A stretch of DNA of 64,000 nucleotides from IMG/VR virus record IMGVR_UViG_3300026549_000045, positions 71,135 through 135,134 of that record; one strand, given 5' to 3'. Source of the DNA: a virus (lineage: Duplodnaviria; Caudoviricetes). Made by a program: the position numbers and the translations under genes. Below the pieces are notes generated by a model. That model saw only the letters and a list, made by a program, of their open reading frames with translations. It was not told the DNA's origin and did no database searches. Each line of letters begins with the position of its first letter. Position 1 is the first letter of the stretch. Positions 1 to 64,000 of the stretch are shown here, piece by piece.

Positions 1-255
1 GAGGTAGAGCCGAAGGACGTTGCGCCATCGCTGGATTGGATTGCCGACAGCATGACGGACACGTTCTACTCTGAGCATCCGATTGACGATGACCAAGACG
101 TACAAATTAACAACCGCAAGGAGGCTGAGAAGGCATGGGAAGAGTTCGTTACGAAATATTTCGAGCTGCCTTGCTCGATTACGGCTACGTGGATTGGCAC
201 GTATGACATCAAAGAGCACAAGTGGCTTGAGCGTTACGACCAAGAGAAAGCATAG
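1..255 (+). CDS. Hypothetical phage protein, 5'-truncated by the window edge
   Basis: Frame is open from base 1 (EVEPKDVAPSLDWIADSMTDTF...) to the stop at 255; next gene starts 3 nt later. Confidence 0.6.
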   Translation, partial: EVEPKDVAPSLDWIADSMTDTFYSEHPIDDDQDVQINNRKEAEKAWEEFVTKYFELPCSITATWIGTYDIKEHKWLERYDQEKA

Positions 256-258
256 CCT

Positions 259-1170
259 ATGGGAGTCATGAGACAGCAGGGCATGAAGAAAGAGGAGTTG
301 ACTGAACTGTCAATACAGAAGCGACTCAACCACTTCTTTGCCACATATAAATACAAAGCAGACGGGCTGTATGTATTCTCGTGGGAAAGCGACAAGCTCA
401 TTTGGACGCGAAGCGGATACATCTACGAGTTTGAGATCAAGATAAGCCGCTCCGACTTTAAGAACGATTTCAAGCATAAGAAAGAAAAGCATATTGTACT
501 CGGTCAGGACTACACGGGCGAGAAGTTTATGCCGTCGTTCTTCCAACATTATGAGTTGAACAAGGAGAGTTATGCAAAGCAAGGCAAGACTCTTGATGAC
601 GTGAAACGCGGAGCCAAAGGCAGTGACCTGTGTTGCAATCACCGACGTCCCAACTATTTCTACTATGCCGTGCCGACTGGTATGATAGAGCCCGACGAGG
701 TGCCGCCATACGCAGGGCTGATATACATCGACAGCGAGTATCACTATGTGGCGCAGTCGTTCCGCATCGTCAAGGAGGCTCCGTGCCTACACAAAACGAA
801 GTACAAAGATGCAGAACTAAACCTTGGCGAGAAGTTCTATTACAACTGGCAGACCGCACTTCGCAACCTGCACGACGCATGCAAGAGGGCTGAGACTGCA
901 GAGGGAAAGCTGCAGCGAGAGTTGAACCGCCAGCACCACGACCGCACTTGGGAGGACCTTGAGCGAGACTTGGAATACAACAAGGAGCGTAGCGACAGAT
1001 ACAGCCGTTTATACTACGAATATCAGCACAATGCCCTCATCGACCGTCAGGAGATACGACTGTTGCGCCGTGAACTATTGAAGCTCCAACCCGATTTTGA
1101 CTACAAGGCTATCGAGCAGGAGGCTGAGCGATATCACGGCAAGCGTCATACGCTCGAAGAACTGACATGA
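259..1170 (+). CDS. PD-(D/E)xK nuclease-like protein (MmcB-like) with coiled-coil C-terminus
   Basis: Motif ESD...YEFEIKISRSDFKND followed by PNYFYYAVP and PYAGLIY. Confidence 0.6.
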   Translation: MGVMRQQGMKKEELTELSIQKRLNHFFATYKYKADGLYVFSWESDKLIWTRSGYIYEFEIKISRSDFKNDFKHKKEKHIVLGQDYTGEKFMPSFFQHYELNKESYAKQGKTLDDVKRGAKGSDLCCNHRRPNYFYYAVPTGMIEPDEVPPYAGLIYIDSEYHYVAQSFRIVKEAPCLHKTKYKDAELNLGEKFYYNWQTALRNLHDACKRAETAEGKLQRELNRQHHDRTWEDLERDLEYNKERSDRYSRLYYEYQHNALIDRQEIRLLRRELLKLQPDFDYKAIEQEAERYHGKRHTLEELT

Positions 1171-1220
1171 CAGACAAAAAATAGATAACCCTATTTATAA
1201 ACCCTTTAAACATTACAACA

Positions 1221-1694
1221 ATGAGAACAAAAACAGCAATTTGGTTTGAGTGCAAGATCCGCTATGAGAAAGTCATGGAAGACGGATTGCAGAAGAAAGT
1301 GACTGAACAGTATGTCGTTGACGCATTGTCGTTCGGCGATGCAGAGAACCGCATCGTGGAAGAGATGTCGAGCTACATCAGCGGCGAGTTTGAAGTAAAG
1401 GACGTGAAGATGGCCACCTACAAGGAGGTGTTCTTCTGTGATGATGCAGATGCCGACAAGTGGTTTAAGGCAAAGCTCCAGTTTATCACCATCGACGAGA
1501 AGACCGAGAAGGAGAAACGCTCCACCGTTTACTACCTGGTACAGGCCGCTTCGTTCGACGGAGCCGTCAAGAACATCAACGACGTGATGAACGGCACGAT
1601 GATTGACTACAACAAGTCGAACATCAGCGAGACGAAGATCATGGATGTGTTTGAGTACACTAAGAAGGAGTCTGATGGTGAAGACAAAGATTGA
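1221..1694 (+). CDS. DUF4494 family protein (Bacteroidetes)
   Basis: WFECKIRYEK...QKKVTEQYVVDALSF...WFKAKLQFITIDEK...ETKIMDVF pattern. Confidence 0.8.
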   Translation: MRTKTAIWFECKIRYEKVMEDGLQKKVTEQYVVDALSFGDAENRIVEEMSSYISGEFEVKDVKMATYKEVFFCDDADADKWFKAKLQFITIDEKTEKEKRSTVYYLVQAASFDGAVKNINDVMNGTMIDYNKSNISETKIMDVFEYTKKESDGEDKD

Positions 1695-1992
1695 GTTCAA
1701 ACAATTTCACGACGCTTACGGCAAGGCTTACGGAGAGAAAATCGACCGTATAGCCGCCGAGCGTGCGTGGAAACGACTCAACGACCACGACCGCCGTGCT
1801 GCCATTGCCGGCATTGCCGCCTATCGTGACTACTGCCGTAGCAAGGGCATTGCCATGAAGTACCCCAGCGGCTACCTGAACCTGCATAGATGGGAGATTG
1901 AAGAGGTGGATAATGGCGTAAGCCAAAAGACTACCGGAACAAAAACGGAACATTCTGATCCAGATGCCCTTGCGGATATGGACGAATGGTAG
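1675..1992 (+). CDS. Small protein resembling the C-terminal domain of phage replication proteins
   Basis: ATG at 1675 after AAGGAG, in frame with the 1603 ORF; F..F..AY...K..R..AE.AWKRL...KYPSGYLN..RWE pattern. Confidence 0.5.
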   Translation: MVKTKIEFKQFHDAYGKAYGEKIDRIAAERAWKRLNDHDRRAAIAGIAAYRDYCRSKGIAMKYPSGYLNLHRWEIEEVDNGVSQKTTGTKTEHSDPDALADMDEW

Positions 1993-2000
1993 TAACTTTG
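1993..2000 (+). promoter_or_regulatory. Bacteroidetes sigma-A -7 element (TAACTTTG)
   Basis: Matches TAnnTTTG 28 nt upstream of the 2029 ATG. Confidence 0.45.
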
Positions 2001-2028
2001 CAATGTATCACTAAAATCAATAACGACA

Positions 2029-2445
2029 ATGGCGAAACATAAAGACCTGCAGCCGTGGCTCGATTATTTCGATATGCTGCACACTTACGAAGAGAACGGC
2101 TTCCTGCTGATGAAGCCTGATGAACACGAGGCTTATGTCACACAGCCTGCACTCTATACGCTGTCGGCGCGAGCTGCACGTATAGCCGTCACGCCCGACA
2201 ATGCCGAACTGTTGCAACAGCAGTTGGCCAGCGACATGCCTGTCATCCTGCGTCGCCTGCGCGCTTACGCCGGGTGGAAGAGTACGCAGGGTAGCGGCTA
2301 TCTCGGTCAGCCGTTCTCGCTGCACATGATGATGCCTGACGCACCTTACGATCCGATATGTACTTTCCTGATGACACGCCGTCGCCATTGGTGGTGGCCG
2401 TGGCGAAAAATGGACTGCATCGAGATTATTCCTTACAATGATTAG
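2029..2445 (+). CDS. Hypothetical protein
   Basis: 138-aa ORF with AT-rich leader, tightly packed with the next ORF. Confidence 0.7.
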   Translation: MAKHKDLQPWLDYFDMLHTYEENGFLLMKPDEHEAYVTQPALYTLSARAARIAVTPDNAELLQQQLASDMPVILRRLRAYAGWKSTQGSGYLGQPFSLHMMMPDAPYDPICTFLMTRRRHWWWPWRKMDCIEIIPYND

Positions 2446-2448
2446 AAA

Positions 2449-2787
2449 ATGGAAGACAGTAGACAGTTTTATCAGGTCATTCACGACCACTACAACCTTC
2501 GCACCTCCGACCATCTGGAGCATGGCTATGAGGAAGAAAGCGAATACCGAAAGGCATTGCGTCTGCTGGTTGGGCGATGGCGCGACCGTATTGGCGAAGC
2601 TATCGACGAGCGTCACGAGTTCCTACTCCTACGCTTCCATGATACGCCAGGTGGCGTACCCGACGAAGCATGGTTGCCGCGTCTGGTGCTGAAATCTGTT
2701 CCGGTTCCCGACTACATGCTTGAAGAAGAGTCCAGTTCTTCAGACAGCATCAATGAAGAACTTGATAAAGCCTTCGGTTTCGATTGA
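2449..2787 (+). CDS. Hypothetical protein
   Basis: 112-aa ORF ending just before a terminator hairpin. Confidence 0.7.
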   Translation: MEDSRQFYQVIHDHYNLRTSDHLEHGYEEESEYRKALRLLVGRWRDRIGEAIDERHEFLLLRFHDTPGGVPDEAWLPRLVLKSVPVPDYMLEEESSSSDSINEELDKAFGFD

Positions 2788-2801
2788 AGGCCCTACCCTA
2801 C

Positions 2802-2842
2802 AAAAAAGACCGCTATCCCTCTCGGACAGCGGTCTTCTCTTT
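2802..2842. terminator. Probable bidirectional intrinsic terminator
   Basis: AAGACCGCTATCC-ctctc-GGACAGCGGTCTT stem flanked by A and T runs, between convergent genes. Confidence 0.7.
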
Positions 2843-2942
2843 AATAACTAAAAACCTAAAACTATAAATATTACTACTAACCTAAAACAATTTCTGTAAT
2901 GTCGCCACATCACTTGCCAATGAAAAACACTTCTATTATCAA

Positions 2943-3320
2943 CTATTCATTACTTACATTCTCCTTATCTTCGATGCTTGGCTGCTCTGTTTCCACGTCG
3001 CTCATGTTTGGCTGACGTGCGTCGCGGTCAAGCGTCATATTTCCCTGCAATACCTTTCCTGGGTCAATCTCCTTGTAGCCACCGGCTACCGTCAGCTTGC
3101 AGACAATAATCATGCCAAAGGGCACTGCGAGCAACAGCGGATAGATGTCCGTCCACCACTCATGCGGAATGGCTCCACCTATCACCATGATCTGATTAAC
3201 GCCGAATGCCGTCACCATGATACAGGCACACAGCACCACCAGCTGCCGAAAGAAGCGGGGCATCTTTCCTACCCAGCGTCCTTTCAGTTCGCTACTCTGT
3301 CGTTTTATTGTTTCTCCCAT
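2943..3320 (-). CDS. Putative holin (two transmembrane helices)
   Basis: Two hydrophobic stretches (LVVLCACIMVTAFGV; IYPLLLAVPFGMIIVC), basic N-terminus and charged C-terminus. Confidence 0.5.
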   Translation of the reverse strand: MGETIKRQSSELKGRWVGKMPRFFRQLVVLCACIMVTAFGVNQIMVIGGAIPHEWWTDIYPLLLAVPFGMIIVCKLTVAGGYKEIDPGKVLQGNMTLDRDARQPNMSDVETEQPSIEDKENVSNE

Positions 3321-3325
3321 AGTCG

Positions 3326-3736
3326 TTACTTCTTCTTTCTGATTTTAATTCCTTCGTCGTAAGCCTCTATCGTACTGTTCAGAGCCTTTACGTCAGACGA
3401 TAATTCACCTATATACTTTACCATCTCCAGTTTGAAGTCTGTGAGGAGTTTCACTATTTCGTCCTGTTTCTTGGAGTGGCTGTCCTGTCGGGTATGGATT
3501 TTCTCAATGTCCTTACTGATGTTGTCAATGTCCTTGGCTACATTCTCCTGCAAGTGACGGATAGACTTTTCCACGTCCTCTTTGTCCTGCTTGACGTCAT
3601 CCTGCAAATCCGTGAGGGCTTTTTCCAATACCAGAACCCTTGATTTCAGTGAGTATCCTTCGCGCAACAGCCATCCTATAGCTGCCAACGCTGCAGACAG
3701 CAAGATTTTCCAAATATCTGTAAAGATTTGATCCAT
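3326..3736 (-). CDS. Membrane-anchored coiled-coil protein (holin or lysis-associated)
   Basis: N-terminal TM (IWKILLSAALAAIGWLL) followed by heptad-rich region. Confidence 0.5.
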   Translation of the reverse strand: MDQIFTDIWKILLSAALAAIGWLLREGYSLKSRVLVLEKALTDLQDDVKQDKEDVEKSIRHLQENVAKDIDNISKDIEKIHTRQDSHSKKQDEIVKLLTDFKLEMVKYIGELSSDVKALNSTIEAYDEGIKIRKKK

Positions 3737-3767
3737 TTCTACTTTTTGTCGTTATATCGTTCTACTG

Positions 3768-3803
3768 CAAATATACCCATATATGTCTGCTGCGTCAAGG
3801 GCA
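3768..3803 (-). promoter_or_regulatory. Phage-specific promoter copy (TGCCCTTGAC-N18-TATATTTG)
   Basis: GTCAAGGGCA at 3794-3803 and CAAATATA at 3768-3775, upstream of the 3736 start. Confidence 0.75.
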
Positions 3804-3804
3804 T

Positions 3805-4893
3805 TTAGCCTTCAAGCGCCAACGTTACCGTGAAATCCACATGTGGCATCTGCTGTTTTGTCTTGTCGTATATGTCGATGCTTTTCTTCGATGCCTCTAC
3901 GATGACCGGCACATAGCGGCCCTTGTAGAGCATCCACCACTGCTTGGCCATCAGGAACTCCAGCGTCCACCATTCGGCCCAGTCGCGCGTCTGATACCCA
4001 GACGACATTCCCCAGCTTCTTCTTCCTCCACTTGCTATTGCCATGAGCGAACGTTCTGGCTTGAACGTCGGACGTCCTGCGTGGGCGTACTGCTGTGTCT
4101 CCACCGTGATGTTCATATCCTCCTTCATCATTCCGCTACAGGTCTCTATGGCTCCGCGACGGTTCACGAACAGGAAGTCAACATACGGACGGTAGTCACG
4201 CAACACAATGGGTGCATGGGCCGACTGTCCGTCTTCAGCCGTAATGGCTTTCGATGGGTAAAACAGCGAGCGCGTTGCACCCTCCTGTACATCTACCCAC
4301 GATGTGATGCTGTCCTCTCCTACCAGCTCAGGTGAACTGGTTGGCTTCGTGCTGGCATCGCCATTACGCAGATTCGTATGTTCCAGATGCGACACATCGG
4401 CATCTTCCTTGTTTGCGATCAGCGAACGCTCCATCTCCGTCATTCCTCCCAACAGGCACTTACCTCCAGGAATCAGCTTATTGCCATTGTCGTCTGTGCA
4501 TTGCGTCGAGGTAAACACGCCTCCGTCGTCGCTCGAAAGGTATTCGGTGAATATCTCCAGCGTGTACGAACGCATAGCACGCGACTGTTCCTTGGCCGCT
4601 ACGCTGGTAGCGGTCGTAGCCGCCTGCGCCTTGCCTACTTCATCCGTATAGTCGTAATCGCTCCATATAGCCCGAAGTGCCGACTGGATATTAAACTCTA
4701 TGCTCGACTGTCTGCCCGTGTCCTGATGGAAGTCGCCCACACGTTTACCGCCATAGTTCACGTACACCCTGACGATGTTAAACGGTGAACTGGCTGGCCA
4801 TTGGAGTCCACTGATATTGATGATGACGGGAGCATCGGCAAAGTACGTCTTGCCGTTGCCGAACATCCCTGATACTGTTACTATGTTTGCCAT
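3805..4893 (-). CDS. Putative tail or tail-tip structural protein
   Basis: 362 aa, beta-rich, FLFVNRRGAIET motif typical of Bacteroidetes phage tail proteins; co-transcribed with 4903-8310. Confidence 0.5.
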   Translation of the reverse strand: MANIVTVSGMFGNGKTYFADAPVIINISGLQWPASSPFNIVRVYVNYGGKRVGDFHQDTGRQSSIEFNIQSALRAIWSDYDYTDEVGKAQAATTATSVAAKEQSRAMRSYTLEIFTEYLSSDDGGVFTSTQCTDDNGNKLIPGGKCLLGGMTEMERSLIANKEDADVSHLEHTNLRNGDASTKPTSSPELVGEDSITSWVDVQEGATRSLFYPSKAITAEDGQSAHAPIVLRDYRPYVDFLFVNRRGAIETCSGMMKEDMNITVETQQYAHAGRPTFKPERSLMAIASGGRRSWGMSSGYQTRDWAEWWTLEFLMAKQWWMLYKGRYVPVIVEASKKSIDIYDKTKQQMPHVDFTVTLALEG

Positions 4894-4902
4894 AACTTGA
4901 AA

Positions 4903-7900
4903 CTAAATATACATAATCTCCATTGTCACATTCCCCAGTCCTGTTTTGTTGTTAACGGAGTACTGCATCTTGCGGATATATCCCGTGATGTCGCCGATAG
5001 TCACCTTCTTGGTCTTGTCGATGGCCAGCAACTGTGCCAGTTCCATGCGCACCGTGCGGTTGGCTATGCGGGCGTTTCTGATCCAGAAACTGTACTCCTT
5101 GTAGAACTGGTCTATCAGTCCACGACCACGCAGATTCGGATTGCTGATTTCCAGATAGCGGCGGTTGGTGGCGCTCTCTGGCTGCTTCGGGTCAAAGTAC
5201 GGATTCAGTTTCTCGGCACGCAGTTTCAGCGAGAAGCGTCCGTCCGTAACACCCAGTCCGTTGTCAAGATCACGCTCTGTAGCATAGCCGTAATAGACGG
5301 CTCTCAGATAGGCGAGGTCGCTCCAGTTCGGTGGGTTGACGGCATAGATGAGTCGCAGGTTATCGTGGTTCACAAGGTCAAACTGGTATTGGTTCCACAA
5401 GTTGAGAATGTATTCTTTCAGTTCTTCTCTGGTGTAAACCGACGGTCCCATATACGAACGGGTGGAAGATGCAGCTATCGGAGTGGCATAGACATTCACG
5501 TATCCTTCAGATGGAGAGTTGATGACCAGCTTGTAGTAATAATACTTGGCTTGTCGTGTCAGGTCGCCGCTGACCTCCCATCCTGCGTTGGCAAGTTCCT
5601 GCACCGTTACCGGCCATCTTGGGTCAAGTATGGTATTGGCCGTGTCAGGATAGCGCGAACGGATTTCATACTCCGCTTCTGCTGCAGAATCAACATGTAT
5701 CGTTCCGTTGTAATCCCACTCGTTACCGTAGTTGTCGCAGGTGTCCGGGTGAGCAGAAACATTGCTGCCAGGCATCACTTCCCACGTATCGTTTCCTTCT
5801 CCATCGTCCGGGTCAGCCGTATATTCCACGTGCATATCGCTGCCACTGCCGCGCATAATGCCCAGCGTCAGACCCCAGTCTTTTGTCTCGATGGGTGTCA
5901 CGCCATCGTCGTTAGGCTCGAAGTTGTCCTGCAGGTATAGGCGGTAGCCCTCGTTGATGTGGCCGTCAATATTGAAACTTACGGGCCAATTGATGTAAAA
6001 AGAATCATAGTATTTATAGTCATGACCGCCTTCTCCGTCGTAACCGTCTCTTTCTAACAAGACTCTACTTGTAAGATTGATGTTCAGTCCGTTTCTCCTT
6101 GCAAACATATCCGATGCAATGGCAAATTCACCAGGCTTTACGATGCCGTCTTCCGACGTCATCTTAGACTCGGAACTCGGGCCGTGTTTGGCATACAAAT
6201 CGTCAACATTGTACCTTGCATCCGAATCGTTGTATGACTTGATGTTTGGCTGACCTTCCTTTGGCAGATCTTCCAAGTCGGGACGGCGTGGCCGCATGGA
6301 GGCATCGACAAACAAGGCGTATCGCTGCTCCTCAGATTCTCCGTCGCGCTGCTTCTCAAAGTTAACGTCGTTCATGATCGCTGGAGCAAAGCCAACCTGA
6401 ATGGTCTCAATCGTTTCCTCCTCGCCCGTGCAATTGCCATCCTCTGCATCCATGTATCCTGCGTACTCGAAGAGCGACGGATGCAATTCGTCGTATCGCT
6501 TTGCGTCTTTGTCAACCTTGATTCCAAATGCGTCGCCTGTCTTCGGGTCAACATAACAGGTCTTGTCGAACGCAGACACCTTGTGGATCAGACTGCCGTA
6601 GTCGGCATTCAGATTCCAATGCGAATAGTCGTGTTTGTCGCTGTCGTCAACCCATATTTCCTTCTTGTGTGGAAGTTTGTCGGCAAATCCCTTATAGTAG
6701 AATGTCGTGTCTTCGCTATCTCCGTATGTCATGCGGAAACCGCGAATACAATTCTCCAGCTTCCCCTCAGAAATAATCTCGCACTCGATATTCTGTACAT
6801 CATCGCTACGGAAGATGTTACGCAGTAGCACAATGCGAACGCGCTGATAGTCGTCGCTAAACAGGAAGCGAACGCCGAAGCCACTCTCTATAGCCTTGAT
6901 AACCTCGCTGATGTCCGCATTGGGGAAACATTCGCTGGTGGCAATGGCATCGTGCAGGTAGCGGTTTCTGGCCAACGACTTATTCCCGTTATATCCGTCG
7001 TAGTATGCCCTGACAGAATCGCTCATACCTGCTACCTCTTTCACTTTGACTATAATTCGCTCAATTTGAAGGCTTTCTATTTTCCTGTCTATTGCTGTAA
7101 CATCTTCTGGTGCGACGTCATAATGGTCGTATGAAGGTTTTCCAACGGTAATTCCGTAACTTGTAAAACCACAGTCTTCAGGCTTTGTTATTTTCTGAGG
7201 GCCATTGAATCTCTTGCCATCCTTTTCACCGAAATATTCAGGAACCAAGTCACCACCGCTTCCGAACTGATACTTACCGAGCGACCCGTCGTATTTGTTC
7301 GGATTACGCAAATAATTCGGCTCTTTATAGGCACATTTAGTGTTGACAAAGAACAGTCGGCGAAGGTCTTCAACGTCCATCATCTGATTCTCGACGATAT
7401 GAATACCAAGGTGCTTCATCAGTGATTTGAGCCAATAGATGACGAAGAAATTAGGTGCAGAGTTTACGCGGTTGGCAGGCATCACGTCATAGCCGCGTTG
7501 CGCTTCCGGCTCGCTGGCGTAATCGTTATAGGTGCTTCCGTCCTGGTTCTTTTTTAAGTAGCCGGACTTCTGATAGCAGAGGGCAATATTGCAGTACGGA
7601 TGTGCATCGTCGTATGGTGTGTCGGTGTTCAGACAGTTTATCTCTTCGTCGTTGACACCCGTCTTCCAGTTGTCGAACTTTCCTTTTGGAAATACCATTC
7701 GCGGATATTGCTGAACAGAATTGCCGTCTTCTTCACCGTCAAACGAGAATGGCGTCAACTCTGGATCTTCATCGCCAATCTCTACGGCATGAACCGTATG
7801 CGTAACGACCGATGGGTACGATGTGCTTCCGTCTGAGAATACAGCAGAAGCTGTGAGCTTCAGATTGGTACATGCCCAGCGTTTACGCCACAAGGCCACG

Positions 7901-8310
7901 CCAATTCTCACGTCGCTCATCATCGGTACCTGGTTTGCCTTGGCACCCTCTATCATCTCGTCGAAAGTTTTCTGACCGCTCTCAAAGCCCACGTCCACAT
8001 TACCCTTTGCATCCACTTCCACCTCGTCGTCCAGTTTCAGATAGCCATAGTAGAGAGCCACCTCCTCTACCCACAAACGCGCCCGGCGCTTGTTGATCTG
8101 CTCATGCAGACGGCTGCCGTGCATGTCGCCTGCCGTGCCGAAGATGTGGGCATTGGCGCGGACGTTCAGCGTAAACGAATGACTCCACACGTCACCGCTG
8201 GCGAAGACTTCGCTTGTATCGGTAATCGTGATGCTGGCGTCCTCCGGCAGCCAGGCAAACTTACTGCCTGTGCCTTCGAGGTCGAAGATTTCAAGTCTGA
8301 GATGTTCCAT
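4903..8310 (-). CDS. Large putative tail-tip or baseplate hub protein
   Basis: 1135 aa; N-terminal LPEDASITITDTSEVF..G..SHSFTL...NAHIFG pattern and C-terminal KKVTIGDITGYIRKMQYSV. Confidence 0.55.
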   Translation of the reverse strand: MEHLRLEIFDLEGTGSKFAWLPEDASITITDTSEVFASGDVWSHSFTLNVRANAHIFGTAGDMHGSRLHEQINKRRARLWVEEVALYYGYLKLDDEVEVDAKGNVDVGFESGQKTFDEMIEGAKANQVPMMSDVRIGVALWRKRWACTNLKLTASAVFSDGSTSYPSVVTHTVHAVEIGDEDPELTPFSFDGEEDGNSVQQYPRMVFPKGKFDNWKTGVNDEEINCLNTDTPYDDAHPYCNIALCYQKSGYLKKNQDGSTYNDYASEPEAQRGYDVMPANRVNSAPNFFVIYWLKSLMKHLGIHIVENQMMDVEDLRRLFFVNTKCAYKEPNYLRNPNKYDGSLGKYQFGSGGDLVPEYFGEKDGKRFNGPQKITKPEDCGFTSYGITVGKPSYDHYDVAPEDVTAIDRKIESLQIERIIVKVKEVAGMSDSVRAYYDGYNGNKSLARNRYLHDAIATSECFPNADISEVIKAIESGFGVRFLFSDDYQRVRIVLLRNIFRSDDVQNIECEIISEGKLENCIRGFRMTYGDSEDTTFYYKGFADKLPHKKEIWVDDSDKHDYSHWNLNADYGSLIHKVSAFDKTCYVDPKTGDAFGIKVDKDAKRYDELHPSLFEYAGYMDAEDGNCTGEEETIETIQVGFAPAIMNDVNFEKQRDGESEEQRYALFVDASMRPRRPDLEDLPKEGQPNIKSYNDSDARYNVDDLYAKHGPSSESKMTSEDGIVKPGEFAIASDMFARRNGLNINLTSRVLLERDGYDGEGGHDYKYYDSFYINWPVSFNIDGHINEGYRLYLQDNFEPNDDGVTPIETKDWGLTLGIMRGSGSDMHVEYTADPDDGEGNDTWEVMPGSNVSAHPDTCDNYGNEWDYNGTIHVDSAAEAEYEIRSRYPDTANTILDPRWPVTVQELANAGWEVSGDLTRQAKYYYYKLVINSPSEGYVNVYATPIAASSTRSYMGPSVYTREELKEYILNLWNQYQFDLVNHDNLRLIYAVNPPNWSDLAYLRAVYYGYATERDLDNGLGVTDGRFSLKLRAEKLNPYFDPKQPESATNRRYLEISNPNLRGRGLIDQFYKEYSFWIRNARIANRTVRMELAQLLAIDKTKKVTIGDITGYIRKMQYSVNNKTGLGNVTMEIMYI

Positions 8311-8328
8311 ATTTACATTTATTTTCCT

Positions 8329-8418
8329 CCAATATCGTCATTCCGCACACAAAAGTCAAGGGCAAATGGCATCGGTTCAGGTTGCCCTTGACTTTCTTTC
8401 GCCTATATAGTATATTGC
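8329..8418. promoter_or_regulatory. Back-to-back divergent pair of the phage-specific promoter
   Basis: GTCAAGGGCA 8355-8364 (minus strand, N18-GATATTGG) and TGCCCTTGAC 8383-8392 (plus strand, N18-TATATTGC) between divergent genes. Confidence 0.8.
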
Positions 8419-8433
8419 GGGAAAAACAAAGAT

Positions 8434-11400
8434 ATGCCCCGCACCTCTGTCGTACACTACATAGCACCGTCTGCCATTAGCATTACGCCGAACGCCAACA
8501 GTTCGGCTAACGACCTTGCTGTCTTTGTGGCCCGTGGTGCGAAAATCAAGGTGTACAGTCAGGGTATTGCTGAATTGGGCTGGGAAGACGGCACCTTTCA
8601 GGAATGGACGCTTCGTGGACGTAACCGTCGTTTGGTCGACAACACGAAGCCCTACACCATCTATGCCCGACTGCCGAAATCGAATAAGAAGAACGGCTAT
8701 CTGGTGTTTGCACCGAAAGACCGTCGCGATGAAGGTTGGCAGGATAGGTACTGCTACGTGACACAAAACGGCCTGTCGCCACAGTATGTCAGCGGCAAAG
8801 GCGGTGCCAGCGTGAGGGACAACACAAACTGGTGGATCAAGCTGGGCGAGGTCAGCCTGCCTGAGAATAACCAGCGTACCGTTACGCTCGACACGGGTAT
8901 TCTGGGCACCGACCAGTACAACAACGACTGGAACCTGAACCCTGACGAATTGCCGCTGCGCATCGAACTCGACTGTAGCATCGACGGCAAGGATGCGGGT
9001 AACCGCCCCTACGTGGAATGGGGACAGGAGCTGATTATGCGCGCCCGTCTTGTGGAAGGCTGGACCGACACCGATGTGGCCCGCTTCGACCACTGGGAGA
9101 TTCGCCGTAATACCGGCGACGATACCGACGATGCCCGCTGGAACGCGCTTGACCGTTCGACAGGATTCGGTCGCAACGGCAACATCGCCCTGAGTCATGC
9201 CCGTGGTGCGGGCGACGATTTCAACGGTGCGGTATCAACCACCTTTACCATCATTGCAATGGGTACGACCGACGAAGGCAGTTCTTCTTCGTCGGATTCG
9301 TCGTCTTCATCCTCATCTTCATCATCAAGCAGCAGCAACGACGGCCTTGTGCCTATAGCTGCCACCACCCTGAACGTCATGGCCGAGACGGTGGAGCAGT
9401 ATGCGCTGGAACTTTCTACCAGTGTCGCCTCATACGACCCGACCACAGACGTATATAGCCCCATCGACGGCATCAAGGTCTGCATCCGTGCCACCGACCA
9501 GAAGGGCAACGTGTTCAAGTTGACACGCGGACAGATGGAGAGTGCCGCCCTGGCCGTGCAGTATGCGCTGGCCGACAGCGAGGCTTGGACTACGATGGAG
9601 TTCAGGGGGGCTGCAACCGAATTGGCTGAGTCTGTGCTTGACATTCGCGTGTTCTACGCCCATCAGAATGTCAACATGCGCATCGTGAAGGTAGTGCCAA
9701 ACAGCGATTCCGACAGTTCGTCAAGCAGCAGCTCAGACAGCAGTTCAACATTGGTTGAACTCTACCGCACGCCCATCGCCTTTGTCCGCAATGGTGAGGA
9801 TAGCCGTGAGCGAGAATGGATCTACCTGCGCTCTGAAGGTCCGCTGACATTCGGCGAAGACCCCGAGGGCCACCTGCTGCCCGCCCTGATAAGTGGTGGT
9901 GAGGTTGAACCGGCTGGTGCAGCCACCGGTCTTGACACCAACAAACAGCAGGACGGCTGGGTGCCCGAGGGCTGGTGGGACGAGATGCAGGGCACCGACG
10001 ATACCTACCATTACGAGTATGGTGCCTACCGCGACTGGATACGCAACGAGGCTTCCGACAACTCTTCATCGAGTGACAGCAGCTCATCGGACAGCGAGCA
10101 TTCCGGCGGTCATTGGGGCGAGTTCACCACACCGCGCATCTGGAGCTACTATGCCGAGGATGCCGTCACCTATCGCTGCCGATGGACGCTCAACGGCGTA
10201 GAGGTGTTCCAGCTGAAGGCCGCCTACAGCGGAGCCTTCCGTGGTACGCTGCCGTTGGTGGCCACACTGATGAAGCGTGTGGGTAACAACCCAGAGCAGC
10301 AGGTAATGGCTACCTCTTCCATCGTCACCGTCAACTTCGACGGACTGTCTGCCGAGTCGCAGCCGTCACCCTACAACGTCACCAATCCGCAGTTCACCAT
10401 AGGCAGCGGTGAAGGACAGCATCCTGAGTTCGTTCCGTTCCTTAGCAATGTCGCCCTGAGCGCCATCCACATCACCTTCAACGTCGGAGGCGAACCACAT
10501 GCGTTCAGCATCCCCGTCATCCGCGAGGCCGACGAAGATTCGGTAAAGGACACCATCGACCAGTACGGTTCGACGCTGTTCCTCTCCAAGCTCCACGATG
10601 ACATTGCTGCCGGAAAGATAACCTTCCAGGATATCGCCATGTTCCTGCAGGGGTTGAAGATTGGCGGTGCCAGCAGCCTTTACGGCATTACTGGCAGCGG
10701 CAATGCCTCCTTTGCGCAGATTGTCTTCGACACAATCCTGAAATCGTTTGGTGCCAACCCGAGCTTCATCGGCGGCAACGGCATCCACATGGATGCGTCC
10801 ACCGGCCATATCGCCACCGACTCGCTCGATGTGCGCGGCTGGATGCGCATCATGGAGCTGATTATCAACCGCCTGCAGCTGATGGAAAGCGACTACTCGT
10901 TTACCGAGGGCGCTACCACCGAGCACTTCGACATAGACCCCAGCGGCAACCACATGACCGTCACCGTGCATAAGGAGCACGACAACGACTACCTGCCGTT
11001 CTATCCTGGCGACATCCTGTATGCCAAGATCAACGACCTGCTTCCAGCAGGACAGGTGCCAGACGGTCATACCGCCACAGAACACGGCTCGTACTACACC
11101 GTGTGGGTCCGCGTGCTGAGCACCAACATGAACGACAATACGATGGTCATCGTGCCTTACCTCGGACGCAATGCCGAAGGGCCGATAGTGCCGGGTGCCG
11201 TAAACTTCACGCCGCAGGGAATGGGCATCAGTGGGGCAGGCGCACCCGCAGGCAGCGATTTCTACACCTCCTACAACGAGGCACTGCAAGCCGAGTATGC
11301 ACTATACCCAGACGGCTACGACAAGGCCATCACATTTACACGACACGGCAACGTGGCCGACGGCATCGACCCCGCAACGGGACTGCCATCTGCCAGCATA

Positions 11401-12426
11401 CTGTCTTCGCAGAAGAACCGCCAGCAGGCATGGGTACTGTCTACCACCGACAAGCGTCTGACATTCTTTTGGAACGTTGACAAGCCAATCGTCGATGAAG
11501 ACAACTACGCCCTGTGTCTGGGCATACTGCCACAGCTCAGCTGCCTGCCTTACGACTCGAACGGAAATCCCGTATGGAACGTAGACATGCCGTCGTTGTT
11601 CGTCAACACAATCTTCTACAGCCACATGCACCGCATCAACTGGCCTGCCAAGGTGGTAAAGGAAGACCGTGGCCAATGGACGGCTACGCCAAAGGCAACC
11701 TATACTGGCGTGACGGGAACGCGGACACCGGACGGCACGCTCGACAGTGCCATAGCTACAGCACTCGGCTGGACGGGCACGTCGCCACTCTCGTTTACAG
11801 AGGGTCAGGAGATTGACGAGCCCTATCACTTCAAGGCCATCACCCGCAACCGCTGGATCAGCATGCGCCTATCAGCCGCCCATAACAGCCTCTCAGACGC
11901 CACCCTCTACAAGAAGATGACGAAGGAGTGGACTGAGGAAAACGACCTGGAGACCAGTCGCGTGTGGAACTACGGCATCCTTTGGGAATGCACGGTTGAC
12001 GGCACATCGCAGGAGCCGTGCTGGGGATGTGCCAACTGGCAGGCCATAGGCGGACAGACGCTATACGTTGGCGAGATTACAACACCTAACGGACGTGTGT
12101 TCCGTAACGGTGACGTCAATACGGTGCTTTCAATGCACGTATGGTACGGACAGGAGGAGATAACCGACCGCATTACGCAACTCCAGAACTTCTCGGAAGT
12201 ATGGAAACGCTATACAGGCTATGATGCCGTTAACGACGAGTTTATACAGCAGAGCGAAGACCTGTCGTGGTTGCCGACCTCTGCTGGTGCAGGAAAGATC
12301 AAGTTGGTACGTGGAGACATGGGTAGCGGATGGATGATTACCTACCGTCAGGCACGCATCGGCTGTACTGTCTCGTTCCCTGTTGCAGGACAGGTGATAA
12401 ATATGCCGGCAGACTATGTGTTCTAA
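8434..12426 (+). CDS. Large tail structural protein with three poly-Ser/Asp loops
   Basis: 1330 aa; FLSKLHDDIAAGKITF...GLKIG and DSLDVRGWMRIMELIINR motifs typical of Bacteroidetes phage tail proteins. Confidence 0.65.
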   Translation: MPRTSVVHYIAPSAISITPNANSSANDLAVFVARGAKIKVYSQGIAELGWEDGTFQEWTLRGRNRRLVDNTKPYTIYARLPKSNKKNGYLVFAPKDRRDEGWQDRYCYVTQNGLSPQYVSGKGGASVRDNTNWWIKLGEVSLPENNQRTVTLDTGILGTDQYNNDWNLNPDELPLRIELDCSIDGKDAGNRPYVEWGQELIMRARLVEGWTDTDVARFDHWEIRRNTGDDTDDARWNALDRSTGFGRNGNIALSHARGAGDDFNGAVSTTFTIIAMGTTDEGSSSSSDSSSSSSSSSSSSSNDGLVPIAATTLNVMAETVEQYALELSTSVASYDPTTDVYSPIDGIKVCIRATDQKGNVFKLTRGQMESAALAVQYALADSEAWTTMEFRGAATELAESVLDIRVFYAHQNVNMRIVKVVPNSDSDSSSSSSSDSSSTLVELYRTPIAFVRNGEDSREREWIYLRSEGPLTFGEDPEGHLLPALISGGEVEPAGAATGLDTNKQQDGWVPEGWWDEMQGTDDTYHYEYGAYRDWIRNEASDNSSSSDSSSSDSEHSGGHWGEFTTPRIWSYYAEDAVTYRCRWTLNGVEVFQLKAAYSGAFRGTLPLVATLMKRVGNNPEQQVMATSSIVTVNFDGLSAESQPSPYNVTNPQFTIGSGEGQHPEFVPFLSNVALSAIHITFNVGGEPHAFSIPVIREADEDSVKDTIDQYGSTLFLSKLHDDIAAGKITFQDIAMFLQGLKIGGASSLYGITGSGNASFAQIVFDTILKSFGANPSFIGGNGIHMDASTGHIATDSLDVRGWMRIMELIINRLQLMESDYSFTEGATTEHFDIDPSGNHMTVTVHKEHDNDYLPFYPGDILYAKINDLLPAGQVPDGHTATEHGSYYTVWVRVLSTNMNDNTMVIVPYLGRNAEGPIVPGAVNFTPQGMGISGAGAPAGSDFYTSYNEALQAEYALYPDGYDKAITFTRHGNVADGIDPATGLPSASILSSQKNRQQAWVLSTTDKRLTFFWNVDKPIVDEDNYALCLGILPQLSCLPYDSNGNPVWNVDMPSLFVNTIFYSHMHRINWPAKVVKEDRGQWTATPKATYTGVTGTRTPDGTLDSAIATALGWTGTSPLSFTEGQEIDEPYHFKAITRNRWISMRLSAAHNSLSDATLYKKMTKEWTEENDLETSRVWNYGILWECTVDGTSQEPCWGCANWQAIGGQTLYVGEITTPNGRVFRNGDVNTVLSMHVWYGQEEITDRITQLQNFSEVWKRYTGYDAVNDEFIQQSEDLSWLPTSAGAGKIKLVRGDMGSGWMITYRQARIGCTVSFPVAGQVINMPADYVF

Positions 12427-12451
12427 TTGAGGATTTAAAACTGAAGATAAG

Positions 12452-13858
12452 ATGATTAGAAGTAAGACCAACACAAGCGAACAGACGTTTGATGCGTTTT
12501 CGCTGAACAAGGAGATAACCATATTGGGCGGTTCTCCAAGGCAGATGTTCTACACCAACGAACAGACCTATGAGGACGACCGTCGCTATGTGCCTTGCAT
12601 TCTCGGTGGCTATGTATTTGTGAATGACCCTTCCGAATTGATGACAGGCGAGCAGGAGCTGACCGACATTGAGTGGTACACACAGATGCCTATCGAGGGC
12701 GACTATAACACAGGGCGTATCGTCAACCCTTCACAGTCGGTACTTGACGATGTGGACGTGTACGACGAGAATACAGGAGAACTTACCCACGAGGCCGCAT
12801 GGCGATCCGTTGACTACCTGATTAGCGATGGAAGCAATTCTCCGTGGTGTGCCGACGTGCCTGCAAAGTGTCTCATTGTCCGTAAGAACGTTCCGCAACT
12901 CACGTCATTGCCTATCTATGGCGTGCTGAAATTCCTTAATCAGCACACTGGATTGACCATGCGCGCAATATGCAGCAAGGACTTCACAACCGAGTGCTAC
13001 AATACCGATGTGGTGACGATGCGTGGTAACTGCGGCGACGAACTGATGCTTAATCCGCTGTCATTCACCGATACAATACCAAGTGGTAAGACCATTCTTG
13101 ACATACCCTGGACGCGCGTCGTCGGCGCACAGCTGCAGGGTGGAGAGGGTGATGTGGCCGACAACAAGGCTTGTTACGTGTGGCTGATAGAGGAAAGCAA
13201 TACCACTATAGCACCTACTGGATGGCGAGAGCTGAACGAGCTGGAGAAGAAAGCCATGAGCATTACAGGCGAGCACACCAAGGCACTGTCGCTCGATACA
13301 CGACTTATCAGAGGCTCTATTGCCTTACGCTGCTATGGATGCCGTCGTGAGGCGGGTGCTGCATGGTTCAGTCCGTTGACCGATGAAAGCAGCCCGTTCT
13401 ATCAGGTACGCCTGACAATGGCCGTACCAGGCAGCACGCCAACCTCAAAGCGCAAGCCGAAAGGCGATGCAACTACCGCGCAAGAGGAACTGATGTCGCA
13501 GGGGATCTTTGACGCCAAGCCTGTACAGGTAACGGGTAATCACCAGACTACCGCTATGAATATTCCCGTACACTACGATATGGAACTTCGCTATAACGGC
13601 AAGCCCGTACCGGCAAACAAGCGTTCGCTTTACATCTTCCACTGGTATGGCAAGAACCTGAAGACAGGTGCCGAGGTGTTCTTTGGTTGTGGACCAACGC
13701 TCGACTTCATTCCAAACCAGTGGGGCTTTACGTTCCCTGACGGCTTTGCTGTATGGGGAAACGTGGCCGTGCTGACATCCTTCGGTGTGGTGGTTGACGG
13801 AACCAGCTATGTGAACGATAGCGACGGAAAACTGGTCATTAGTGGCATCTTTGAGTAA
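12452..13858 (+). CDS. Putative tail structural protein
   Basis: 468-aa beta-rich ORF within the tail operon. Confidence 0.55.
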   Translation: MIRSKTNTSEQTFDAFSLNKEITILGGSPRQMFYTNEQTYEDDRRYVPCILGGYVFVNDPSELMTGEQELTDIEWYTQMPIEGDYNTGRIVNPSQSVLDDVDVYDENTGELTHEAAWRSVDYLISDGSNSPWCADVPAKCLIVRKNVPQLTSLPIYGVLKFLNQHTGLTMRAICSKDFTTECYNTDVVTMRGNCGDELMLNPLSFTDTIPSGKTILDIPWTRVVGAQLQGGEGDVADNKACYVWLIEESNTTIAPTGWRELNELEKKAMSITGEHTKALSLDTRLIRGSIALRCYGCRREAGAAWFSPLTDESSPFYQVRLTMAVPGSTPTSKRKPKGDATTAQEELMSQGIFDAKPVQVTGNHQTTAMNIPVHYDMELRYNGKPVPANKRSLYIFHWYGKNLKTGAEVFFGCGPTLDFIPNQWGFTFPDGFAVWGNVAVLTSFGVVVDGTSYVNDSDGKLVISGIFE

Positions 13859-13879
13859 CTCAATTAAAAACGCAGATAT

Positions 13880-14077
13880 ATGTACATTCTTATCGACAGA
13901 AAACGATTGCCAAAAGGCAGACATTACGAGCTGATGCCAGACGGACGTGCTATCGTCAGCGGTCGCGAGGCTCGCATGATGGGTACACTCTCAGGTGTAA
14001 CCGTAGTAATGAACACGGCAGAGTTGGAGCAGATGCGCCGCCAAGCCAAGAGTAATAATCAAAACAAGGAGGAGTAA
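13880..14077 (+). CDS. Small hypothetical protein
   Basis: 65-aa ORF filling the gap between tail genes. Confidence 0.6.
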   Translation: MYILIDRKRLPKGRHYELMPDGRAIVSGREARMMGTLSGVTVVMNTAELEQMRRQAKSNNQNKEE

Positions 14078-14080
14078 CGT

Positions 14081-15322
14081 ATGAATCAGATCAATGGAGG
14101 TATCGTCGTTTCAGGTACGATTGACGGTACGACAGTAGTCTACGATGTATTGGCGGTACAAGCTGATGGAACACCAACCACGCTTACCCAGTATTATGAC
14201 GACGCGAAGGTACTGCCTGACTGGCATGAGATATACACCCACGGAACGGCTGCCGACAAGGCTACGCTCCCGCGTATCATCATCCGTGCCTTTGACACTA
14301 CTACAGGTGCCGACGTAACAGGGACTATCAATATCACTGGCGTTCACTATGGATTCACAATGGACAACGACAATCTGGTTACGTTCGATGCCGACGGCAT
14401 ATCACAGGCTCCTATAGCCGGACTGTTGAAACGCGATACGTTCAACTACAACGGCAAGACCATCCCCTGTATCATGGTCATCGGAAACCCAGCAGACCCA
14501 TCGTTCAACAATCCTGATGACGACCGTATATCGTTTGACGGTACAGTAGTGAGCGGTGGCGGTCAGATGAGTTTTCACAGCATCGGAAAGGATGTACAGA
14601 TTCGTCCTATCGTCGATGCCAATGCTGGATATTCGGTAGAGATGCACGTGCCGCTGAATGTGCCGAAGTATATTATGACCAACGGAAATAATGTCATCCT
14701 GAGCACGCAGCGCATCGGCAAGCTGTACTACAACGGCGCTCCCGTTAGTGCTGCAGACATGACAGGCTATGTATTCAAGTTCTACGACATCACGGGACCG
14801 ACGGAGGTGGAGCTGAAGAACAGCGACACCGATATCACGATCGGCCAGAGCCTCGTATCAGGCGACCTGATTACCATCGGGCCGGAAGCCGTTGACTGCA
14901 TGCTGACCTTGCGTTGTCGCGTGTTCGATAATACGGGCAAGGAGTTAGCCAGCGGTACCAGTGCTGTCTATGACCTGTCAGACCCCTACTCGCTCAAGTG
15001 GATTGTTGCCGACAGTGCCGCCGGTGCAAACGGCGTGGAATATACCGGGCTGGAGCCTCGTGTCAATCTGCGTAGTGGCCAGACCAAGTATTTCATCCCG
15101 AAGATTGTCACGGAGAAGGGAGAGATTCCAACAGCGGTAACGTGGACATTCAATGCCGACAATGCCAATACCGGCGATACGATTACTGGTTTGCCAGGCG
15201 TGCCTTCTACATCAGGACAGAGCAGCTGCTCATTGAGTTATAGTGATGTCGTATTGACCGATCCAAGCGGCAATAAGACACACCGCCCCGTAAAGTTGCA
15301 CGCCCAGTCGTCGGAGTTCTAA
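14081..15322 (+). CDS. Putative tail structural protein
   Basis: 413 aa, Thr/Gly/Asp-rich, AAGGAGGAG upstream; N-terminus resembles that of 15341. Confidence 0.55.
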   Translation: MNQINGGIVVSGTIDGTTVVYDVLAVQADGTPTTLTQYYDDAKVLPDWHEIYTHGTAADKATLPRIIIRAFDTTTGADVTGTINITGVHYGFTMDNDNLVTFDADGISQAPIAGLLKRDTFNYNGKTIPCIMVIGNPADPSFNNPDDDRISFDGTVVSGGGQMSFHSIGKDVQIRPIVDANAGYSVEMHVPLNVPKYIMTNGNNVILSTQRIGKLYYNGAPVSAADMTGYVFKFYDITGPTEVELKNSDTDITIGQSLVSGDLITIGPEAVDCMLTLRCRVFDNTGKELASGTSAVYDLSDPYSLKWIVADSAAGANGVEYTGLEPRVNLRSGQTKYFIPKIVTEKGEIPTAVTWTFNADNANTGDTITGLPGVPSTSGQSSCSLSYSDVVLTDPSGNKTHRPVKLHAQSSEF

Positions 15323-15340
15323 CAAATAATCTAAAAGTAT

Positions 15341-18300
15341 ATGAGAACATCAGGAGCTATAGTCTGTAGTGGTGTCATAGATGGTACGAGTATAGTGTCT
15401 GCTAATGTGTTTTTTGCACTTTCCAATTCAAGCACAAATACACCAGCTGACACGGCATTTACGTATGATAACTTTCCACCGCTTAACGCAGGAAACTATG
15501 TCTGGCAGGCTACGAAGATTACGGACTCGGACGGTAAGACATCACTGACTGGTAAGATGTGTCTTGGTCCTACGACTGACTTTTTGTCTGGTACTGAGGT
15601 CTATGCCATCAGCACCAGCAACAGCACGGCTCCTGCGGAGAATACGACAAACTGGAAGACCACCTACGAGAAGACAAAGGGCTACTATCTCTGGACGGCT
15701 ACCCGCGTGCAGTACACCAACGGAAACTACGCATATCTGAACAAGAAATGCGTGGGATATTGGGGAGAAGACGGAAACGGCATACAGAGCGTTGCCCGCA
15801 CCTATGCCCGCAGCAAGAATAGCACAAGCACCAACGACACGACGGCTCCAAGCAACATTGACACGTCAATAGGTACAAACGGATGGGCTTCCTCAAGCCC
15901 GTCCGTTACCGAGACATATCCTTATCTCTGGGTGAAGGAGGTGGTGACATACACCAAGTCGGAAGCCACCACCAAGTACTACTGCATAGGTGCGCGAGGT
16001 GCCAACGGTGTTGATGCGCAAGATATCGAGTGGGTATATATCCGCACGAAGACAAATGTTGCGCCGGTCATCAGTGGAGATGGTGGCAGCAGCCCATATA
16101 CAGACCATAACAGCAAAACGTACACTTCCGACGATCATCTGCCAAAGGTGGTGGCAGGCTCTGGAGGTTCACTCGACGACATTGAAGATGGCAACAGTGG
16201 CAGCAGCAGTAAGAAGTACGAATGTACCGACGATCCGAAAGGCGTTGACTCCACATGGAAGTTCGAGTGGGAAATCAAGCGTGAGAAGGGTGCTGCAGAT
16301 GCCAACGGCCATCGTGCATGGCAGGCTTACAGCGGAACCATGACCCTGCATAACAGGTATGTGAAGGACATTACATCTGCAAACGTATGGTATGCACTTG
16401 CGGACTCTGGAACTGCAAAACCAGACAACGATGCGTTCACGCTTGATGCCTTCCCGACAACACTCAATGCAGGTAAGTATATATGGGAGGCCACGAAAGT
16501 AACCTATTCAGACGGCACTTCTGAGTTCACGGCAAAGATGTGTCTTGGTCCTACGACTGACTTCTTGTCTGGTACTGAGGTGTATGCCATCAGCACCAGC
16601 AACAGCACGGCTCCTGCGGAGAATACGACAAACTGGAAGACCACCTACGAGAAGACAAAGGGCTACTATCTCTGGACGGCTACCCGCGTGCAGTACACAA
16701 ACGGAAGCTACGCATATCTGAACAAGAAATGCGTGGGATATTGGGGAGAAGACGGTGACAATGCAAAATACATCTATCTTCGAGGTACGGGCCTAAACAA
16801 CAATGCTGATAGATTATTGAATATAACTTCTAATTCCAACCATTTTGAAACCTATAAGAATAGCCGTGGGCTTGTTGTAGCAAGAATCAACAGAAGTACT
16901 CTCGCCGTATCTGGAATTACTTGGTTTGATGTCTACGGTGGTACGTCGGAAGGAACCGAATCAATAGCTAACACAAAGACTGCTCGCGCAAAGTTCATCA
17001 CTTACTTAACAAACACATCAATAGATTATTTCCTCGCCGTTACGTCCTACGATGCTATAGGTATTACCGATGCAATGATTGCAAAACTGAAAGAGTTCGG
17101 TCTTGGTTCATTGGAACATACTGTAGATGATGACGACCACGGTTATAGAAACCCATTTGCATTCCTTGGTTACAAAGGGTTGCAACAAGGATATGCCCTT
17201 TATCAATTGCAAGGCACAGAGGATAATGCCCCATACGCAGAAGTGATGGCTTATGTTGCCAATGGCGTATTTATGTCTTCAAAAGATGGAGATAATGCGC
17301 CTTACGATGTCGTAACCTACGGACGCAGTAAGAGTCGTGAATCGTATGGATCCAACTATCTTGATACCAGCTATGGGACTGACGGATGGGGTAGTACAGC
17401 TCCGTCCGCAACATCTACATATCCATATATCTGGGAACGAAGACAGTCGTATGATAAAGACCGCGAATTGCAAAATACTTCATACATTTGTTTGACAGGT
17501 GCGTCAGGTCCGACAGGCCAAGGTAAGATGGGACGTTTTCTCTGGTATGCCGGCCTGTTGAGTGAGGTGGGCGGTACGACATTTACAGTCGATGACTATC
17601 AAGCGCCTTACGTGAATATCGGCACGGAGGACGAACCGCACTGCTACGCATACGTTGGCAGTAACGGCAGTAACATCTCATATCCCAGCAGCGCCAGTAG
17701 CTACACTCTTTCGAACGGATGGGATGATATGACAACCGAGTTCAAGTATCTTATTGCAAAAGCCATTTTCAGTAACTATGCTCAACTGGGAGGCTTTATT
17801 GTGAATAAAGATTATTTCCTCTCGCAATATGGTACGCTCATAGCACCAGGAGGTTCAGAGATTACGATAAATGCTTCAAATGTAAAAACGAAATATAATC
17901 TACCACAATATATTCTTTACGGTAACAATCGGGATGGAGGTAGAATTATTCGTAAGATTTCATTCACCGTATCGTCAACAACTGTTATTGGTATTTCGGC
18001 TGTTGCCAGCAGCGAAGAAGATTATGATATCGGTGCCGTTGGAGTCCTTGATAGTACAGCATTACAAGGTACTTCACAGTCAGATATTCGGAATGGTGCT
18101 AACTGCCTGACTGTTAATGGTACGAAAATGTATGTCAGTGGTACACAAAAGAAAAGTGTTCAGGTGACTGTTAATGCTGGAACTCACTTTTTTTACATTG
18201 CCTATGCTAAAGATGGGTCGTCTAAAGACGGTGATGACAATGCCATTTTTACATTCTGGGGTGCAACATTTACAGTAGAGGATGTCAGTGCGTCAGAGGA

Positions 18301-19465
18301 TATGACATCATCAGTCATCATAAAGTCTGTTGTACCATACGCATGGTTTGATCCTTCCGACCCCGTTGCAGATAATGCCCCAATAACTGGTTATAAATTC
18401 AGGCCGACCAAGTGCATCAATGCACTGACCGGTGAGGAATGGAATGCAAGCGGTAATGTTCATACTAAGCCAAATGGGGATGTGATATTAAAGAGACTTG
18501 TACAATTTGGCTCTGCTGTCATTTCAGGAGATTGGCTGATTTCTGTTCACGGTAAAATAAATGATGTGTTTTATGGCGGTGCCATTGAGAGTCCTGAAAA
18601 CTATAATGGTTATCCTGCTTACACATATTTCGACCCATCTACACCGCAAGGATATATGGGTTACGGAACGAACGCTGACGCATCAAGCTTTGACAACAAT
18701 TCTTACTCATCAAGTAATGCTGTAAAAATAGACTCTTTCTATCTGTCTCCTGGAAGAAAACACTTTGTGGTAAGTGGTGATTGTATCTCTGGGAATATGT
18801 TTGCGGCACTCTTTAAGGGAGGATCGAAGGTTGCTGGTACTGAGGTGAAGTTCACTGCCAATGATAATTCAGACAAATCTTTTATAGTGAACATTGAAGG
18901 CGGGAACTATGAACTTCGCGCTTATACAGACGGAGGAATGCCATGCAATATTAACGTATTATCCAAGTACACTTTTGCACCAAACTATTGTTTGGATTTG
19001 AAACGAGGCATAGCCTATCAGACAACAGGCGTAATTAGTGGATTCCTGAGAAAGGCGCCAACAAACATCACAACGAGCAATATCAACCAATACAAACGTG
19101 ATGACATCAAAAACGCAACAGTTCTCGATTTTGACAAGTGTGGCTCGTTTATACGCCTGTACCCGGGCACATCGACGTATTTCGCTCTGCCACTTCTGAG
19201 TTCGGCGTTAAAAGACAGGTACACCCTCATCCAAAAAGATCAGATTCGAGGATTTGTAGGTACGAAGATTATTTTACACAATCGCTCTAACAGTTCTTGC
19301 AGCATTGTCATCAGATACACAAAATATGGCACAGGAGTAAATCAAGAAACATACACTCTTTATAACGGCAACTGTGCTGAATTGGAATGCTACATGGATA
19401 GAGATGAAAATGATGGTACAGAGATAATATGCTGGAAAGTAAACAAAACAGCAGAGCCTGTATAA
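15341..19465 (+). CDS. Tail fibre / receptor-binding protein (mosaic, with ILEI-like domain)
   Basis: 1374 aa; repeated Y(A/L)..S.S...P...W...YLW...Y modules typical of siphophage fibres; ILEI-like segment at about 16770-17270. Confidence 0.75.
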   Translation: MRTSGAIVCSGVIDGTSIVSANVFFALSNSSTNTPADTAFTYDNFPPLNAGNYVWQATKITDSDGKTSLTGKMCLGPTTDFLSGTEVYAISTSNSTAPAENTTNWKTTYEKTKGYYLWTATRVQYTNGNYAYLNKKCVGYWGEDGNGIQSVARTYARSKNSTSTNDTTAPSNIDTSIGTNGWASSSPSVTETYPYLWVKEVVTYTKSEATTKYYCIGARGANGVDAQDIEWVYIRTKTNVAPVISGDGGSSPYTDHNSKTYTSDDHLPKVVAGSGGSLDDIEDGNSGSSSKKYECTDDPKGVDSTWKFEWEIKREKGAADANGHRAWQAYSGTMTLHNRYVKDITSANVWYALADSGTAKPDNDAFTLDAFPTTLNAGKYIWEATKVTYSDGTSEFTAKMCLGPTTDFLSGTEVYAISTSNSTAPAENTTNWKTTYEKTKGYYLWTATRVQYTNGSYAYLNKKCVGYWGEDGDNAKYIYLRGTGLNNNADRLLNITSNSNHFETYKNSRGLVVARINRSTLAVSGITWFDVYGGTSEGTESIANTKTARAKFITYLTNTSIDYFLAVTSYDAIGITDAMIAKLKEFGLGSLEHTVDDDDHGYRNPFAFLGYKGLQQGYALYQLQGTEDNAPYAEVMAYVANGVFMSSKDGDNAPYDVVTYGRSKSRESYGSNYLDTSYGTDGWGSTAPSATSTYPYIWERRQSYDKDRELQNTSYICLTGASGPTGQGKMGRFLWYAGLLSEVGGTTFTVDDYQAPYVNIGTEDEPHCYAYVGSNGSNISYPSSASSYTLSNGWDDMTTEFKYLIAKAIFSNYAQLGGFIVNKDYFLSQYGTLIAPGGSEITINASNVKTKYNLPQYILYGNNRDGGRIIRKISFTVSSTTVIGISAVASSEEDYDIGAVGVLDSTALQGTSQSDIRNGANCLTVNGTKMYVSGTQKKSVQVTVNAGTHFFYIAYAKDGSSKDGDDNAIFTFWGATFTVEDVSASEDMTSSVIIKSVVPYAWFDPSDPVADNAPITGYKFRPTKCINALTGEEWNASGNVHTKPNGDVILKRLVQFGSAVISGDWLISVHGKINDVFYGGAIESPENYNGYPAYTYFDPSTPQGYMGYGTNADASSFDNNSYSSSNAVKIDSFYLSPGRKHFVVSGDCISGNMFAALFKGGSKVAGTEVKFTANDNSDKSFIVNIEGGNYELRAYTDGGMPCNINVLSKYTFAPNYCLDLKRGIAYQTTGVISGFLRKAPTNITTSNINQYKRDDIKNATVLDFDKCGSFIRLYPGTSTYFALPLLSSALKDRYTLIQKDQIRGFVGTKIILHNRSNSSCSIVIRYTKYGTGVNQETYTLYNGNCAELECYMDRDENDGTEIICWKVNKTAEPV
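15554..16755 (+). repeat. 221-bp direct repeat (15554-15774 and 16535-16755)
   Basis: Manual alignment shows 4 mismatches in 221 bp, in frame, offset 981 nt. Confidence 0.9.
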
Positions 19466-19479
19466 TGAGATGGCTAAAA

Positions 19480-19515
19480 TGCCCTTGACTTTTCCTGTCT
19501 CATTCCTTATCTTTC
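19480..19515 (+). promoter_or_regulatory. Phage-specific promoter copy (TGCCCTTGAC-N18-TATCTTTC)
   Basis: Exact motif at 19480-19489 upstream of 19546. Confidence 0.8.
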
Positions 19516-19545
19516 GGCATAGAAACTGATTAAACGAAAACAGAC

Positions 19546-19998
19546 ATGGCAAAATTATCATTCAACTATGACGGGCAGAGCTATGTATCTGACGTCTTCT
19601 CGGGAGGAAAGGTTGTGCAGCTGACTTTCCCAATAGAGAGAACCAAAGTGCTTTATCTGGAGACGCGCCTTGGCGTTGGCCTTCCTTGGAATGTCGCCGA
19701 CAGCCGTATTCTGGAAAAGCAGATGGTGGTCAACGTTCCTGTGGGCGGCAGCGGACAGGAATACCGTATGAACTGCATCGCAGAGCCTGCATCGGCAGAG
19801 ATTGTTACCGACCAGTCTGGCAGCGGTGGCGGTGCCGGCGGAGATATCACGCCAGGTGTTCCCATTCCAGAGAATACGGTGAACAGTGCATCCATTCAGG
19901 ATCACAGCATCAAAATGGAAGACATCGACCCGGACATCGTGACCACACCCGCCGAAGCGCGTCAGATGGTGGCCGACGCCATTGCCGCCAACACATAA
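19546..19998 (+). CDS. Putative virion protein
   Basis: 150 aa, Gly-rich linker and IPENTVNSASIQDHSI repeat-like motif. Confidence 0.55.
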   Translation: MAKLSFNYDGQSYVSDVFSGGKVVQLTFPIERTKVLYLETRLGVGLPWNVADSRILEKQMVVNVPVGGSGQEYRMNCIAEPASAEIVTDQSGSGGGAGGDITPGVPIPENTVNSASIQDHSIKMEDIDPDIVTTPAEARQMVADAIAANT

Positions 19999-20064
19999 AC
20001 AGAATGAGGATAAAACTCAGATATAGTTCACATTTATTAACCCCTTTAAAAAGTATTTCGCTTT

Positions 20065-20703
20065 ATGACAAAAGACGAGCTTTTATTGAAGTTGGTTGCC
20101 ACCGAGTCATTGGAGGCCGCCATCAATGACATCATCGCGTATGTCAAGCAGAACCGTACAGCCATCGACGCTAACATCAGTACCGTCAACGGCAAAGTAA
20201 CAACTCTTATCGGCAGCGATACTGCAAAGAGCGTCCGCACCATCGCTAACGAGGAACTGGCTGCACAGCTGATTCCTGCTAATGCCAAGGAGGCCCTCGA
20301 CACCTTGCAGGAGATTGCTGCATGGATCCAGAGCCACCCAGACGATGCCTCTGCCATGAACACGGCCATCACCAACCTGCAGAACCTCATTGGTACTCTC
20401 CCACAGGACACTGAGGAGACCACCGTCGTGGCTTGGGTAACAGCAGAACTGGCCGCCCTCGCTAATCAGATCAGTGGCAAGAACGTCTCTGCATCTGGTG
20501 AGACCGGCAACGATGCCCTCGTAACGGCTTCTGCCTCTAACAATGCCGTTACCGTTGGTTCTACCACAAAGCTGCAGAACGCCGTGGCTGCTGCTGAGTC
20601 GGCTGTTCAGCCAGAAGATCTCGGTCTGCTGACCGTATCAGAGGCACAGGCTCTCGTAGCCGCTGCCATCGCTGATTCTTCCAGCTCGAACTCCAGCAAC
20701 TAA
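20065..20703 (+). CDS. Putative fibre or whisker protein with Ser-rich C-terminal tag
   Basis: ALDTLQEIAAWI motif common in phage fibres, coiled coil, ends ADSSSSNSSN. Confidence 0.6.
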   Translation: MTKDELLLKLVATESLEAAINDIIAYVKQNRTAIDANISTVNGKVTTLIGSDTAKSVRTIANEELAAQLIPANAKEALDTLQEIAAWIQSHPDDASAMNTAITNLQNLIGTLPQDTEETTVVAWVTAELAALANQISGKNVSASGETGNDALVTASASNNAVTVGSTTKLQNAVAAAESAVQPEDLGLLTVSEAQALVAAAIADSSSSNSSN

Positions 20704-20718
20704 TTGCGCTCTCTGTGT

Positions 20719-20762
20719 GCCTGCGGAGGAGTGACGCTCCTCGGGGTGTTTTCTCCGCAGGC
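20719..20762 (+). terminator. Stem-loop (terminator or stability element)
   Basis: GCCTGCGGAG...CTCCGCAGGC 10-bp inverted repeat after the 20703 stop; weak T tail. Confidence 0.5.
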
Positions 20763-20808
20763 TCCTTTACTGTCAATTCATAAAGCGAAAACAGATTCTG
20801 ATTAGATT

Positions 20809-21345
20809 ATGGCAAACGATAACAATAGCGTTTTAACACCGATGCAGTGGCTCAAGCAGAACCTGCAACTGGTGTTGCGCGAGTTCTGGAGCAGCATCAC
20901 GGCTGTCTTCGCTACCAAACAGCAGGTGACAGAAGGCCTTGCAACAAAAGCACCGCTAAGTGCGGCCCTCTACCCCGTGGACGTCAACACGCTCACGCCA
21001 ACGAGCACATTCGTCGCCAATGCCATCATCGGCATCAACGGCGTCATCTACCGCGCTAAGCAGGCCACGAGTCACTTTCCCGTGCCACTCGTCATAGACA
21101 ACAATGCGTTTGTGATTCAGGTCGTCGACGGCAAGATTGTCTTCTCAGTCAGCAGCAACACCATTCATCAGGACTGGGAGCAGTGGACTGACGCAGCCAT
21201 TGAATACTGGAAGGCGCAACTCGACGCCCGCGTGTCGGCGCTGGAGAACAAGACCATCACCTACAACAACAAGACGTATACGGTCAACGAACTGCTGACG
21301 GCTGTGGCCCAACTCATGGAGCGTACCGTCGTTATCAACGGATAG
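20809..21345 (+). CDS. Putative fibre-associated or adaptor protein
   Basis: 178-aa ORF directly upstream of the DGR target. Confidence 0.55.
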   Translation: MANDNNSVLTPMQWLKQNLQLVLREFWSSITAVFATKQQVTEGLATKAPLSAALYPVDVNTLTPTSTFVANAIIGINGVIYRAKQATSHFPVPLVIDNNAFVIQVVDGKIVFSVSSNTIHQDWEQWTDAAIEYWKAQLDARVSALENKTITYNNKTYTVNELLTAVAQLMERTVVING

Positions 21346-21405
21346 TTCCGCACCATCACTAAGTGACATCATCATTTTTTTCACAAATAAAGTAATAACA
21401 AAAGT

Positions 21406-22290
21406 ATGGAAACAAGTCTTTTTTCACAGTCGCTGAAAAACGCGCAAGCTGCGCTGACGACACAAGAAAAGGTTTTGAAAACCCAGCAGGTCATGCTCTT
21501 CGGACAGGACGGAGCGCCTAACGGCAAGTGTCCCCTCACGACGAAGGCCATTATTGACCTGAAGACAGGAAAATCTCTCGAAGACATCCTGGAATACAAC
21601 AAGCCTTACGTAGACACCGACCTCTACGTGGATATGGGTCTGCCAAGCGGCGTACTCTGGGCTAAAAAAAACATCGACATCACACAGCAGAACGGCTTTG
21701 CCGCATCTGAGTTCCAGTATGAGTGTTCCTTCTGTTCGTGGGGTAATACGGACATGTACAACCCCAACGCACAGAACTCGTTCGCTGGCGTGTATAACTG
21801 GGGTGGCGTGAACGAAAACGAGCCCTACTACGAGGGCCAGCCCTACGGCTCTACTCCAGGTGCTGCCCTGGCCGCCGACTTCGGTCCGTCGTTTGACGCA
21901 GCACGCCGTCACCTCGGCGCACCCTGGCGCATGCCGTCTACGGAAGAGTACAAAGAACTGTTCGACAACTGTGACTTCATAGATGCCGACGGTAACATAG
22001 TGTCCGCATCTACCAGTGTGGCTGGTACGGCAGCCGATAAGCGCATCACGATGAACGGCATCGTCGGTCTTCGCCTTAGAAGCAAGATTAACGGCAACGT
22101 TATTTTCTTCCCTGCTTCCGGCAGCGGCTACGGGACGACGTGGGGCTATCGCGGTGCCAGCGGTTACTACTGGTCATCGTCTTGGGGCTCTGCCCGCTAC
22201 GCTCGGAACTTGAACTTCTACTCTGATGGTGTGAACCCGCAGAACTCGCTCAATCGGTACAACGGTTTTGCGGTTCGTCCGGTCCAGTAA
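21406..22290 (+). CDS. DGR target protein with C-type-lectin-fold C-terminal domain
   Basis: YVDMGLPSGVLWA..N, WRMPSTEEYKEL, IFFPASG, YWSSS and GFAVRPVQ* motifs; the last 186 nt before the stop are the VR. Confidence 0.9.
   Translation: METSLFSQSLKNAQAALTTQEKVLKTQQVMLFGQDGAPNGKCPLTTKAIIDLKTGKSLEDILEYNKPYVDTDLYVDMGLPSGVLWAKKNIDITQQNGFAASEFQYECSFCSWGNTDMYNPNAQNSFAGVYNWGGVNENEPYYEGQPYGSTPGAALAADFGPSFDAARRHLGAPWRMPSTEEYKELFDNCDFIDADGNIVSASTSVAGTAADKRITMNGIVGLRLRSKINGNVIFFPASGSGYGTTWGYRGASGYYWSSSWGSARYARNLNFYSDGVNPQNSLNRYNGFAVRPVQ
22102..22287 (+). repeat. DGR variable repeat (VR)
   Basis: 186 bp colinear with 23270-23455; 14 mismatches, all opposite TR adenines. Confidence 0.95.
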
Positions 22291-22339
22291 TACTTCTGGC
22301 CAGAACCAAACCCACCCTGAAGAGTTCGCGCTCGCGACA

Positions 22340-22376
22340 CTGCTGCACAGCCGCCACCCAGGCGGCTTAGCAGCAG
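22340..22376 (+). promoter_or_regulatory. GC-rich hairpin downstream of VR (candidate DGR target-recognition hairpin)
   Basis: CTGCTGC-ac-AGCCGCC-accca-GGCGGCT-ta-GCAGCAG; also palindrome TTCTGGCCAGAA at 22294-22305. Confidence 0.65.
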
Positions 22377-22429
22377 GGGTGCGGGTGAGGACTCGGCAGA
22401 GAAATCAACCCAAGTGTTAATATATATAA

Positions 22430-23089
22430 ATGAAACGAGAAATGGCCCAAGAACAAAAGAAAGGATTTACCAATCAGGAAATCCAAGCCATCGAAGCCGA
22501 AAGACAAGATGTAAAGACTTGGAATGTCATTCACCTGTTGAAAGACGGGAACTACTGGCACGCTAACGAGTGGAGTGGCTGGCTCGTGGCCGTGATCATC
22601 ACGGACGAGATGAAGCGCCGATATCCGCAGGAGGAACGTGTGCCACCGACGCCTGTCAAGAAGTTCGCCAAGAACATCAACGGAGAGTACATCTTCGTGG
22701 GTTTTCAGGAGAAGTCACTTGACAAGTATATTCCGAAGGAATTGCAGATTGACTTTAAGGCTGTTGACAACCTTCGCATCGACGTGACTGTTGAACTGTC
22801 TGCAGATCTGGGTGAACTCAGCTATGAGCGGCTGTTTGCGATGTATAAGGAATGGAAGGACAATACTCCCCTGGCGAAAGAAAAGGGAGAGAAAGGCAAC
22901 GTAGGCAACAATCCGCCATTCAAGGGTGGCGACGGAACCCTGCCATTCGACAATCCTGCCATCGTGCCGTCGGTAATGTCTGTCGCCACGCGGATATTGT
23001 CATTCCCGCTTCATAAGCGCACACCGATGCAGGCTCACGAGTTTATCGCCGAGCTGCAGCAGGAGATGCTTGGGTGTATGAGTAAGTAA
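22430..23089 (+). CDS. DGR accessory protein, MutS-like (MSL type) rather than Avd
   Basis: VIHLLKDGNYWHANEWSGWL...IFVGF resembles MutS domain I; ILSFPLHKRTPMQAHEFIAELQ resembles the MutS C-terminal tail; lies between target and TR. Confidence 0.65.
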   Translation: MKREMAQEQKKGFTNQEIQAIEAERQDVKTWNVIHLLKDGNYWHANEWSGWLVAVIITDEMKRRYPQEERVPPTPVKKFAKNINGEYIFVGFQEKSLDKYIPKELQIDFKAVDNLRIDVTVELSADLGELSYERLFAMYKEWKDNTPLAKEKGEKGNVGNNPPFKGGDGTLPFDNPAIVPSVMSVATRILSFPLHKRTPMQAHEFIAELQQEMLGCMSK

Positions 23090-23269
23090 ACAAATTGTAT
23101 AACCTACGGAACAAGAAAAGAGAGCCGATAAAGGATGGTCCAGAAGTATAACATAGGTCACCCGTCATGCGTTGCTGAGAGGCCGTGTGAAAAAGCAAAG
23201 ATACAGCTTGGTCTTGCCTACTGTGGCAACCCCTTGCTGCAGTCGTATAAGGAGGTGACCGAATCTGCG

Positions 23270-23455
23270 ATTTTCTTCCCTGCTTCCGGCAACGGCAACG
23301 GGACGACGTGGAACAATCGCGGTGCCAACGGTAACTACTGGTCATCGTCTTGGAACTCTGCCCGCAACGCTCGGAACTTGAACTTCAACTCTGATGGTGT
23401 GAACCCGCAGAACACGAACAATCGGTACAACGGTTTTGCGGTTCGTCCGGTCCAG
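23270..23455 (+). ncRNA. DGR template repeat (TR)
   Basis: Adenine-rich copy of VR with 16 AAY codons, immediately upstream of RT. Confidence 0.95.
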
Positions 23456-23531
23456 CTATCACTGCGTCTCTCCTTTGCTCTCTTCTTCTTGTTCTGTCTA
23501 TTGTGCTGCTGCAAGGCAGCCCCTCTAATCA

Positions 23532-24782
23532 GTGACGCTGAACTATCAGATGTTGCTGCGCGATCTGTACGTAGCATTTGCAAGTGCTGCAAAGCACAAG
23601 GGAAAGATGTCGTATGTGCAACGGTTCATGGAATCAATGAAAACGAACCTGGCATGTATGGCACTGGTGCTGATACTGCGTGTCTACGTTCCGCTTCCGT
23701 CGAAGTGCTTCATCGTATTCAAGCCCAAGCAGAGGGAGGTGTTTGCCGCCCAGTTCCCAGACCGTGTTGTGCATCACCTGTACTTCAACATGACGCACCT
23801 GCTCTACGAGGCCACGTTTATACGCGACTCGTATTCGTGCATACAGGGACGTGGCACACTCGACGGCATACTGCGACTGTCGCAACACATCCGTCAATGC
23901 AGCCTGAACTACACCAGGGAGTGCTATATCCTGAAGCTCGACATACGCGGCTACTTTATGCACATAGACCGTCGGCGTCTGCTCAGTATCTGCCTGTCTA
24001 CGCTCGACCGTATGGCGACGCACCGCATCACGAAGGAGGCAGCAGCGCAATATGGGCTGCCGGTGAACGACCCGCCACGATGGAAGGACGTGATAGACAT
24101 GGACTTTGTGAAATGGCTGACGGAGGTGATTGCCCTGCTCGACCCGAAGACCTCTTGCGAGAGAGCCATGCCTATGTCGGCATGGAACGGGCTCGACGCT
24201 GCCAAGTCGCTCTTCTGTACCAAGGAAGGCTGCGGACTGCCGATCGGCAATCTGACATCGCAATTGTTCAGCAATGTCTACCTGAATGTGCTCGACCAGT
24301 TCTGCAAGCGCGTATTGGGCTGTCAGCACTATGGCCGCTATGTGGACGACTTCTACATCGTGAGTTGCGACCGCAAGTGGCTGCTGTCTCTGGTACCGCG
24401 CATCAGGGAGTTCCTGAAGGAGGAGCTTGGTCTGGACCTGCACATGGGAAAGGTAAGGCTGTGCCGTGCAAGTCATGGAGTGGAGTTTCTGGGAGCCTAT
24501 ATCAAGCCGTACCGCATCTATGTATCGAAAGATACTTTGGAGCGCATACAGCAGAATTTGAAAGAACTGGACTTCTCAGACCCGGAAAAGGTGCAGAAGA
24601 CGGTCAACTCATACCTTGGCATCATGTCGCAGACTGCCAGCTACAATCTTCGCAGGAAGCTGTTCTTCCGTCCGGAGTTCCTGAGTATTGCGCCCTTCGA
24701 CAAGAAAATGACCAAGATGGAGAAACCAACGGGCAACCGGCCTCCTGCACGATACAGGCGAAAAAGGATTAAGACGAAATAA
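23532..24782 (+). CDS. DGR reverse transcriptase (start GTG 23532 or ATG 23550)
   Basis: KQREVFAAQFPDRVVHH, LKLDIRGYF, GLPIGNLTSQLFSNVYL, YGRYVDDF and GVEFLG motifs. Confidence 0.95.
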   Translation: MTLNYQMLLRDLYVAFASAAKHKGKMSYVQRFMESMKTNLACMALVLILRVYVPLPSKCFIVFKPKQREVFAAQFPDRVVHHLYFNMTHLLYEATFIRDSYSCIQGRGTLDGILRLSQHIRQCSLNYTRECYILKLDIRGYFMHIDRRRLLSICLSTLDRMATHRITKEAAAQYGLPVNDPPRWKDVIDMDFVKWLTEVIALLDPKTSCERAMPMSAWNGLDAAKSLFCTKEGCGLPIGNLTSQLFSNVYLNVLDQFCKRVLGCQHYGRYVDDFYIVSCDRKWLLSLVPRIREFLKEELGLDLHMGKVRLCRASHGVEFLGAYIKPYRIYVSKDTLERIQQNLKELDFSDPEKVQKTVNSYLGIMSQTASYNLRRKLFFRPEFLSIAPFDKKMTKMEKPTGNRPPARYRRKRIKTK

Positions 24783-24814
24783 ATTATCATTAACATTTTT
24801 AAAACAACAGCATT

Positions 24815-25387
24815 ATGAAGAAAATTCAAGGTACATTGAGCGACTTCGCGTACTTCAAGGAAGAAGGCGGTCGCTATGTCATCGGCTACGGCCTGAAAGA
24901 GTTGGGCAATTCACTCTATGAGTGGTATGAGGTGTACATCTACAAGCGCCAGCAGAGCATCGTTTCGCTGCTCGACGTGAAGAAGGCCATCATCGCCGAC
25001 ATCAACGCACGTACCGACGAGAAGATCCTGTCGGGCTACGAGTGGACGATACTGCATGGCGACGATGCAGGAAAGACCGTGAAGGTATGGCTGTCGGCAG
25101 AGAACAAGGAGAACTACAAGGCCAAGTACGATACGGCCAAGGACGATCCTGAACTCATCACATGGCCCTCTAAGTTCAAGGTGTCAGAGAACGACGACCT
25201 GACTCCCGTCTATGAGTATTTCGCCAACGTTGCCGAGTTGAAGGCATTCTACTACGGTGGCCTGAACTACATCGAGCAGACCGTAAATGCAGGCTGGGCA
25301 GAGAAGGACGCCATCGACTGGACTCCATACGAATCTCTGTTCCCTGCAGCAGCTGCCCAAGAGCAATCAGGAGTATCATCTGAGTAA
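24815..25387 (+). CDS. DUF4376-like phage tail-associated protein
   Basis: INARTDEKILSG...VWLSAENKENYK...GWAEKDAIDW pattern. Confidence 0.55.
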   Translation: MKKIQGTLSDFAYFKEEGGRYVIGYGLKELGNSLYEWYEVYIYKRQQSIVSLLDVKKAIIADINARTDEKILSGYEWTILHGDDAGKTVKVWLSAENKENYKAKYDTAKDDPELITWPSKFKVSENDDLTPVYEYFANVAELKAFYYGGLNYIEQTVNAGWAEKDAIDWTPYESLFPAAAAQEQSGVSSE

Positions 25388-25929
25388 TGCCTATGGCAAC
25401 GATGCTTATCCTCTCCATTGTGATGGCGGTGGTCTACGTGGCCGCCGTCATCATCAAAGACAAGGCATTGCCCGACAGCGTGTCCGCACTTGTGTATGCC
25501 CTGCCTAAAGGCCGGTGGCGCTGGTTGTGGTCGGCATGGCTGGCAGTGGTGACGCTGATGATGGCTCCTGCCCTTATGACGGCAATGGCCGATTCATGCT
25601 GGACCCAGCTGTTGGCAGCAGCTACTATCATCAGCCTTGCCATGACTGCAGCCCTGCCATTGTGGCCAGGAAGCCATAACCGCCTGCATAACATCCTCGG
25701 CATTCTCTCGGGTGTGCTGTCGCAGGTATGCGTATGGTTCATCTGCCCGTGGTATCTGATGCTGTGGCTGCTCTTTGTCATACTGTTGGTGTTACATGCC
25801 TTTCCTGATGTATCATGGGCAGTAAAGGTTGCCGACAAGACAAGCGGCAAAGGCGTATTCCTGCTTGAAGCCGTATGTTCGGCGGCATTGTACGCAGCCA
25901 TGATAACGGCAATCCTCTCGCTCCAGTAA
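25387..25929 (+). CDS. Polytopic membrane protein
   Basis: About 5-6 hydrophobic helices; start overlaps the upstream stop (TAATG). Confidence 0.7.
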   Translation: MPMATMLILSIVMAVVYVAAVIIKDKALPDSVSALVYALPKGRWRWLWSAWLAVVTLMMAPALMTAMADSCWTQLLAAATIISLAMTAALPLWPGSHNRLHNILGILSGVLSQVCVWFICPWYLMLWLLFVILLVLHAFPDVSWAVKVADKTSGKGVFLLEAVCSAALYAAMITAILSLQ

Positions 25930-25949
25930 AAAAGCAAAACATCCCCATC

Positions 25950-26435
25950 ATGAACAACTGTAAAGAATTTGCCTTAGACGACCTGATGGCCATCACCGCC
26001 ATACCTGTCGCAGACTATGCACTCGGCACAAAAGCCTGGCAGCTGAAGCCGACGATAGTCACCACCAGCTTCTCCCCTACCCTTACCAACGCCATCGTCA
26101 TCGGTTTGCAGCCTGCAACGGTAGGCGGCAAGCTCATACCTATCCGACGCCATACTGGGAAGGCAAAGGATGCAGAAAGCGACAACGTAGCCGGACGTCT
26201 GCATACGGTCACGGTGTCATGCGAGGTTGACGACCGCGACGGCGCTACGTGGAACGACCTGCTGAAACTGGAGCGCACACCGAGCCACCTCATGCTTTTG
26301 TTCCGTGGCGGACAGAAAGCATTTGCCGCCGCCACGCAGGACACCTATATTTGCGAGGTGGAGCGTAGCGGCAGCAAAACCAGCGTGTCGTTCAAACTGT
26401 ATAACCTGATGGGTATTCAGCTGATTACCGCTTAG
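25950..26435 (+). CDS. Hypothetical protein (possible virion component)
   Basis: ATG at 25950 in frame with the 25875 ORF; beta-rich. Confidence 0.6.
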   Translation: MNNCKEFALDDLMAITAIPVADYALGTKAWQLKPTIVTTSFSPTLTNAIVIGLQPATVGGKLIPIRRHTGKAKDAESDNVAGRLHTVTVSCEVDDRDGATWNDLLKLERTPSHLMLLFRGGQKAFAAATQDTYICEVERSGSKTSVSFKLYNLMGIQLITA

Positions 26436-27033
26436 ACCTTACGGCAGAGGAAAATTTTCTCTTCCTTGCTGGACGCTTTGCCGGCTCAACGTCCTGTTGG
26501 GTCGGTTTCTTTTTACTTTCCGACAGGTACTGCTCCCACAGCTTGCGCACCTCTTCTGGTACGGTCGTCACAGTACATACGAAGTTCTGTCCATACCGCA
26601 AGTTCAGCGGGCCTGTAATGGCGATGTCTGGCAACAGGATAGCCGTATCAGCCTGCGGTCTGTCAACAAGCATCAGACGGCCTGCAAACGGATTGTCTTT
26701 CAACAAGTCCGACATGACGGGTGACTTGGCAGGCGACAGGTCGGAGATGATGGTCAACTGCCTTACCACGTTCAGCTTGTCTATTCCGTTGGCATGTGGC
26801 CACTGCTGGCGCATCCAGCGGGTGATAACCTCCGTTGCCTGGTCTGGCATCGTCGGGGCGACAATCATCAGTTCCGTTTCCGTATATCGTGCCAGCAAGG
26901 CAGGCAGCAGTTCAGTAATCGAAAGGTCTCCATAGCCCTGAAACTGCGTCCTGCCACCGTTTTCGATGGAGTCGCGCAGGTTGAGCAGTTGTCGCCTGAT
27001 ACAACAAGGTTCTAAGATGTGCATAACTTTCAA
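26425..27033 (-). CDS. Hypothetical protein
   Basis: 202-aa ORF convergent with and slightly overlapping 25950-26435. Confidence 0.65.
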   Translation of the reverse strand: MKVMHILEPCCIRRQLLNLRDSIENGGRTQFQGYGDLSITELLPALLARYTETELMIVAPTMPDQATEVITRWMRQQWPHANGIDKLNVVRQLTIISDLSPAKSPVMSDLLKDNPFAGRLMLVDRPQADTAILLPDIAITGPLNLRYGQNFVCTVTTVPEEVRKLWEQYLSESKKKPTQQDVEPAKRPARKRKFSSAVRSKR

Positions 27034-27048
27034 TTATCAGTTGTCAAT

Positions 27049-27086
27049 AAAAAAGGCCCAGGCCCGATGATATGGAGCCTGAGCCT
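27049..27086 (-). terminator. Intrinsic terminator after the capsid/tail-tube unit
   Basis: Minus strand AGGCTCAGGCTC-loop-GGGCCTGGGCCT followed by a T run. Confidence 0.75.
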
Positions 27087-27115
27087 CGTAATGCTGTTGT
27101 TACCAGATACCCGGA

Positions 27116-27697
27116 TTAGTTGCTCGAATCAGATTCAACATCCTCGGCAATCTCACCGTAGTACTTCACAACGTCGTACACCTGGAAGTTGCAGACGAAG
27201 TTGAAGGTTGTACCGTGCTCGTCGTTGCGGTTCTTACCGCTGTCGTTGGTACGGCTGAACACCACGTCGCCAGTAGGATTGCCGACGACCTTCCACTCCT
27301 TCAGTGAAGTGCCGTTCACCTTCTTGGTCTTGCCAGTGGGGAAGAACACCATGTAGCCACCGCCCATGTTGGAGAGACGGCGACCGAGAACAGCCATATC
27401 GTCCTCGTTCTTGTCAACGAGACCTGTACCGGTAACGGTGTTGGCACCGCCCTCGCCGTTGTCCTCGCTGCTGACCTGACCAGACTGGTTCTTAAAGGCA
27501 ATCTTGAAACCCTTCAGGGTAGAGCCTGAACCACCCTTGGGAGTGATGTTGTACTGGTTCTTCTCATCGTTGATCTCGATGTTGCCCTCGATGTGGTCGC
27601 TGTCAATAGGAACGACCATGCAGTAGTTACTGGTACCGCCCGGATTCTCCGAGCAGTCGTTCGTCTGCTTAACGTGCTTTAAATTGCAAAGTCCCAT
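27116..27697 (-). CDS. Probable major tail tube protein
   Basis: 193 aa, strongly biased codons like the capsid gene, directly downstream of it; C..NPGG N-terminus and WKVVGNP; ends ESDSSN. Confidence 0.6.
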   Translation of the reverse strand: MGLCNLKHVKQTNDCSENPGGTSNYCMVVPIDSDHIEGNIEINDEKNQYNITPKGGSGSTLKGFKIAFKNQSGQVSSEDNGEGGANTVTGTGLVDKNEDDMAVLGRRLSNMGGGYMVFFPTGKTKKVNGTSLKEWKVVGNPTGDVVFSRTNDSGKNRNDEHGTTFNFVCNFQVYDVVKYYGEIAEDVESDSSN

Positions 27698-27817
27698 AAT
27701 CGTATGTCTTTTTTGTGTTTGTGTTGTTTACTATGATTACTTGTGAATAGAGAGTCGGAGGTCAGAGGGCGGCGCTTGCAGTGAAGGTCACTGGGCGCCG
27801 CTCACCTCCGATGGGGT

Positions 27818-29098
27818 TTAGATGCTGCTGTCAGAGTCACCACCGCCCTCTTCCTCGAACATAGCTACGAGGGTCACAACACCACCAGGGAAGGTGTAGT
27901 TGTAGGGGTTGGCAGTAGCGTTGTCGCTCCAGCCCTTGAACTTGTAGCCATCCTTCGGCGTAGCGGCAACAGTGATGATGTTGCCCTCAGCATAGAGGTC
28001 CTTCTCACCAGAGGTGATCTCGGCAGTACCCTCTTTCTCGTCGCTGGTGGCAACGGTGAAGATATCGGCAATGTAGTCGCCAGCGGGTACGTTGTTCGGG
28101 GTGTTCTCCTCGTCGTTGGTAGCGAATACCTTCGGGGAGTAGTCGCGGATACGAGAAGCCTGAGCGGTCTGCACCTGATAGTCGAACAGGTTGTGGTCGT
28201 CAGAGTTGCGCTCAACAGTGATGTTGGCCTGGCTCTCAGGACGCACGTCGCAGATGTACTCCAGTGTTCCGGGCAGACAGAAGATGAGTTTGTCGCCCTT
28301 ACCCATAGAGGTGTGGGTGGTCAGCTTCAGGTTCTTCATCTGACTGAACTTCCAGCCATCCTCCAGAACGGTGACAGCCAGCTGCGGGTGCATCAGCATG
28401 TAACCCTCGACAATCTTGTCAGCGAGGTCAGAGCTGACGTAAGCCAGCAACTCCTCGGCACCGCGAAGGTCGTCGTTCAGTGAGTTGTAAGCGGCCTTGA
28501 ACCACTTGTAGGCAGCCAGAGAGTCGCTGGGAGCAGCGCCGGTCTTAATCAGGTTGCCGATAGCCTCGCTGATAATACCCTTGGTGATACCCTGTGCGAT
28601 CTTGGTGAAGATACCGTCGTACAGAGAGAGACCCAACTTCACCTGGTTCTCCGTGGTCTCGGGCAGGTTGGCGTTAGCCTCGTTGCCGAAGAAGAAGTTG
28701 GCGCGGACGTCCTGAGCGTGGCGATTGGCGATCTTCTCCAGCAGGAACTGCGTCTTCTCTGCGTTGTTGGTACCGTCGGGGTTCACGTGGAAGGGTTCCT
28801 TCTCACGATACTTCTGGACGTTGTCCTGGGGGTGAGTAACTGCGAGAATCACCTTTGCAGGGTTCTCGACAAACATACCGAGCTGTACCTTCTTGACGGC
28901 ACCCTGCTTATACTGACGTGCAAGCAGACCCTTGTCATTGAAGAGGAACAGCTTGTCGATGTTCTCGACGTCGGTCGTGACAGTGATCTGGAGGTCATCC
29001 AGCATCTTGTCATTCAACATGGAAGCGCGAGCTACCAGGTCGACATGCAGCTGTTCGGTAACAGTCTGCACTTGTGAGACATTGATTGCGTAAGCCAT
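27818..29098 (-). CDS. Major capsid protein with C-terminal Ig-like (divergent InlB B-repeat type) domain
   Basis: Follows the protease/scaffold gene, has its own promoter and strong codon bias; SLYDGIFTKI; C-terminal ITVAATPKDGYKFKGWSD...TLVAMF then GGGDSDSSI. Confidence 0.75.
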   Translation of the reverse strand: MAYAINVSQVQTVTEQLHVDLVARASMLNDKMLDDLQITVTTDVENIDKLFLFNDKGLLARQYKQGAVKKVQLGMFVENPAKVILAVTHPQDNVQKYREKEPFHVNPDGTNNAEKTQFLLEKIANRHAQDVRANFFFGNEANANLPETTENQVKLGLSLYDGIFTKIAQGITKGIISEAIGNLIKTGAAPSDSLAAYKWFKAAYNSLNDDLRGAEELLAYVSSDLADKIVEGYMLMHPQLAVTVLEDGWKFSQMKNLKLTTHTSMGKGDKLIFCLPGTLEYICDVRPESQANITVERNSDDHNLFDYQVQTAQASRIRDYSPKVFATNDEENTPNNVPAGDYIADIFTVATSDEKEGTAEITSGEKDLYAEGNIITVAATPKDGYKFKGWSDNATANPYNYTFPGGVVTLVAMFEEEGGGDSDSSI

Positions 29099-29155
29099 AA
29101 TCCTTTTTTTAGTGTTGGTGAAAACTATTATGTTGTCTTTGTGTTGTTGTTATTG

Positions 29156-29191
29156 CAAATTTACTATGTAGAGAACTACAAGTCAAGGGCA
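29156..29191 (-). promoter_or_regulatory. Phage-specific promoter copy for the capsid gene (TGCCCTTGAC-N18-TAAATTTG)
   Basis: GTCAAGGGCA at 29182-29191. Confidence 0.8.
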
Positions 29192-29208
29192 ATCTGAGCC
29201 GAGTCTGA

Positions 29209-31134
29209 CTAACGGCGCTTGCTACGTGCCTTTGTCTCTGCGTCGCGCTTGCGCAGGGCATCGCGAATCTCCTCTGGAGACATGTTGGCATTCACGGTGC
29301 TACGCACGGTGCCAGTAGCCTCTGGAGCGTCGCCCGTTCCGTTGTCGGCAGGGATGCCACTGTCAGCGTTGGCCATAGGAGCGGGCTTACCAGCCATCTC
29401 CTTGAGCTCAGCCTTCAGGTCGCTAACCTGCTTCGTCAACTTGTCGACGTCCTCCTTCAGACCAGTGATGGTAGCATCACGCTCGGCAATCGTACCGTTG
29501 GCAGTCTCGATGTCCTTACGGGCCTGGTCGATGTCGGCCTGCAGCTGCTCGGCGGTATTCTTCTGACCGTCCAGCGACTCCTTCAATTCGGCAATCTCCT
29601 TGTCCTTGTCGGCAATCATCTGCTCTGCGTTATGCAGGGTTTCCTGAATCTTGTTAATCTCCTCAGTAGCAGCCTGTACGGCTTCCTCAGTAGCGGGCGC
29701 ATCGGTTGGTTTTTCCTCCTCTTCGGCAGGTTTCTCCTCTGCGGGTTTCTCTTCCTCTTCGGCAGGCTTCTGCTCTTCCTCGGTAGCGGGTGCTTCCTCG
29801 GTGGGCTTCTGCTCTTCCTCAGCAGGCTTCTCTTCTTCGACAGCGGGTGCTTCGGTCGCAGGTGCTTCCTCTGCTGGCTGTTCCGTTGCAGGAGTTTCCT
29901 CCTGTGCGGCTGCGGCGGCTGCATTAGCCTCCTTGGCCTTCATCTCTGTCAGCTTCTCTGTGAGTGTGTCAAGCAGAGGCTTATTGAGGAATGTACCTTC
30001 CTCTGTCACCTGCAACTCTTCCACTCCGAGAACCTGAGCGACAATCTGATACTTCTCGTCCATAATCGTGCTATTTTTTTGTGAAACATTGGTCTTGTTA
30101 TCTGCAATATCGGCAATATGCTCAGCAGCGGCTTCTGCGCTTTTGAGTGCAGCTTCCATCGGATCTTCTTCATCGTCTGTCACGTCTGCAGGCTGTCCGA
30201 TTTTACGGTTGGCGGTACGGGCGATAGGCTCCTCATCGCCGTTGGCCACGGCAAATGCGCGTGCCACCAGGTCGCCCAGCAGCATCTGTCCGTCACACAG
30301 GATATCCATCACTTCGGATGCGTCGAATATCTTTCCGTCCAGATGCTCGTCGGTAGCATTAGGGAATGCTGCCTTCATATCGCTGCGGAACTCTGCCTCC
30401 AACTTGTCAAGTTCCTCAATCAGCAGCGTGGCATCGTCGTTCTCGGCAATGTCGCGATACTCCTTGTTCTTGTTGATACTCTTGGTAGCGTAGTACTCGC
30501 GGTAGGTCTCGCTGTCAAACTGATTCTTCTCACCGTTCTTGATAGTGAAGAACGCTGCCATAACGCCTACGCAACCCAACTGGTCCTTCAGGTTCACCAC
30601 GTAAACCTCGTCGCCAAACGATGTGAGATACTCACCAGCCGATGCACAAAGTCCGTCGATAAGCATATACACGCGCTGTCCACAGTCGTGAGCATAGTCG
30701 ATAGCCTGCTGGAAATCGTTTTTAGCCCAAGCCGAACCGCCAGGGGTGTTAATCACCATGATATGAGCACGGCAGTACTTATTGTCGGCAGCCTCCATCA
30801 TCCAGTCGCGGATCTCCTTCGAGCCGTATGAGCAGGCATCGCCATTGCGTGTGATAGGTCCGTCTATGGGAATCACGTTCACAAACGGCTCCTTCATCTG
30901 GGCAAGCAGGCTGGTACCGTCCCAGTTATAACGAGGCAGCACCTCGCCGTCCTCGGTCACCTGAGCGTCGCGTATAACCTCTCCGTTCATACCGGCTACC
31001 AGATATGGCTGCTTCTTCTCTACTGCACCGATGGCAATATGATTGTTGAAGTTGTGCATCAACGTAGGCAGCAAGCCGTGAACAAACTGCGGCATTACCA
31101 TCCAGTGCTTTGTTGTGAAAAGTTCGTAAATCAT
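29209..31134 (-). CDS. Prohead protease (S49/SppA-ClpP-like) fused to acidic coiled-coil scaffold
   Basis: INTPGGS, DGLCASAGEYL and GCVGV motifs; EEKPAEE repeats and coiled coil in the C-terminal half. Confidence 0.85.
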   Translation of the reverse strand: MIYELFTTKHWMVMPQFVHGLLPTLMHNFNNHIAIGAVEKKQPYLVAGMNGEVIRDAQVTEDGEVLPRYNWDGTSLLAQMKEPFVNVIPIDGPITRNGDACSYGSKEIRDWMMEAADNKYCRAHIMVINTPGGSAWAKNDFQQAIDYAHDCGQRVYMLIDGLCASAGEYLTSFGDEVYVVNLKDQLGCVGVMAAFFTIKNGEKNQFDSETYREYYATKSINKNKEYRDIAENDDATLLIEELDKLEAEFRSDMKAAFPNATDEHLDGKIFDASEVMDILCDGQMLLGDLVARAFAVANGDEEPIARTANRKIGQPADVTDDEEDPMEAALKSAEAAAEHIADIADNKTNVSQKNSTIMDEKYQIVAQVLGVEELQVTEEGTFLNKPLLDTLTEKLTEMKAKEANAAAAAAQEETPATEQPAEEAPATEAPAVEEEKPAEEEQKPTEEAPATEEEQKPAEEEEKPAEEKPAEEEEKPTDAPATEEAVQAATEEINKIQETLHNAEQMIADKDKEIAELKESLDGQKNTAEQLQADIDQARKDIETANGTIAERDATITGLKEDVDKLTKQVSDLKAELKEMAGKPAPMANADSGIPADNGTGDAPEATGTVRSTVNANMSPEEIRDALRKRDAETKARSKRR

Positions 31135-31162
31135 ATTCTTTCGTTTTTATTCAACTTTTTCC

Positions 31163-31198
31163 GCAATTTACTATGTATCGCCGTGATTGTCAAGGGCA
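31163..31198 (-). promoter_or_regulatory. Phage-specific promoter copy (TGCCCTTGAC-N18-TAAATTGC)
   Basis: GTCAAGGGCA at 31189-31198. Confidence 0.8.
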
Positions 31199-31227
31199 AA
31201 CCAAGCAAGAAGCAATTTCTACACCTT

Positions 31228-32418
31228 TCACTTTAGTTCCGGCGTTCTGTGAGTGGCCGGGAAACCGGTAAACAATTTGCGTCTGTTCTGCTCGCAGACT
31301 GCCTTTCGCTGGCGCTCTGCTGCAGCTTCTGCGTTGGCTGCATCCTGTGCCTCCTTTGCCTCGCGGGCGCGTATCGCGTTATATATAGGTGTGTCTACGG
31401 CTGCGTCGCCAAAAGCATCAATGTGCTCTTCGATGAAGTTGCAAGCCGTTGCCATAGCCTGCTGTGCATCAGTCATGGAGTCACGTCTTGCCAGCTTCTC
31501 TTTTACAGGAGCCAACTCCGTTCTTCGGCTTTCCACATAGAGGGCCAGTGCAGTACGAAGCATCGACAACAGCTCATCGTAGACCTCTGCGTCAACCTCC
31601 TTCGTAGCAGCACCATTGTTGGCATACGCCACCACTGCCTTCAGCAGCTTGCCGCCGATGCGTGGCTTCAAATAAGTATTCTGGCAGAAGCGGATATCTC
31701 TTACCAGTGCTACATACGCCATGCGCTCACCCTTGATGTCCAGGTATTCGTTCAGTACACGGGCCGTCTGGAAAAGCAAGTCCTTATGCAGGTAGTAAGC
31801 GTCAGCCTCCTGCCACTTCTCGGTAAACACCTTATCGCCTTTGGCGTCAGCCTCCAAGAACAGCAGCAGTGAGTCTATGGCGCGGCCTGCACTCATGTAG
31901 GCATCCTTCACCACGTGCTCTATCTTCTTCTGGTCTGCAGGATCGTAGCCCTCTGCACTCACCTGGTTCATGCCACCGCCCTCGTTGAACGAGACCGTCA
32001 GCAAGCCGGCCTTGTGCGACAACATCTTGTAGAACACAATCTGCTGACAGATGCGCAGCAGTCTGACAGTCACTTGATCCTGCTTCGGAACATCCTTTTC
32101 CTCCTTTGCCTGGGCAGTACATGTCGGCTCAACCAAACCTGCCTGCACGCGGTCCATACGTTCTGTCACGTCAGCATGAGGCACTTTGGGGTCTTTCTTC
32201 GCCTTGCCTGTCGGTTTGATGGTCGTCGATGTGATGTCGCCGTATTCCTTGCGCAGTCGCTCATACTCGTTGCAGAGATGCTGATACAGCGTGGTGCCAA
32301 GCAACGGCTCCAGAGCCACCCGCTCTTCCTCTTCCACATAACCGTAGATTTGGTCGGGTCTGCTCCACCGTGCCGTAGGCATCAGCGATATGATTTCGTT
32401 TTCGCTTCGTATAAACAT
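31228..32418 (-). CDS. Putative head-tail adaptor (DUF6712-like)
   Basis: Two similar helical halves (ALEPLLGTTLYQHL and YLKPRIGGKLLKAV); position in the head module. Confidence 0.55.
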   Translation of the reverse strand: MFIRSENEIISLMPTARWSRPDQIYGYVEEEERVALEPLLGTTLYQHLCNEYERLRKEYGDITSTTIKPTGKAKKDPKVPHADVTERMDRVQAGLVEPTCTAQAKEEKDVPKQDQVTVRLLRICQQIVFYKMLSHKAGLLTVSFNEGGGMNQVSAEGYDPADQKKIEHVVKDAYMSAGRAIDSLLLFLEADAKGDKVFTEKWQEADAYYLHKDLLFQTARVLNEYLDIKGERMAYVALVRDIRFCQNTYLKPRIGGKLLKAVVAYANNGAATKEVDAEVYDELLSMLRTALALYVESRRTELAPVKEKLARRDSMTDAQQAMATACNFIEEHIDAFGDAAVDTPIYNAIRAREAKEAQDAANAEAAAERQRKAVCEQNRRKLFTGFPATHRTPELK

Positions 32419-32435
32419 AGCTATATCGTTTTACC

Positions 32436-32471
32436 GCAATATCGTGATTTCTAAAGAAAAAGTCAAGGGCA
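32436..32471 (-). promoter_or_regulatory. Phage-specific promoter copy (TGCCCTTGAC-N18-GATATTGC)
   Basis: GTCAAGGGCA at 32462-32471, overlapping the stop of the upstream gene. Confidence 0.8.
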
Positions 32472-33329
32472 TTTTAAATACATCTTCCCATCCCCATAGC
32501 AGAACACAGGTTTTCCGCTAAGTTCGCAGATCCTCGCCGCCTGCTCGCGGTCGCTCTCGACAAACAGGGTCGCCCAGTCTGACTTCTTATACTGATGCGC
32601 CTTATATCTGCCCGGGTACGACATGGCATTGCGCTCTTCACGACTATCAGCCTGAAACATAATCAGGTCGTTATATTGTATGCCGTGTCTTTTCAGCCAT
32701 CGCTCGGTGATATCCCGGTACTTCTCCAGCCTGTAGGTTACGATGGCCCCAATCGGTGTGGTTGGCACCACCATCGGCACGGCATGTTCAAGGTAGTACT
32801 CGTAGGCTTTGGTGTCACGCTCCGACGGCGGGTCTTGGCACAGCACGCCGTCAATGTCCCACATCATGGCCTGTGTCTTATGCGCATGATGGTGCATGAT
32901 GTTCCACTCATAGAGATACCACCGCTCGCCTGGCACGTAGATATCCTCCAGCCAGATGTTCACCAGTGCCTTGGCATCTCTGCCACGGGCAAAGACACAG
33001 CCGAACAGAATGTCATACGGCCCTGTCATCGTAACCAGCATCTTGCGCGCCCTGACAATGGCAGCACCAGTGTTGACGGTATCGTCTATCACCAGTACTT
33101 TCCCCGGCCTTCCCCTGCCAAGCAACGTCTGTCTGTCACCGCACGACATGATGTTGCCGTCAAGGAAATCATCCAACGAGGCACATCGCCTGCCCAGCAA
33201 CTCGGCCACCATCAGTGCGGCTATCATGCCAGAGCGCGGTATGCCGACAATAATGTCTACATCCTGCGGTATCTTCCATAGATTCCTGCGGATAGCGTCC
33301 GACAGGTCTTGATAACTCTTGTATATCAT
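32463..33329 (-). CDS. Phosphoribosyltransferase + HAD phosphatase fusion
   Basis: IVGIPRSG and VLVIDDTVNTG (PRPP-binding loop); WDIDGVLC (HAD motif I), IVTYR, FVESD; likely start ATG 33329. Confidence 0.8.
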   Translation of the reverse strand: MIYKSYQDLSDAIRRNLWKIPQDVDIIVGIPRSGMIAALMVAELLGRRCASLDDFLDGNIMSCGDRQTLLGRGRPGKVLVIDDTVNTGAAIVRARKMLVTMTGPYDILFGCVFARGRDAKALVNIWLEDIYVPGERWYLYEWNIMHHHAHKTQAMMWDIDGVLCQDPPSERDTKAYEYYLEHAVPMVVPTTPIGAIVTYRLEKYRDITERWLKRHGIQYNDLIMFQADSREERNAMSYPGRYKAHQYKKSDWATLFVESDREQAARICELSGKPVFCYGDGKMYLKCP

Positions 33330-33358
33330 AGCTTGAACCTGAAACCTGAATCTTGAAA

Positions 33359-34858
33359 CTATGCCCACAGGGCTTTATGCTCCTCCAGCCACTCTTTCGG
33401 GTCCTTCCCTTTCCAACTGCCATGACCGAAATGCAGGGCATAAGGGTCTATGCTCAACTCGCGGCGCGGCAGACCGTGGCGTCTCACATCCTCCAAGAAC
33501 CAGCAGCCCGTGTCATACGCCTTGTCGGGGGACTTATAGGTCAGTGCCCACATCTTCGGAAAATTGAAGTAACTCACACCCTCCTCCTTCATCATCGGCA
33601 CGTTGACAAAGCAAAGGAACGGCAGCACCCTCTCAACAGTAATCCTGAAAGCCGACATGTGGGGCTTCACCTGTCCAACGAACGCCTGCGTCTTATCCCA
33701 GAAGCTGCTGATGTCCTGCTTGATGAGCACATCAGAATCCATCAGGATAAACGGGTTGCGACGCTTGTTCACAAGCCACTGCACCGTCCAGCAGTGCTTG
33801 GCCGACGCCCATCCGTTGCCAACGTCCACCTTGTCAGGGAACTCCTTCAGCCATTCGTCGAAGTTGATGATCTGTCCCTTGGTATTGTCGATAACCTCCA
33901 CACCTTCCATCGGCACAAACGGTCGCTTGTCGCTGTTGTCGAACACGATGATGCCAACACCAGGCGTATGCTTCTGCAGCGAACGGATGCAGCAGCGCGT
34001 CATCTCAGGTGTATTGTAATGCACGATGCACACCGTGATACGCAGTTCCTTGTTGCGCTCGAAGGCTTCCATGTAAGCCTGCTTCTCAGGCGTTGCCTCG
34101 TTATACTTAAAGAATCGTCCCTTGTACTTCTTTCGGAAAGCATCCATGTCAGGCTTGTTGCCAGTACCCTTCGTCCACTTGTTCATCATCCACTCCTCAA
34201 TGGTTTTCGTGGCATAGTGGTGCAGAGTGGCCACGTTGAAGTCGTATGGCTGGAATGGCGATGCCTCGCAAGGCTGCCACGTGGCTGTATAGCAGCAGCG
34301 CGCCGTATCGGGAATATGCGGATTGCGCCCGAAGGAAATCTCACCAAGTCCACCCCTCACGATGCTCTTGATGTGGTTGTTGTTGGGGAAGTCATACTGC
34401 ACTGCCTTGTCCAGCGGCAACGGCTCCGTGAAGCGCTCCTTCACGCCACGTCCGTCATCATACACCAGTCCGCAGTCGCCATAGCATTTCCAGTTCACCA
34501 GCACCGTATCAGCATCAGTGCCTGTGTAGAAAGCCAGCCACTGCTTCACCGTCATCACGCTGTTCACCGTCAGAAACTCGTCGAAGTCAAAGAACGCTAT
34601 CCAGTCGTACTGACCGCCATACTGGCGATACATTTCGTTATATGCCGTAACCTGCACGCCCTGCCTGTTTCTGTAGTCATGGATGCTGACCTTATGCTCG
34701 GCAATTCTGTCTCCGAGAACATCCTCGAAGTATTCCTCCCCATCGTGATTGTTGTCACAGATGTAGATGTGGTCAAACCCCAGCTCAAGGTAATGTTCAA
34801 CCCATTCTCGGGCATATCTGTTCTCGCGCCGCCCGATGGCTACCAATGCTGTCTTCAT
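33359..34858 (-). CDS. Two-domain GT-A glycosyltransferase (GT2-like)
   Basis: N domain EWVEHYLELGFDHIYICDNN...WIAFFDFDEF; C domain VCIVHYNTPE...IIVFDNSD...ILMDSDV. Confidence 0.85.
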   Translation of the reverse strand: MKTALVAIGRRENRYAREWVEHYLELGFDHIYICDNNHDGEEYFEDVLGDRIAEHKVSIHDYRNRQGVQVTAYNEMYRQYGGQYDWIAFFDFDEFLTVNSVMTVKQWLAFYTGTDADTVLVNWKCYGDCGLVYDDGRGVKERFTEPLPLDKAVQYDFPNNNHIKSIVRGGLGEISFGRNPHIPDTARCCYTATWQPCEASPFQPYDFNVATLHHYATKTIEEWMMNKWTKGTGNKPDMDAFRKKYKGRFFKYNEATPEKQAYMEAFERNKELRITVCIVHYNTPEMTRCCIRSLQKHTPGVGIIVFDNSDKRPFVPMEGVEVIDNTKGQIINFDEWLKEFPDKVDVGNGWASAKHCWTVQWLVNKRRNPFILMDSDVLIKQDISSFWDKTQAFVGQVKPHMSAFRITVERVLPFLCFVNVPMMKEEGVSYFNFPKMWALTYKSPDKAYDTGCWFLEDVRRHGLPRRELSIDPYALHFGHGSWKGKDPKEWLEEHKALWA

Positions 34859-34862
34859 GTCG

Positions 34863-35828
34863 TTATTCCGTTATTTGTCCTGTATGCTGCTGAGTCACAG
34901 CAGCTCCCTCCAGCTTTCTCTCAATCTCCCTGTGAACCATCTCCGCCCTTACCTTCCAGTCGAAGATCTTCTCGTTGTCATTCAGGCAGACCATTCCCGC
35001 CTGCGGGTCACGGATAATCTCTGCCAGCCGCTGTGTCGGCGTTTCATGGTCGGTATAGTGCCTTGGTGGACGGTGCTCTACATACAATCCCTCAAAGTGC
35101 TGATATAGCATGTAGATATAGTGATTGTAACTTCGGTCGTTACGCTTCAGCGGCGACAGGTAATAGGTTATCTCGTCGCCATGTCTGCGCCATACCTCTT
35201 CACAGCTGCTCTTCCTGATGGCAGCAAAGATATGCCCTGTGTCGGGCCACTTCGCTGTATAGTGCTTGCCGTAGCGCCCCGCTATCATGTTCAGCTGATA
35301 CATGCACTTCCTCTGGAAGATATTCGGATTCGGTGGATACACTCGCTCCGTTATCTTCTGGCACGGCAAGAGTGTGCCGTCCGGTTCTGTCTGACGGAAG
35401 AAGTCCTCCGGCTGCAGCGGACTCAGCGGAAACATATCGTCATTGCCGTAGATAAAGTATTCCGACAGCTCTGGTATCTTATGCAGGAACATCTCAATGC
35501 ATGGACTCGCGAAGCACGGCAGCATGTTTGCCGGCATGAACTCCCGATGAAACACAGTCCTCACCTCCGGCTGCATAGTGCCTTGCTGTTCTGCCGCAAG
35601 GTTCTTCATCCACTCCTGCACCTGGCTTTCATGTGCCAGCAGGATATAGATGCGTCTGAGCCACGGCATAAACTTTATGCAGCACCTCACCAGCAGTTCC
35701 TCAGTACCCCACGAACGGAAACGCTCGCTCTTTGTCGCATCCCCTATATGGAAGCGTTGGTATTCCCGCCGCCACTCAGGGTCTGCGGGAAATACCATCG
35801 GTATTACTAAGTCAATATCTCTCTCCAT
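34863..35828 (-). CDS. Stealth family sugar-1-phosphate transferase
   Basis: CR1 IDLVIPMVFPADPEW; CR2 FMPWLRRIYI...IEMFLHKIPELSEYFIYGNDDMF; CR4 CLND. Confidence 0.88.
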   Translation of the reverse strand: MERDIDLVIPMVFPADPEWRREYQRFHIGDATKSERFRSWGTEELLVRCCIKFMPWLRRIYILLAHESQVQEWMKNLAAEQQGTMQPEVRTVFHREFMPANMLPCFASPCIEMFLHKIPELSEYFIYGNDDMFPLSPLQPEDFFRQTEPDGTLLPCQKITERVYPPNPNIFQRKCMYQLNMIAGRYGKHYTAKWPDTGHIFAAIRKSSCEEVWRRHGDEITYYLSPLKRNDRSYNHYIYMLYQHFEGLYVEHRPPRHYTDHETPTQRLAEIIRDPQAGMVCLNDNEKIFDWKVRAEMVHREIERKLEGAAVTQQHTGQITE

Positions 35829-38800
35829 GTCTCGTCACGTTTTTCTTACCAGTATCGTAGCTGTCCACCAAGCCACCCTTGCCGTACACGTCAAAGGTTG
35901 CCTTGATGCCGTTTGTTCGCAGGTCTTCCAGCAGGTCGCTCTGACGGTCGATGCTCTCTTTCAGTGATATTACCTGCTCCATGCTCATGCCGGAATCGCC
36001 ACCGCCCAGCGTGCTCTCAACCTCCTCAAACTCATCCAGATTACCATCGGCAAAGGCTCTCACTCCCCTACCACTACGGCGCATTGACGAATGACTGAGG
36101 CGACCGCCGTTGTATAGCGTCTGTATCGACTGCCAGATGCCGTTGTCGTCCATCTGCAGCTGTCGGGTTGTGTGCGCGTCGATGATGGCCTCCCTACCCT
36201 TCTCGCCTACCAGATGGAACTCCGGCCCGTTGGTGATGTGTGTCTTGGCATTCTTACCCATGTAGCGTGCGCGGTACGTCTTTCCGTCTGCACTATCCAC
36301 GTTATACTGTCTGCCAGGCGTCAGCGTCGATGGATCCGTAAACTCATTCACGTTACCCTCGCCATACGTCAGCATACCCGTTGCCATACGACCAGCACCG
36401 ACACTGGCACCAGTCACCTGTGCAATCTGACTCTTCGATTTCGCAATCTTCGAGACGGCAAGGCCAACCAGTCCACCAAGTATGGCAGTGATGGCGGCAA
36501 AAGCAGCTGCACCACCGATAGGACCAAGTTGGGCAAATGCCTTTGATGCTACGGCAGGCGTGTCGGCGGCAACCTGTCCCGTGTTCTGTGCCAACGAAGC
36601 TGTCAGCGCACTGATAGCTGCCTGTCCTGCAGCTTGCACAGCAATCATCTCAAACTTCTGAGCCGTTGAAAGATTGTCATTCGACATGGCCTGATAGGCA
36701 ATACCGTACAGGTTGGCTGCTGCCGTCATCTTGGCAAAAGCCGACTGTGCGCCAGATGATATCTTTTTGTCGGTCTGGTTCTCGCCCTGCTGTATCTTGC
36801 TCTGGTTGGCAAGCACCTGACCAGTAGCCTTGTTGCTTGCATCAACCATACCCTGATAAGCATTCTGCATGTTCTCCATACCGGCCTGCATGCTTTCCTC
36901 AGTCATCTGCCACGGTGGAGTAATGCCTGGTGTCTCTGCCAGGTTCTCTTGCATCTGCATCATAGCCTCCGTACCCTGCTCGGTGTACGACTGCCACATC
37001 AGCCCCATGTTCTCCTGACCCTTGACAATATCCTCGTCGGTCATCTGCCAAGGAGCCTTATAGGTTGGTGCTTCACCACCGTTATTCTCTTCGGGTCGGC
37101 GTATGGAGTTTGGTACACCGTCTTCTCCTATGCCCATATCGCCCGAGCCTTCTGCTGCAGGAACGCCACCCATTGCCGATGTCAGCGCATTGATGGCGGC
37201 TGTATTGGCGCCGAGTGCTGCCGTGTTCAGGTCTACGCTTTGGCTCTGAAGGAAAGCGTTCATCCAGTCGGTGATGCTCTCCGACATCTTCATATTGATG
37301 TCATCCATGACCTTGCTCCACGCCTCTGCCTGTGCGTTCTGCTGCTCAATCTCATGCTCACGCTCCAGAGCCTGACGCTCATCAAGGTATTCATAGTGGG
37401 CCTGTGCATCGCTGGTACCTGCATTGTCAATGACAACGTAGGTGCCCGCACCAGGACCGCCCTTGCCCGTCAGGTCCATCTTGGCGCGCTCGTTATAGTA
37501 ATCGGCATTGCCGGCGTTTGATGCCTCGAAGATGCTCTGCAGGCTCGAAGACAACAGATTGCCCCACTCCTTTAACTCGGTATAGAGGCGGTTCTGAGAT
37601 TCCTCAACCTTGGCAGTCAGTTCCTCTTCCAGTTTCAACAGCTCGGTTTGCTCCTTGGTGGTAGCCAGATTGAGTGCCATCTGAACATGCTGTGCATCCT
37701 GGCTCTTGCGCTTGGCTTCCTCCAACTTGCCCTGCTCTTCCAGTTCTTTCGACTGTTGTTTCAGTATCTCTACCTGAGCCAGTCCGCGTTTACGCATCAG
37801 ATCATAGTATGCCTTCTGCGTCGCCATCTGTACCTGCATCTGCTTGATGGCCAACTTGTCGACCACACGTTCCGAAGCCTGTCCTGCACCGATGAGCGAG
37901 TTCGCACGGCTTACCCTACCCTGCTCAATTCCCAACGTCGAGATGGTCTTGTCGAAAGCCTGCTTCATGGTGGTCTCGCCGTCTGGCATGAGGATATTGT
38001 TCCACATGATTTCGGCTTCCTTCTTCAACTGCGAGGCTTCCTTCTTGATAGCATCCTGAATGGTGTCAAAAGTAGAGCGTAACTGTGCCATCAAGCCCTC
38101 CTGCATCTGCGGATTCTGCTTCATCTCCTCCACCCATGCCGTCAGTCCAGCTTCGGCAGCACGCTGCATCACCTCCTCGGCAGTTGTCGAGTAGGCGTTT
38201 TCAGCCTCGCCCAACAGGAACGTCATTTCCTTAAACGCCTCTTGGGCTTGCTTCTCGTTGAACTTCGTCATGTCGGCATTCTTCGCCATCAACTCATCGC
38301 GCTCCTTGCTCATGTGCGCCGTCAGGATACCCATCGTCGTGAGGTTCGTCTGCAGATCCTTTGTGATACCGTTGAACGGGCGCTCCTTGTCGATGATGTC
38401 CTGAATGGCCTTCATGTGCTGACCGATGGCGTTGCGCTGACGCAGGAAGTCCTGCTCAATATCCTTATCCAGATTACCATAGATGCGGTCCATAGCGGCC
38501 TTGCTCTTCTTGCCAACGTCTTCAATGAACTTCACTGTCTGGGCAATATCCCTCTGGATAAATGTTGTTGTCTCGCCAGTACGCTCCGATATGATGTTGA
38601 AGATAGCCTGCTGTTCAGCCTGCGTCACTTTTGCACCCTTCTTGGCATACAGCTGCTGCAACTCGGCACGGCGCTGTCGCCACTCGGCCTCATTGGCAAT
38701 GGTACGGTTGCGTGCCTCTGCCTCGCTGATTTCCTCGTCGTTCTGAGCTTCCTGTATCTTCGCCTTGCGCTCGGTATAGTAAGCATCCAACTCATCCAGG

Positions 38801-41800
38801 TAATACTTCATCTCGTCTCTCACCACGCGGCTTGCTCTACGCTGTGCCTTCGGGTCGAGCCAGTCTCCGGTGTTCGTCAGGTGCTTGGCATGAAGTGCAT
38901 CTTGTATTTTCAGTCGTTCTGAGTTATACCACTCAATGGCGTCATTGGTGGTCTTGATGTTCTTGCGCACGGCGTCGCTGATGAACTTTGCATCCTCCGA
39001 CAATACCGCCTGTACGTCTGCACCATTGGCCAAAGCCTTTACGCGCTCCAACATCTCCTTACGACGGGCAACAAGGTCGTCACCGTTCCACTCTGAGTAC
39101 GGAGAAGTCACTTTGTTATAATCGCCATAGGGGTTAGCATTTTTGCCACCTGGGCTGTAGTCAGCCTTTTGGATAATCTTACGATACTCCTTCAACTGCT
39201 CGTCACTCAGAAGCCATGACTCAGCAACCTTGCGCTGTGCCTCGTCCAACTGTTCCCCACTGGCTTGCAGTGCGCTTCGTAGCGCATCCTGGTCGGCCAC
39301 GAACTGACGGACCTGTTCTACATTCTTCTTGTCAATGTCAGGCTTCCATCCTGCAGGTGCCATCTGCTGGTCGGGTGTTGTCTCACGGGTCTGCTGCCAA
39401 GGAGCACTCCATCCTCCTTGCTGCTGACCGCCAAACAGGTTAGGAATGTTGACGCCACTGCCACCACCTTGCGGCTGAAGCATCAGCGGTGTGTTCTGCT
39501 GTTGCTGCTTGATATTCCTCACAGCATTGCCTACCGTGCTGGCAACCTTGCTGACAAGCGTGTTGATATTATTGGCAAGGTCATACTTGATGGCTCCCTG
39601 AATACTGCGCAGGTCAGAGCGAAGGTTTGCCGTCTGACTCATAATGTCGTCGTGCTGGTTCTTCGCCTCTACCGTATATTTATATACAGCCTTCTGTATC
39701 AACTGCACGTTGTCACGCGACAGTTTGCCATCCAGAATCAGTCGCTCAATGCCGTTGTCGATAGCACCTTTAATATTCGGGTCAAGGTAATAGCTCGTCT
39801 TGGCCTTGAAGATATTGTTGCTGTCATCATAAGCGTACTTGATTTCACCCATGCGGCTGTCAACGATACCTTTCAACATATCGGCCATAGCCTGTACGTC
39901 GGCATTGCCTTTTGCGTTTTTCCTCAGTCGGTCAGTTATCTTGGCGTAGGCGGCGTTCACGTCCTCGTTGTGTTCTTCCTGTATGCTACGCTCCTTATCG
40001 GCAATACGACGCTCGTAGGCTTCTTCTCGGATGCGTTTTGCTATAAGAGCATGGGCATCTGCCAACTGGATAGCAGATGAAGTCTCGCTGAGCATATAAC
40101 CCAGATATTTGCCGTACTTATCATTGATTTGCTTGATAAGGTCAAGGCGATCCTTCTGCGCAAGGTTGGACTTATTCAACGGCTCAAACAGACTGTCAAG
40201 TACCTTCTTCTCATCGGCCATCTTCTGATTGAATCTTCCAACCTCTGCAGCAGCTTCCTTGGCGGCCTTGTGCCACTCCCACATTTTCATGGCCAGCATG
40301 GCGATGGCAGCGATGATGGCACCGATGACGTTCTGCTTCATAGCCAGATCCATCTTCTTCCACTCCATTCTTGCCAGTCGTGTACGTGCTGTAACCAAAC
40401 CCAGCTTCTCGCCTAAGACACCAAGTGACGTTCCGATGCCTGCCATACCAGCCATCAGTGCTGTTGTCAGCGTCTTAAAACCACCGCCAATACCCATAAA
40501 GGCTGCACCTATCTGCAACTTCATAGCAGCAGCGTAGGTCAGCATCAGTTTGAAACCAATGGCTAACGGGCCATCAGAGGCAAACCAGTCGGCCAGCGTT
40601 CGCAGTCCGTCGATGATTCTACCGAGGAAACGCTGCGCTGAGTCGCTGACAAACCACTCTTCGATGCTATTCTTCAGTCGCTCCCATTTTGCTGCCGTGG
40701 TTTCATTCATATTGTTATACTCGTTCAGCAGGGCCGTATTCTGGCGATAGGCATTGTTGGCAATGCCAAGTTGCTTCTCCAGTTCATCCACATTCTGCGA
40801 CAACAGACCAAACACGATTCCGGCACGTGCGCCCTGCTGGTTCAGCTCCTTCATAACCTCCTGCATGGTGGCATTCTTTCCCAGCATCTCTTCCACATGG
40901 TCGGCCATAGCGTTCATGCCTTTCTCCGTCGATGTGTCATACTGCTGAACGCTCTCACGCATCTTCTGGAAGATAAGCACCATAGCATCCATAGCGCGCC
41001 CACTATTAAACAGGTCTTTCAGAGATTTCTCAGTCACGCCTATAGCATTTGCTACTGCAAACGAGTTGTTGCGGATTGCTGGAATCATTCGTGACAATGC
41101 CGTTGCCGACATCTCCACGCGACCACCCAACGCATCGACTGTAGAACCCAGAGCGGCCACCTGGTCAATGGTGATGCCTGCCTGAGCACCTACGGCACCG
41201 ACACGCTTCACGAAGTCCGTAATGGCAGGCGCGGTAGATGCACTGTTGGCACGCAATTCGATGATAGTAGAACCGACGCGCTCCAGTGTTTCTTGCACAT
41301 CGTCACCGTTGCGCTTCAGGTCGCCAGTTGCCTTCGCAATCTTCATCAGTTCAGTAGCCGATTCCTCTCCCATTTCAGGCAGAGCAACCATCAACTGATT
41401 AGCAGCTTCGGTAAATCCTCGTATGTCCTCTTGTGCCTTCAAACCCAACTGACCGCCTCGTGCCGATATGCTGAGCAGCTGTTCTATTGGTGTGCGCGTA
41501 TCAAGTTTCGTCAAGTTGTCTGACAGTCGCCCTACTTCATCAGCCGTAAAGTGGGTAGTCTTACGTACTTCACCCATCTTGTCCGAGAGCGTCATAAGAT
41601 CACCCATCGTTGACGTAATCTTCTGCATGGCGACGGCTGCACCGACGTACAGACTGATATAGGTCTTCAGTCGGCCCCATGCCTTATCGAAGGCAGACAC
41701 CGTACCCTTGGCAGAATTTCCAAGGGTCTTCATCTCCAGGTCGCAGGCTTTTATCTTCTTAGCCAGTTCATCGAAAGCCTTCTGCCCTTCTTTGGTGGTG

Positions 41801-44800
41801 CGGTCCATGCTCTGCAGTTTCAGACGGCCCTGCTCTACAGCCTGCTTCAACTCGTTGTACGAACGGCCTTTAGGACGGTCAAGCACTTCCTGAACTTCCT
41901 TGCTGATGGTGTTGACGCGCTTTAACTCTATGTTGATACCGTCGATGTCGCGCTGCAATTTCTGCCACGACCTACCGCCCTTCTCCACGCGCTGCTGCAG
42001 TTCTTCGAGCACTTTCTTAGCCTGTTTAAGCTCTTCGATACTACCACTGAATGAACCGCCACGCACCTGCTTTCCGATGGTGACGGCCTGACGCAGCGAC
42101 ATAGCCTGCTGTGCGGCTTTCTCTGCCGACTGCCCAGCCTTTATCAGATATTCGTTGATCTTGGCGATTGTGTCGGCATTATCCTTCTGTGGCAGGGAGT
42201 CGCGATATTTCTTTAGCGCATCGGCCTGCTTTTTTATCTCGTTGGCACTGGCGTTCTCATCCTTGCCATCCTTAAAGAAATTAAAGGCTTCCTGCCCCTC
42301 AGTCTTAATAGCCTGCTCCTGCAACTGGCGCACACGCTTCAAGTCTTTCTCATAGCGTGCCAGACTGGCTGCTGCCGTATTGGGGTCATCAATCAGTCGC
42401 TGCCAGTATTGTTCCTGTGCTTTCAGTGCCGACGCCGACAAATCCCTTGTGTTATACAGCTGCTTGCGCATCATTGTGTCATTCTCCTGACGCTTGCGGG
42501 CAGCATCGGCGATGGCTTGTGCCTCCTTGCGGGCTGCACGTTCGGCTTCTACTCCGTATTTTTTGATGTGTTCCTCGGCATCCACGATGGCAGCTTTCAG
42601 GCGCTGATACTCCGGACTCGTAGCTGCCAACGTCTGCTGATACTGCTTGGCGGCTTCAATGGCGTTACGGATGCTACCCTCGCTCATCAGCATCTTATTG
42701 CCGTATATCTTCTGAGCGTCGGTCTTCACCTGCTCTGCGGCCAACTTCTGCTGTTCGTGGACGATAGCCTCCATGTTTGCCTTGGCCTCTATGTATGCCT
42801 GGCTGGTACGCTCGGCACCGTCCATCTGCGCCTGCCAGTAGCGGCGTGTCTCTTCCAGACCGGCATCCGACAGCTTACTGAGATCGACCATGCGGTCTTT
42901 CATCATCTGCAACTGCGCAGCAGCTTGCTGTGCGCTACGGGCGGTTTCCAGTCCGTATTGCTTCATGTGCTCTTCGGCACGGATGATGTTATTCTGCAAA
43001 TCTGTATATGCTGCATTGGTGGGCTTCATGGTAGCCAACAGTTGCTTTGCAGCATTTACCGACTCCTGTAACTCAGCACCCGACAGCGTTCTCAGGTTCT
43101 TACGACCCAGACGGTTGGCACTTGCTTCAAGTTGTGCCTGAGTCTGTTTCTCCTGTTCGGCATTGATGCGTTTCAGGTTGCGTTCTGCTTCCTTGAAGGC
43201 ACGGCTTCCACGGGTGGCACCGTCCATCTGTGCCTGCCAATAACGCTGTGTTTCTGTCAGCCCCTCCTTCGACAGACGGTTGAGTGCCGACATGCGGTCC
43301 TGCATCTGCTTATGCTTCTCGGCCAACAACTGCTGGGCTTCTGCCTGTTTTTGCGCTGTGCGCGCTGCCTCGATGCCTGTGTCCTTCAGGTGCTTCTCGG
43401 CCTTAACGATGCGCTCGGCCAGTTGGTTGGCTTCGTCGCTACCGCTCTTATAGGTCTGGATGAGTTGCTTGGCGGCTTCAATGCCCTGTCGTATCTCGGT
43501 CTCGCTCAGCGTACCCAAGTCGTCCACCTTCAGGCGGTCGGCGATGGGTTGCGACAGCTTGGCAACCTCGGCATTCATCTGCGTCAGTCGCTCGCTCAGT
43601 CGGTTAATGGCGTCGCCACGCTCCTGCATGGTCTTTGCATCGGTAGCCTCGGTCTCTATCTTCTTTTTCAACAGTTCGATGGCCTGCTTCACCTTCTCGA
43701 TGCTGACGTTCTCCGACTGTGCCATCTCAATGGCGGCTTCGGTCTCCTTACGATTCAGGTTGGTGATGGCCTGTGCGTTCTGGTCGAAGGCTTGCGTCAG
43801 GTCGTTGATTTCCTTTTGCAAATCCTCAGCCTTCTTGCGCATCTGCGTCATTTCTTCCTCCGACTTACGTTCAGGAAGAACCTCGCGCATGGTGGTGTTG
43901 ATGGTCTCGTCGCTGCGGTTGATGACGCGCTGGGCATTTCTGCGGTCTTTCGTGGCCTGGTCGCGGGCTTCCTTCATCGGGCCCATCTTCTGCAGTTCCT
44001 CGTTATACTCTGCCTGTTTCTGAGTGAGGCGTGCGGTCACGTCCGACTGCTCTTTCTCAGCAGCCGTCTCGCTCTTCGTCATCTTCTCCAGTTCCTCCTG
44101 GGCCTTTCTCAACTGCTCCTTCTTGGCAGCGAGTTTGCTGTCCAGATCCTCTCGGCGCTTCAGCAGCTGCTCCATCGTCATCTCTGCATCGGCAGACTCC
44201 TTCACGGCCTGCGTCTGCTCCTGAGTGGCTTCGGCATTCTTCTTGGCAGCCTTGGCACCCTTCTCTTGCAACTGTGTGAGGCGTTCGGTGTTGCCGGCCT
44301 TCTGCTGCTCCAGAGCGGCTATCTGTTCGTCGATTTGCTTTTTCTGCTGGTCAACGCTGACATTATCTTTCTTCGCCTTGGTATTCGCCTCGGTAGCCTG
44401 CGTGCCGCTCTTCACAGCCTGGTATTCCTCCCATGCAGCCTTGGTGCGCTCCTCCTGCTTCACCACATAGCGCTGACGGTATGTCTCGGCATCGTCAAGT
44501 GCCTGACCTCTGGCAGTGCGCTTGCCGTCCTTCTCTTCAGGGCCACCTATGGCGTTGGCCTTGTCGAGACGCTTCTGGTATTCCTCCTTACGCTTTCTGA
44601 GGGTCTCGTCTTCCTGACGGTATGCCTCACGCAGGCGTTTCACCTCTTCCTCCTGTGCCTGGTCGGCAGCAGTCTGCTCTTTGGTGGCAGCGGTAACACC
44701 CTTCGAGATGTTGGTAAGCTCCAGCATACGGGCACCGCGCTGCTTCAACGCCTCCGGATCAACGGTAACTTGAAGGGCACCGAACTCCTTGTCGTAAACG

Positions 44801-47208
44801 CCCCTCTGAATCAATCCACCGTTCTTGCCGGTAACGAGGCGGCTTACGATTTCGCGAGCCTCCTTATCGCTACCGATACCGTAGTCCTTCTTGAAGGCAT
44901 CTATCAGGTCCTTAATCTGATTTTTGCCCTGCAGCGTAAAACGTCCGCCACCGACACCGCTTGGGTTAATGGCCTTGATTCTACCCATCAGGTATTGCTG
45001 AACCTGCTCTATGTTAGAAGCCTCCAGACCTGTGTCACCCTTCAGTTTGAGGGTTGACATCTTTCGCATTTCTTCCAATGCAGCCTTGGCTTCCTCTGCC
45101 GTCATCTTCATGGCCTGTGCCTCTTCCTTGGCGGCTTCGGCACCCTTCTTGGCGGCTTCGGCTCCCTTTTCATCAGAGGCGGTCAGGGCGTCACGCTGTT
45201 TCTTCAGCGCCTCGATGGTGCTGGTCAGTGCGGCATTATCCTGTGTGAGCTTCTCTACCTCCTGCTGTTCCTTCTTTGAGAGCTTCACCTTTTTATCGGT
45301 GGCCTCGTTCTGCTGCTCGGCAGCCTGTGCGGCTTTCTCAGAAGCGGCGGCAATCTTTTCTTTCTGCTCAGCCTCCTTCTGTTCCAGATCGTTCAGTTCG
45401 CCCGTCAGCTTATTGATTCTCTCCGTCTGTCCGGCTTCGCGCTCACGGGCCTTTTCCAGATACGATTGAGCGGCCTCGATGCGTATCTGCTGGTCTTCCA
45501 CGCCCTTCTTCTGTTCAACGGCCAGGAATCCCGTATGCTCGTCGAAACGCATGGTGGCGAATTTCTTCTGCACCACGTCGCTACGCTCCAGCGTATGTAT
45601 CAGTTTGCGGGCTTCCTCCTCCGTTATCTGGTAGTATTCGGCCAGCTGCTTGATAGGCTCGGCGGCCTGAGCGGGGATAAACTTATCCTCCGTCACGCCC
45701 TTTACCTTCTTGATAATCTCGTAGAATCGGTTGGCCACGTCGAGCAGGTCATCCATCTGCTTCTTCTCGTCGCCCAGACCCATCGCGGTCAGACGGCCAT
45801 CCTTGCTGCCCTGCACGCGCTTCAGGGTTTCCTCCCACTGGCTGATGCTGCCAGCACCCTTCTTGCTCTCGGCCTCTATCTGCTGACGCTTCTCGGCAAT
45901 GGCATCCTGAATGGCTTTTAGTCTGGCTTCCAGTGCCTTGACCTCCGAGTCATCCACCTTCGGTTTGATAGGCTCCTGGTTGATTTTCTTCTTGGCATCG
46001 TCCACACCGCTGGTATCCACAGTCGGCTTGACGGGCTGTTTGCTCAGGGTGTCAAGATCCTGCTCCAGTTTCTCGACCTCCTTCTCCAGACCGCTCACCT
46101 TTTCTTGCTGCTTACCTACCGCCTCGGCATGCTTCTCGGCTTTCTCAGCGGCTTTCTCAGCGGCTTTGGCTTCCTTGCCTTGCTCCTTCGTCAGCTCGTC
46201 CACCTGCTTTTTCAGTTCGCCCACCTTGGCCTTCTGTTCGTCGTATGCCTTGATGGTGCGGTCTGCCTCGTCGCGTTTCTGCTCGGCATCCTGCTTGTTG
46301 CTGCGGGCGTCGGCTATCTTCTGGTCGCGCTTCTTAATCACCTCGTCCAGATGCTCCTGCAGCTCTATCTCGTCGCGTATGTCGTCGAGTTCCTTGCTGC
46401 GCTGGGCCTTCTTGTCGCTCAAGCCTTTCATCGTGGCCTCTATGCCCTCGCGCTCCTTCTTGGCAGCCTGCATGGCAGCCTCGCCGTCGGCATGGCGTAG
46501 GTTAATGCTCTCCTGCGTCAGTGCGTTCGACAGTCTGAGTGCATCCTGCTCAGAGGCTATCTCGCCTTTTAGACTACGCTCGGTAGCAGCCACCATATCC
46601 ACGGCCTGTGCCACCTCGTTCATCTGTGCTTTCAGGTTGCGCCACTCCTCGCTATTATAGACAGCAAGACGCGACAGGTCTTCCAGCACCTCCTTGGCAC
46701 GGGTCAACTGTACGGTGCTAACGGAACTGCCGTCCTTCAGCGACTGCATCATGGTCACGATATCCTCCTTGGCACGGGTCACGTTGCGGTCGGTGGCATC
46801 CATCAGGCGCTGCAACTGGTTCCAGTATTTGCTACCTGTCTCCACCGTGCTCTGCACGAGCTTTGCAGCGTTATAGACAGACTTGTTGAACTTGGCCGAC
46901 ATCTGGTCAAGCGTACCTTGGTTGAACTCCTTAATACCCTTCGACAGCGTGTCGATACCCTTGGTATATTCGCGCATGCCTTTCTGCAAAGCCTCCCAGG
47001 TCTTGGTCTGCGCTTTCAGTCTGCCCTCGATGTCGGCAATGACCTTTGCAGGCGCTCCGGCAGCCTTGGCGTTAGCCAGCTCCTTGTCGAGCTTTTCCTT
47101 GGCTACGCGGGCGTCATCGCACGCTACCTGCAGCGATTTCATTACTGGGTTCGCCTTACCGGCGTTGGCCACAAAGTCAATGTGGATAAGTTCGTGACGT
47201 GTTGCCAT
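35812..47208 (-). CDS. Tape measure protein, 3798 aa
   Basis: Helical Ala/Gln/Glu/Lys-rich; TP901-type core EVRKTTHFTADEV...LDTRTPIEQL...GGQLG; C-terminal LVGEKGREAII. Confidence 0.9.
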   Translation of the reverse strand: MATRHELIHIDFVANAGKANPVMKSLQVACDDARVAKEKLDKELANAKAAGAPAKVIADIEGRLKAQTKTWEALQKGMREYTKGIDTLSKGIKEFNQGTLDQMSAKFNKSVYNAAKLVQSTVETGSKYWNQLQRLMDATDRNVTRAKEDIVTMMQSLKDGSSVSTVQLTRAKEVLEDLSRLAVYNSEEWRNLKAQMNEVAQAVDMVAATERSLKGEIASEQDALRLSNALTQESINLRHADGEAAMQAAKKEREGIEATMKGLSDKKAQRSKELDDIRDEIELQEHLDEVIKKRDQKIADARSNKQDAEQKRDEADRTIKAYDEQKAKVGELKKQVDELTKEQGKEAKAAEKAAEKAEKHAEAVGKQQEKVSGLEKEVEKLEQDLDTLSKQPVKPTVDTSGVDDAKKKINQEPIKPKVDDSEVKALEARLKAIQDAIAEKRQQIEAESKKGAGSISQWEETLKRVQGSKDGRLTAMGLGDEKKQMDDLLDVANRFYEIIKKVKGVTEDKFIPAQAAEPIKQLAEYYQITEEEARKLIHTLERSDVVQKKFATMRFDEHTGFLAVEQKKGVEDQQIRIEAAQSYLEKAREREAGQTERINKLTGELNDLEQKEAEQKEKIAAASEKAAQAAEQQNEATDKKVKLSKKEQQEVEKLTQDNAALTSTIEALKKQRDALTASDEKGAEAAKKGAEAAKEEAQAMKMTAEEAKAALEEMRKMSTLKLKGDTGLEASNIEQVQQYLMGRIKAINPSGVGGGRFTLQGKNQIKDLIDAFKKDYGIGSDKEAREIVSRLVTGKNGGLIQRGVYDKEFGALQVTVDPEALKQRGARMLELTNISKGVTAATKEQTAADQAQEEEVKRLREAYRQEDETLRKRKEEYQKRLDKANAIGGPEEKDGKRTARGQALDDAETYRQRYVVKQEERTKAAWEEYQAVKSGTQATEANTKAKKDNVSVDQQKKQIDEQIAALEQQKAGNTERLTQLQEKGAKAAKKNAEATQEQTQAVKESADAEMTMEQLLKRREDLDSKLAAKKEQLRKAQEELEKMTKSETAAEKEQSDVTARLTQKQAEYNEELQKMGPMKEARDQATKDRRNAQRVINRSDETINTTMREVLPERKSEEEMTQMRKKAEDLQKEINDLTQAFDQNAQAITNLNRKETEAAIEMAQSENVSIEKVKQAIELLKKKIETEATDAKTMQERGDAINRLSERLTQMNAEVAKLSQPIADRLKVDDLGTLSETEIRQGIEAAKQLIQTYKSGSDEANQLAERIVKAEKHLKDTGIEAARTAQKQAEAQQLLAEKHKQMQDRMSALNRLSKEGLTETQRYWQAQMDGATRGSRAFKEAERNLKRINAEQEKQTQAQLEASANRLGRKNLRTLSGAELQESVNAAKQLLATMKPTNAAYTDLQNNIIRAEEHMKQYGLETARSAQQAAAQLQMMKDRMVDLSKLSDAGLEETRRYWQAQMDGAERTSQAYIEAKANMEAIVHEQQKLAAEQVKTDAQKIYGNKMLMSEGSIRNAIEAAKQYQQTLAATSPEYQRLKAAIVDAEEHIKKYGVEAERAARKEAQAIADAARKRQENDTMMRKQLYNTRDLSASALKAQEQYWQRLIDDPNTAAASLARYEKDLKRVRQLQEQAIKTEGQEAFNFFKDGKDENASANEIKKQADALKKYRDSLPQKDNADTIAKINEYLIKAGQSAEKAAQQAMSLRQAVTIGKQVRGGSFSGSIEELKQAKKVLEELQQRVEKGGRSWQKLQRDIDGINIELKRVNTISKEVQEVLDRPKGRSYNELKQAVEQGRLKLQSMDRTTKEGQKAFDELAKKIKACDLEMKTLGNSAKGTVSAFDKAWGRLKTYISLYVGAAVAMQKITSTMGDLMTLSDKMGEVRKTTHFTADEVGRLSDNLTKLDTRTPIEQLLSISARGGQLGLKAQEDIRGFTEAANQLMVALPEMGEESATELMKIAKATGDLKRNGDDVQETLERVGSTIIELRANSASTAPAITDFVKRVGAVGAQAGITIDQVAALGSTVDALGGRVEMSATALSRMIPAIRNNSFAVANAIGVTEKSLKDLFNSGRAMDAMVLIFQKMRESVQQYDTSTEKGMNAMADHVEEMLGKNATMQEVMKELNQQGARAGIVFGLLSQNVDELEKQLGIANNAYRQNTALLNEYNNMNETTAAKWERLKNSIEEWFVSDSAQRFLGRIIDGLRTLADWFASDGPLAIGFKLMLTYAAAMKLQIGAAFMGIGGGFKTLTTALMAGMAGIGTSLGVLGEKLGLVTARTRLARMEWKKMDLAMKQNVIGAIIAAIAMLAMKMWEWHKAAKEAAAEVGRFNQKMADEKKVLDSLFEPLNKSNLAQKDRLDLIKQINDKYGKYLGYMLSETSSAIQLADAHALIAKRIREEAYERRIADKERSIQEEHNEDVNAAYAKITDRLRKNAKGNADVQAMADMLKGIVDSRMGEIKYAYDDSNNIFKAKTSYYLDPNIKGAIDNGIERLILDGKLSRDNVQLIQKAVYKYTVEAKNQHDDIMSQTANLRSDLRSIQGAIKYDLANNINTLVSKVASTVGNAVRNIKQQQQNTPLMLQPQGGGSGVNIPNLFGGQQQGGWSAPWQQTRETTPDQQMAPAGWKPDIDKKNVEQVRQFVADQDALRSALQASGEQLDEAQRKVAESWLLSDEQLKEYRKIIQKADYSPGGKNANPYGDYNKVTSPYSEWNGDDLVARRKEMLERVKALANGADVQAVLSEDAKFISDAVRKNIKTTNDAIEWYNSERLKIQDALHAKHLTNTGDWLDPKAQRRASRVVRDEMKYYLDELDAYYTERKAKIQEAQNDEEISEAEARNRTIANEAEWRQRRAELQQLYAKKGAKVTQAEQQAIFNIISERTGETTTFIQRDIAQTVKFIEDVGKKSKAAMDRIYGNLDKDIEQDFLRQRNAIGQHMKAIQDIIDKERPFNGITKDLQTNLTTMGILTAHMSKERDELMAKNADMTKFNEKQAQEAFKEMTFLLGEAENAYSTTAEEVMQRAAEAGLTAWVEEMKQNPQMQEGLMAQLRSTFDTIQDAIKKEASQLKKEAEIMWNNILMPDGETTMKQAFDKTISTLGIEQGRVSRANSLIGAGQASERVVDKLAIKQMQVQMATQKAYYDLMRKRGLAQVEILKQQSKELEEQGKLEEAKRKSQDAQHVQMALNLATTKEQTELLKLEEELTAKVEESQNRLYTELKEWGNLLSSSLQSIFEASNAGNADYYNERAKMDLTGKGGPGAGTYVVIDNAGTSDAQAHYEYLDERQALEREHEIEQQNAQAEAWSKVMDDINMKMSESITDWMNAFLQSQSVDLNTAALGANTAAINALTSAMGGVPAAEGSGDMGIGEDGVPNSIRRPEENNGGEAPTYKAPWQMTDEDIVKGQENMGLMWQSYTEQGTEAMMQMQENLAETPGITPPWQMTEESMQAGMENMQNAYQGMVDASNKATGQVLANQSKIQQGENQTDKKISSGAQSAFAKMTAAANLYGIAYQAMSNDNLSTAQKFEMIAVQAAGQAAISALTASLAQNTGQVAADTPAVASKAFAQLGPIGGAAAFAAITAILGGLVGLAVSKIAKSKSQIAQVTGASVGAGRMATGMLTYGEGNVNEFTDPSTLTPGRQYNVDSADGKTYRARYMGKNAKTHITNGPEFHLVGEKGREAIIDAHTTRQLQMDDNGIWQSIQTLYNGGRLSHSSMRRSGRGVRAFADGNLDEFEEVESTLGGGDSGMSMEQVISLKESIDRQSDLLEDLRTNGIKATFDVYGKGGLVDSYDTGKKNVTRHGERY

Positions 47209-47242
47209 ATATCTTGTATTCTGTGTTGGTTTCTAATGATGG

Positions 47243-47806
47243 TTATCTGTCAAATCTGCCGCGACGCTGCCGTCTGAAGAGGGCGCGGTTCACGGCATCG
47301 TGGGCATCCTGATTGTCGCCCATAGCGTAAACCATGAACATGGTTCCGGCAAAGGAGAACTCCCTACGGGCAACCGATGCAAACTTAGCGGCCTGCGTGC
47401 GCATCTCCGTCACCACGAATGGCTTACCCTTTCGACTTCGCTTCGGTACGGGGATTGGCTGCCAGTAGGGATGCGGGATGTTGGGCACAGGACCATTGTA
47501 GGGGTCGTTCTTTCCTACAGCCAGTTCTACGAATCTGGAATAGTACAGGTACTTGGCGGCAAACACCTGCGTGTCGCCACCGCTCGTCGCCCATGTCTTC
47601 CACCACAGCGAGCGCTTCATGGCTCCTGTGCGCACGGCATTCAGTCGCTCCACGTTCTCCTCGGTGTTCTCACGGCTGATGCGCTCGAAGTTGTTGATCC
47701 ACGACATGATGCGTTCATCGCGCCAGTCCCATTCCCAGCGTTTCACCTTGTCGCCATACTTGTCGCTGGCCCAGCCCTTCTCCTGTACTTCCGAAATCAG
47801 TGCCAT
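47243..47806 (-). CDS. Putative neck or tail-completion protein
   Basis: RTGAMKRSL...YLYYSRFVELAVGK motif, basic; directly upstream of the TMP. Confidence 0.5.
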   Translation of the reverse strand: MALISEVQEKGWASDKYGDKVKRWEWDWRDERIMSWINNFERISRENTEENVERLNAVRTGAMKRSLWWKTWATSGGDTQVFAAKYLYYSRFVELAVGKNDPYNGPVPNIPHPYWQPIPVPKRSRKGKPFVVTEMRTQAAKFASVARREFSFAGTMFMVYAMGDNQDAHDAVNRALFRRQRRGRFDR

Positions 47807-47810
47807 AGTC

Positions 47811-48320
47811 TTACTCGTCTTCGTCTGTGCTGACTGGTGGCATCTTGTCCATCAGCCTTACCGTCACCATTGCCAGACAATGCTGCCAACGGTGTTTCAA
47901 CTCCCCGCCGTGACGTTCTATCACGTCGAGTCGCTTATATAGTTCAGCTTCCAGAAGTCCTAAAGACCCAGGGCCTTCCTTGGGCAGGTCGTGCTTCTTC
48001 AACTCCTGTTCGCAGAAGGCGAGGAAACGCTGTGTACGCAGGTTGGCTGATTCGTGCGCCTTGCGGATGCGCTCCGCCAGTCGCTTGTAGTAAGCAGCAT
48101 CGTGGGGGGCACCCTTCTTCTTGTCGTTATCCACCGAGTCCGTGGTACCGTTGTTTCTACTCATACCCTTTATTTCTGCCATCTTCTCCAGCAGCGCCAT
48201 TGCTGCCAGCTCTGCATCGTCAGGCTCCGGTGTCATGGGTGCAGGTGTAACGTCCTCTACTCTCAGCGGTTTCGGCTCCTGCTTCTGCTTCTTGTGGAAT
48301 ATGTTCTTTAATGATTTCAT
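47811..48320 (-). CDS. Hypothetical protein
   Basis: 169-aa ORF overlapping the portal stop (ATGA). Confidence 0.65.
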   Translation of the reverse strand: MKSLKNIFHKKQKQEPKPLRVEDVTPAPMTPEPDDAELAAMALLEKMAEIKGMSRNNGTTDSVDNDKKKGAPHDAAYYKRLAERIRKAHESANLRTQRFLAFCEQELKKHDLPKEGPGSLGLLEAELYKRLDVIERHGGELKHRWQHCLAMVTVRLMDKMPPVSTDEDE

Positions 48321-50083
48321 GATTCTCCTCCTGCTATGGTTTCTACTGTCCCTGTCTTACTGTTATCAAGTGTTGTCAGAGTTTGCTGCTTAATAATCCA
48401 CTCTGCGTTATACCATGAGTTGAAGGTGCTGATAGCCTGCAGGAACGACAGGTAGCCGCGCTGCTTTACGTTCAGCTGCTGCTGCTTCAACAGGTGCATC
48501 TCACGCAGGGCAGTACCACCGTTGGAACTATGCACCATTGGCACACCAACGAGACGTGGATCAACACCCAGAGCAAGGAATATCGGGCTGGTAGCCAGTT
48601 CCAACTCTTCCTTTCCGGCGGTGGTGACATCTTTGGACGTCTCGGCCACGTCAACGATTTCGACATTATGGTGATCCTTGCCGTCCTGACCCTGCCACAT
48701 CCACTGACGCATCATCTTTCCGTGATTCTCGCGGTGCTTCAGGAAGTCCTCCATCGACGCTTCCAAATCGTCGATAAATTTCTGCTGCTTTTCGGGGTTT
48801 CCTTGGTAGCCTTCGTCGGCAAAGACGGACTCCAAGTAGTCAAGACTTATATATAGGATTTTTCCCCACGACGTGATATTCTCACGCTGTTTGGCCTTGT
48901 CGTAGGCAATGGTGCTGGCAAAGTCGTAGAACTTGGCAAGGAATATACTCCACCATGCAGGCTGCTGGTAGTAGAATTTGTTGCCATAGAACGTCGGGCA
49001 TACTATCCACGTCGGGCGATCCTTGATGCGTCCGCGCTGATGCGACTCCACTTGATAGCGCAGTTCGCCGACACGGCCTTGCGGCATAGCGACGGGGTAC
49101 ATCACAATCTTCTGGTCAGAGGCTTTAACAGTCTTCAGGCCGGTCATGCCCTTTGTTCTCCAACGGTCGCTGAAATAAATATTCTGGATGTATCTGTGTT
49201 CATTGGCTGCCTCGTAACGGACACCGCTTATGATAGGCAGGATGCCAAGACGCACAATCTTCGGGTTCCACGGACCGCGACGTCCGCGCTCCAGTCCGAC
49301 GGTCGGGAAATAGAGGTCGAACATCACGTCATCCTGCATACACTGCGAACAGTGCAGCGACAGGTCGTTGTTCTCCAGAAACTCACGGGCACCAGGAATG
49401 TGTGTCTTGTCGCCCATTGCGTCATCTTCGTCGTAACCCTCCCACGTGCGCTTCCATTGCTCGTAGGCTTCACGGGCACGCTTCAGCTTTGCATTCTCCT
49501 TGGGCGCACCAGTCTTGATGCCGATATTGCCAAGTAGCTCATCGGCTTCTTCAAGAGGTGTCTTTCCCTGTTCTTCCAGTGCTTCCAATTCATCCAGCAG
49601 ACGTGCCCCTGCATCGCGGTACTCCACCAGCTCACCGTTTGGGAAACGGTACATCAGTCGTGGGCCGAGGCCAGTAGCGAGGTCGGCCAGATAGCGCAGA
49701 GGTGACGCAGTATAAGGCAAAGCCTTTGCAAGGCTGTATATTTGCGCAGGTATATTGTCACCAGGTCCCCAGGGTATAAATCCGCGACCAAGCGATTCTC
49801 CGTCTTCGCCGGCAACGGGTGTCGGCTTAGTGTTACGGCTGTCGAAACTCCATGCCAAATTTGAAATAGGGCCGTTGCTCAGCGCACCGGAACCCATGCC
49901 TATAGCCATGTTCTTTGCTTCCTTGTCAGACGGATCCTTGTCGCCCAGCGAGAAATTATGCACGCCGCCCAACTTAATGGCATCAAGCGACATAAACCCT
50001 TTCTTTCGCATTTCACGGTCTACACGCTCATATTCGGCCTTTGTCTTCGGGCGATGAACTTTGATAGAAGATTTATTTCCCAT
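48317..50083 (-). CDS. Portal protein
   Basis: 588 aa downstream of terL; IPWGPGDNIP, YYQQPAWWS and ALGVDPRLVG...GGTALRE motifs. Confidence 0.75.
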   Translation of the reverse strand: MGNKSSIKVHRPKTKAEYERVDREMRKKGFMSLDAIKLGGVHNFSLGDKDPSDKEAKNMAIGMGSGALSNGPISNLAWSFDSRNTKPTPVAGEDGESLGRGFIPWGPGDNIPAQIYSLAKALPYTASPLRYLADLATGLGPRLMYRFPNGELVEYRDAGARLLDELEALEEQGKTPLEEADELLGNIGIKTGAPKENAKLKRAREAYEQWKRTWEGYDEDDAMGDKTHIPGAREFLENNDLSLHCSQCMQDDVMFDLYFPTVGLERGRRGPWNPKIVRLGILPIISGVRYEAANEHRYIQNIYFSDRWRTKGMTGLKTVKASDQKIVMYPVAMPQGRVGELRYQVESHQRGRIKDRPTWIVCPTFYGNKFYYQQPAWWSIFLAKFYDFASTIAYDKAKQRENITSWGKILYISLDYLESVFADEGYQGNPEKQQKFIDDLEASMEDFLKHRENHGKMMRQWMWQGQDGKDHHNVEIVDVAETSKDVTTAGKEELELATSPIFLALGVDPRLVGVPMVHSSNGGTALREMHLLKQQQLNVKQRGYLSFLQAISTFNSWYNAEWIIKQQTLTTLDNSKTGTVETIAGGES

Positions 50084-50107
50084 AAAATCAAACGTTTAAT
50101 TTTACGG

Positions 50108-50143
50108 GAAAGATACTATGTATCAATCTCGAAGTCAAGGGCA
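50108..50143 (-). promoter_or_regulatory. Phage-specific promoter copy for the portal-TMP-glycosylation operon (TGCCCTTGAC-N18-TATCTTTC)
   Basis: GTCAAGGGCA at 50134-50143. Confidence 0.8.
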
Positions 50144-50146
50144 TTT

Positions 50147-50184
50147 AAAAGTACACAAAAGGGACGGTTCTTTTTGTGTACTTT
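50147..50184 (-). terminator. Intrinsic terminator after terL
   Basis: 13-bp inverted repeat AAAGTACACAAAA / TTTTGTGTACTTT. Confidence 0.7.
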
Positions 50185-52102
50185 AATGCGGAATAATCAG
50201 GTTATGATACCTGCCTCTCAGTCTGCCACCAATCGTTTTGTTGCCGTTGGTAAAGAAGCGGCAGCCTATGAGCAGCGTATCAAAAGCGTCCGTTACGTCC
50301 GTTCTGGTTCTGGGGTCAATGCTACCCTCCGTACCTTCGCCTTTTGCATGTAGCTTTTCACCACCCTTATACTTGCGTATGCCGTTCGGTCCCTGTTCGC
50401 AAGCACAGTTCTCAATGGCGGTTATCAAGTATTCGTTACGGTCTTCATCGGCGTTGATGCGAACGGCAGGGCCTTGCTGGAAACTGAATACATCACAGAT
50501 AAACTGGAACTTCTGGTTATGCTTCATGGGAGAGCCGATATCAACGGGTGTTACGCTGGCACGGGCGCGCTTCAGTTCCTCGATAACTACATCATTGAAG
50601 TTTTGCGCCTTGGCTCCCTCTACAGCGTATGCCAGTGACGCACCTTGCTTTGCCGTACTGTCATAGTAGTAAATGAAGTCGCCGCCACGGTCGATGAACG
50701 GACGGTAGTAGCGGCACATATTGCGTATCAGAGCACGTATCTTCTGCTCGTTCATGGTGAACATACTTTTGAGCACCATCAGAGTCTCACGGCCTTCAAA
50801 CTTACGAAGTTGCCCGATAACCACGCAGTTCAGGTTGGCATTGTAGTCTAAAGCTATCCTGATGGGAAGATCATAGTCGATGTCTAAGTCCAGGCTGCAA
50901 TCGTTCACCAGCGACGTGCGTGTCAGGTCGATTGCGTCATACTCCACGGCGGTGGGGTTGTTGGCCTGGTCTAAAGCTGTGCGGCTGTAGCGGGTCGTAT
51001 AGTCAGACAGCAGTTTATCCATCACGGCGAGGTCGCTCTGATGGTAAGTATGCAGTTCCGAATCGTAGTTGCAGTAATATCCATCACGTGCCAATCCTTT
51101 GCGTTGGCCAAGAATCTGAATATTGTACATCAATGGGGGTAAGGTTCGACGCATAGTTCTGAACCATTCTTCGCCAAGTATCTCGATATTGCTCAAACTG
51201 CTGAAACGGAAAAAAATCTTGCTCTTGCAGCGCAATTCATTGATACGTTTCAAGAATCCGTCTACGTGCCACAGTTCAGGCATCTCGTCGGCTTCGGCCA
51301 GCATCAGGTCTATCTCGTGGTTGATGTCGTCGGTCTGCGTCTGTTCCTCCTGCTCCCAGAGCGCCTGCTTCTGCGTGATGGACGGGTCGCTGACAAAGAA
51401 CTTCGAGAGGTATAGCGGGTTATAGTCCACGTTGTAGCCGAAGGTATATTTGGCGGTATTGCGAAAACCGTCGCCCATCAGTCCGCTGCCCTTGGAGATC
51501 AGTTCGGGTCGGATAGCAGGAAACAACTCTTCCTTCATCTTCAGGAACGGCAGGTAGCGCGTCTCGTCGGCAGCTGCGCTGGAGAGTGTCATACCATTAA
51601 CACTGGCGCGTACTGCCATTGATATGGAGTACCAGCACGCACCTGTGTTAAAAATGGTTACGTTTTCCCAAGAACGGGGCTTGCTCAGAGGCAACGGCCA
51701 GTGGAGCTTGGCAGGCGGTCGCTGTCGCATGAAGTCACGACCTTCTACGAGACCCATCATCTCCAGTCCCTTCACCACGGCAGGCCATGTCTTGATGTAG
51801 AGCTGCTTGATGCTGCAGCCCAGGAATACGTTACTGCTACGTGGAATGCGCAGGGAGGTTTCTTTTACGTGCTCGGCAATGTCGGTGGTCTTACCCGTAC
51901 CGCGCCCTGCCACCTCGTAAGTCTCACGGCAACGGTAGCGACGGCGCTTTGACTGTGCCTCGTTCTCGTAGATATACCGCTGGTTAGGCAACTCCTTCTC
52001 TTCTCGCTCTTCCTCGTCGGCATCGCCTGTCGGTTCTGCCAATGGGAGCATACGACCCAGAGCCGCGTCGCTGTCGTTGTCTGAAAAGCCTACCCTACTC
52101 AT
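50183..52102 (-). CDS. terL: Terminase large subunit
   Basis: Walker A AGRGTGKT, Walker B AAADE, nuclease IALDYN and TDVTDAFD. Confidence 0.9.
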   Translation of the reverse strand: MSRVGFSDNDSDAALGRMLPLAEPTGDADEEEREEKELPNQRYIYENEAQSKRRRYRCRETYEVAGRGTGKTTDIAEHVKETSLRIPRSSNVFLGCSIKQLYIKTWPAVVKGLEMMGLVEGRDFMRQRPPAKLHWPLPLSKPRSWENVTIFNTGACWYSISMAVRASVNGMTLSSAAADETRYLPFLKMKEELFPAIRPELISKGSGLMGDGFRNTAKYTFGYNVDYNPLYLSKFFVSDPSITQKQALWEQEEQTQTDDINHEIDLMLAEADEMPELWHVDGFLKRINELRCKSKIFFRFSSLSNIEILGEEWFRTMRRTLPPLMYNIQILGQRKGLARDGYYCNYDSELHTYHQSDLAVMDKLLSDYTTRYSRTALDQANNPTAVEYDAIDLTRTSLVNDCSLDLDIDYDLPIRIALDYNANLNCVVIGQLRKFEGRETLMVLKSMFTMNEQKIRALIRNMCRYYRPFIDRGGDFIYYYDSTAKQGASLAYAVEGAKAQNFNDVVIEELKRARASVTPVDIGSPMKHNQKFQFICDVFSFQQGPAVRINADEDRNEYLITAIENCACEQGPNGIRKYKGGEKLHAKGEGTEGSIDPRTRTDVTDAFDTLLIGCRFFTNGNKTIGGRLRGRYHNLIIPH

Positions 52103-52770
52103 TATTCTTCCTCCTCTTTCATTTCCTGTGCTGCAGGTTGCTGTGATTCTCCGATGGCCTTTCCGTCCTTGTCAACAACAAGTCCGTGCTCGTCAATATG
52201 TGCGCCCCACTTTGTAGCCAGTTCCAAACGGCGTTCTGCACTGACGCGCTTTCTGGTCGGGTCTACCTTCGTCACGTCGGTAGTCGGAATCAATTCGGTA
52301 TAGGAAGCCTCGCTGATGCGGTTCGGGTCTTCCTCCTCGCGGTCAAGGCCACCGTATTTGTACTGTTGTTTAAGGCCCATGTCAACAATGGTCATATTGC
52401 CCGTGTCAAAGCCAGTGGAGATCATACGCTCTGCGGTACGGATGCCACGATACTGTAGCGTCTTGCGCGACGGCAGTTTCAAGAAGTGCTCCTGAATCCA
52501 TTCAAACCACTCAGCATCCTTCTTTGCAGCCGTCAGCAGGTCGCCTCTATCCTTGTATTTCTTGTCATCAGCCTTTAGCATCGAACGTGCCAACTCCAAT
52601 GGATTGACGTATGGGTTCTGTAGCCATGCCATGTAGATGGCCTTCACCCGCGTCAGCCTTGCCTTCTGAGGTTTGGTAATGTCAAGGTCAACAATAGGCA
52701 CGTCGGCCTCGAAGTGGAGCGTAATACCCCGCTTCACCTCGTCTGGTATGTTGTACACGAAGTTTGCCAT
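52102..52770 (-). CDS. Probable terminase small subunit
   Basis: Helical 222-aa ORF whose stop overlaps the terL start. Confidence 0.55.
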   Translation of the reverse strand: MANFVYNIPDEVKRGITLHFEADVPIVDLDITKPQKARLTRVKAIYMAWLQNPYVNPLELARSMLKADDKKYKDRGDLLTAAKKDAEWFEWIQEHFLKLPSRKTLQYRGIRTAERMISTGFDTGNMTIVDMGLKQQYKYGGLDREEEDPNRISEASYTELIPTTDVTKVDPTRKRVSAERRLELATKWGAHIDEHGLVVDKDGKAIGESQQPAAQEMKEEEE

Positions 52771-52773
52771 AGT

Positions 52774-53466
52774 CTAAATTCTTGAATACTCCTTCTTCGC
52801 ATCAAAGCTCGGACAGCTTTTGATCCACTCCTGCGGCTCGACAATGCCATTGTGGTTCTTGTCTGGCGAAAAGTCGCGGTGGCCACTGATCTTTGCTTTG
52901 GGGTATAGCTTACGCAACTCCACCAGCAACGAGAGCAAAGACGCCTTCTGGGCCTCCGTTCGCGTGTCCTTTGCCTTCAGCTTGTTATATGGCACGCCTG
53001 GCTTATTCTCCAGACCGCCCACGTATGATATGCCGATGCTGTGTGCGTTATAGCCGCTGACGTGCGCACCGATAAGGTCAACGTCACGTCCGTTCCATTT
53101 CTCGCCATTCAGTCCTATCACATAGTGGTAGCCGATGTCGCTCCAGCCGTTCTTCTTGTGTTCGGCACGAATCTGGTCAACAGTCATTGCCTGTCCCTCC
53201 CTTGATGCCGTACAATGGATGACGATATCCGTTATCACCCTGCGTGACTTCTTCAGGTTGAAAGCCTGTTTGACTACCGCAGGCAGCAGTTTTGCCAAAG
53301 TGGCCGGACCCGCTATGCCGTCTGGCGTCAGGTTATGTTCACGCTGCCATGTCATCAGCGCCTCACGGGTGAGCGGGCCAAACTGCCCGTCTTGCACCAG
53401 GTGCAGCGCACCCTGTATCTGTTTCACTACAGGGCCGCTGCTTCCAAGTTTATAAAGTGTAGCCAT
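52774..53466 (-). CDS. Endolysin: PG-binding domain + T7-type N-acetylmuramoyl-L-alanine amidase
   Basis: LTPDGIAGPATL; IVIHCTA, IGYHYVI, GAHVSGYN, GHRDFS and KSCPSF motifs. Confidence 0.92.
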   Translation of the reverse strand: MATLYKLGSSGPVVKQIQGALHLVQDGQFGPLTREALMTWQREHNLTPDGIAGPATLAKLLPAVVKQAFNLKKSRRVITDIVIHCTASREGQAMTVDQIRAEHKKNGWSDIGYHYVIGLNGEKWNGRDVDLIGAHVSGYNAHSIGISYVGGLENKPGVPYNKLKAKDTRTEAQKASLLSLLVELRKLYPKAKISGHRDFSPDKNHNGIVEPQEWIKSCPSFDAKKEYSRI

Positions 53467-53501
53467 GATTCTTCACTCTTCACTTTTCACTCTTCACTCT
53501 A

Positions 53502-54167
53502 TCAGGGCCATTCGCCTAAAGGACCGTTTACGTTTGGGATGGGGAACGATGGGCACCACTCCGTAATGTCACCTGTCACCGCATCAATAAAGATGGGATC
53601 ACCGATGGTTCCCAACACCCACTGAGCGTTACAGTTCCTCGGACCTACTGGCAGTCGCAGCACCATGCCCTTTGCAGGTGGGATGACACCGTTCCACTCC
53701 TTCAAGCGTTTCAGCACGTCCATAGGCCACAGCTTAATCTCGCAGTTATCCAGCTCGTCGTCCTCAATCCATACGTCGATGATAGGATGCGGAATAATCG
53801 TACCCTTCACGACGTTAGAACTGATGTACTGAACGTGAGGCCCCTCGTCATTCCAATAGAAGAACACGTCAGTAATGTCAGTGATGTGCAGATCGTCGAT
53901 GTTCTCAGCCTTGATGGTATCGTTGAACACCACTTGCAGGTTGCGCCACTCGTAGGTCGTACCACCAATCATGTTGAACATCGTCTGACGATGCAGCGCC
54001 ACGATGTTAGCCACGCCAGCCGTAAAGTCCTGTACCACGCCGTCATAGTCGCTGCCAGCCACCACTACGGCTTTCTCCTGCGGTTTCTCACTCTTGCCGC
54101 ATCCGTTGCAGGATGCCATCATGCCTACGACTATCGTCATCAGCATGCAGAAAAGAATCTTTTTCAT
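53502..54167 (-). CDS. Lipoprotein
   Basis: MKKILFCMLMTIVVGMMAS-C lipoprotein signal from ATG 54167; C-terminal IFIDAVTGDI is PepSY-like. Confidence 0.65.
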   Translation of the reverse strand: MKKILFCMLMTIVVGMMASCNGCGKSEKPQEKAVVVAGSDYDGVVQDFTAGVANIVALHRQTMFNMIGGTTYEWRNLQVVFNDTIKAENIDDLHITDITDVFFYWNDEGPHVQYISSNVVKGTIIPHPIIDVWIEDDELDNCEIKLWPMDVLKRLKEWNGVIPPAKGMVLRLPVGPRNCNAQWVLGTIGDPIFIDAVTGDITEWCPSFPIPNVNGPLGEWP

Positions 54168-54225
54168 CTTTCGTTTTTGTGTTTTGTTAATAATGTTTTG
54201 TTTATTGTGTCGCGATAATCGCGCC

Positions 54226-54645
54226 TCAATCAATATATTCTTCCGCTTCCTCCCATCCCGTATCGGGCTTGTATTCGTCGCGCTCCTTCAGGTACATCAC
54301 CCTCATGCCCGACAGCGACTGCCAGCGGAAACCCAGGTCATGCAGTTGCTTCTCTGCCGACGGCCACGGATCTCCCCAGTCGATGCTGGCACGCAGTCCC
54401 ATCGCGTCGCGCAACTGTCCCACGTCCATGACCTCCACGCCGATGTCAAATCTCGGCCACGGCATCCAGCGCTCGTTGAACGCCATAACCGCCGCCGTCA
54501 CGTTGTCATCCACCGCGTCGATGTCCGTCACCTTCTTCGGCGCTTTCTCTTCGTCGTTCTGTGCCATATCTCTTTCCTTCATGAATTTCAGGGCTTCATC
54601 CATGTTTTTGAAGGACTTCCAGCCCGTCGGTTCCTTCTTTGGCAT
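54226..54645 (-). CDS. Hypothetical protein
   Basis: 139-aa ORF in a tightly packed operon. Confidence 0.65.
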   Translation of the reverse strand: MPKKEPTGWKSFKNMDEALKFMKERDMAQNDEEKAPKKVTDIDAVDDNVTAAVMAFNERWMPWPRFDIGVEVMDVGQLRDAMGLRASIDWGDPWPSAEKQLHDLGFRWQSLSGMRVMYLKERDEYKPDTGWEEAEEYID

Positions 54646-54651
54646 AACCTA

Positions 54652-55215
54652 TCAATTGCTTGAATCCGAATCTTCTTCTTCAGCAAACTGCGCTCTCTGA
54701 GCCTCCAGTTCCTCGTCCGTCAGATACAGGTTCCAGTCGATGCAGAGGTTCAGCGGCTCGTCACGCTGGAACTGCAGCATCACCGCAAACCAGCCGTTCT
54801 GCAGCGGACCGACACTCAGGATGTCGATGTACGCACCGTCAAGGTTGATGCGCGCGAAGTCGCCTTTGATGTCGTTGTCTATCTCCTCATCATGCTTCTT
54901 CTTCAGCCACGACAGGAAATTCCTTGCATGGAACATAGCAGTCTCATACGCCACAGCCGCCTCGCCGCCGTCGGCCATCTTCTCGGCCCTGACAAAGAAG
55001 TAAATCGGGTAGTTCAGCACAGGACACTCAATAGGTCCGCTACCATCCACCCCACTCTCCATCACCACGCATGGCGTAAAGGCGTTACTGATATCCTTGG
55101 CCATATCCACCACGCCCATCTGCGAGTCAGTCAGGTAGAAGCGTTTGTTCTCCTTCGTGTGCTTCATGTACTTATACCGCTCGCACCACTGTTTAACAAT
55201 CGAATGAAAAGTCAT
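54652..55215 (-). CDS. Putative tail terminator with DSDSSN C-terminal tag
   Basis: Size and PCVVME...IYFF...VGPLQNGWFAVMLQF pattern resemble tail terminators. Confidence 0.5.
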   Translation of the reverse strand: MTFHSIVKQWCERYKYMKHTKENKRFYLTDSQMGVVDMAKDISNAFTPCVVMESGVDGSGPIECPVLNYPIYFFVRAEKMADGGEAAVAYETAMFHARNFLSWLKKKHDEEIDNDIKGDFARINLDGAYIDILSVGPLQNGWFAVMLQFQRDEPLNLCIDWNLYLTDEELEAQRAQFAEEEDSDSSN

Positions 55216-55236
55216 AGTCGTTTTGTGTTTGTGTTG

Positions 55237-56350
55237 TTACACCTTTATCTGGTCGAGGTCGATGCAGTAGAGCTTGGCGCTGTTGGCAACTGCCTCCGTC
55301 ACCGTCTCTTTACCTCCGATCTTCACCATCTCGCGGTACTTGTCAACCCATTTCTTCACGTAGGCATCGTGCTTCTCGCCAGGTTCCTTCGGGCCTCTGG
55401 TGTCACGCAGCGCATTACGCAACTGTTTTACGCGCGCCTTCTGCTCTTTCGTCAGTTCAACTTCCGTTCCCGTTGGTTCCCCTGCAGGCAACACATGCGC
55501 CTGCCCCAGGTCATCGACTGTCACACGGCCTGCCTTCACCGCCTTCGCCCACTCAGCGTCCAGCTCTTTGCGGATGCTCTTTACCTGACTGTCAATCCTC
55601 GTGGCGGTCTTTGCCCACTTCTCGCGGTCAGAATTCTTGGCGTTCGGGTCGTTCATCAGCAGGCGCATATTCTCGCGTGCTTCCTCCAGAGCGCGCATCA
55701 GCTCGCCATACTTGGCCGCACGCTCCTGCGTCTTCTTCGGCAGGATATGCACGTACTGGGAAATATGTTCCGGCCTCGGGATGATAGCCGTCGTTCCCGT
55801 CGTGTTAGCGTCGGGCTTATGGGGAGTGCCGCCCGTCTGTGCGGGCTTGGCTCCGGCGGCGCCTTTTGGCACTTGGTTATAGGGCGCAGCCGCTCCCCCA
55901 CCCTTATCGTTGTGTTTGTGTTGATTGTTGTCAGCCACCGTTCCAGTCGGTTTTCCGACGGGTTGAACCACTGTGTTTACGCCCTGCTTCGCCACAGGCT
56001 TTGCCCCGTCCGGCTCACCCATCGTCTTCAGACACTTCACCATTCTTCGGATGCTTCTGTAGGCAGCCTTGCCATACAGTCTGTCAGGCAGCCACGTGTC
56101 GGCCATGTTCGAGAACGATGACAGTAATCGTGCGCCCTCTTCCCAGGCGCGGCATTCCTCGTCATTCCATCGGCCACTCACCTGCATCACGTTCTGCAAC
56201 TGCGCCTCCGGTTCCTCGGCACGTCTCAGCAGCATCTTTGCAGCGGAGTGCAACCACTCCCCTACCCGCTTCGCTATTGTCAGCCGCTCACCGGCATCCA
56301 TGTTATCGTACCTCTTGAGGTACTCGCACATTGTTATCTTTCTAATCATA
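55237..56350 (-). CDS. Hypothetical helical protein
   Basis: Long ORF (55237-56418); start probably at MIRKITM near 56350. Confidence 0.65.
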
Positions 56351-56354
56351 GTCG

Positions 56355-56777
56355 TTACTCTTTTGTTTTTTGGTCTTTCTTCATCTCCTGCTGTTCCTTT
56401 GCCCACATCATGTAGCAATAGCGGAAAGCGTTTTCGCCCAGCTGCTTGATAACCTTACGGATGACTGACGGCTGCTGCGACTGCCTCGCACGAATCAAGT
56501 CGAACTCCTTCAGGATCGCCTCTGCGTCGTTCGTGCCGAAGCGTCGGAGGAACACCTCGTAATCGTTCTTCGTGTTGTAGTGGATGCCGTATTTTGCCTT
56601 GGCATCGCGCATCATTTTCAGCATCTGCTTCACGGCCTCCTTGATACCTTCCAGCACACGCTCTCTCGGCACATCCACCATCTGCATCCCCTGCTGCTGC
56701 AACTCCTTTTCGATTTGCTGCTTCTGTTGGGCCTGCTCCTGTTCTGGGGCTTTCGCCTCTTGTTTCTTCTTAGTCAT
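56355..56777 (-). CDS. Hypothetical protein
   Basis: 140-aa Gln/Lys-rich ORF. Confidence 0.65.
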   Translation of the reverse strand: MTKKKQEAKAPEQEQAQQKQQIEKELQQQGMQMVDVPRERVLEGIKEAVKQMLKMMRDAKAKYGIHYNTKNDYEVFLRRFGTNDAEAILKEFDLIRARQSQQPSVIRKVIKQLGENAFRYCYMMWAKEQQEMKKDQKTKE

Positions 56778-56815
56778 ATCTCAAAAAAATTAAATTAGAT
56801 ATTTTCAGTCACTCG

Positions 56816-57376
56816 TTAGAAGAATATCGCTTTAGCGAAATACATAACCGCTGATGCGATGGATATCATTTTTAACCAGAAGAAAGCCCATGCACCACAG
56901 CCAACCCATGCAGGATAGTCTTCCGGTGTTAGATGATTGCGGTTTATCTTCTGCATGAATAGCCACGATGTAAATGTCTGCCAAACGGCTTGCAATACGG
57001 ATAGCAGCATATAGATAGCTGCAAGTACAGAACAAATTGAAAATGTCTGAAACGCATGGCCAGATATCAAACCGCCAGTCATCATAACGATAAACATCCA
57101 TGCCAACTGGTCAGCACGTTCGCCAGCCTTCACACTACGTTCCTGATAATAGTCATAGACTTCCTTTTCTGTCAACACCTCTTCGTCAGGAATTTCCTCA
57201 AATACCTTACCACGGGCATTATCCACACCATATACATTCTGACACAAGCCAGACTCACATTCTTCGTGGCAATAATCCTTCAAAGCACAGCGGTCACATT
57301 CGCACCCGTCACCGATTGTGTCAGGAACAAGGGCGTATGTTTTTCCGTTAATTTTGATTTCATTATCTTTATTCAT
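56816..57376 (-). CDS. Membrane protein with Cys-rich N-terminal domain
   Basis: CECDRCALKDYC...C...C followed by three hydrophobic helices; looks more AT-rich than neighbours. Confidence 0.6.
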   Translation of the reverse strand: MNKDNEIKINGKTYALVPDTIGDGCECDRCALKDYCHEECESGLCQNVYGVDNARGKVFEEIPDEEVLTEKEVYDYYQERSVKAGERADQLAWMFIVMMTGGLISGHAFQTFSICSVLAAIYMLLSVLQAVWQTFTSWLFMQKINRNHLTPEDYPAWVGCGAWAFFWLKMISIASAVMYFAKAIFF

Positions 57377-57400
57377 AATTCGCCGAATTTGTCTTTTGCA

Positions 57401-57436
57401 CTAAGATACATATATGTGATTCCTACGTCAAGGGCA
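57401..57436 (-). promoter_or_regulatory. Phage-specific promoter copy (TGCCCTTGAC-N18-TATCTTAG)
   Basis: GTCAAGGGCA at 57427-57436. Confidence 0.75.
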
Positions 57437-57470
57437 AACCGAGTCGAGAGCAGAATCCATAATATTTTTA

Positions 57471-57563
57471 TATTACTGCAATATTGCAATAGTGCTTTAT
57501 TGTTATATTGTGTTAAAACATAAGGACAATATTGCAATAATTCAATATTTCTTCCTATCTTTG
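57471..57563 (+). promoter_or_regulatory. parA promoter (TATCTTTG 57556-57563) with GCAATA operator-like repeats
   Basis: Host-type -7 box; TATTACTGCAATATTGCAATA at 57471-57491 is identical to 59117-59137. Confidence 0.6.
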
Positions 57564-57612
57564 CAGCAGCTACAACATTTTATATTCATAATTCATTTAC
57601 AAAGCTACAGTT

Positions 57613-58464
57613 ATGAAACAGAAACGTAAGACACAGTTGCGTGCTGTCATTGGCATCGGCAACTACAAGGGCGGCGTAGGAAAGACCACGACTACCCTGA
57701 ATCTGGCAATGGCTTTGCACGCGCAAGGCTACCGTGTGATGGTCATCGACATGGACCGTCAGTGTAACCTCTCCAGCTGTACCGACTGGGATCCAGACAT
57801 GGAGTTACAGAACTACCCCACCATCTACAACGTATTGTGCGAGGATGCGCCCATTCCCGTCTATCTCGCGCCGTCAGGACTTTACTACTGTCCCTCTACC
57901 TCTATTATGAATAAGGTAGACCAACAGCTCCCTACCCTGCGCAATCCCGCATCCAAACTGACACGTGCCCTGCAAAAGGCACCCGACGATCACACAGGCG
58001 AAGGTCTTACGGACTGGGCAACCGACTTTGACTTCATCCTGATTGACTCGCCCGTTGGTCCGCAGGTGCTTATCGACAACATTCTCATTGCAGCCAACGC
58101 CGTGCTCATTCCCATCAACCTTGAAGGCTTTGCTCTCAACGGACTGCAGAACTACCTCGCCTATATCCAGGAGATACGCGAGACGGAGAACGACGAACTT
58201 GTAAATCTCGGGTTCCTTATCTCTCGCCGTGGTCCGGAATCAAAGGATAAGGACAAACCAAACAAGCAGGATATCGCTGAGAGCAAACTACGCGAACGCT
58301 ACAACAAGAATATCCTTCCTGTCATCATCGGCGATTCGGAGGCCATCAAGAGTTCACAACAAGACTTGAAGAGCGTGTTCCAATACCCGCCAGCCTACGT
58401 AGCCAGAAAGATTTACTCTAAACTGGCAGACGAAATCGTCAAGCGAACCAAAGGACTGATATAG
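57613..58464 (+). CDS. parA: ParA family partition ATPase (no N-terminal HTH, type Ib-like)
   Basis: KGGVGKTTT, VIDMDRQCN and FDFILIDSP motifs. Confidence 0.92.
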   Translation: MKQKRKTQLRAVIGIGNYKGGVGKTTTTLNLAMALHAQGYRVMVIDMDRQCNLSSCTDWDPDMELQNYPTIYNVLCEDAPIPVYLAPSGLYYCPSTSIMNKVDQQLPTLRNPASKLTRALQKAPDDHTGEGLTDWATDFDFILIDSPVGPQVLIDNILIAANAVLIPINLEGFALNGLQNYLAYIQEIRETENDELVNLGFLISRRGPESKDKDKPNKQDIAESKLRERYNKNILPVIIGDSEAIKSSQQDLKSVFQYPPAYVARKIYSKLADEIVKRTKGLI

Positions 58465-58693
58465 CATTACGGCAATACTGTCTAACTGCAATAACGCAAT
58501 ATAGCATTAATGCGGTAAAACATTAGCGCAGTATCGCAGTATAGCAATACACCTATATTATATTATCGAAAACCGACCAAATTGCAGTAAAACACTAACA
58601 CACTATCGCAATAATGCAGTAATGTAAGGAGGCAATAAAACAATATAGCAATAGTGCAATAAGGTTGTAGTGTAATAAAGCAGTAAAACAATA
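58462..58693 (+). repeat. Degenerate 8-bp tandem array (nnGCA(A/G/T)TA), candidate centromere
   Basis: ctgcaata acgcaata tagcatta atgcggta aaacatta gcgcagta tcgcagta tagcaata ...; roughly 25 units in two blocks. Confidence 0.75.
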
Positions 58694-58713
58694 ATTTAAT
58701 AAAGCATTATAAC

Positions 58714-59106
58714 ATGAGTGCAATAGGAAAAAAGAAACAAGACAAGTCGCCGCAGGTTCTCAGTGAGTCACCAGAAGAAATTCTGCAGCGCAAGCGTGCA
58801 TTGGAGAGTAGGGTAGGGGATAGCAGTTCCTCGTCGTCATCAGAGCCACAGCCTACTGGTCTCGCGGCAGAGAAAGCCGTCGGCGCCCTGTGCTTCCTCC
58901 CCAAGTCATTACACCGTCTCGCTACCCGTGCGGCAGAAGACCGTGATCTAACCGCCAAGCGGTTCTTCTTTGAGTTAGTCCTAAAGGGTCTCGAACAGCA
59001 GGGTATCATTACCCAGGAACAATACGACGAAGCATTCAAACTCCCCAACGAGTACGGATGGAAAGGACGCAAGTCTTCGGGCAGCAGCTCTTCATCTTCG
59101 CAGTAG
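58714..59106 (+). CDS. Small ParA partner, probable ribbon-helix-helix centromere-binding protein
   Basis: Disordered N-terminus then ALCFLPKSLHRLATRAAEDRDLTAKRFFFELVLKGL; flanked by the repeats. Confidence 0.55.
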   Translation: MSAIGKKKQDKSPQVLSESPEEILQRKRALESRVGDSSSSSSSEPQPTGLAAEKAVGALCFLPKSLHRLATRAAEDRDLTAKRFFFELVLKGLEQQGIITQEQYDEAFKLPNEYGWKGRKSSGSSSSSSQ

Positions 59107-59166
59107 TATGTTATCGTATTACTGCAATATTGCAATAATTTAATAACACTATAACGCAATAAGGCT

Positions 59167-59391
59167 ATGACACCAGAAGAGTATATAGAGAAGCTGAAGG
59201 AGGTACAGCGCACCCTTGACAGCGTAAAGGAAGATCTCGACCGTGCCATCGACAGGATGCAGCGACGTATCGAGACGGGATATGAGAGTATGGAACGGGA
59301 CAGCCGTCTGGCAGCACTGGCAGGGCGTGAATACGTGAAGCTGGCTGACAGTACACTCCTGGAAGTTGGAACCGCTAAAATTGAATACTGA
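59167..59391 (+). CDS. Small hypothetical protein
   Basis: 74-aa coiled-coil ORF. Confidence 0.6.
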   Translation: MTPEEYIEKLKEVQRTLDSVKEDLDRAIDRMQRRIETGYESMERDSRLAALAGREYVKLADSTLLEVGTAKIEY

Positions 59392-59392
59392 T

Positions 59393-59557
59393 ATGAAGCA
59401 TACAGAAAGTGAAGCATACGAATTGATAGATGCTTGTAATGAGAATATCAACAGCGGAGATGTGAATAGTGCAGGCAGTTATGACGAAGGTGTCAGAGAT
59501 GCCTTACTTTGGATGATTGATGGTACTTCAAAACCATATATCGGTAGAGAAATTTAA
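59393..59557 (+). CDS. Small hypothetical protein
   Basis: ATG 59393; SYDEGVRDALLWM motif. Confidence 0.55.
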   Translation: MKHTESEAYELIDACNENINSGDVNSAGSYDEGVRDALLWMIDGTSKPYIGREI

Positions 59558-59569
59558 AGCAATATATCT

Positions 59570-59812
59570 ATGCAACAGTACACGCATGATTATACGCTGG
59601 TGTCAGAGGCCGAGAGTCATCTGTACGCCGCACAACAGTTAGAGGCGCATGAGCAGCCCGAAGAGGCATGGAAGCACATTGAAGATGCCCGTCGCAAGCT
59701 GCAGCAGTATCTTGCACAGGACAATATGATACCAGACGATGATGTCTACAACGGATGGGTGAAGTCCAACGACGTGAAAGAAGAAATTGAACAACTAAAG
59801 CAGCAGTTATGA
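59570..59812 (+). CDS. Small hypothetical protein
   Basis: 80-aa ORF overlapping the next start (ATGA). Confidence 0.6.
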   Translation: MQQYTHDYTLVSEAESHLYAAQQLEAHEQPEEAWKHIEDARRKLQQYLAQDNMIPDDDVYNGWVKSNDVKEEIEQLKQQL

Positions 59813-60213
59813 AAACAATTATCTCCGCAGGCCGCATCATGATACTGGTGCTGGCAAGTCTCTTGGTTTTTACGTCCTGCAGCAAGGATGAAGAACCAGG
59901 CATCAGGGATTACGATCTGATTGGCCAATGGATTTCTGACGTCAGGAATAATACACGGATATATACGTTTGGTGGTGATTTCAGAGGATACTATAACGAT
60001 TCCTCTGGCAGATGGTCCGACTTAACCTACACTATTTCTGAACTCGGACATATCCATATCAAATTCTTCAATAGTGCCACCAAGGAATTTGAAGAAGAAT
60101 ATGACTGGACTTACAGTGTTTCCGGCAATACGCTATGGCTGAACGGAACATCGTTCACCAGAAAGAAGGACAGCACACCTGTAGATACCGTTGTGTCAGC
60201 ACGCCGACAATAG
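59809..60213 (+). CDS. Lipoprotein with lipocalin-like beta domain
   Basis: LLVFTS-C-SKDEE lipobox and acidic export-type signal; LIGQW and TYSVSGNTLWL. Confidence 0.75.
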   Translation: MKTIISAGRIMILVLASLLVFTSCSKDEEPGIRDYDLIGQWISDVRNNTRIYTFGGDFRGYYNDSSGRWSDLTYTISELGHIHIKFFNSATKEFEEEYDWTYSVSGNTLWLNGTSFTRKKDSTPVDTVVSARRQ

Positions 60214-60233
60214 GGTAGGGCTGAAAGACATGG

Positions 60234-60273
60234 CAACGACCGCACCGAGGATAACAAGGCGATGCGGTCGTTG
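60234..60273. terminator. Hairpin between convergent genes
   Basis: CAACGACCGCA...TGCGGTCGTTG 11-bp inverted repeat. Confidence 0.55.
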
Positions 60274-60358
60274 TTGTATTATAATCGTAAAGATATGACG
60301 CGGACAGATTTAAAGTCTGTGTGCCTTATCGGTTGATTGCCCGAAAGCGATTTACAAC

Positions 60359-60763
60359 TTAGCTGAAGTCTGCCCGCGATGACGTAAAAGAGTATGCGTC
60401 GCCATCAGGAGCGTAATTGCCTGTGTAGTCGTTTCTGAGGTTCATCGTTTCGGTTTCACTATTAGGCCATCGGTAACATACAAGTGTCATGCTAACCTCT
60501 CCTGTGGGTGTAAGGAGCGAATAAGCATCGACGACTTGTGCAGACGTTGTGCTGGCCTCCTGGTTCAGCATTAAGGGAGTCTGCAAGTCCACGATGTTCA
60601 ACTGTGAATCGAACGAAACGACGGCAGTACCGTCCAGCGAGAGAGTAGCTACCATTACGCAGCCGATGTCCTGCTCAGGTGGGCCATAAGCCTGCATCTG
60701 AGCCGTAGCGTGCGCCATCAGAGTAATCATCATCAGGCACATCATGCAAACGAATTTCTTCAT
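60359..60763 (-). CDS. Secreted hypothetical protein
   Basis: MKKFVCMMCLMMITLMAHATA signal peptide from ATG 60763; preceded by a variant promoter copy. Confidence 0.55.
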   Translation of the reverse strand: MKKFVCMMCLMMITLMAHATAQMQAYGPPEQDIGCVMVATLSLDGTAVVSFDSQLNIVDLQTPLMLNQEASTTSAQVVDAYSLLTPTGEVSMTLVCYRWPNSETETMNLRNDYTGNYAPDGDAYSFTSSRADFS

Positions 60764-60823
60764 TGCCTTTCGCGTTTTAGAATTTGACATAGCCGAGTTC
60801 CACGGCGTTACTATTCCTACATA

Positions 60824-60858
60824 CAAAGATACAAAATACCCAGCCAGAATCAAGGGCA
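60824..60858 (-). promoter_or_regulatory. Variant phage promoter (TGCCCTTGAT-N17-TATCTTTG)
   Basis: ATCAAGGGCA at 60849-60858; one mismatch and a 1-nt shorter spacer. Confidence 0.6.
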
Positions 60859-60867
60859 TTTGTTTCG

Positions 60868-61569
60868 CCTACTGTTTCGGTAAACCTGCGTGTATAATAT
60901 GCGTGGGGATATCATGCCTGCGATTGACCTACTATTTCGGTAAACCTTGTGCAGCTTACCAATAGGAGAGGGGCTGGGGAGAGGTGAGCCGCCTACAAAT
61001 TCGGAAAACCTCGAAACGATCTTATTTGCTTAGAAAATCACAGAATCACGTAACGTGCTATATATCAGCGTGTTTTTATTTGCGCGCAATTTGCCGGCGC
61101 CAGGCATTATACGATAAATATGGGAAATTCCTTTTATGTCCCTTTATTTTCTTAAAAAAAAGAATCGTCTCGAATCGAACCTAAAATATTCTTCTGCTAT
61201 AGAAATCCTGAATAGAATAATATATACACCGCAAATTGCTATTGATTTTCAGTGAGTTACACCGCAATGTTTTCCGAGTTCGTAGGGGTAGGTTTACCGG
61301 GATGGTAGGTGCTTGTTTTCCTTGATGGTAGGCACAGATTATCCGAGTTCGTAGGTAGAGGTTTTCCGAATTAGTAGGTGATTGTGCCCATAGTTTACCG
61401 AGTTCGTAGGTGGAGGTTTACCGAATTTGTAGGTCGAATTGTTTTTCCTAAAACATAGATGCTGTTTACCTAAAACAAAGATTATGCTTACCTAAACAGA
61501 AGATATAACTACCCAAAACGATAGATATTGTTTTCCGAAATAGTAGGCTGGATTTTCCGAAATAAAAGT
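60868..61569. repeat. Iteron-containing replication origin
   Basis: 17-mer TTT(T/A)CCGA(G/A)TT(C/A/T)GTAGG variants at 61270, 61293, 61316, 61339, 61362, 61394, 61417 and 61531; inverted copies near 60868, 60928 and 60991; four AT-rich 22-bp-period units at 61443-61526. Confidence 0.85.
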
Positions 61570-61641
61570 GCATATTTCGTAACTTACTGATAGTCAAACA
61601 AAATAAAATTGTATCTAAAAACAAAAATTTCTTCAAAAATA

Positions 61642-61673
61642 TTTGGAACTTTCAAATATAATATCTATCTTTG
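61642..61673 (+). promoter_or_regulatory. Bacteroidetes sigma-A promoter of rep (TTTG-N20-TATCTTTG)
   Basis: Canonical -33/-7 boxes upstream of ATG 61702. Confidence 0.7.
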
Positions 61674-61701
61674 CACCCAGCTACAACAAACATTTTTCGT
61701 T

Positions 61702-62961
61702 ATGACTAAGAAGAAAACTGCTGAAAGCCCTGCATCAAAGGCTAAAGCACAACCTCAGACAAAGGCTAAGAAGTCCAAGAAAAAGAAGGCCGTAACCCTG
61801 AGTCTTCAGGATTTGATTACGCAGCCCAGGCAGTTGGCCCATCTGCCGATGATGAACAAAGTTACCGGCTATCGTGTGCTGATTGCCGTGCTCCAGCGCC
61901 TTCAAGGTCTCTGGCGTATTGCCAAGATGCCTCAGACCGATAAGAACGGCCAGCTCTATCTCAACTTCATTACCGACGAGTTTGAGGTGAAGCGTAAGAA
62001 GGAGGGTGTCTACAACGATGGTGATGTGGTGTTCAAGCTCCACCTTTCCGACATTGCCGACGACCCGCACTACGAAGAGGCCCGTACAGCCCTGCAGTCG
62101 CTTACACATGTGCAATGCTTCATTCCCGACAAGGAGAATCCCGGCTACTACCGCACGGAGAATTTGATGCAGATCTACGGCAAGCGCGAGAACGGCAAGT
62201 TCGTCGGTACCGAATTTGAGGTTATCGTACCACGACTGACAGCAGAAAACACCCTCGACATCAACCTGTTCTCCAACTACACCCGTTTCGTTGGCTATAC
62301 AGCCGGTCGTCTTCGCAGCAGCTTCTCTTATCCGCTCTACGTCTATCTGTCTGAGGAATGGCGCCATCATGGTGAGCAGTTCATCATCCCCATGCGCGAT
62401 CTCCGTACACGTCTGGGTTTCGTGAAGGATAGCGATGATCCAGACCGTGAGAACCGCTACGCTTCATGGAGCCAGTTCTGCGACAAGGTGCTTAACCAGG
62501 CACAGAAGGAACTCGACAAGCTGGCAGAGGGTGGGGGAGCCGACTTTACCTTCACCTATCGTGGACTGTTGCATGGCACGCCACTGCCTCCCTACAAGCG
62601 TCCGGATGCCGTAGCGTTCACCATTCTGCCTACAGAGGCAGGTCGTAGCATCAAGGAAGAAAACGACTACGCGCCCAATCGTGAGGTGGCTCAGAAGCTC
62701 ATGGTGGGTTTCTTCGGATTGCACATCAATCAGGCTCGTGCCCTCCTGCGCCGTGTAACACCCGTTATCATGCCAGGCTTCATCATACAGCTACAGACAT
62801 GGCACGACGAGTTTATGGCCGGTCGTCACGCCGACGTGAAGAAGATTGCCGCATGGGCCTACAAGTCCATCGACGAGTATATACGTGCCGAAGAAGACAA
62901 GTGCTTTGCAGTGGCAGAAGAGATTGAAGATGATAAACCAACAATGGAGGAATGGGAATAA
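61702..62961 (+). CDS. Rep_3 family plasmid-type replication initiator
   Basis: ITQPRQL; YTRF....AGRLRSSFSYPLYVYL; IPMRDLRTRLG; RYASWSQFCDKVLNQAQKEL; adjacent to iterons. Confidence 0.85.
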   Translation: MTKKKTAESPASKAKAQPQTKAKKSKKKKAVTLSLQDLITQPRQLAHLPMMNKVTGYRVLIAVLQRLQGLWRIAKMPQTDKNGQLYLNFITDEFEVKRKKEGVYNDGDVVFKLHLSDIADDPHYEEARTALQSLTHVQCFIPDKENPGYYRTENLMQIYGKRENGKFVGTEFEVIVPRLTAENTLDINLFSNYTRFVGYTAGRLRSSFSYPLYVYLSEEWRHHGEQFIIPMRDLRTRLGFVKDSDDPDRENRYASWSQFCDKVLNQAQKELDKLAEGGGADFTFTYRGLLHGTPLPPYKRPDAVAFTILPTEAGRSIKEENDYAPNREVAQKLMVGFFGLHINQARALLRRVTPVIMPGFIIQLQTWHDEFMAGRHADVKKIAAWAYKSIDEYIRAEEDKCFAVAEEIEDDKPTMEEWE

Positions 62962-63821
62962 TGGAAGACTATAGCAAACTTTGGAAAGACTGCCTCGCGA
63001 TGATCCGCGAGAAGTATGGCGACAAGTTCCGGAACTGGTTCGACGTATGGTTTGGTGATGTGCGCTTCGAGAGCTACGACCCCGACACGCATGTGCTGCT
63101 TATTCAGGTGCCGTCAAAGTACGTCTATGAGTATCTGGAGATGAACGGTGCCAAGGATATCCGCTGGGCCACGCATGAGGTCTTCAAGGATAGCATCACG
63201 TTCAAATATCGCATCCTACGCGAGCCGACATTTGCCGAGGTGGCCACCTATCTGCAGCAGCAAGGCTACGACAGTCGGAAAGACCCCTATCACATCCGCA
63301 TCGACAATGCCCGTAAGCGCATGGAGGACGGCTTGCATTACTTCCTGAAAGACCAGGCACAATGGCTTCCTGGCTACGACAAGATAGCCGACTGGCTTGC
63401 CGACAACAAGGGTAGGGGACTGCTCTGTGTCGGTACCACCGGACGCGGAAAGTCGCTCCTCTGTCAGCAGATTCTTCCCGTCATCCTTGGCAACGGCGGG
63501 CGTCCGATAGCCAGCATTGCCGCCACCGACTTGAAGTCACGTCTCGACGAGCTGCTGCACGAGAAGATAGTCATCATCGACGATCTGGGCAAGGAGCCTC
63601 GCAAGTATTTCGGCAATGTCGATAACTCGTTCTTCGAGCTCTGCAACAATGCCGAGCGCACGGGCAACCTGCTTATCATCACTACCAATCTCTCCACAAC
63701 GCCATCCGACCGCGCCCTCTACCCGGAGTCCATTCAGGAACGTTACGGTGCCGAAGTCCTCGACCGTCTGAAGTCCATCACTCGCATGGTACGGTTAGAG
63801 GGCGAAAGCCTTCGTCGGTAG
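62952..63821 (+). CDS. DnaA N-terminal-like domain fused to DnaC/IstB-like AAA+ ATPase (helicase loader)
   Basis: LWKDCLAMIRE...FDVWF...LLIQVPSKYVYEYLE; GTTGRGKS, IIDDLGKE, IITTNL and RYGAEVLDRL motifs. Confidence 0.8.
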   Translation: MGIMEDYSKLWKDCLAMIREKYGDKFRNWFDVWFGDVRFESYDPDTHVLLIQVPSKYVYEYLEMNGAKDIRWATHEVFKDSITFKYRILREPTFAEVATYLQQQGYDSRKDPYHIRIDNARKRMEDGLHYFLKDQAQWLPGYDKIADWLADNKGRGLLCVGTTGRGKSLLCQQILPVILGNGGRPIASIAATDLKSRLDELLHEKIVIIDDLGKEPRKYFGNVDNSFFELCNNAERTGNLLIITTNLSTTPSDRALYPESIQERYGAEVLDRLKSITRMVRLEGESLRR

Positions 63822-64000
63822 CTACTGCTCCCGCTTGCAGCGACGCTGCCACTCACGGCGCATGGGCTCTGCGTAGACGTCGGGCGTGTCGGTGTCACGG
63901 CAGAACGCCTCTATCATGTCTATCTGGGCGTACTTCTCGTCACGGTGCTCTCTGGCATATCTGTCGGCATAGTCGCTGACGGCCTGCCAGAACGCCTCTC
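63822..64000 (-). CDS. 3' end of a gene truncated by the window edge
   Basis: Open frame EAFWQAVSDYADRYAREHRDEKYAQIDMIEAFCRDTDTPDVYAEPMRREWQRRCKREQ* ending at 63822. Confidence 0.6.
   Translation of the reverse strand, partial: EAFWQAVSDYADRYAREHRDEKYAQIDMIEAFCRDTDTPDVYAEPMRREWQRRCKREQ

Follow-up and report, generated by a model that had tools for sequence, protein, structure and literature searches.

A candidate cytoplasmic virion-glycosylation cassette in the structural gene block of a rumen phage

Three adjoining genes in the structural gene block of a rumen phage quite probably form, judging from sequence comparison, a cytoplasmic virion-glycosylation cassette, the products of which would decorate serine-rich tags during assembly. 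They encode a Stealth enzyme, a double glycosyltransferase (GT), and a predicted phosphoribosyltransferase (PRT) fused to a HAD phosphatase. These enzymes co-occur with Ser-rich capsid and tail-tube tags across phage families and therefore most likely sugar-coat the virion. The window, a stretch of 64,000 nucleotides, belongs to a phage genome of 135 kb from rumen, the host of which is probably a Prevotella-type bacterium. A Bacteroidetes host had been predicted, and this gained support as a lead, in that all nine relatives from genome collections fell into rumen MAGs of Prevotella or Bacteroidales.

Results

The original prediction placed three sugar-enzyme genes behind the tape measure protein (TMP) gene, and we found them there, tightly coupled on the minus strand (Table 1). 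The first 17 nt of Stealth, which starts at an ATG, overlap the end of the TMP ORF, and a gap of 4 nt separates Stealth from the double GT gene. With its GTG start, the PRT-HAD gene overlaps the double GT gene by 10 nt; homologues favor an ATG at 33329, which leaves a 29-nt gap and probably gives a product of 288 aa. No promoter-like or terminator-like site was found between the TMP and cassette genes on their own strand, and the promoter-like site at the PRT-HAD stop codon delimits the TMP-cassette unit at its end; comparable sites occur at 31193, before the protease gene, and at 29186, before the capsid gene. We propose that the cassette would be co-transcribed with the TMP gene. A conserved TMP C-terminus followed directly by Stealth was also present in relatives G001, L132, and L135 to L137. 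The three proteins had been predicted to lack transmembrane helices, and this was borne out: no membrane helix was detected in windows of 19 residues, the Kyte-Doolittle maxima being 1.2 to 1.7, with the highest value in the PRT core. The window thus has soluble phage-encoded GTs located within its structural gene block.

Table 1. Coordinates of cassette genes, tagged proteins, and neighboring features in the window
Feature	Length	Position	Strand	Remarks
Tape measure protein gene	3798 aa	35812-47208	minus	phrog_28, 1e-26 over residues 1718-3060; phrog_167, 2.8e-17
Stealth gene	321 aa	34863-35828	minus	
Double glycosyltransferase gene	499 aa	33359-34858	minus	
PRT-HAD gene	301 aa from GTG	32463-33368	minus	
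Promoter-like site TTGACT-17-GATATT		32438-32466	minus	starts exactly at PRT-HAD stop codon; heads next gene
Prohead protease-scaffold fusion	641 aa	29209-31134	minus	phrog_53 head maturation protease, 2.4e-18; SppA-type domain and coiled-coil C-terminus
Probable major capsid protein	426 aa	27818-29098	minus	directly after protease-scaffold gene; Flg_new_2; tag EEEGGGDSDSSI at 27821-27856, tail ends DSDSSI
Tail-tube-fold protein	193 aa	27116-27697	minus	tag ESDSSN at 27119-27136
Late protein	187 aa	54652-55215	minus	ends EEEDSDSSN (third tag copy)
Tagged protein	212 aa	20065-20703	plus	ends SSSSNSSN, tag at 20677-20700

All five predicted catalytic domains gained support at the HMM or fold level, the PRT match being a weak one below the Pfam cut-off. 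By its sequence, the 321-aa protein is a Stealth-family hexose-1-phosphate transferase, predicted to be soluble. It matched Stealth_CR2 (PF11380) at 88.1 bits (E 5.3e-25; Pfam cut-off 39.4), its residues 4 to 285 aligned with Mycobacterium tuberculosis CpsY (8j2n) at E 1.3e-15, and GNPTAB (7s6n) was matched at E 1e-11. CR1 to CR4 were all present in order in the CpsY alignment (IDxV, NDDMF, H..RKS, and CLND), and their signature residues were invariant across ten phage Stealths.

The 499-aa protein consists of a GT92-like GT-A domain (residues 1 to 254) and a GT8-like GT-A domain (residues 267 to 499), and its AlphaFold (AF2) model had a pLDDT of 93.2. The N-domain matched PF13704 (Glyco_tranf_2_4; 55.1 bits, cut-off 27.5) and PF01697 (GT92; 30.7 bits, cut-off 23) and was close in structure to GalS1 (Z 17.6, rmsd 3.2 Å, 199 residues aligned); it also resembled the peptide glycosyltransferases ThuS and SunS (Z 12.8 to 14.6). 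For the C-domain there was no sequence match in Pfam, NCBIfam, or PDB, and no Pfam model fell on it among the best 120 of 812 homologues. Its fold resembled those of UGGT (Z 13.2), glycogenin and GlyE (Z 13.0 each), and LgtC (Z 12.9), and its DxD (D374/D376) was invariant in 50 homologues. The model points to a GT8-like retaining GT-A fold, GT8 in likeness of function and not filed in a described GT family. The best Foldseek matches of the whole model were dual GT-A enzymes (E 1e-9 to 2e-6). The dual GT-A polymerases, namely Pasteurella multocida heparosan synthase 2 (8viw), the Escherichia coli K4 chondroitin polymerase (2z86), and LARGE1 (7ui6), likewise have two GT-A domains per chain; identity to them was 9 to 11%, and the domains are placed differently (rmsd 16 to 23 Å over both domains). 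Polymerase activity of the double GT is a possibility.

The third product is predicted to be a type I PRT with a fused HAD phosphatase. Its PRT domain scored 20.6 bits against PF00156 (cut-off 26.3), matched the purine PRT structure 4trb at E 2.5e-5, and contains the canonical PRPP motif VLVIDDTVNTG. The HAD domain matched phrog_415 (4.7e-10) and Pnkp1 (4xrp, 0.003) and has the DxDG motif; DIDG, T198, K243, and E258-S259 were invariant among homologues. Homologues numbered more than 1165, with a length of about 285 aa, and a Stealth or GT gene was adjacent to PRT-HAD in seven distinct phage settings (the window, L018, L037, L130, L132, L221, and one NCBI contig).

Four proteins in the window end in Ser-rich tags (Table 1). 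We regard the 426-aa protein as the probable major capsid protein on the basis of its position and a language-model atlas lead to Phi29_MCP plus Flg_new_2 (0.89); its C-terminal Ig-like Flg_new_2 domain was matched at 2e-11. For the 193-aa protein, nearly all of the best 50 VIA-align rows were tail-tube, Hcp, or related tube-fold proteins (Z 5 to 7.3, residues 20 to 182), confirming a tail-tube fold at the level of the AF2 model (pLDDT 76.6), in which residues 189 to 193 are disordered. The 187-aa late protein, called a tail terminator in the original prediction, has homologues in Stealth-free genomes, and these are without Ser tails. A homologue of the 212-aa protein, 49% identical, lies two genes away from a Stealth fusion in L044. 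The end DSS[NI] occurs on three non-homologous proteins of the window; the number expected in the genome is 0.003. The tails, which are disordered, keep a constant composition while differing extremely in both length and sequence, and that of the probable capsid protein varies with the presence of the cassette among relatives.

Comparison of related phages for co-occurrence of Stealth and Ser tags was positive in two unrelated families, supporting the predicted role in virion glycosylation. In both, Ser-rich C-terminal tags on capsid or tail-tube proteins were found only where Stealth sits in the structural module. In the window's own family, a Ser-rich tail was present on the probable capsid protein in every evaluable cassette-bearing genome (the window group, L005, L006/L130, L132, L127, L128, L131, and L004), and on the tail-tube protein too in most; all four evaluable genomes lacking the cassette also lacked tags (the complete genomes G004 and G005, plus L133 and L134). 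In L133 and L134 the next structural gene comes immediately after the TMP gene, and Stealth is absent from the whole MAG. Stealth-free relatives have another peptide module in place of the capsid tail. The independent contrasts in this family, two to three in number, agreed without exception. The second family is an unrelated siphovirus family with a capsid protein matching phrog_29. Tags occurred in 0/34 of its Stealth-free rows versus 16/25 of its Stealth-bearing rows, the remaining nine having Stealth without tags, and among five independent pairs differing in tags Stealth was concordant in four to five and opposite in none. Sign tests within single families were not significant (p 0.125 and 0.5); the two families pooled gave six to eight phylogenetically independent contrasts that were concordant and none that were discordant (p about 0.01 to 0.03).

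In a wider scan, 43 of 973 ORFs at Stealth loci were tagged, most of the tagged ones being the size of a capsid or tube protein, versus 4 of 497 at Stealth-free loci, none of them capsid or tube; no tagged ORF lay within 7 kb of the more distant jumbo-phage homologues of Stealth. Tags are associated with Stealth in three or more unrelated capsid families, where gains and losses have been repeated; every tagged phage has Stealth, and no other component is shared by all of them. In the complete genome G001, the families searched include no GT-like gene except Stealth, and Ser-rich tails are nevertheless present; L058/L059 are also tagged with Stealth alone. The GT8-like domain is present in most tagged lineages and also in four untagged ones (L072, L082, L084, and L108). 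Five Stealth-bearing lineages of the second family have no capsid or tube tags (L026, L028, L084, L096, and L108), indicating that tags are not the sole possible Stealth target; together with L082, which has the double GT gene and neither Stealth nor tags, they indicate that the enzymes have, or had, another acceptor. The cassette genes were always inside structural modules beside capsid, tube, or TMP genes, and not near lysogeny or early genes.

Discussion

We infer the acceptor, donors, step order, timing, and benefit of the cassette, among them late expression, direct priming of serine by Stealth, the sequence of extension steps, and a ribofuranose cap, and propose the following pathway. 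The targets would be disordered, acidic tags, rich in Ser, at the C-termini of the probable capsid and tail-tube proteins and of two or more other late proteins. Stealth would move hexose(-NAc)-1-phosphate from a UDP-sugar to tag serines, or to the first sugar on them, giving a phosphodiester-linked sugar; the inverting GT92-like and retaining GT8-like domains would then lengthen the chain, perhaps by acting in alternation; and the PRT domain would add ribofuranose-5-phosphate from PRPP, the 5-phosphate being removed by the fused HAD phosphatase. A charged glycan coat that shields or masks the particle in the rumen is a plausible benefit. We hold more tentatively a specific version in which Stealth puts sugar-1-phosphate on the tag serines themselves, the double GT and PRT-HAD build a phosphodiester-anchored ribofuranose glycan, and the GT8-like domain represents a new dedicated GT family. 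Such a glycan, teichoic-acid-like or repeating, might decorate capsids and tails in many phages of rumen Bacteroidota, and phosphoglycosylation by Stealth would then be the first of protein serine known outside eukaryotes.

The same tags could be modified in another order, which we think somewhat unlikely: the GT8-like or GT92/DUF4422 domain primes the serines, and Stealth adds sugar-1-phosphate to the glycan. Protein-directed GT-A enzymes prime serines, whereas GNPTAB and capsule polymerases act on sugar hydroxyls; the meningococcal capsule polymerases are Stealth hexose-1-phosphate transferases, and we know of no characterized Stealth enzyme that transfers to serine rather than to a sugar hydroxyl. 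Priming by a GT also agrees with the resemblance of the C-domain (Z about 13) to the self-glucosylating glycogenin, the glycoprotein glucosyltransferase UGGT, and GlyE of the serine-rich-repeat adhesin pathway, with that of the N-domain to ThuS and SunS, and with the prevalence of the GT8-like domain in tagged lineages. It is opposed by the untagged phages that have this domain and by the tagged phages with Stealth alone, which would have to depend on a host transferase for the first sugar; in contrast, G001, with tags kept and only Stealth, fits direct transfer of sugar-1-phosphate to serine.

Explanations in which the tags are not glycosylated fared worse. Bacterial Stealth, GT8, GT92, and PRT-HAD enzymes build polysaccharide, and this, along with the five untagged Stealth-bearing lineages, would suit a cassette that alters a glycan of the host envelope (capsule, LPS, or teichoic-like polymer), for example in superinfection block or release, with the tags unrelated. 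We judge this improbable: tags never occurred without Stealth in evaluable genomes of the two families, the genes keep to structural modules, the three proteins have no membrane segment, and no lipid-carrier transferase, flippase, or exporter was present in the cassette and the scanned adjoining genes. It is highly improbable that the acidic Ser tags serve as assembly, phosphorylation, or proteolytic maturation signals and accompany Stealth through shared descent only; each family alone does have too few independent contrasts for significance, but the association recurs, with gain and loss, in unrelated capsid families, the tails vary greatly while their composition stays constant, and a different peptide module takes their place on the capsid of Stealth-free relatives. 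Phage GT-A enzymes can glycosylate hydroxymethylated bases (bioRxiv 10.1101/2023.12.21.572611), which would favor hypermodification of phage DNA with coincidental tags; this has hardly any probability, as it leaves the tag correlation unexplained, the cassette belongs to the late structural operon and is well away from replication genes, and a thymidylate-synthase-like hydroxymethylase was absent from six genomes of the window's family in a search to which control genomes responded.

Returning to glycosylation of the virion tags, the original prediction regarded Stealth and PRT-HAD chemistry on virions as undescribed, and our literature search likewise found no description of it for phages. 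The phage Stealth resembles CpsY and human and Drosophila GNPTAB (7s6n and 7dxi) in the full-length alignment to the CpsY catalytic domain and in the CR1 to CR4 residues, and differs from them in being compact (about 300 aa), phage-encoded, and inside virion modules; its acceptor would be a protein tag or tag glycan, whereas those of the known enzymes are capsule or N-glycan mannose.

In Haemophilus influenzae Bcs3 and also in E. coli K18, the PRT-like CriT and the HAD phosphatase CrpP together install ribofuranose from PRPP (PMC10299916). As with CriT/CrpP, the putative pair in the window lies inside a glycan-building gene set, and presumably the same logic applies, with Ribf-5-P transferred and the 5-phosphate then removed (PMC10299916). 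The domain order is reversed, the PRT being N-terminal in the window protein, and the latter has the classical vicinal DD in its PRPP motif, whereas CriT splits the residues (D680/E818) between two loops (PMC10299916). Unlike the CriT/CrpP system, the window protein has no helical-bundle or SH3b module; sequence similarity of its PRT domain to CriT was not detectable, and no Bcs3 chain was among the PDB sequence matches of PRT-HAD up to E 5.

In the cytoplasmic O-glycosylation of bacterial adhesins with serine-rich or Ser-Asp repeats (GlyE 5gvw of the PsrP pathway; SdgA/SdgB, PMC3794999), soluble GTs act on long Ser-rich or SD-type tracts before assembly or export. The GT8-like domain resembles GlyE, and the tags of the window are SD-like (DSDSS), as in Ser-Asp-repeat adhesins. 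Those systems prime with GT-B enzymes (GtfA/B, Sdg) and act on bacterial surface adhesins, whereas the cassette has no GT-B enzyme, has Stealth as its constant component, and is predicted to act on virion proteins.

A close parallel in gene placement and predicted target is the O-glycosylation of mycobacteriophages Che8, Corndog, and Myrna (Freeman et al. 2023, Cell Host Microbe 31:1216, via PMC12619734 and PMC13313380); soluble phage GTs are encoded in or beside the structural genes, as here, and glycans lie at the C-termini of capsid and tube proteins, the same ends that carry Ser-rich tags in the window. The host phylum differs, Actinobacteria there versus, as a lead, rumen Bacteroidota here, and so does the enzyme set, which here comprises a Stealth sugar-1-phosphate transferase, the GT92/GT8 double GT, and PRT-HAD. 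To our knowledge, neither a phosphodiester-linked sugar nor ribofuranose has been reported for mycobacteriophage virion glycans. Among the relatives of the window, tags and enzymes are gained and lost together, the Ser extensions being on the probable capsid protein, identified by position, and on the tail-tube protein. Most likely, then, the cassette is a variant, with chemistry not described for phages, of the mycobacteriophage type of virion glycosylation.

Organization of the cassette

The window covers the final 64 kb of its IMG/VR source record, which has 135,134 bp and was rated complete by CheckV. Three minus-strand genes lie immediately 3' of the tape measure protein (TMP) ORF: the ATG of gene 1 (Stealth) is 17 nt within the 3' end of that ORF, 4 nt separate the gene 1 stop from the start of gene 2 (double GT), and gene 3 (PRT-HAD) overlaps gene 2 by 10 nt if the GTG start at 33368 is used. 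Because more than 1165 gene 3 homologues of about 285 aa start at the internal MIYKSY, the ATG at 33329 is probably the true start and the listed GTG wrong. We found no promoter- or terminator-like sites between the three genes on their own strand; a promoter-like site, TTGACT-17-GATATT, begins exactly at the PRT-HAD stop codon, which falls in its first hexamer. A blastn search with the cassette as query found no match among 50,697 phage records.

The tape measure protein has 3798 residues in the window, which would imply a very long tail, 2983 in the complete relative genome G001 and more than 2200 in others. Its TMP-family matches are confined to residues 1591-3060, with flanks of 1590 and 740 residues that have no assigned domain, and a Pfam scan of the ORF gave no match. 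The endolysin gene lies within the late minus-strand block, upstream of the gene called portal in the original prediction.

Locations of the cassette and associated features, in window coordinates unless a relative locus (L) is named
Feature	Location	Strand	Matches or remarks
Gene 1, Stealth, 321 aa	34863-35828	-	
Gene 2, double GT, 499 aa	33359-34858	-	
GT8-like C-domain of double GT	33362-34063	-	at least 812 homologues (P0004-P0123 among them)
Gene 3, PRT-HAD, 301 aa	32463-33368	-	
Tape measure protein gene, 3798 aa	35812-47208	-	phrog_28 1e-26, phrog_167 2.8e-17
Recurrent promoter-like element TTGAC(T/A)-17-(G/T)A(T/A)ATT	32438-32466, 31165-31193, 29158-29186	-	precedes three consecutive late genes
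Endolysin, Amidase_2 + PG_binding_1	52774-53466	-	phrog_822 4.8e-52
Capsid genes with ~50-aa alternative extension	L008:10001-11452, L009:10001-11440, L133:10001-11430		
Double-GT gene (GT92 + GT8-like) at second site	L072:24-1517, L082:131-1510, L084:23-1219		also in L088, L108
~180-aa protein at chaperone position	L023:12250-12798		

Predicted enzymes

In gene 1, Stealth_CR2 scored 88 bits against a cut-off of 39, residues 4-285 aligned with the catalytic domain of M. tuberculosis CpsY (8j2n, E 1.3e-15) and also with GlcNAc-1-phosphotransferase, and the CR1-CR4 signature residues were invariant across ten diverse phage Stealths. Gene 1 is predicted to encode a full Stealth enzyme.

Pfam recognised a GT2_4/GT92 domain in the N-terminal half of gene 2; the C-terminal half gave no match in Pfam, NCBIfam or the PDB sequences, nor did PDB searches with the double GT as a single sequence or with a profile of the GT8-like domain. 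The AlphaFold model of gene 2 (pLDDT 93.2, 50 homologues used) had as its best whole-chain matches heparosan synthase 2, K4 chondroitin polymerase, ColGalT1 and LARGE1 (E 1e-9 to 2e-6), all of them bifunctional double GT-A enzymes. For residues 1-254 the structural matches included GalS1 of GT92 (Z 17.6) and two peptide glycosyltransferases, ThuS and SunS; for residues 267-499 they included glycogenin, UGGT, LgtC and GlyE, all GT8/GT24 enzymes, at Z of about 13. On the model, the C-terminal domain may work like a GT8, yet we do not file it as a GT8 member. Among its homologues it combines modularly with Stealth, GT92, DUF4422 and DUF616, and none of the best 120 of at least 812 carried a Pfam model there; the domain seems to form a family not yet described.

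Gene 3 is predicted to join a type I phosphoribosyltransferase (PRT) domain, with the motif VLVIDDTVNTG and a match to the purine PRT 4trb (2.5e-5; below the Pfam cut-off), to a HAD phosphatase domain with a DIDG motif (phrog_415, 4.7e-10; Pnkp1, 0.003). No membrane-like segment was found in any of the three cassette proteins. The original prediction had started from three coupled sugar-enzyme genes behind the tape measure gene, without transmembrane helices, and this observation was confirmed by the coordinates, overlaps, domains and lack of a membrane segment. It had also read five enzyme domains, and from the HMM, PDB and fold matches for Stealth, GT92-like, GT8-like, PRT and HAD we therefore take all five predicted domains to be real, the PRT domain being the weakest.

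Serine-rich protein tails in the window

Genes downstream of the cassette encode a prohead protease-scaffold fusion (phrog_53, 2.4e-18), then a 426-aa protein whose C-terminal domain is of the Ig-like Flg_new_2 type, and then a 193-aa protein. Serine-rich ends are DSDSSI on the 426-aa and ESDSSN on the 193-aa protein, DSDSSN on a late protein of 187 aa and SSSSNSSN on a protein of 212 aa; the terminus DSS[NI] was seen three times, against 0.003 times expected in the proteome of the window phage. The 193-aa protein was modelled at pLDDT 76.6 with its tail disordered. Nearly all of its 50 best VIA-align matches were tail-tube, Hcp or related tube-fold proteins (Z 5-7.3, residues 20-182), and Foldseek alone gave weak tube matches (best E 0.009); the modelled protein has the tail-tube/Hcp fold. 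Gene position and a language-model lead to Phi29_MCP make the 426-aa protein the probable capsid protein. When seven of its homologues were scanned against Pfam with E allowed up to 10, the matches were to Ig-like Flg_new_2/Flg_new only and to no capsid family, and PDB sequence searches with profiles of the capsid protein and both tube families gave no match.

Co-occurrence of Stealth and serine tags

Capsid relatives of the window's own phage family (family 1) were taken from viral contigs and genome collections, and the cassette was sought across their whole records. Throughout this section the counts omit loci L007/L012, L010, L126 and L103/L105/L107, which are fragments or incomplete MAGs and could not be scored for Stealth. 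In the cassette-bearing genomes listed here the capsid tail was Ser-rich, and in most the tube tail was too, while the enzymes varied: Stealth, double GT and PRT-HAD in the window group; Stealth fused to the double GT, without PRT-HAD, in L005; Stealth, PRT-HAD and a GT8-like gene in L006/L130 (as a single gene) and L132; TMP-Stealth-GT8-like blocks on other contigs of the same MAGs for L127, L128 and L131; and nothing but Stealth, whose start once more overlaps the end of the TMP gene by 17 nt, in L004/G001. The complete genomes G004 and G005, together with L133 and L134, had neither cassette nor Ser tails; in the latter two the TMP gene is followed directly by the next structural gene, and Stealth is absent from the whole MAG. 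The capsid tree of family 1 provided 2-3 independent contrasts, all concordant.

Three of these cassette-free genomes have, in place of the capsid tail, another peptide module some 50 aa long (...GDVYSLTEDT..GKTYY.K.). This extension is common to phages of two separate capsid-tree clades, and the capsid C-terminus thus resembles a site at which decorations can be exchanged. All nine relatives from genome collections belong to rumen MAGs binned as Prevotella, Prevotellaceae, Bacteroidaceae or Bacteroidales, a lead to the rumen Prevotella/Bacteroidales group as host.

Stealth homologues were found in many other rumen viral contigs. Family 2 is a canonical siphovirus family, with a capsid matching phrog_29 and the large terminase upstream; profile comparison of its capsid family with that of the window detected no homology (probability 0.6%). 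Its Stealth gene is flanked by the tube gene on one side and the chaperone/TMP genes on the other, and in many cases it forms a fusion with DUF4422 and the GT8-like domain. From this family 80 capsid relatives were retrieved and scored for Stealth and tags: tags were present in 16 rows with Stealth and absent in 9, whereas all 34 rows without Stealth lacked them. Among 7 independent Stealth-differing pairs on the capsid tree, tags were concordant in 4, opposite in 0 and did not differ in 3; among 5 tag-differing pairs, Stealth was concordant in 4-5 and opposite in 0. Contrasts within a single family were not significant; pooled, 6-8 were concordant and 0 discordant (p roughly 0.01-0.03). The pairing occurred again in a third family (L032, L036-L038, L040) and in further loci (L221). 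In a wider scan, with a tag defined as at least 4 serines among the last eight residues of an ORF, 75 Stealth loci had 43 tagged ORFs out of 973, mostly capsid- or tube-sized; Stealth-free loci had 4 out of 497, and no capsid or tube ORF was among these four. The co-occurrence of cassette and Ser tags that the original prediction looked for among relatives was thus found in families 1 and 2, and its virion-glycosylation reading is supported as far as sequence comparison reaches, in that tags co-vary with Stealth.

The Ser-Gly-Ser tail of a ~180-aa protein 3' of Stealth in family 2 was rejected as a tag. This protein and its homologues end in ...GSGS, NGS or SVSGS with or without Stealth, and the tail is therefore cassette-independent.

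In some family 2 phages a double-GT gene is found at a second location, past the terminase/portal genes and about 10 kb upstream of capsid; these phages may have or lack Stealth and have no capsid or tube Ser tags.

Distant Stealth homologues (27-33% identity) occur on 130-350 kb contigs of jumbo and other phages, and no Ser-tagged ORF was found within 7 kb of them (L178, L182, L184, L188-L213). Either the tags of these phages lie elsewhere in the genome or Stealth has another role there.

Interpretation and alternatives

Across the scored loci tagged phages have Stealth, but the reverse does not hold: five family 2 lineages have Stealth alone and lack tags. This asymmetry fits an origin of tags as substrates once the enzyme is present, and it means that in some phages the enzymes have another acceptor. 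Descent alone could in principle have carried tags and Stealth together, but the association recurs across unrelated capsid families, which contradicts that explanation. Remodelling of a host glycan by the cassette has little support: besides the lack of membrane segments, lipid-carrier, flippase and exporter genes are absent from the cassette and the scanned neighbours, and the tags would be left unexplained. Glycosylation of phage DNA, as a hypermodification, would leave them equally unexplained and is unlikely, as six family 1 genomes had no thymidylate-synthase-like hydroxymethylase in searches whose controls were positive.

Stealth is the sole component common to all tagged phages. A search of the complete genome G001 for GT2, GT2_4, GT4, GT8-like and double-GT genes found none; its Ser-rich tails are kept nonetheless, and loci L058/L059 resemble it in pairing tags with Stealth alone. 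The tags in these Stealth-only phages favour a reaction in which Stealth would pass sugar-1-phosphate directly to serine. Against this, all Stealth acceptors characterised to our knowledge are sugars, and it is possible that the host does the priming in these phages instead. Protein phosphoglycosylation by the cassette, with Stealth as the candidate enzyme, is unproven but testable. If virion glycosylation of this kind is real, it gives a new picture of these phages' surfaces, with bearing on stability, aggregation, adsorption, immune and mucus interactions and the interpretation of cryo-EM maps; a simple sequence signature would predict glycosylated virions in metagenomes; and compact soluble enzymes with short peptide tags would be available for direct trial in E. 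coli as a protein phosphoglycosylation system.

Comparison with known systems

In seven phage contexts the PRT-HAD gene has Stealth or GT genes as neighbours. It repeats the logic of CriT/CrpP, by which ribofuranose is installed from PRPP (PMC10299916), and by analogy it may work in the same way; its domain order, however, is the opposite of that in CriT/CrpP, its DD motif is of the classical vicinal type and homology was not detected, and we therefore do not file it as a member of that system.

Our literature search turned up no publication that describes Stealth, phosphoglycosylation or PRT-HAD chemistry for phage particles. Virion glycosylation is known from experiment for a few mycobacteriophages only. 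There the C-terminal ends of capsid and tail-tube proteins carry the glycans (Freeman et al. 2023, as cited in PMC12619734 and PMC13313380). The comparisons made here support the cassette as a putative new variant of virion glycosylation, and suggest that the mycobacteriophage strategy of a tag plus a soluble transferase is widespread in gut and rumen phages. Like the mycobacteriophages, these phages have disordered C-terminal Ser tags on capsid and tube and soluble transferases of their own; in contrast to them, the chemistry would be charged, resting on sugar-1-phosphate and possibly ribofuranose.
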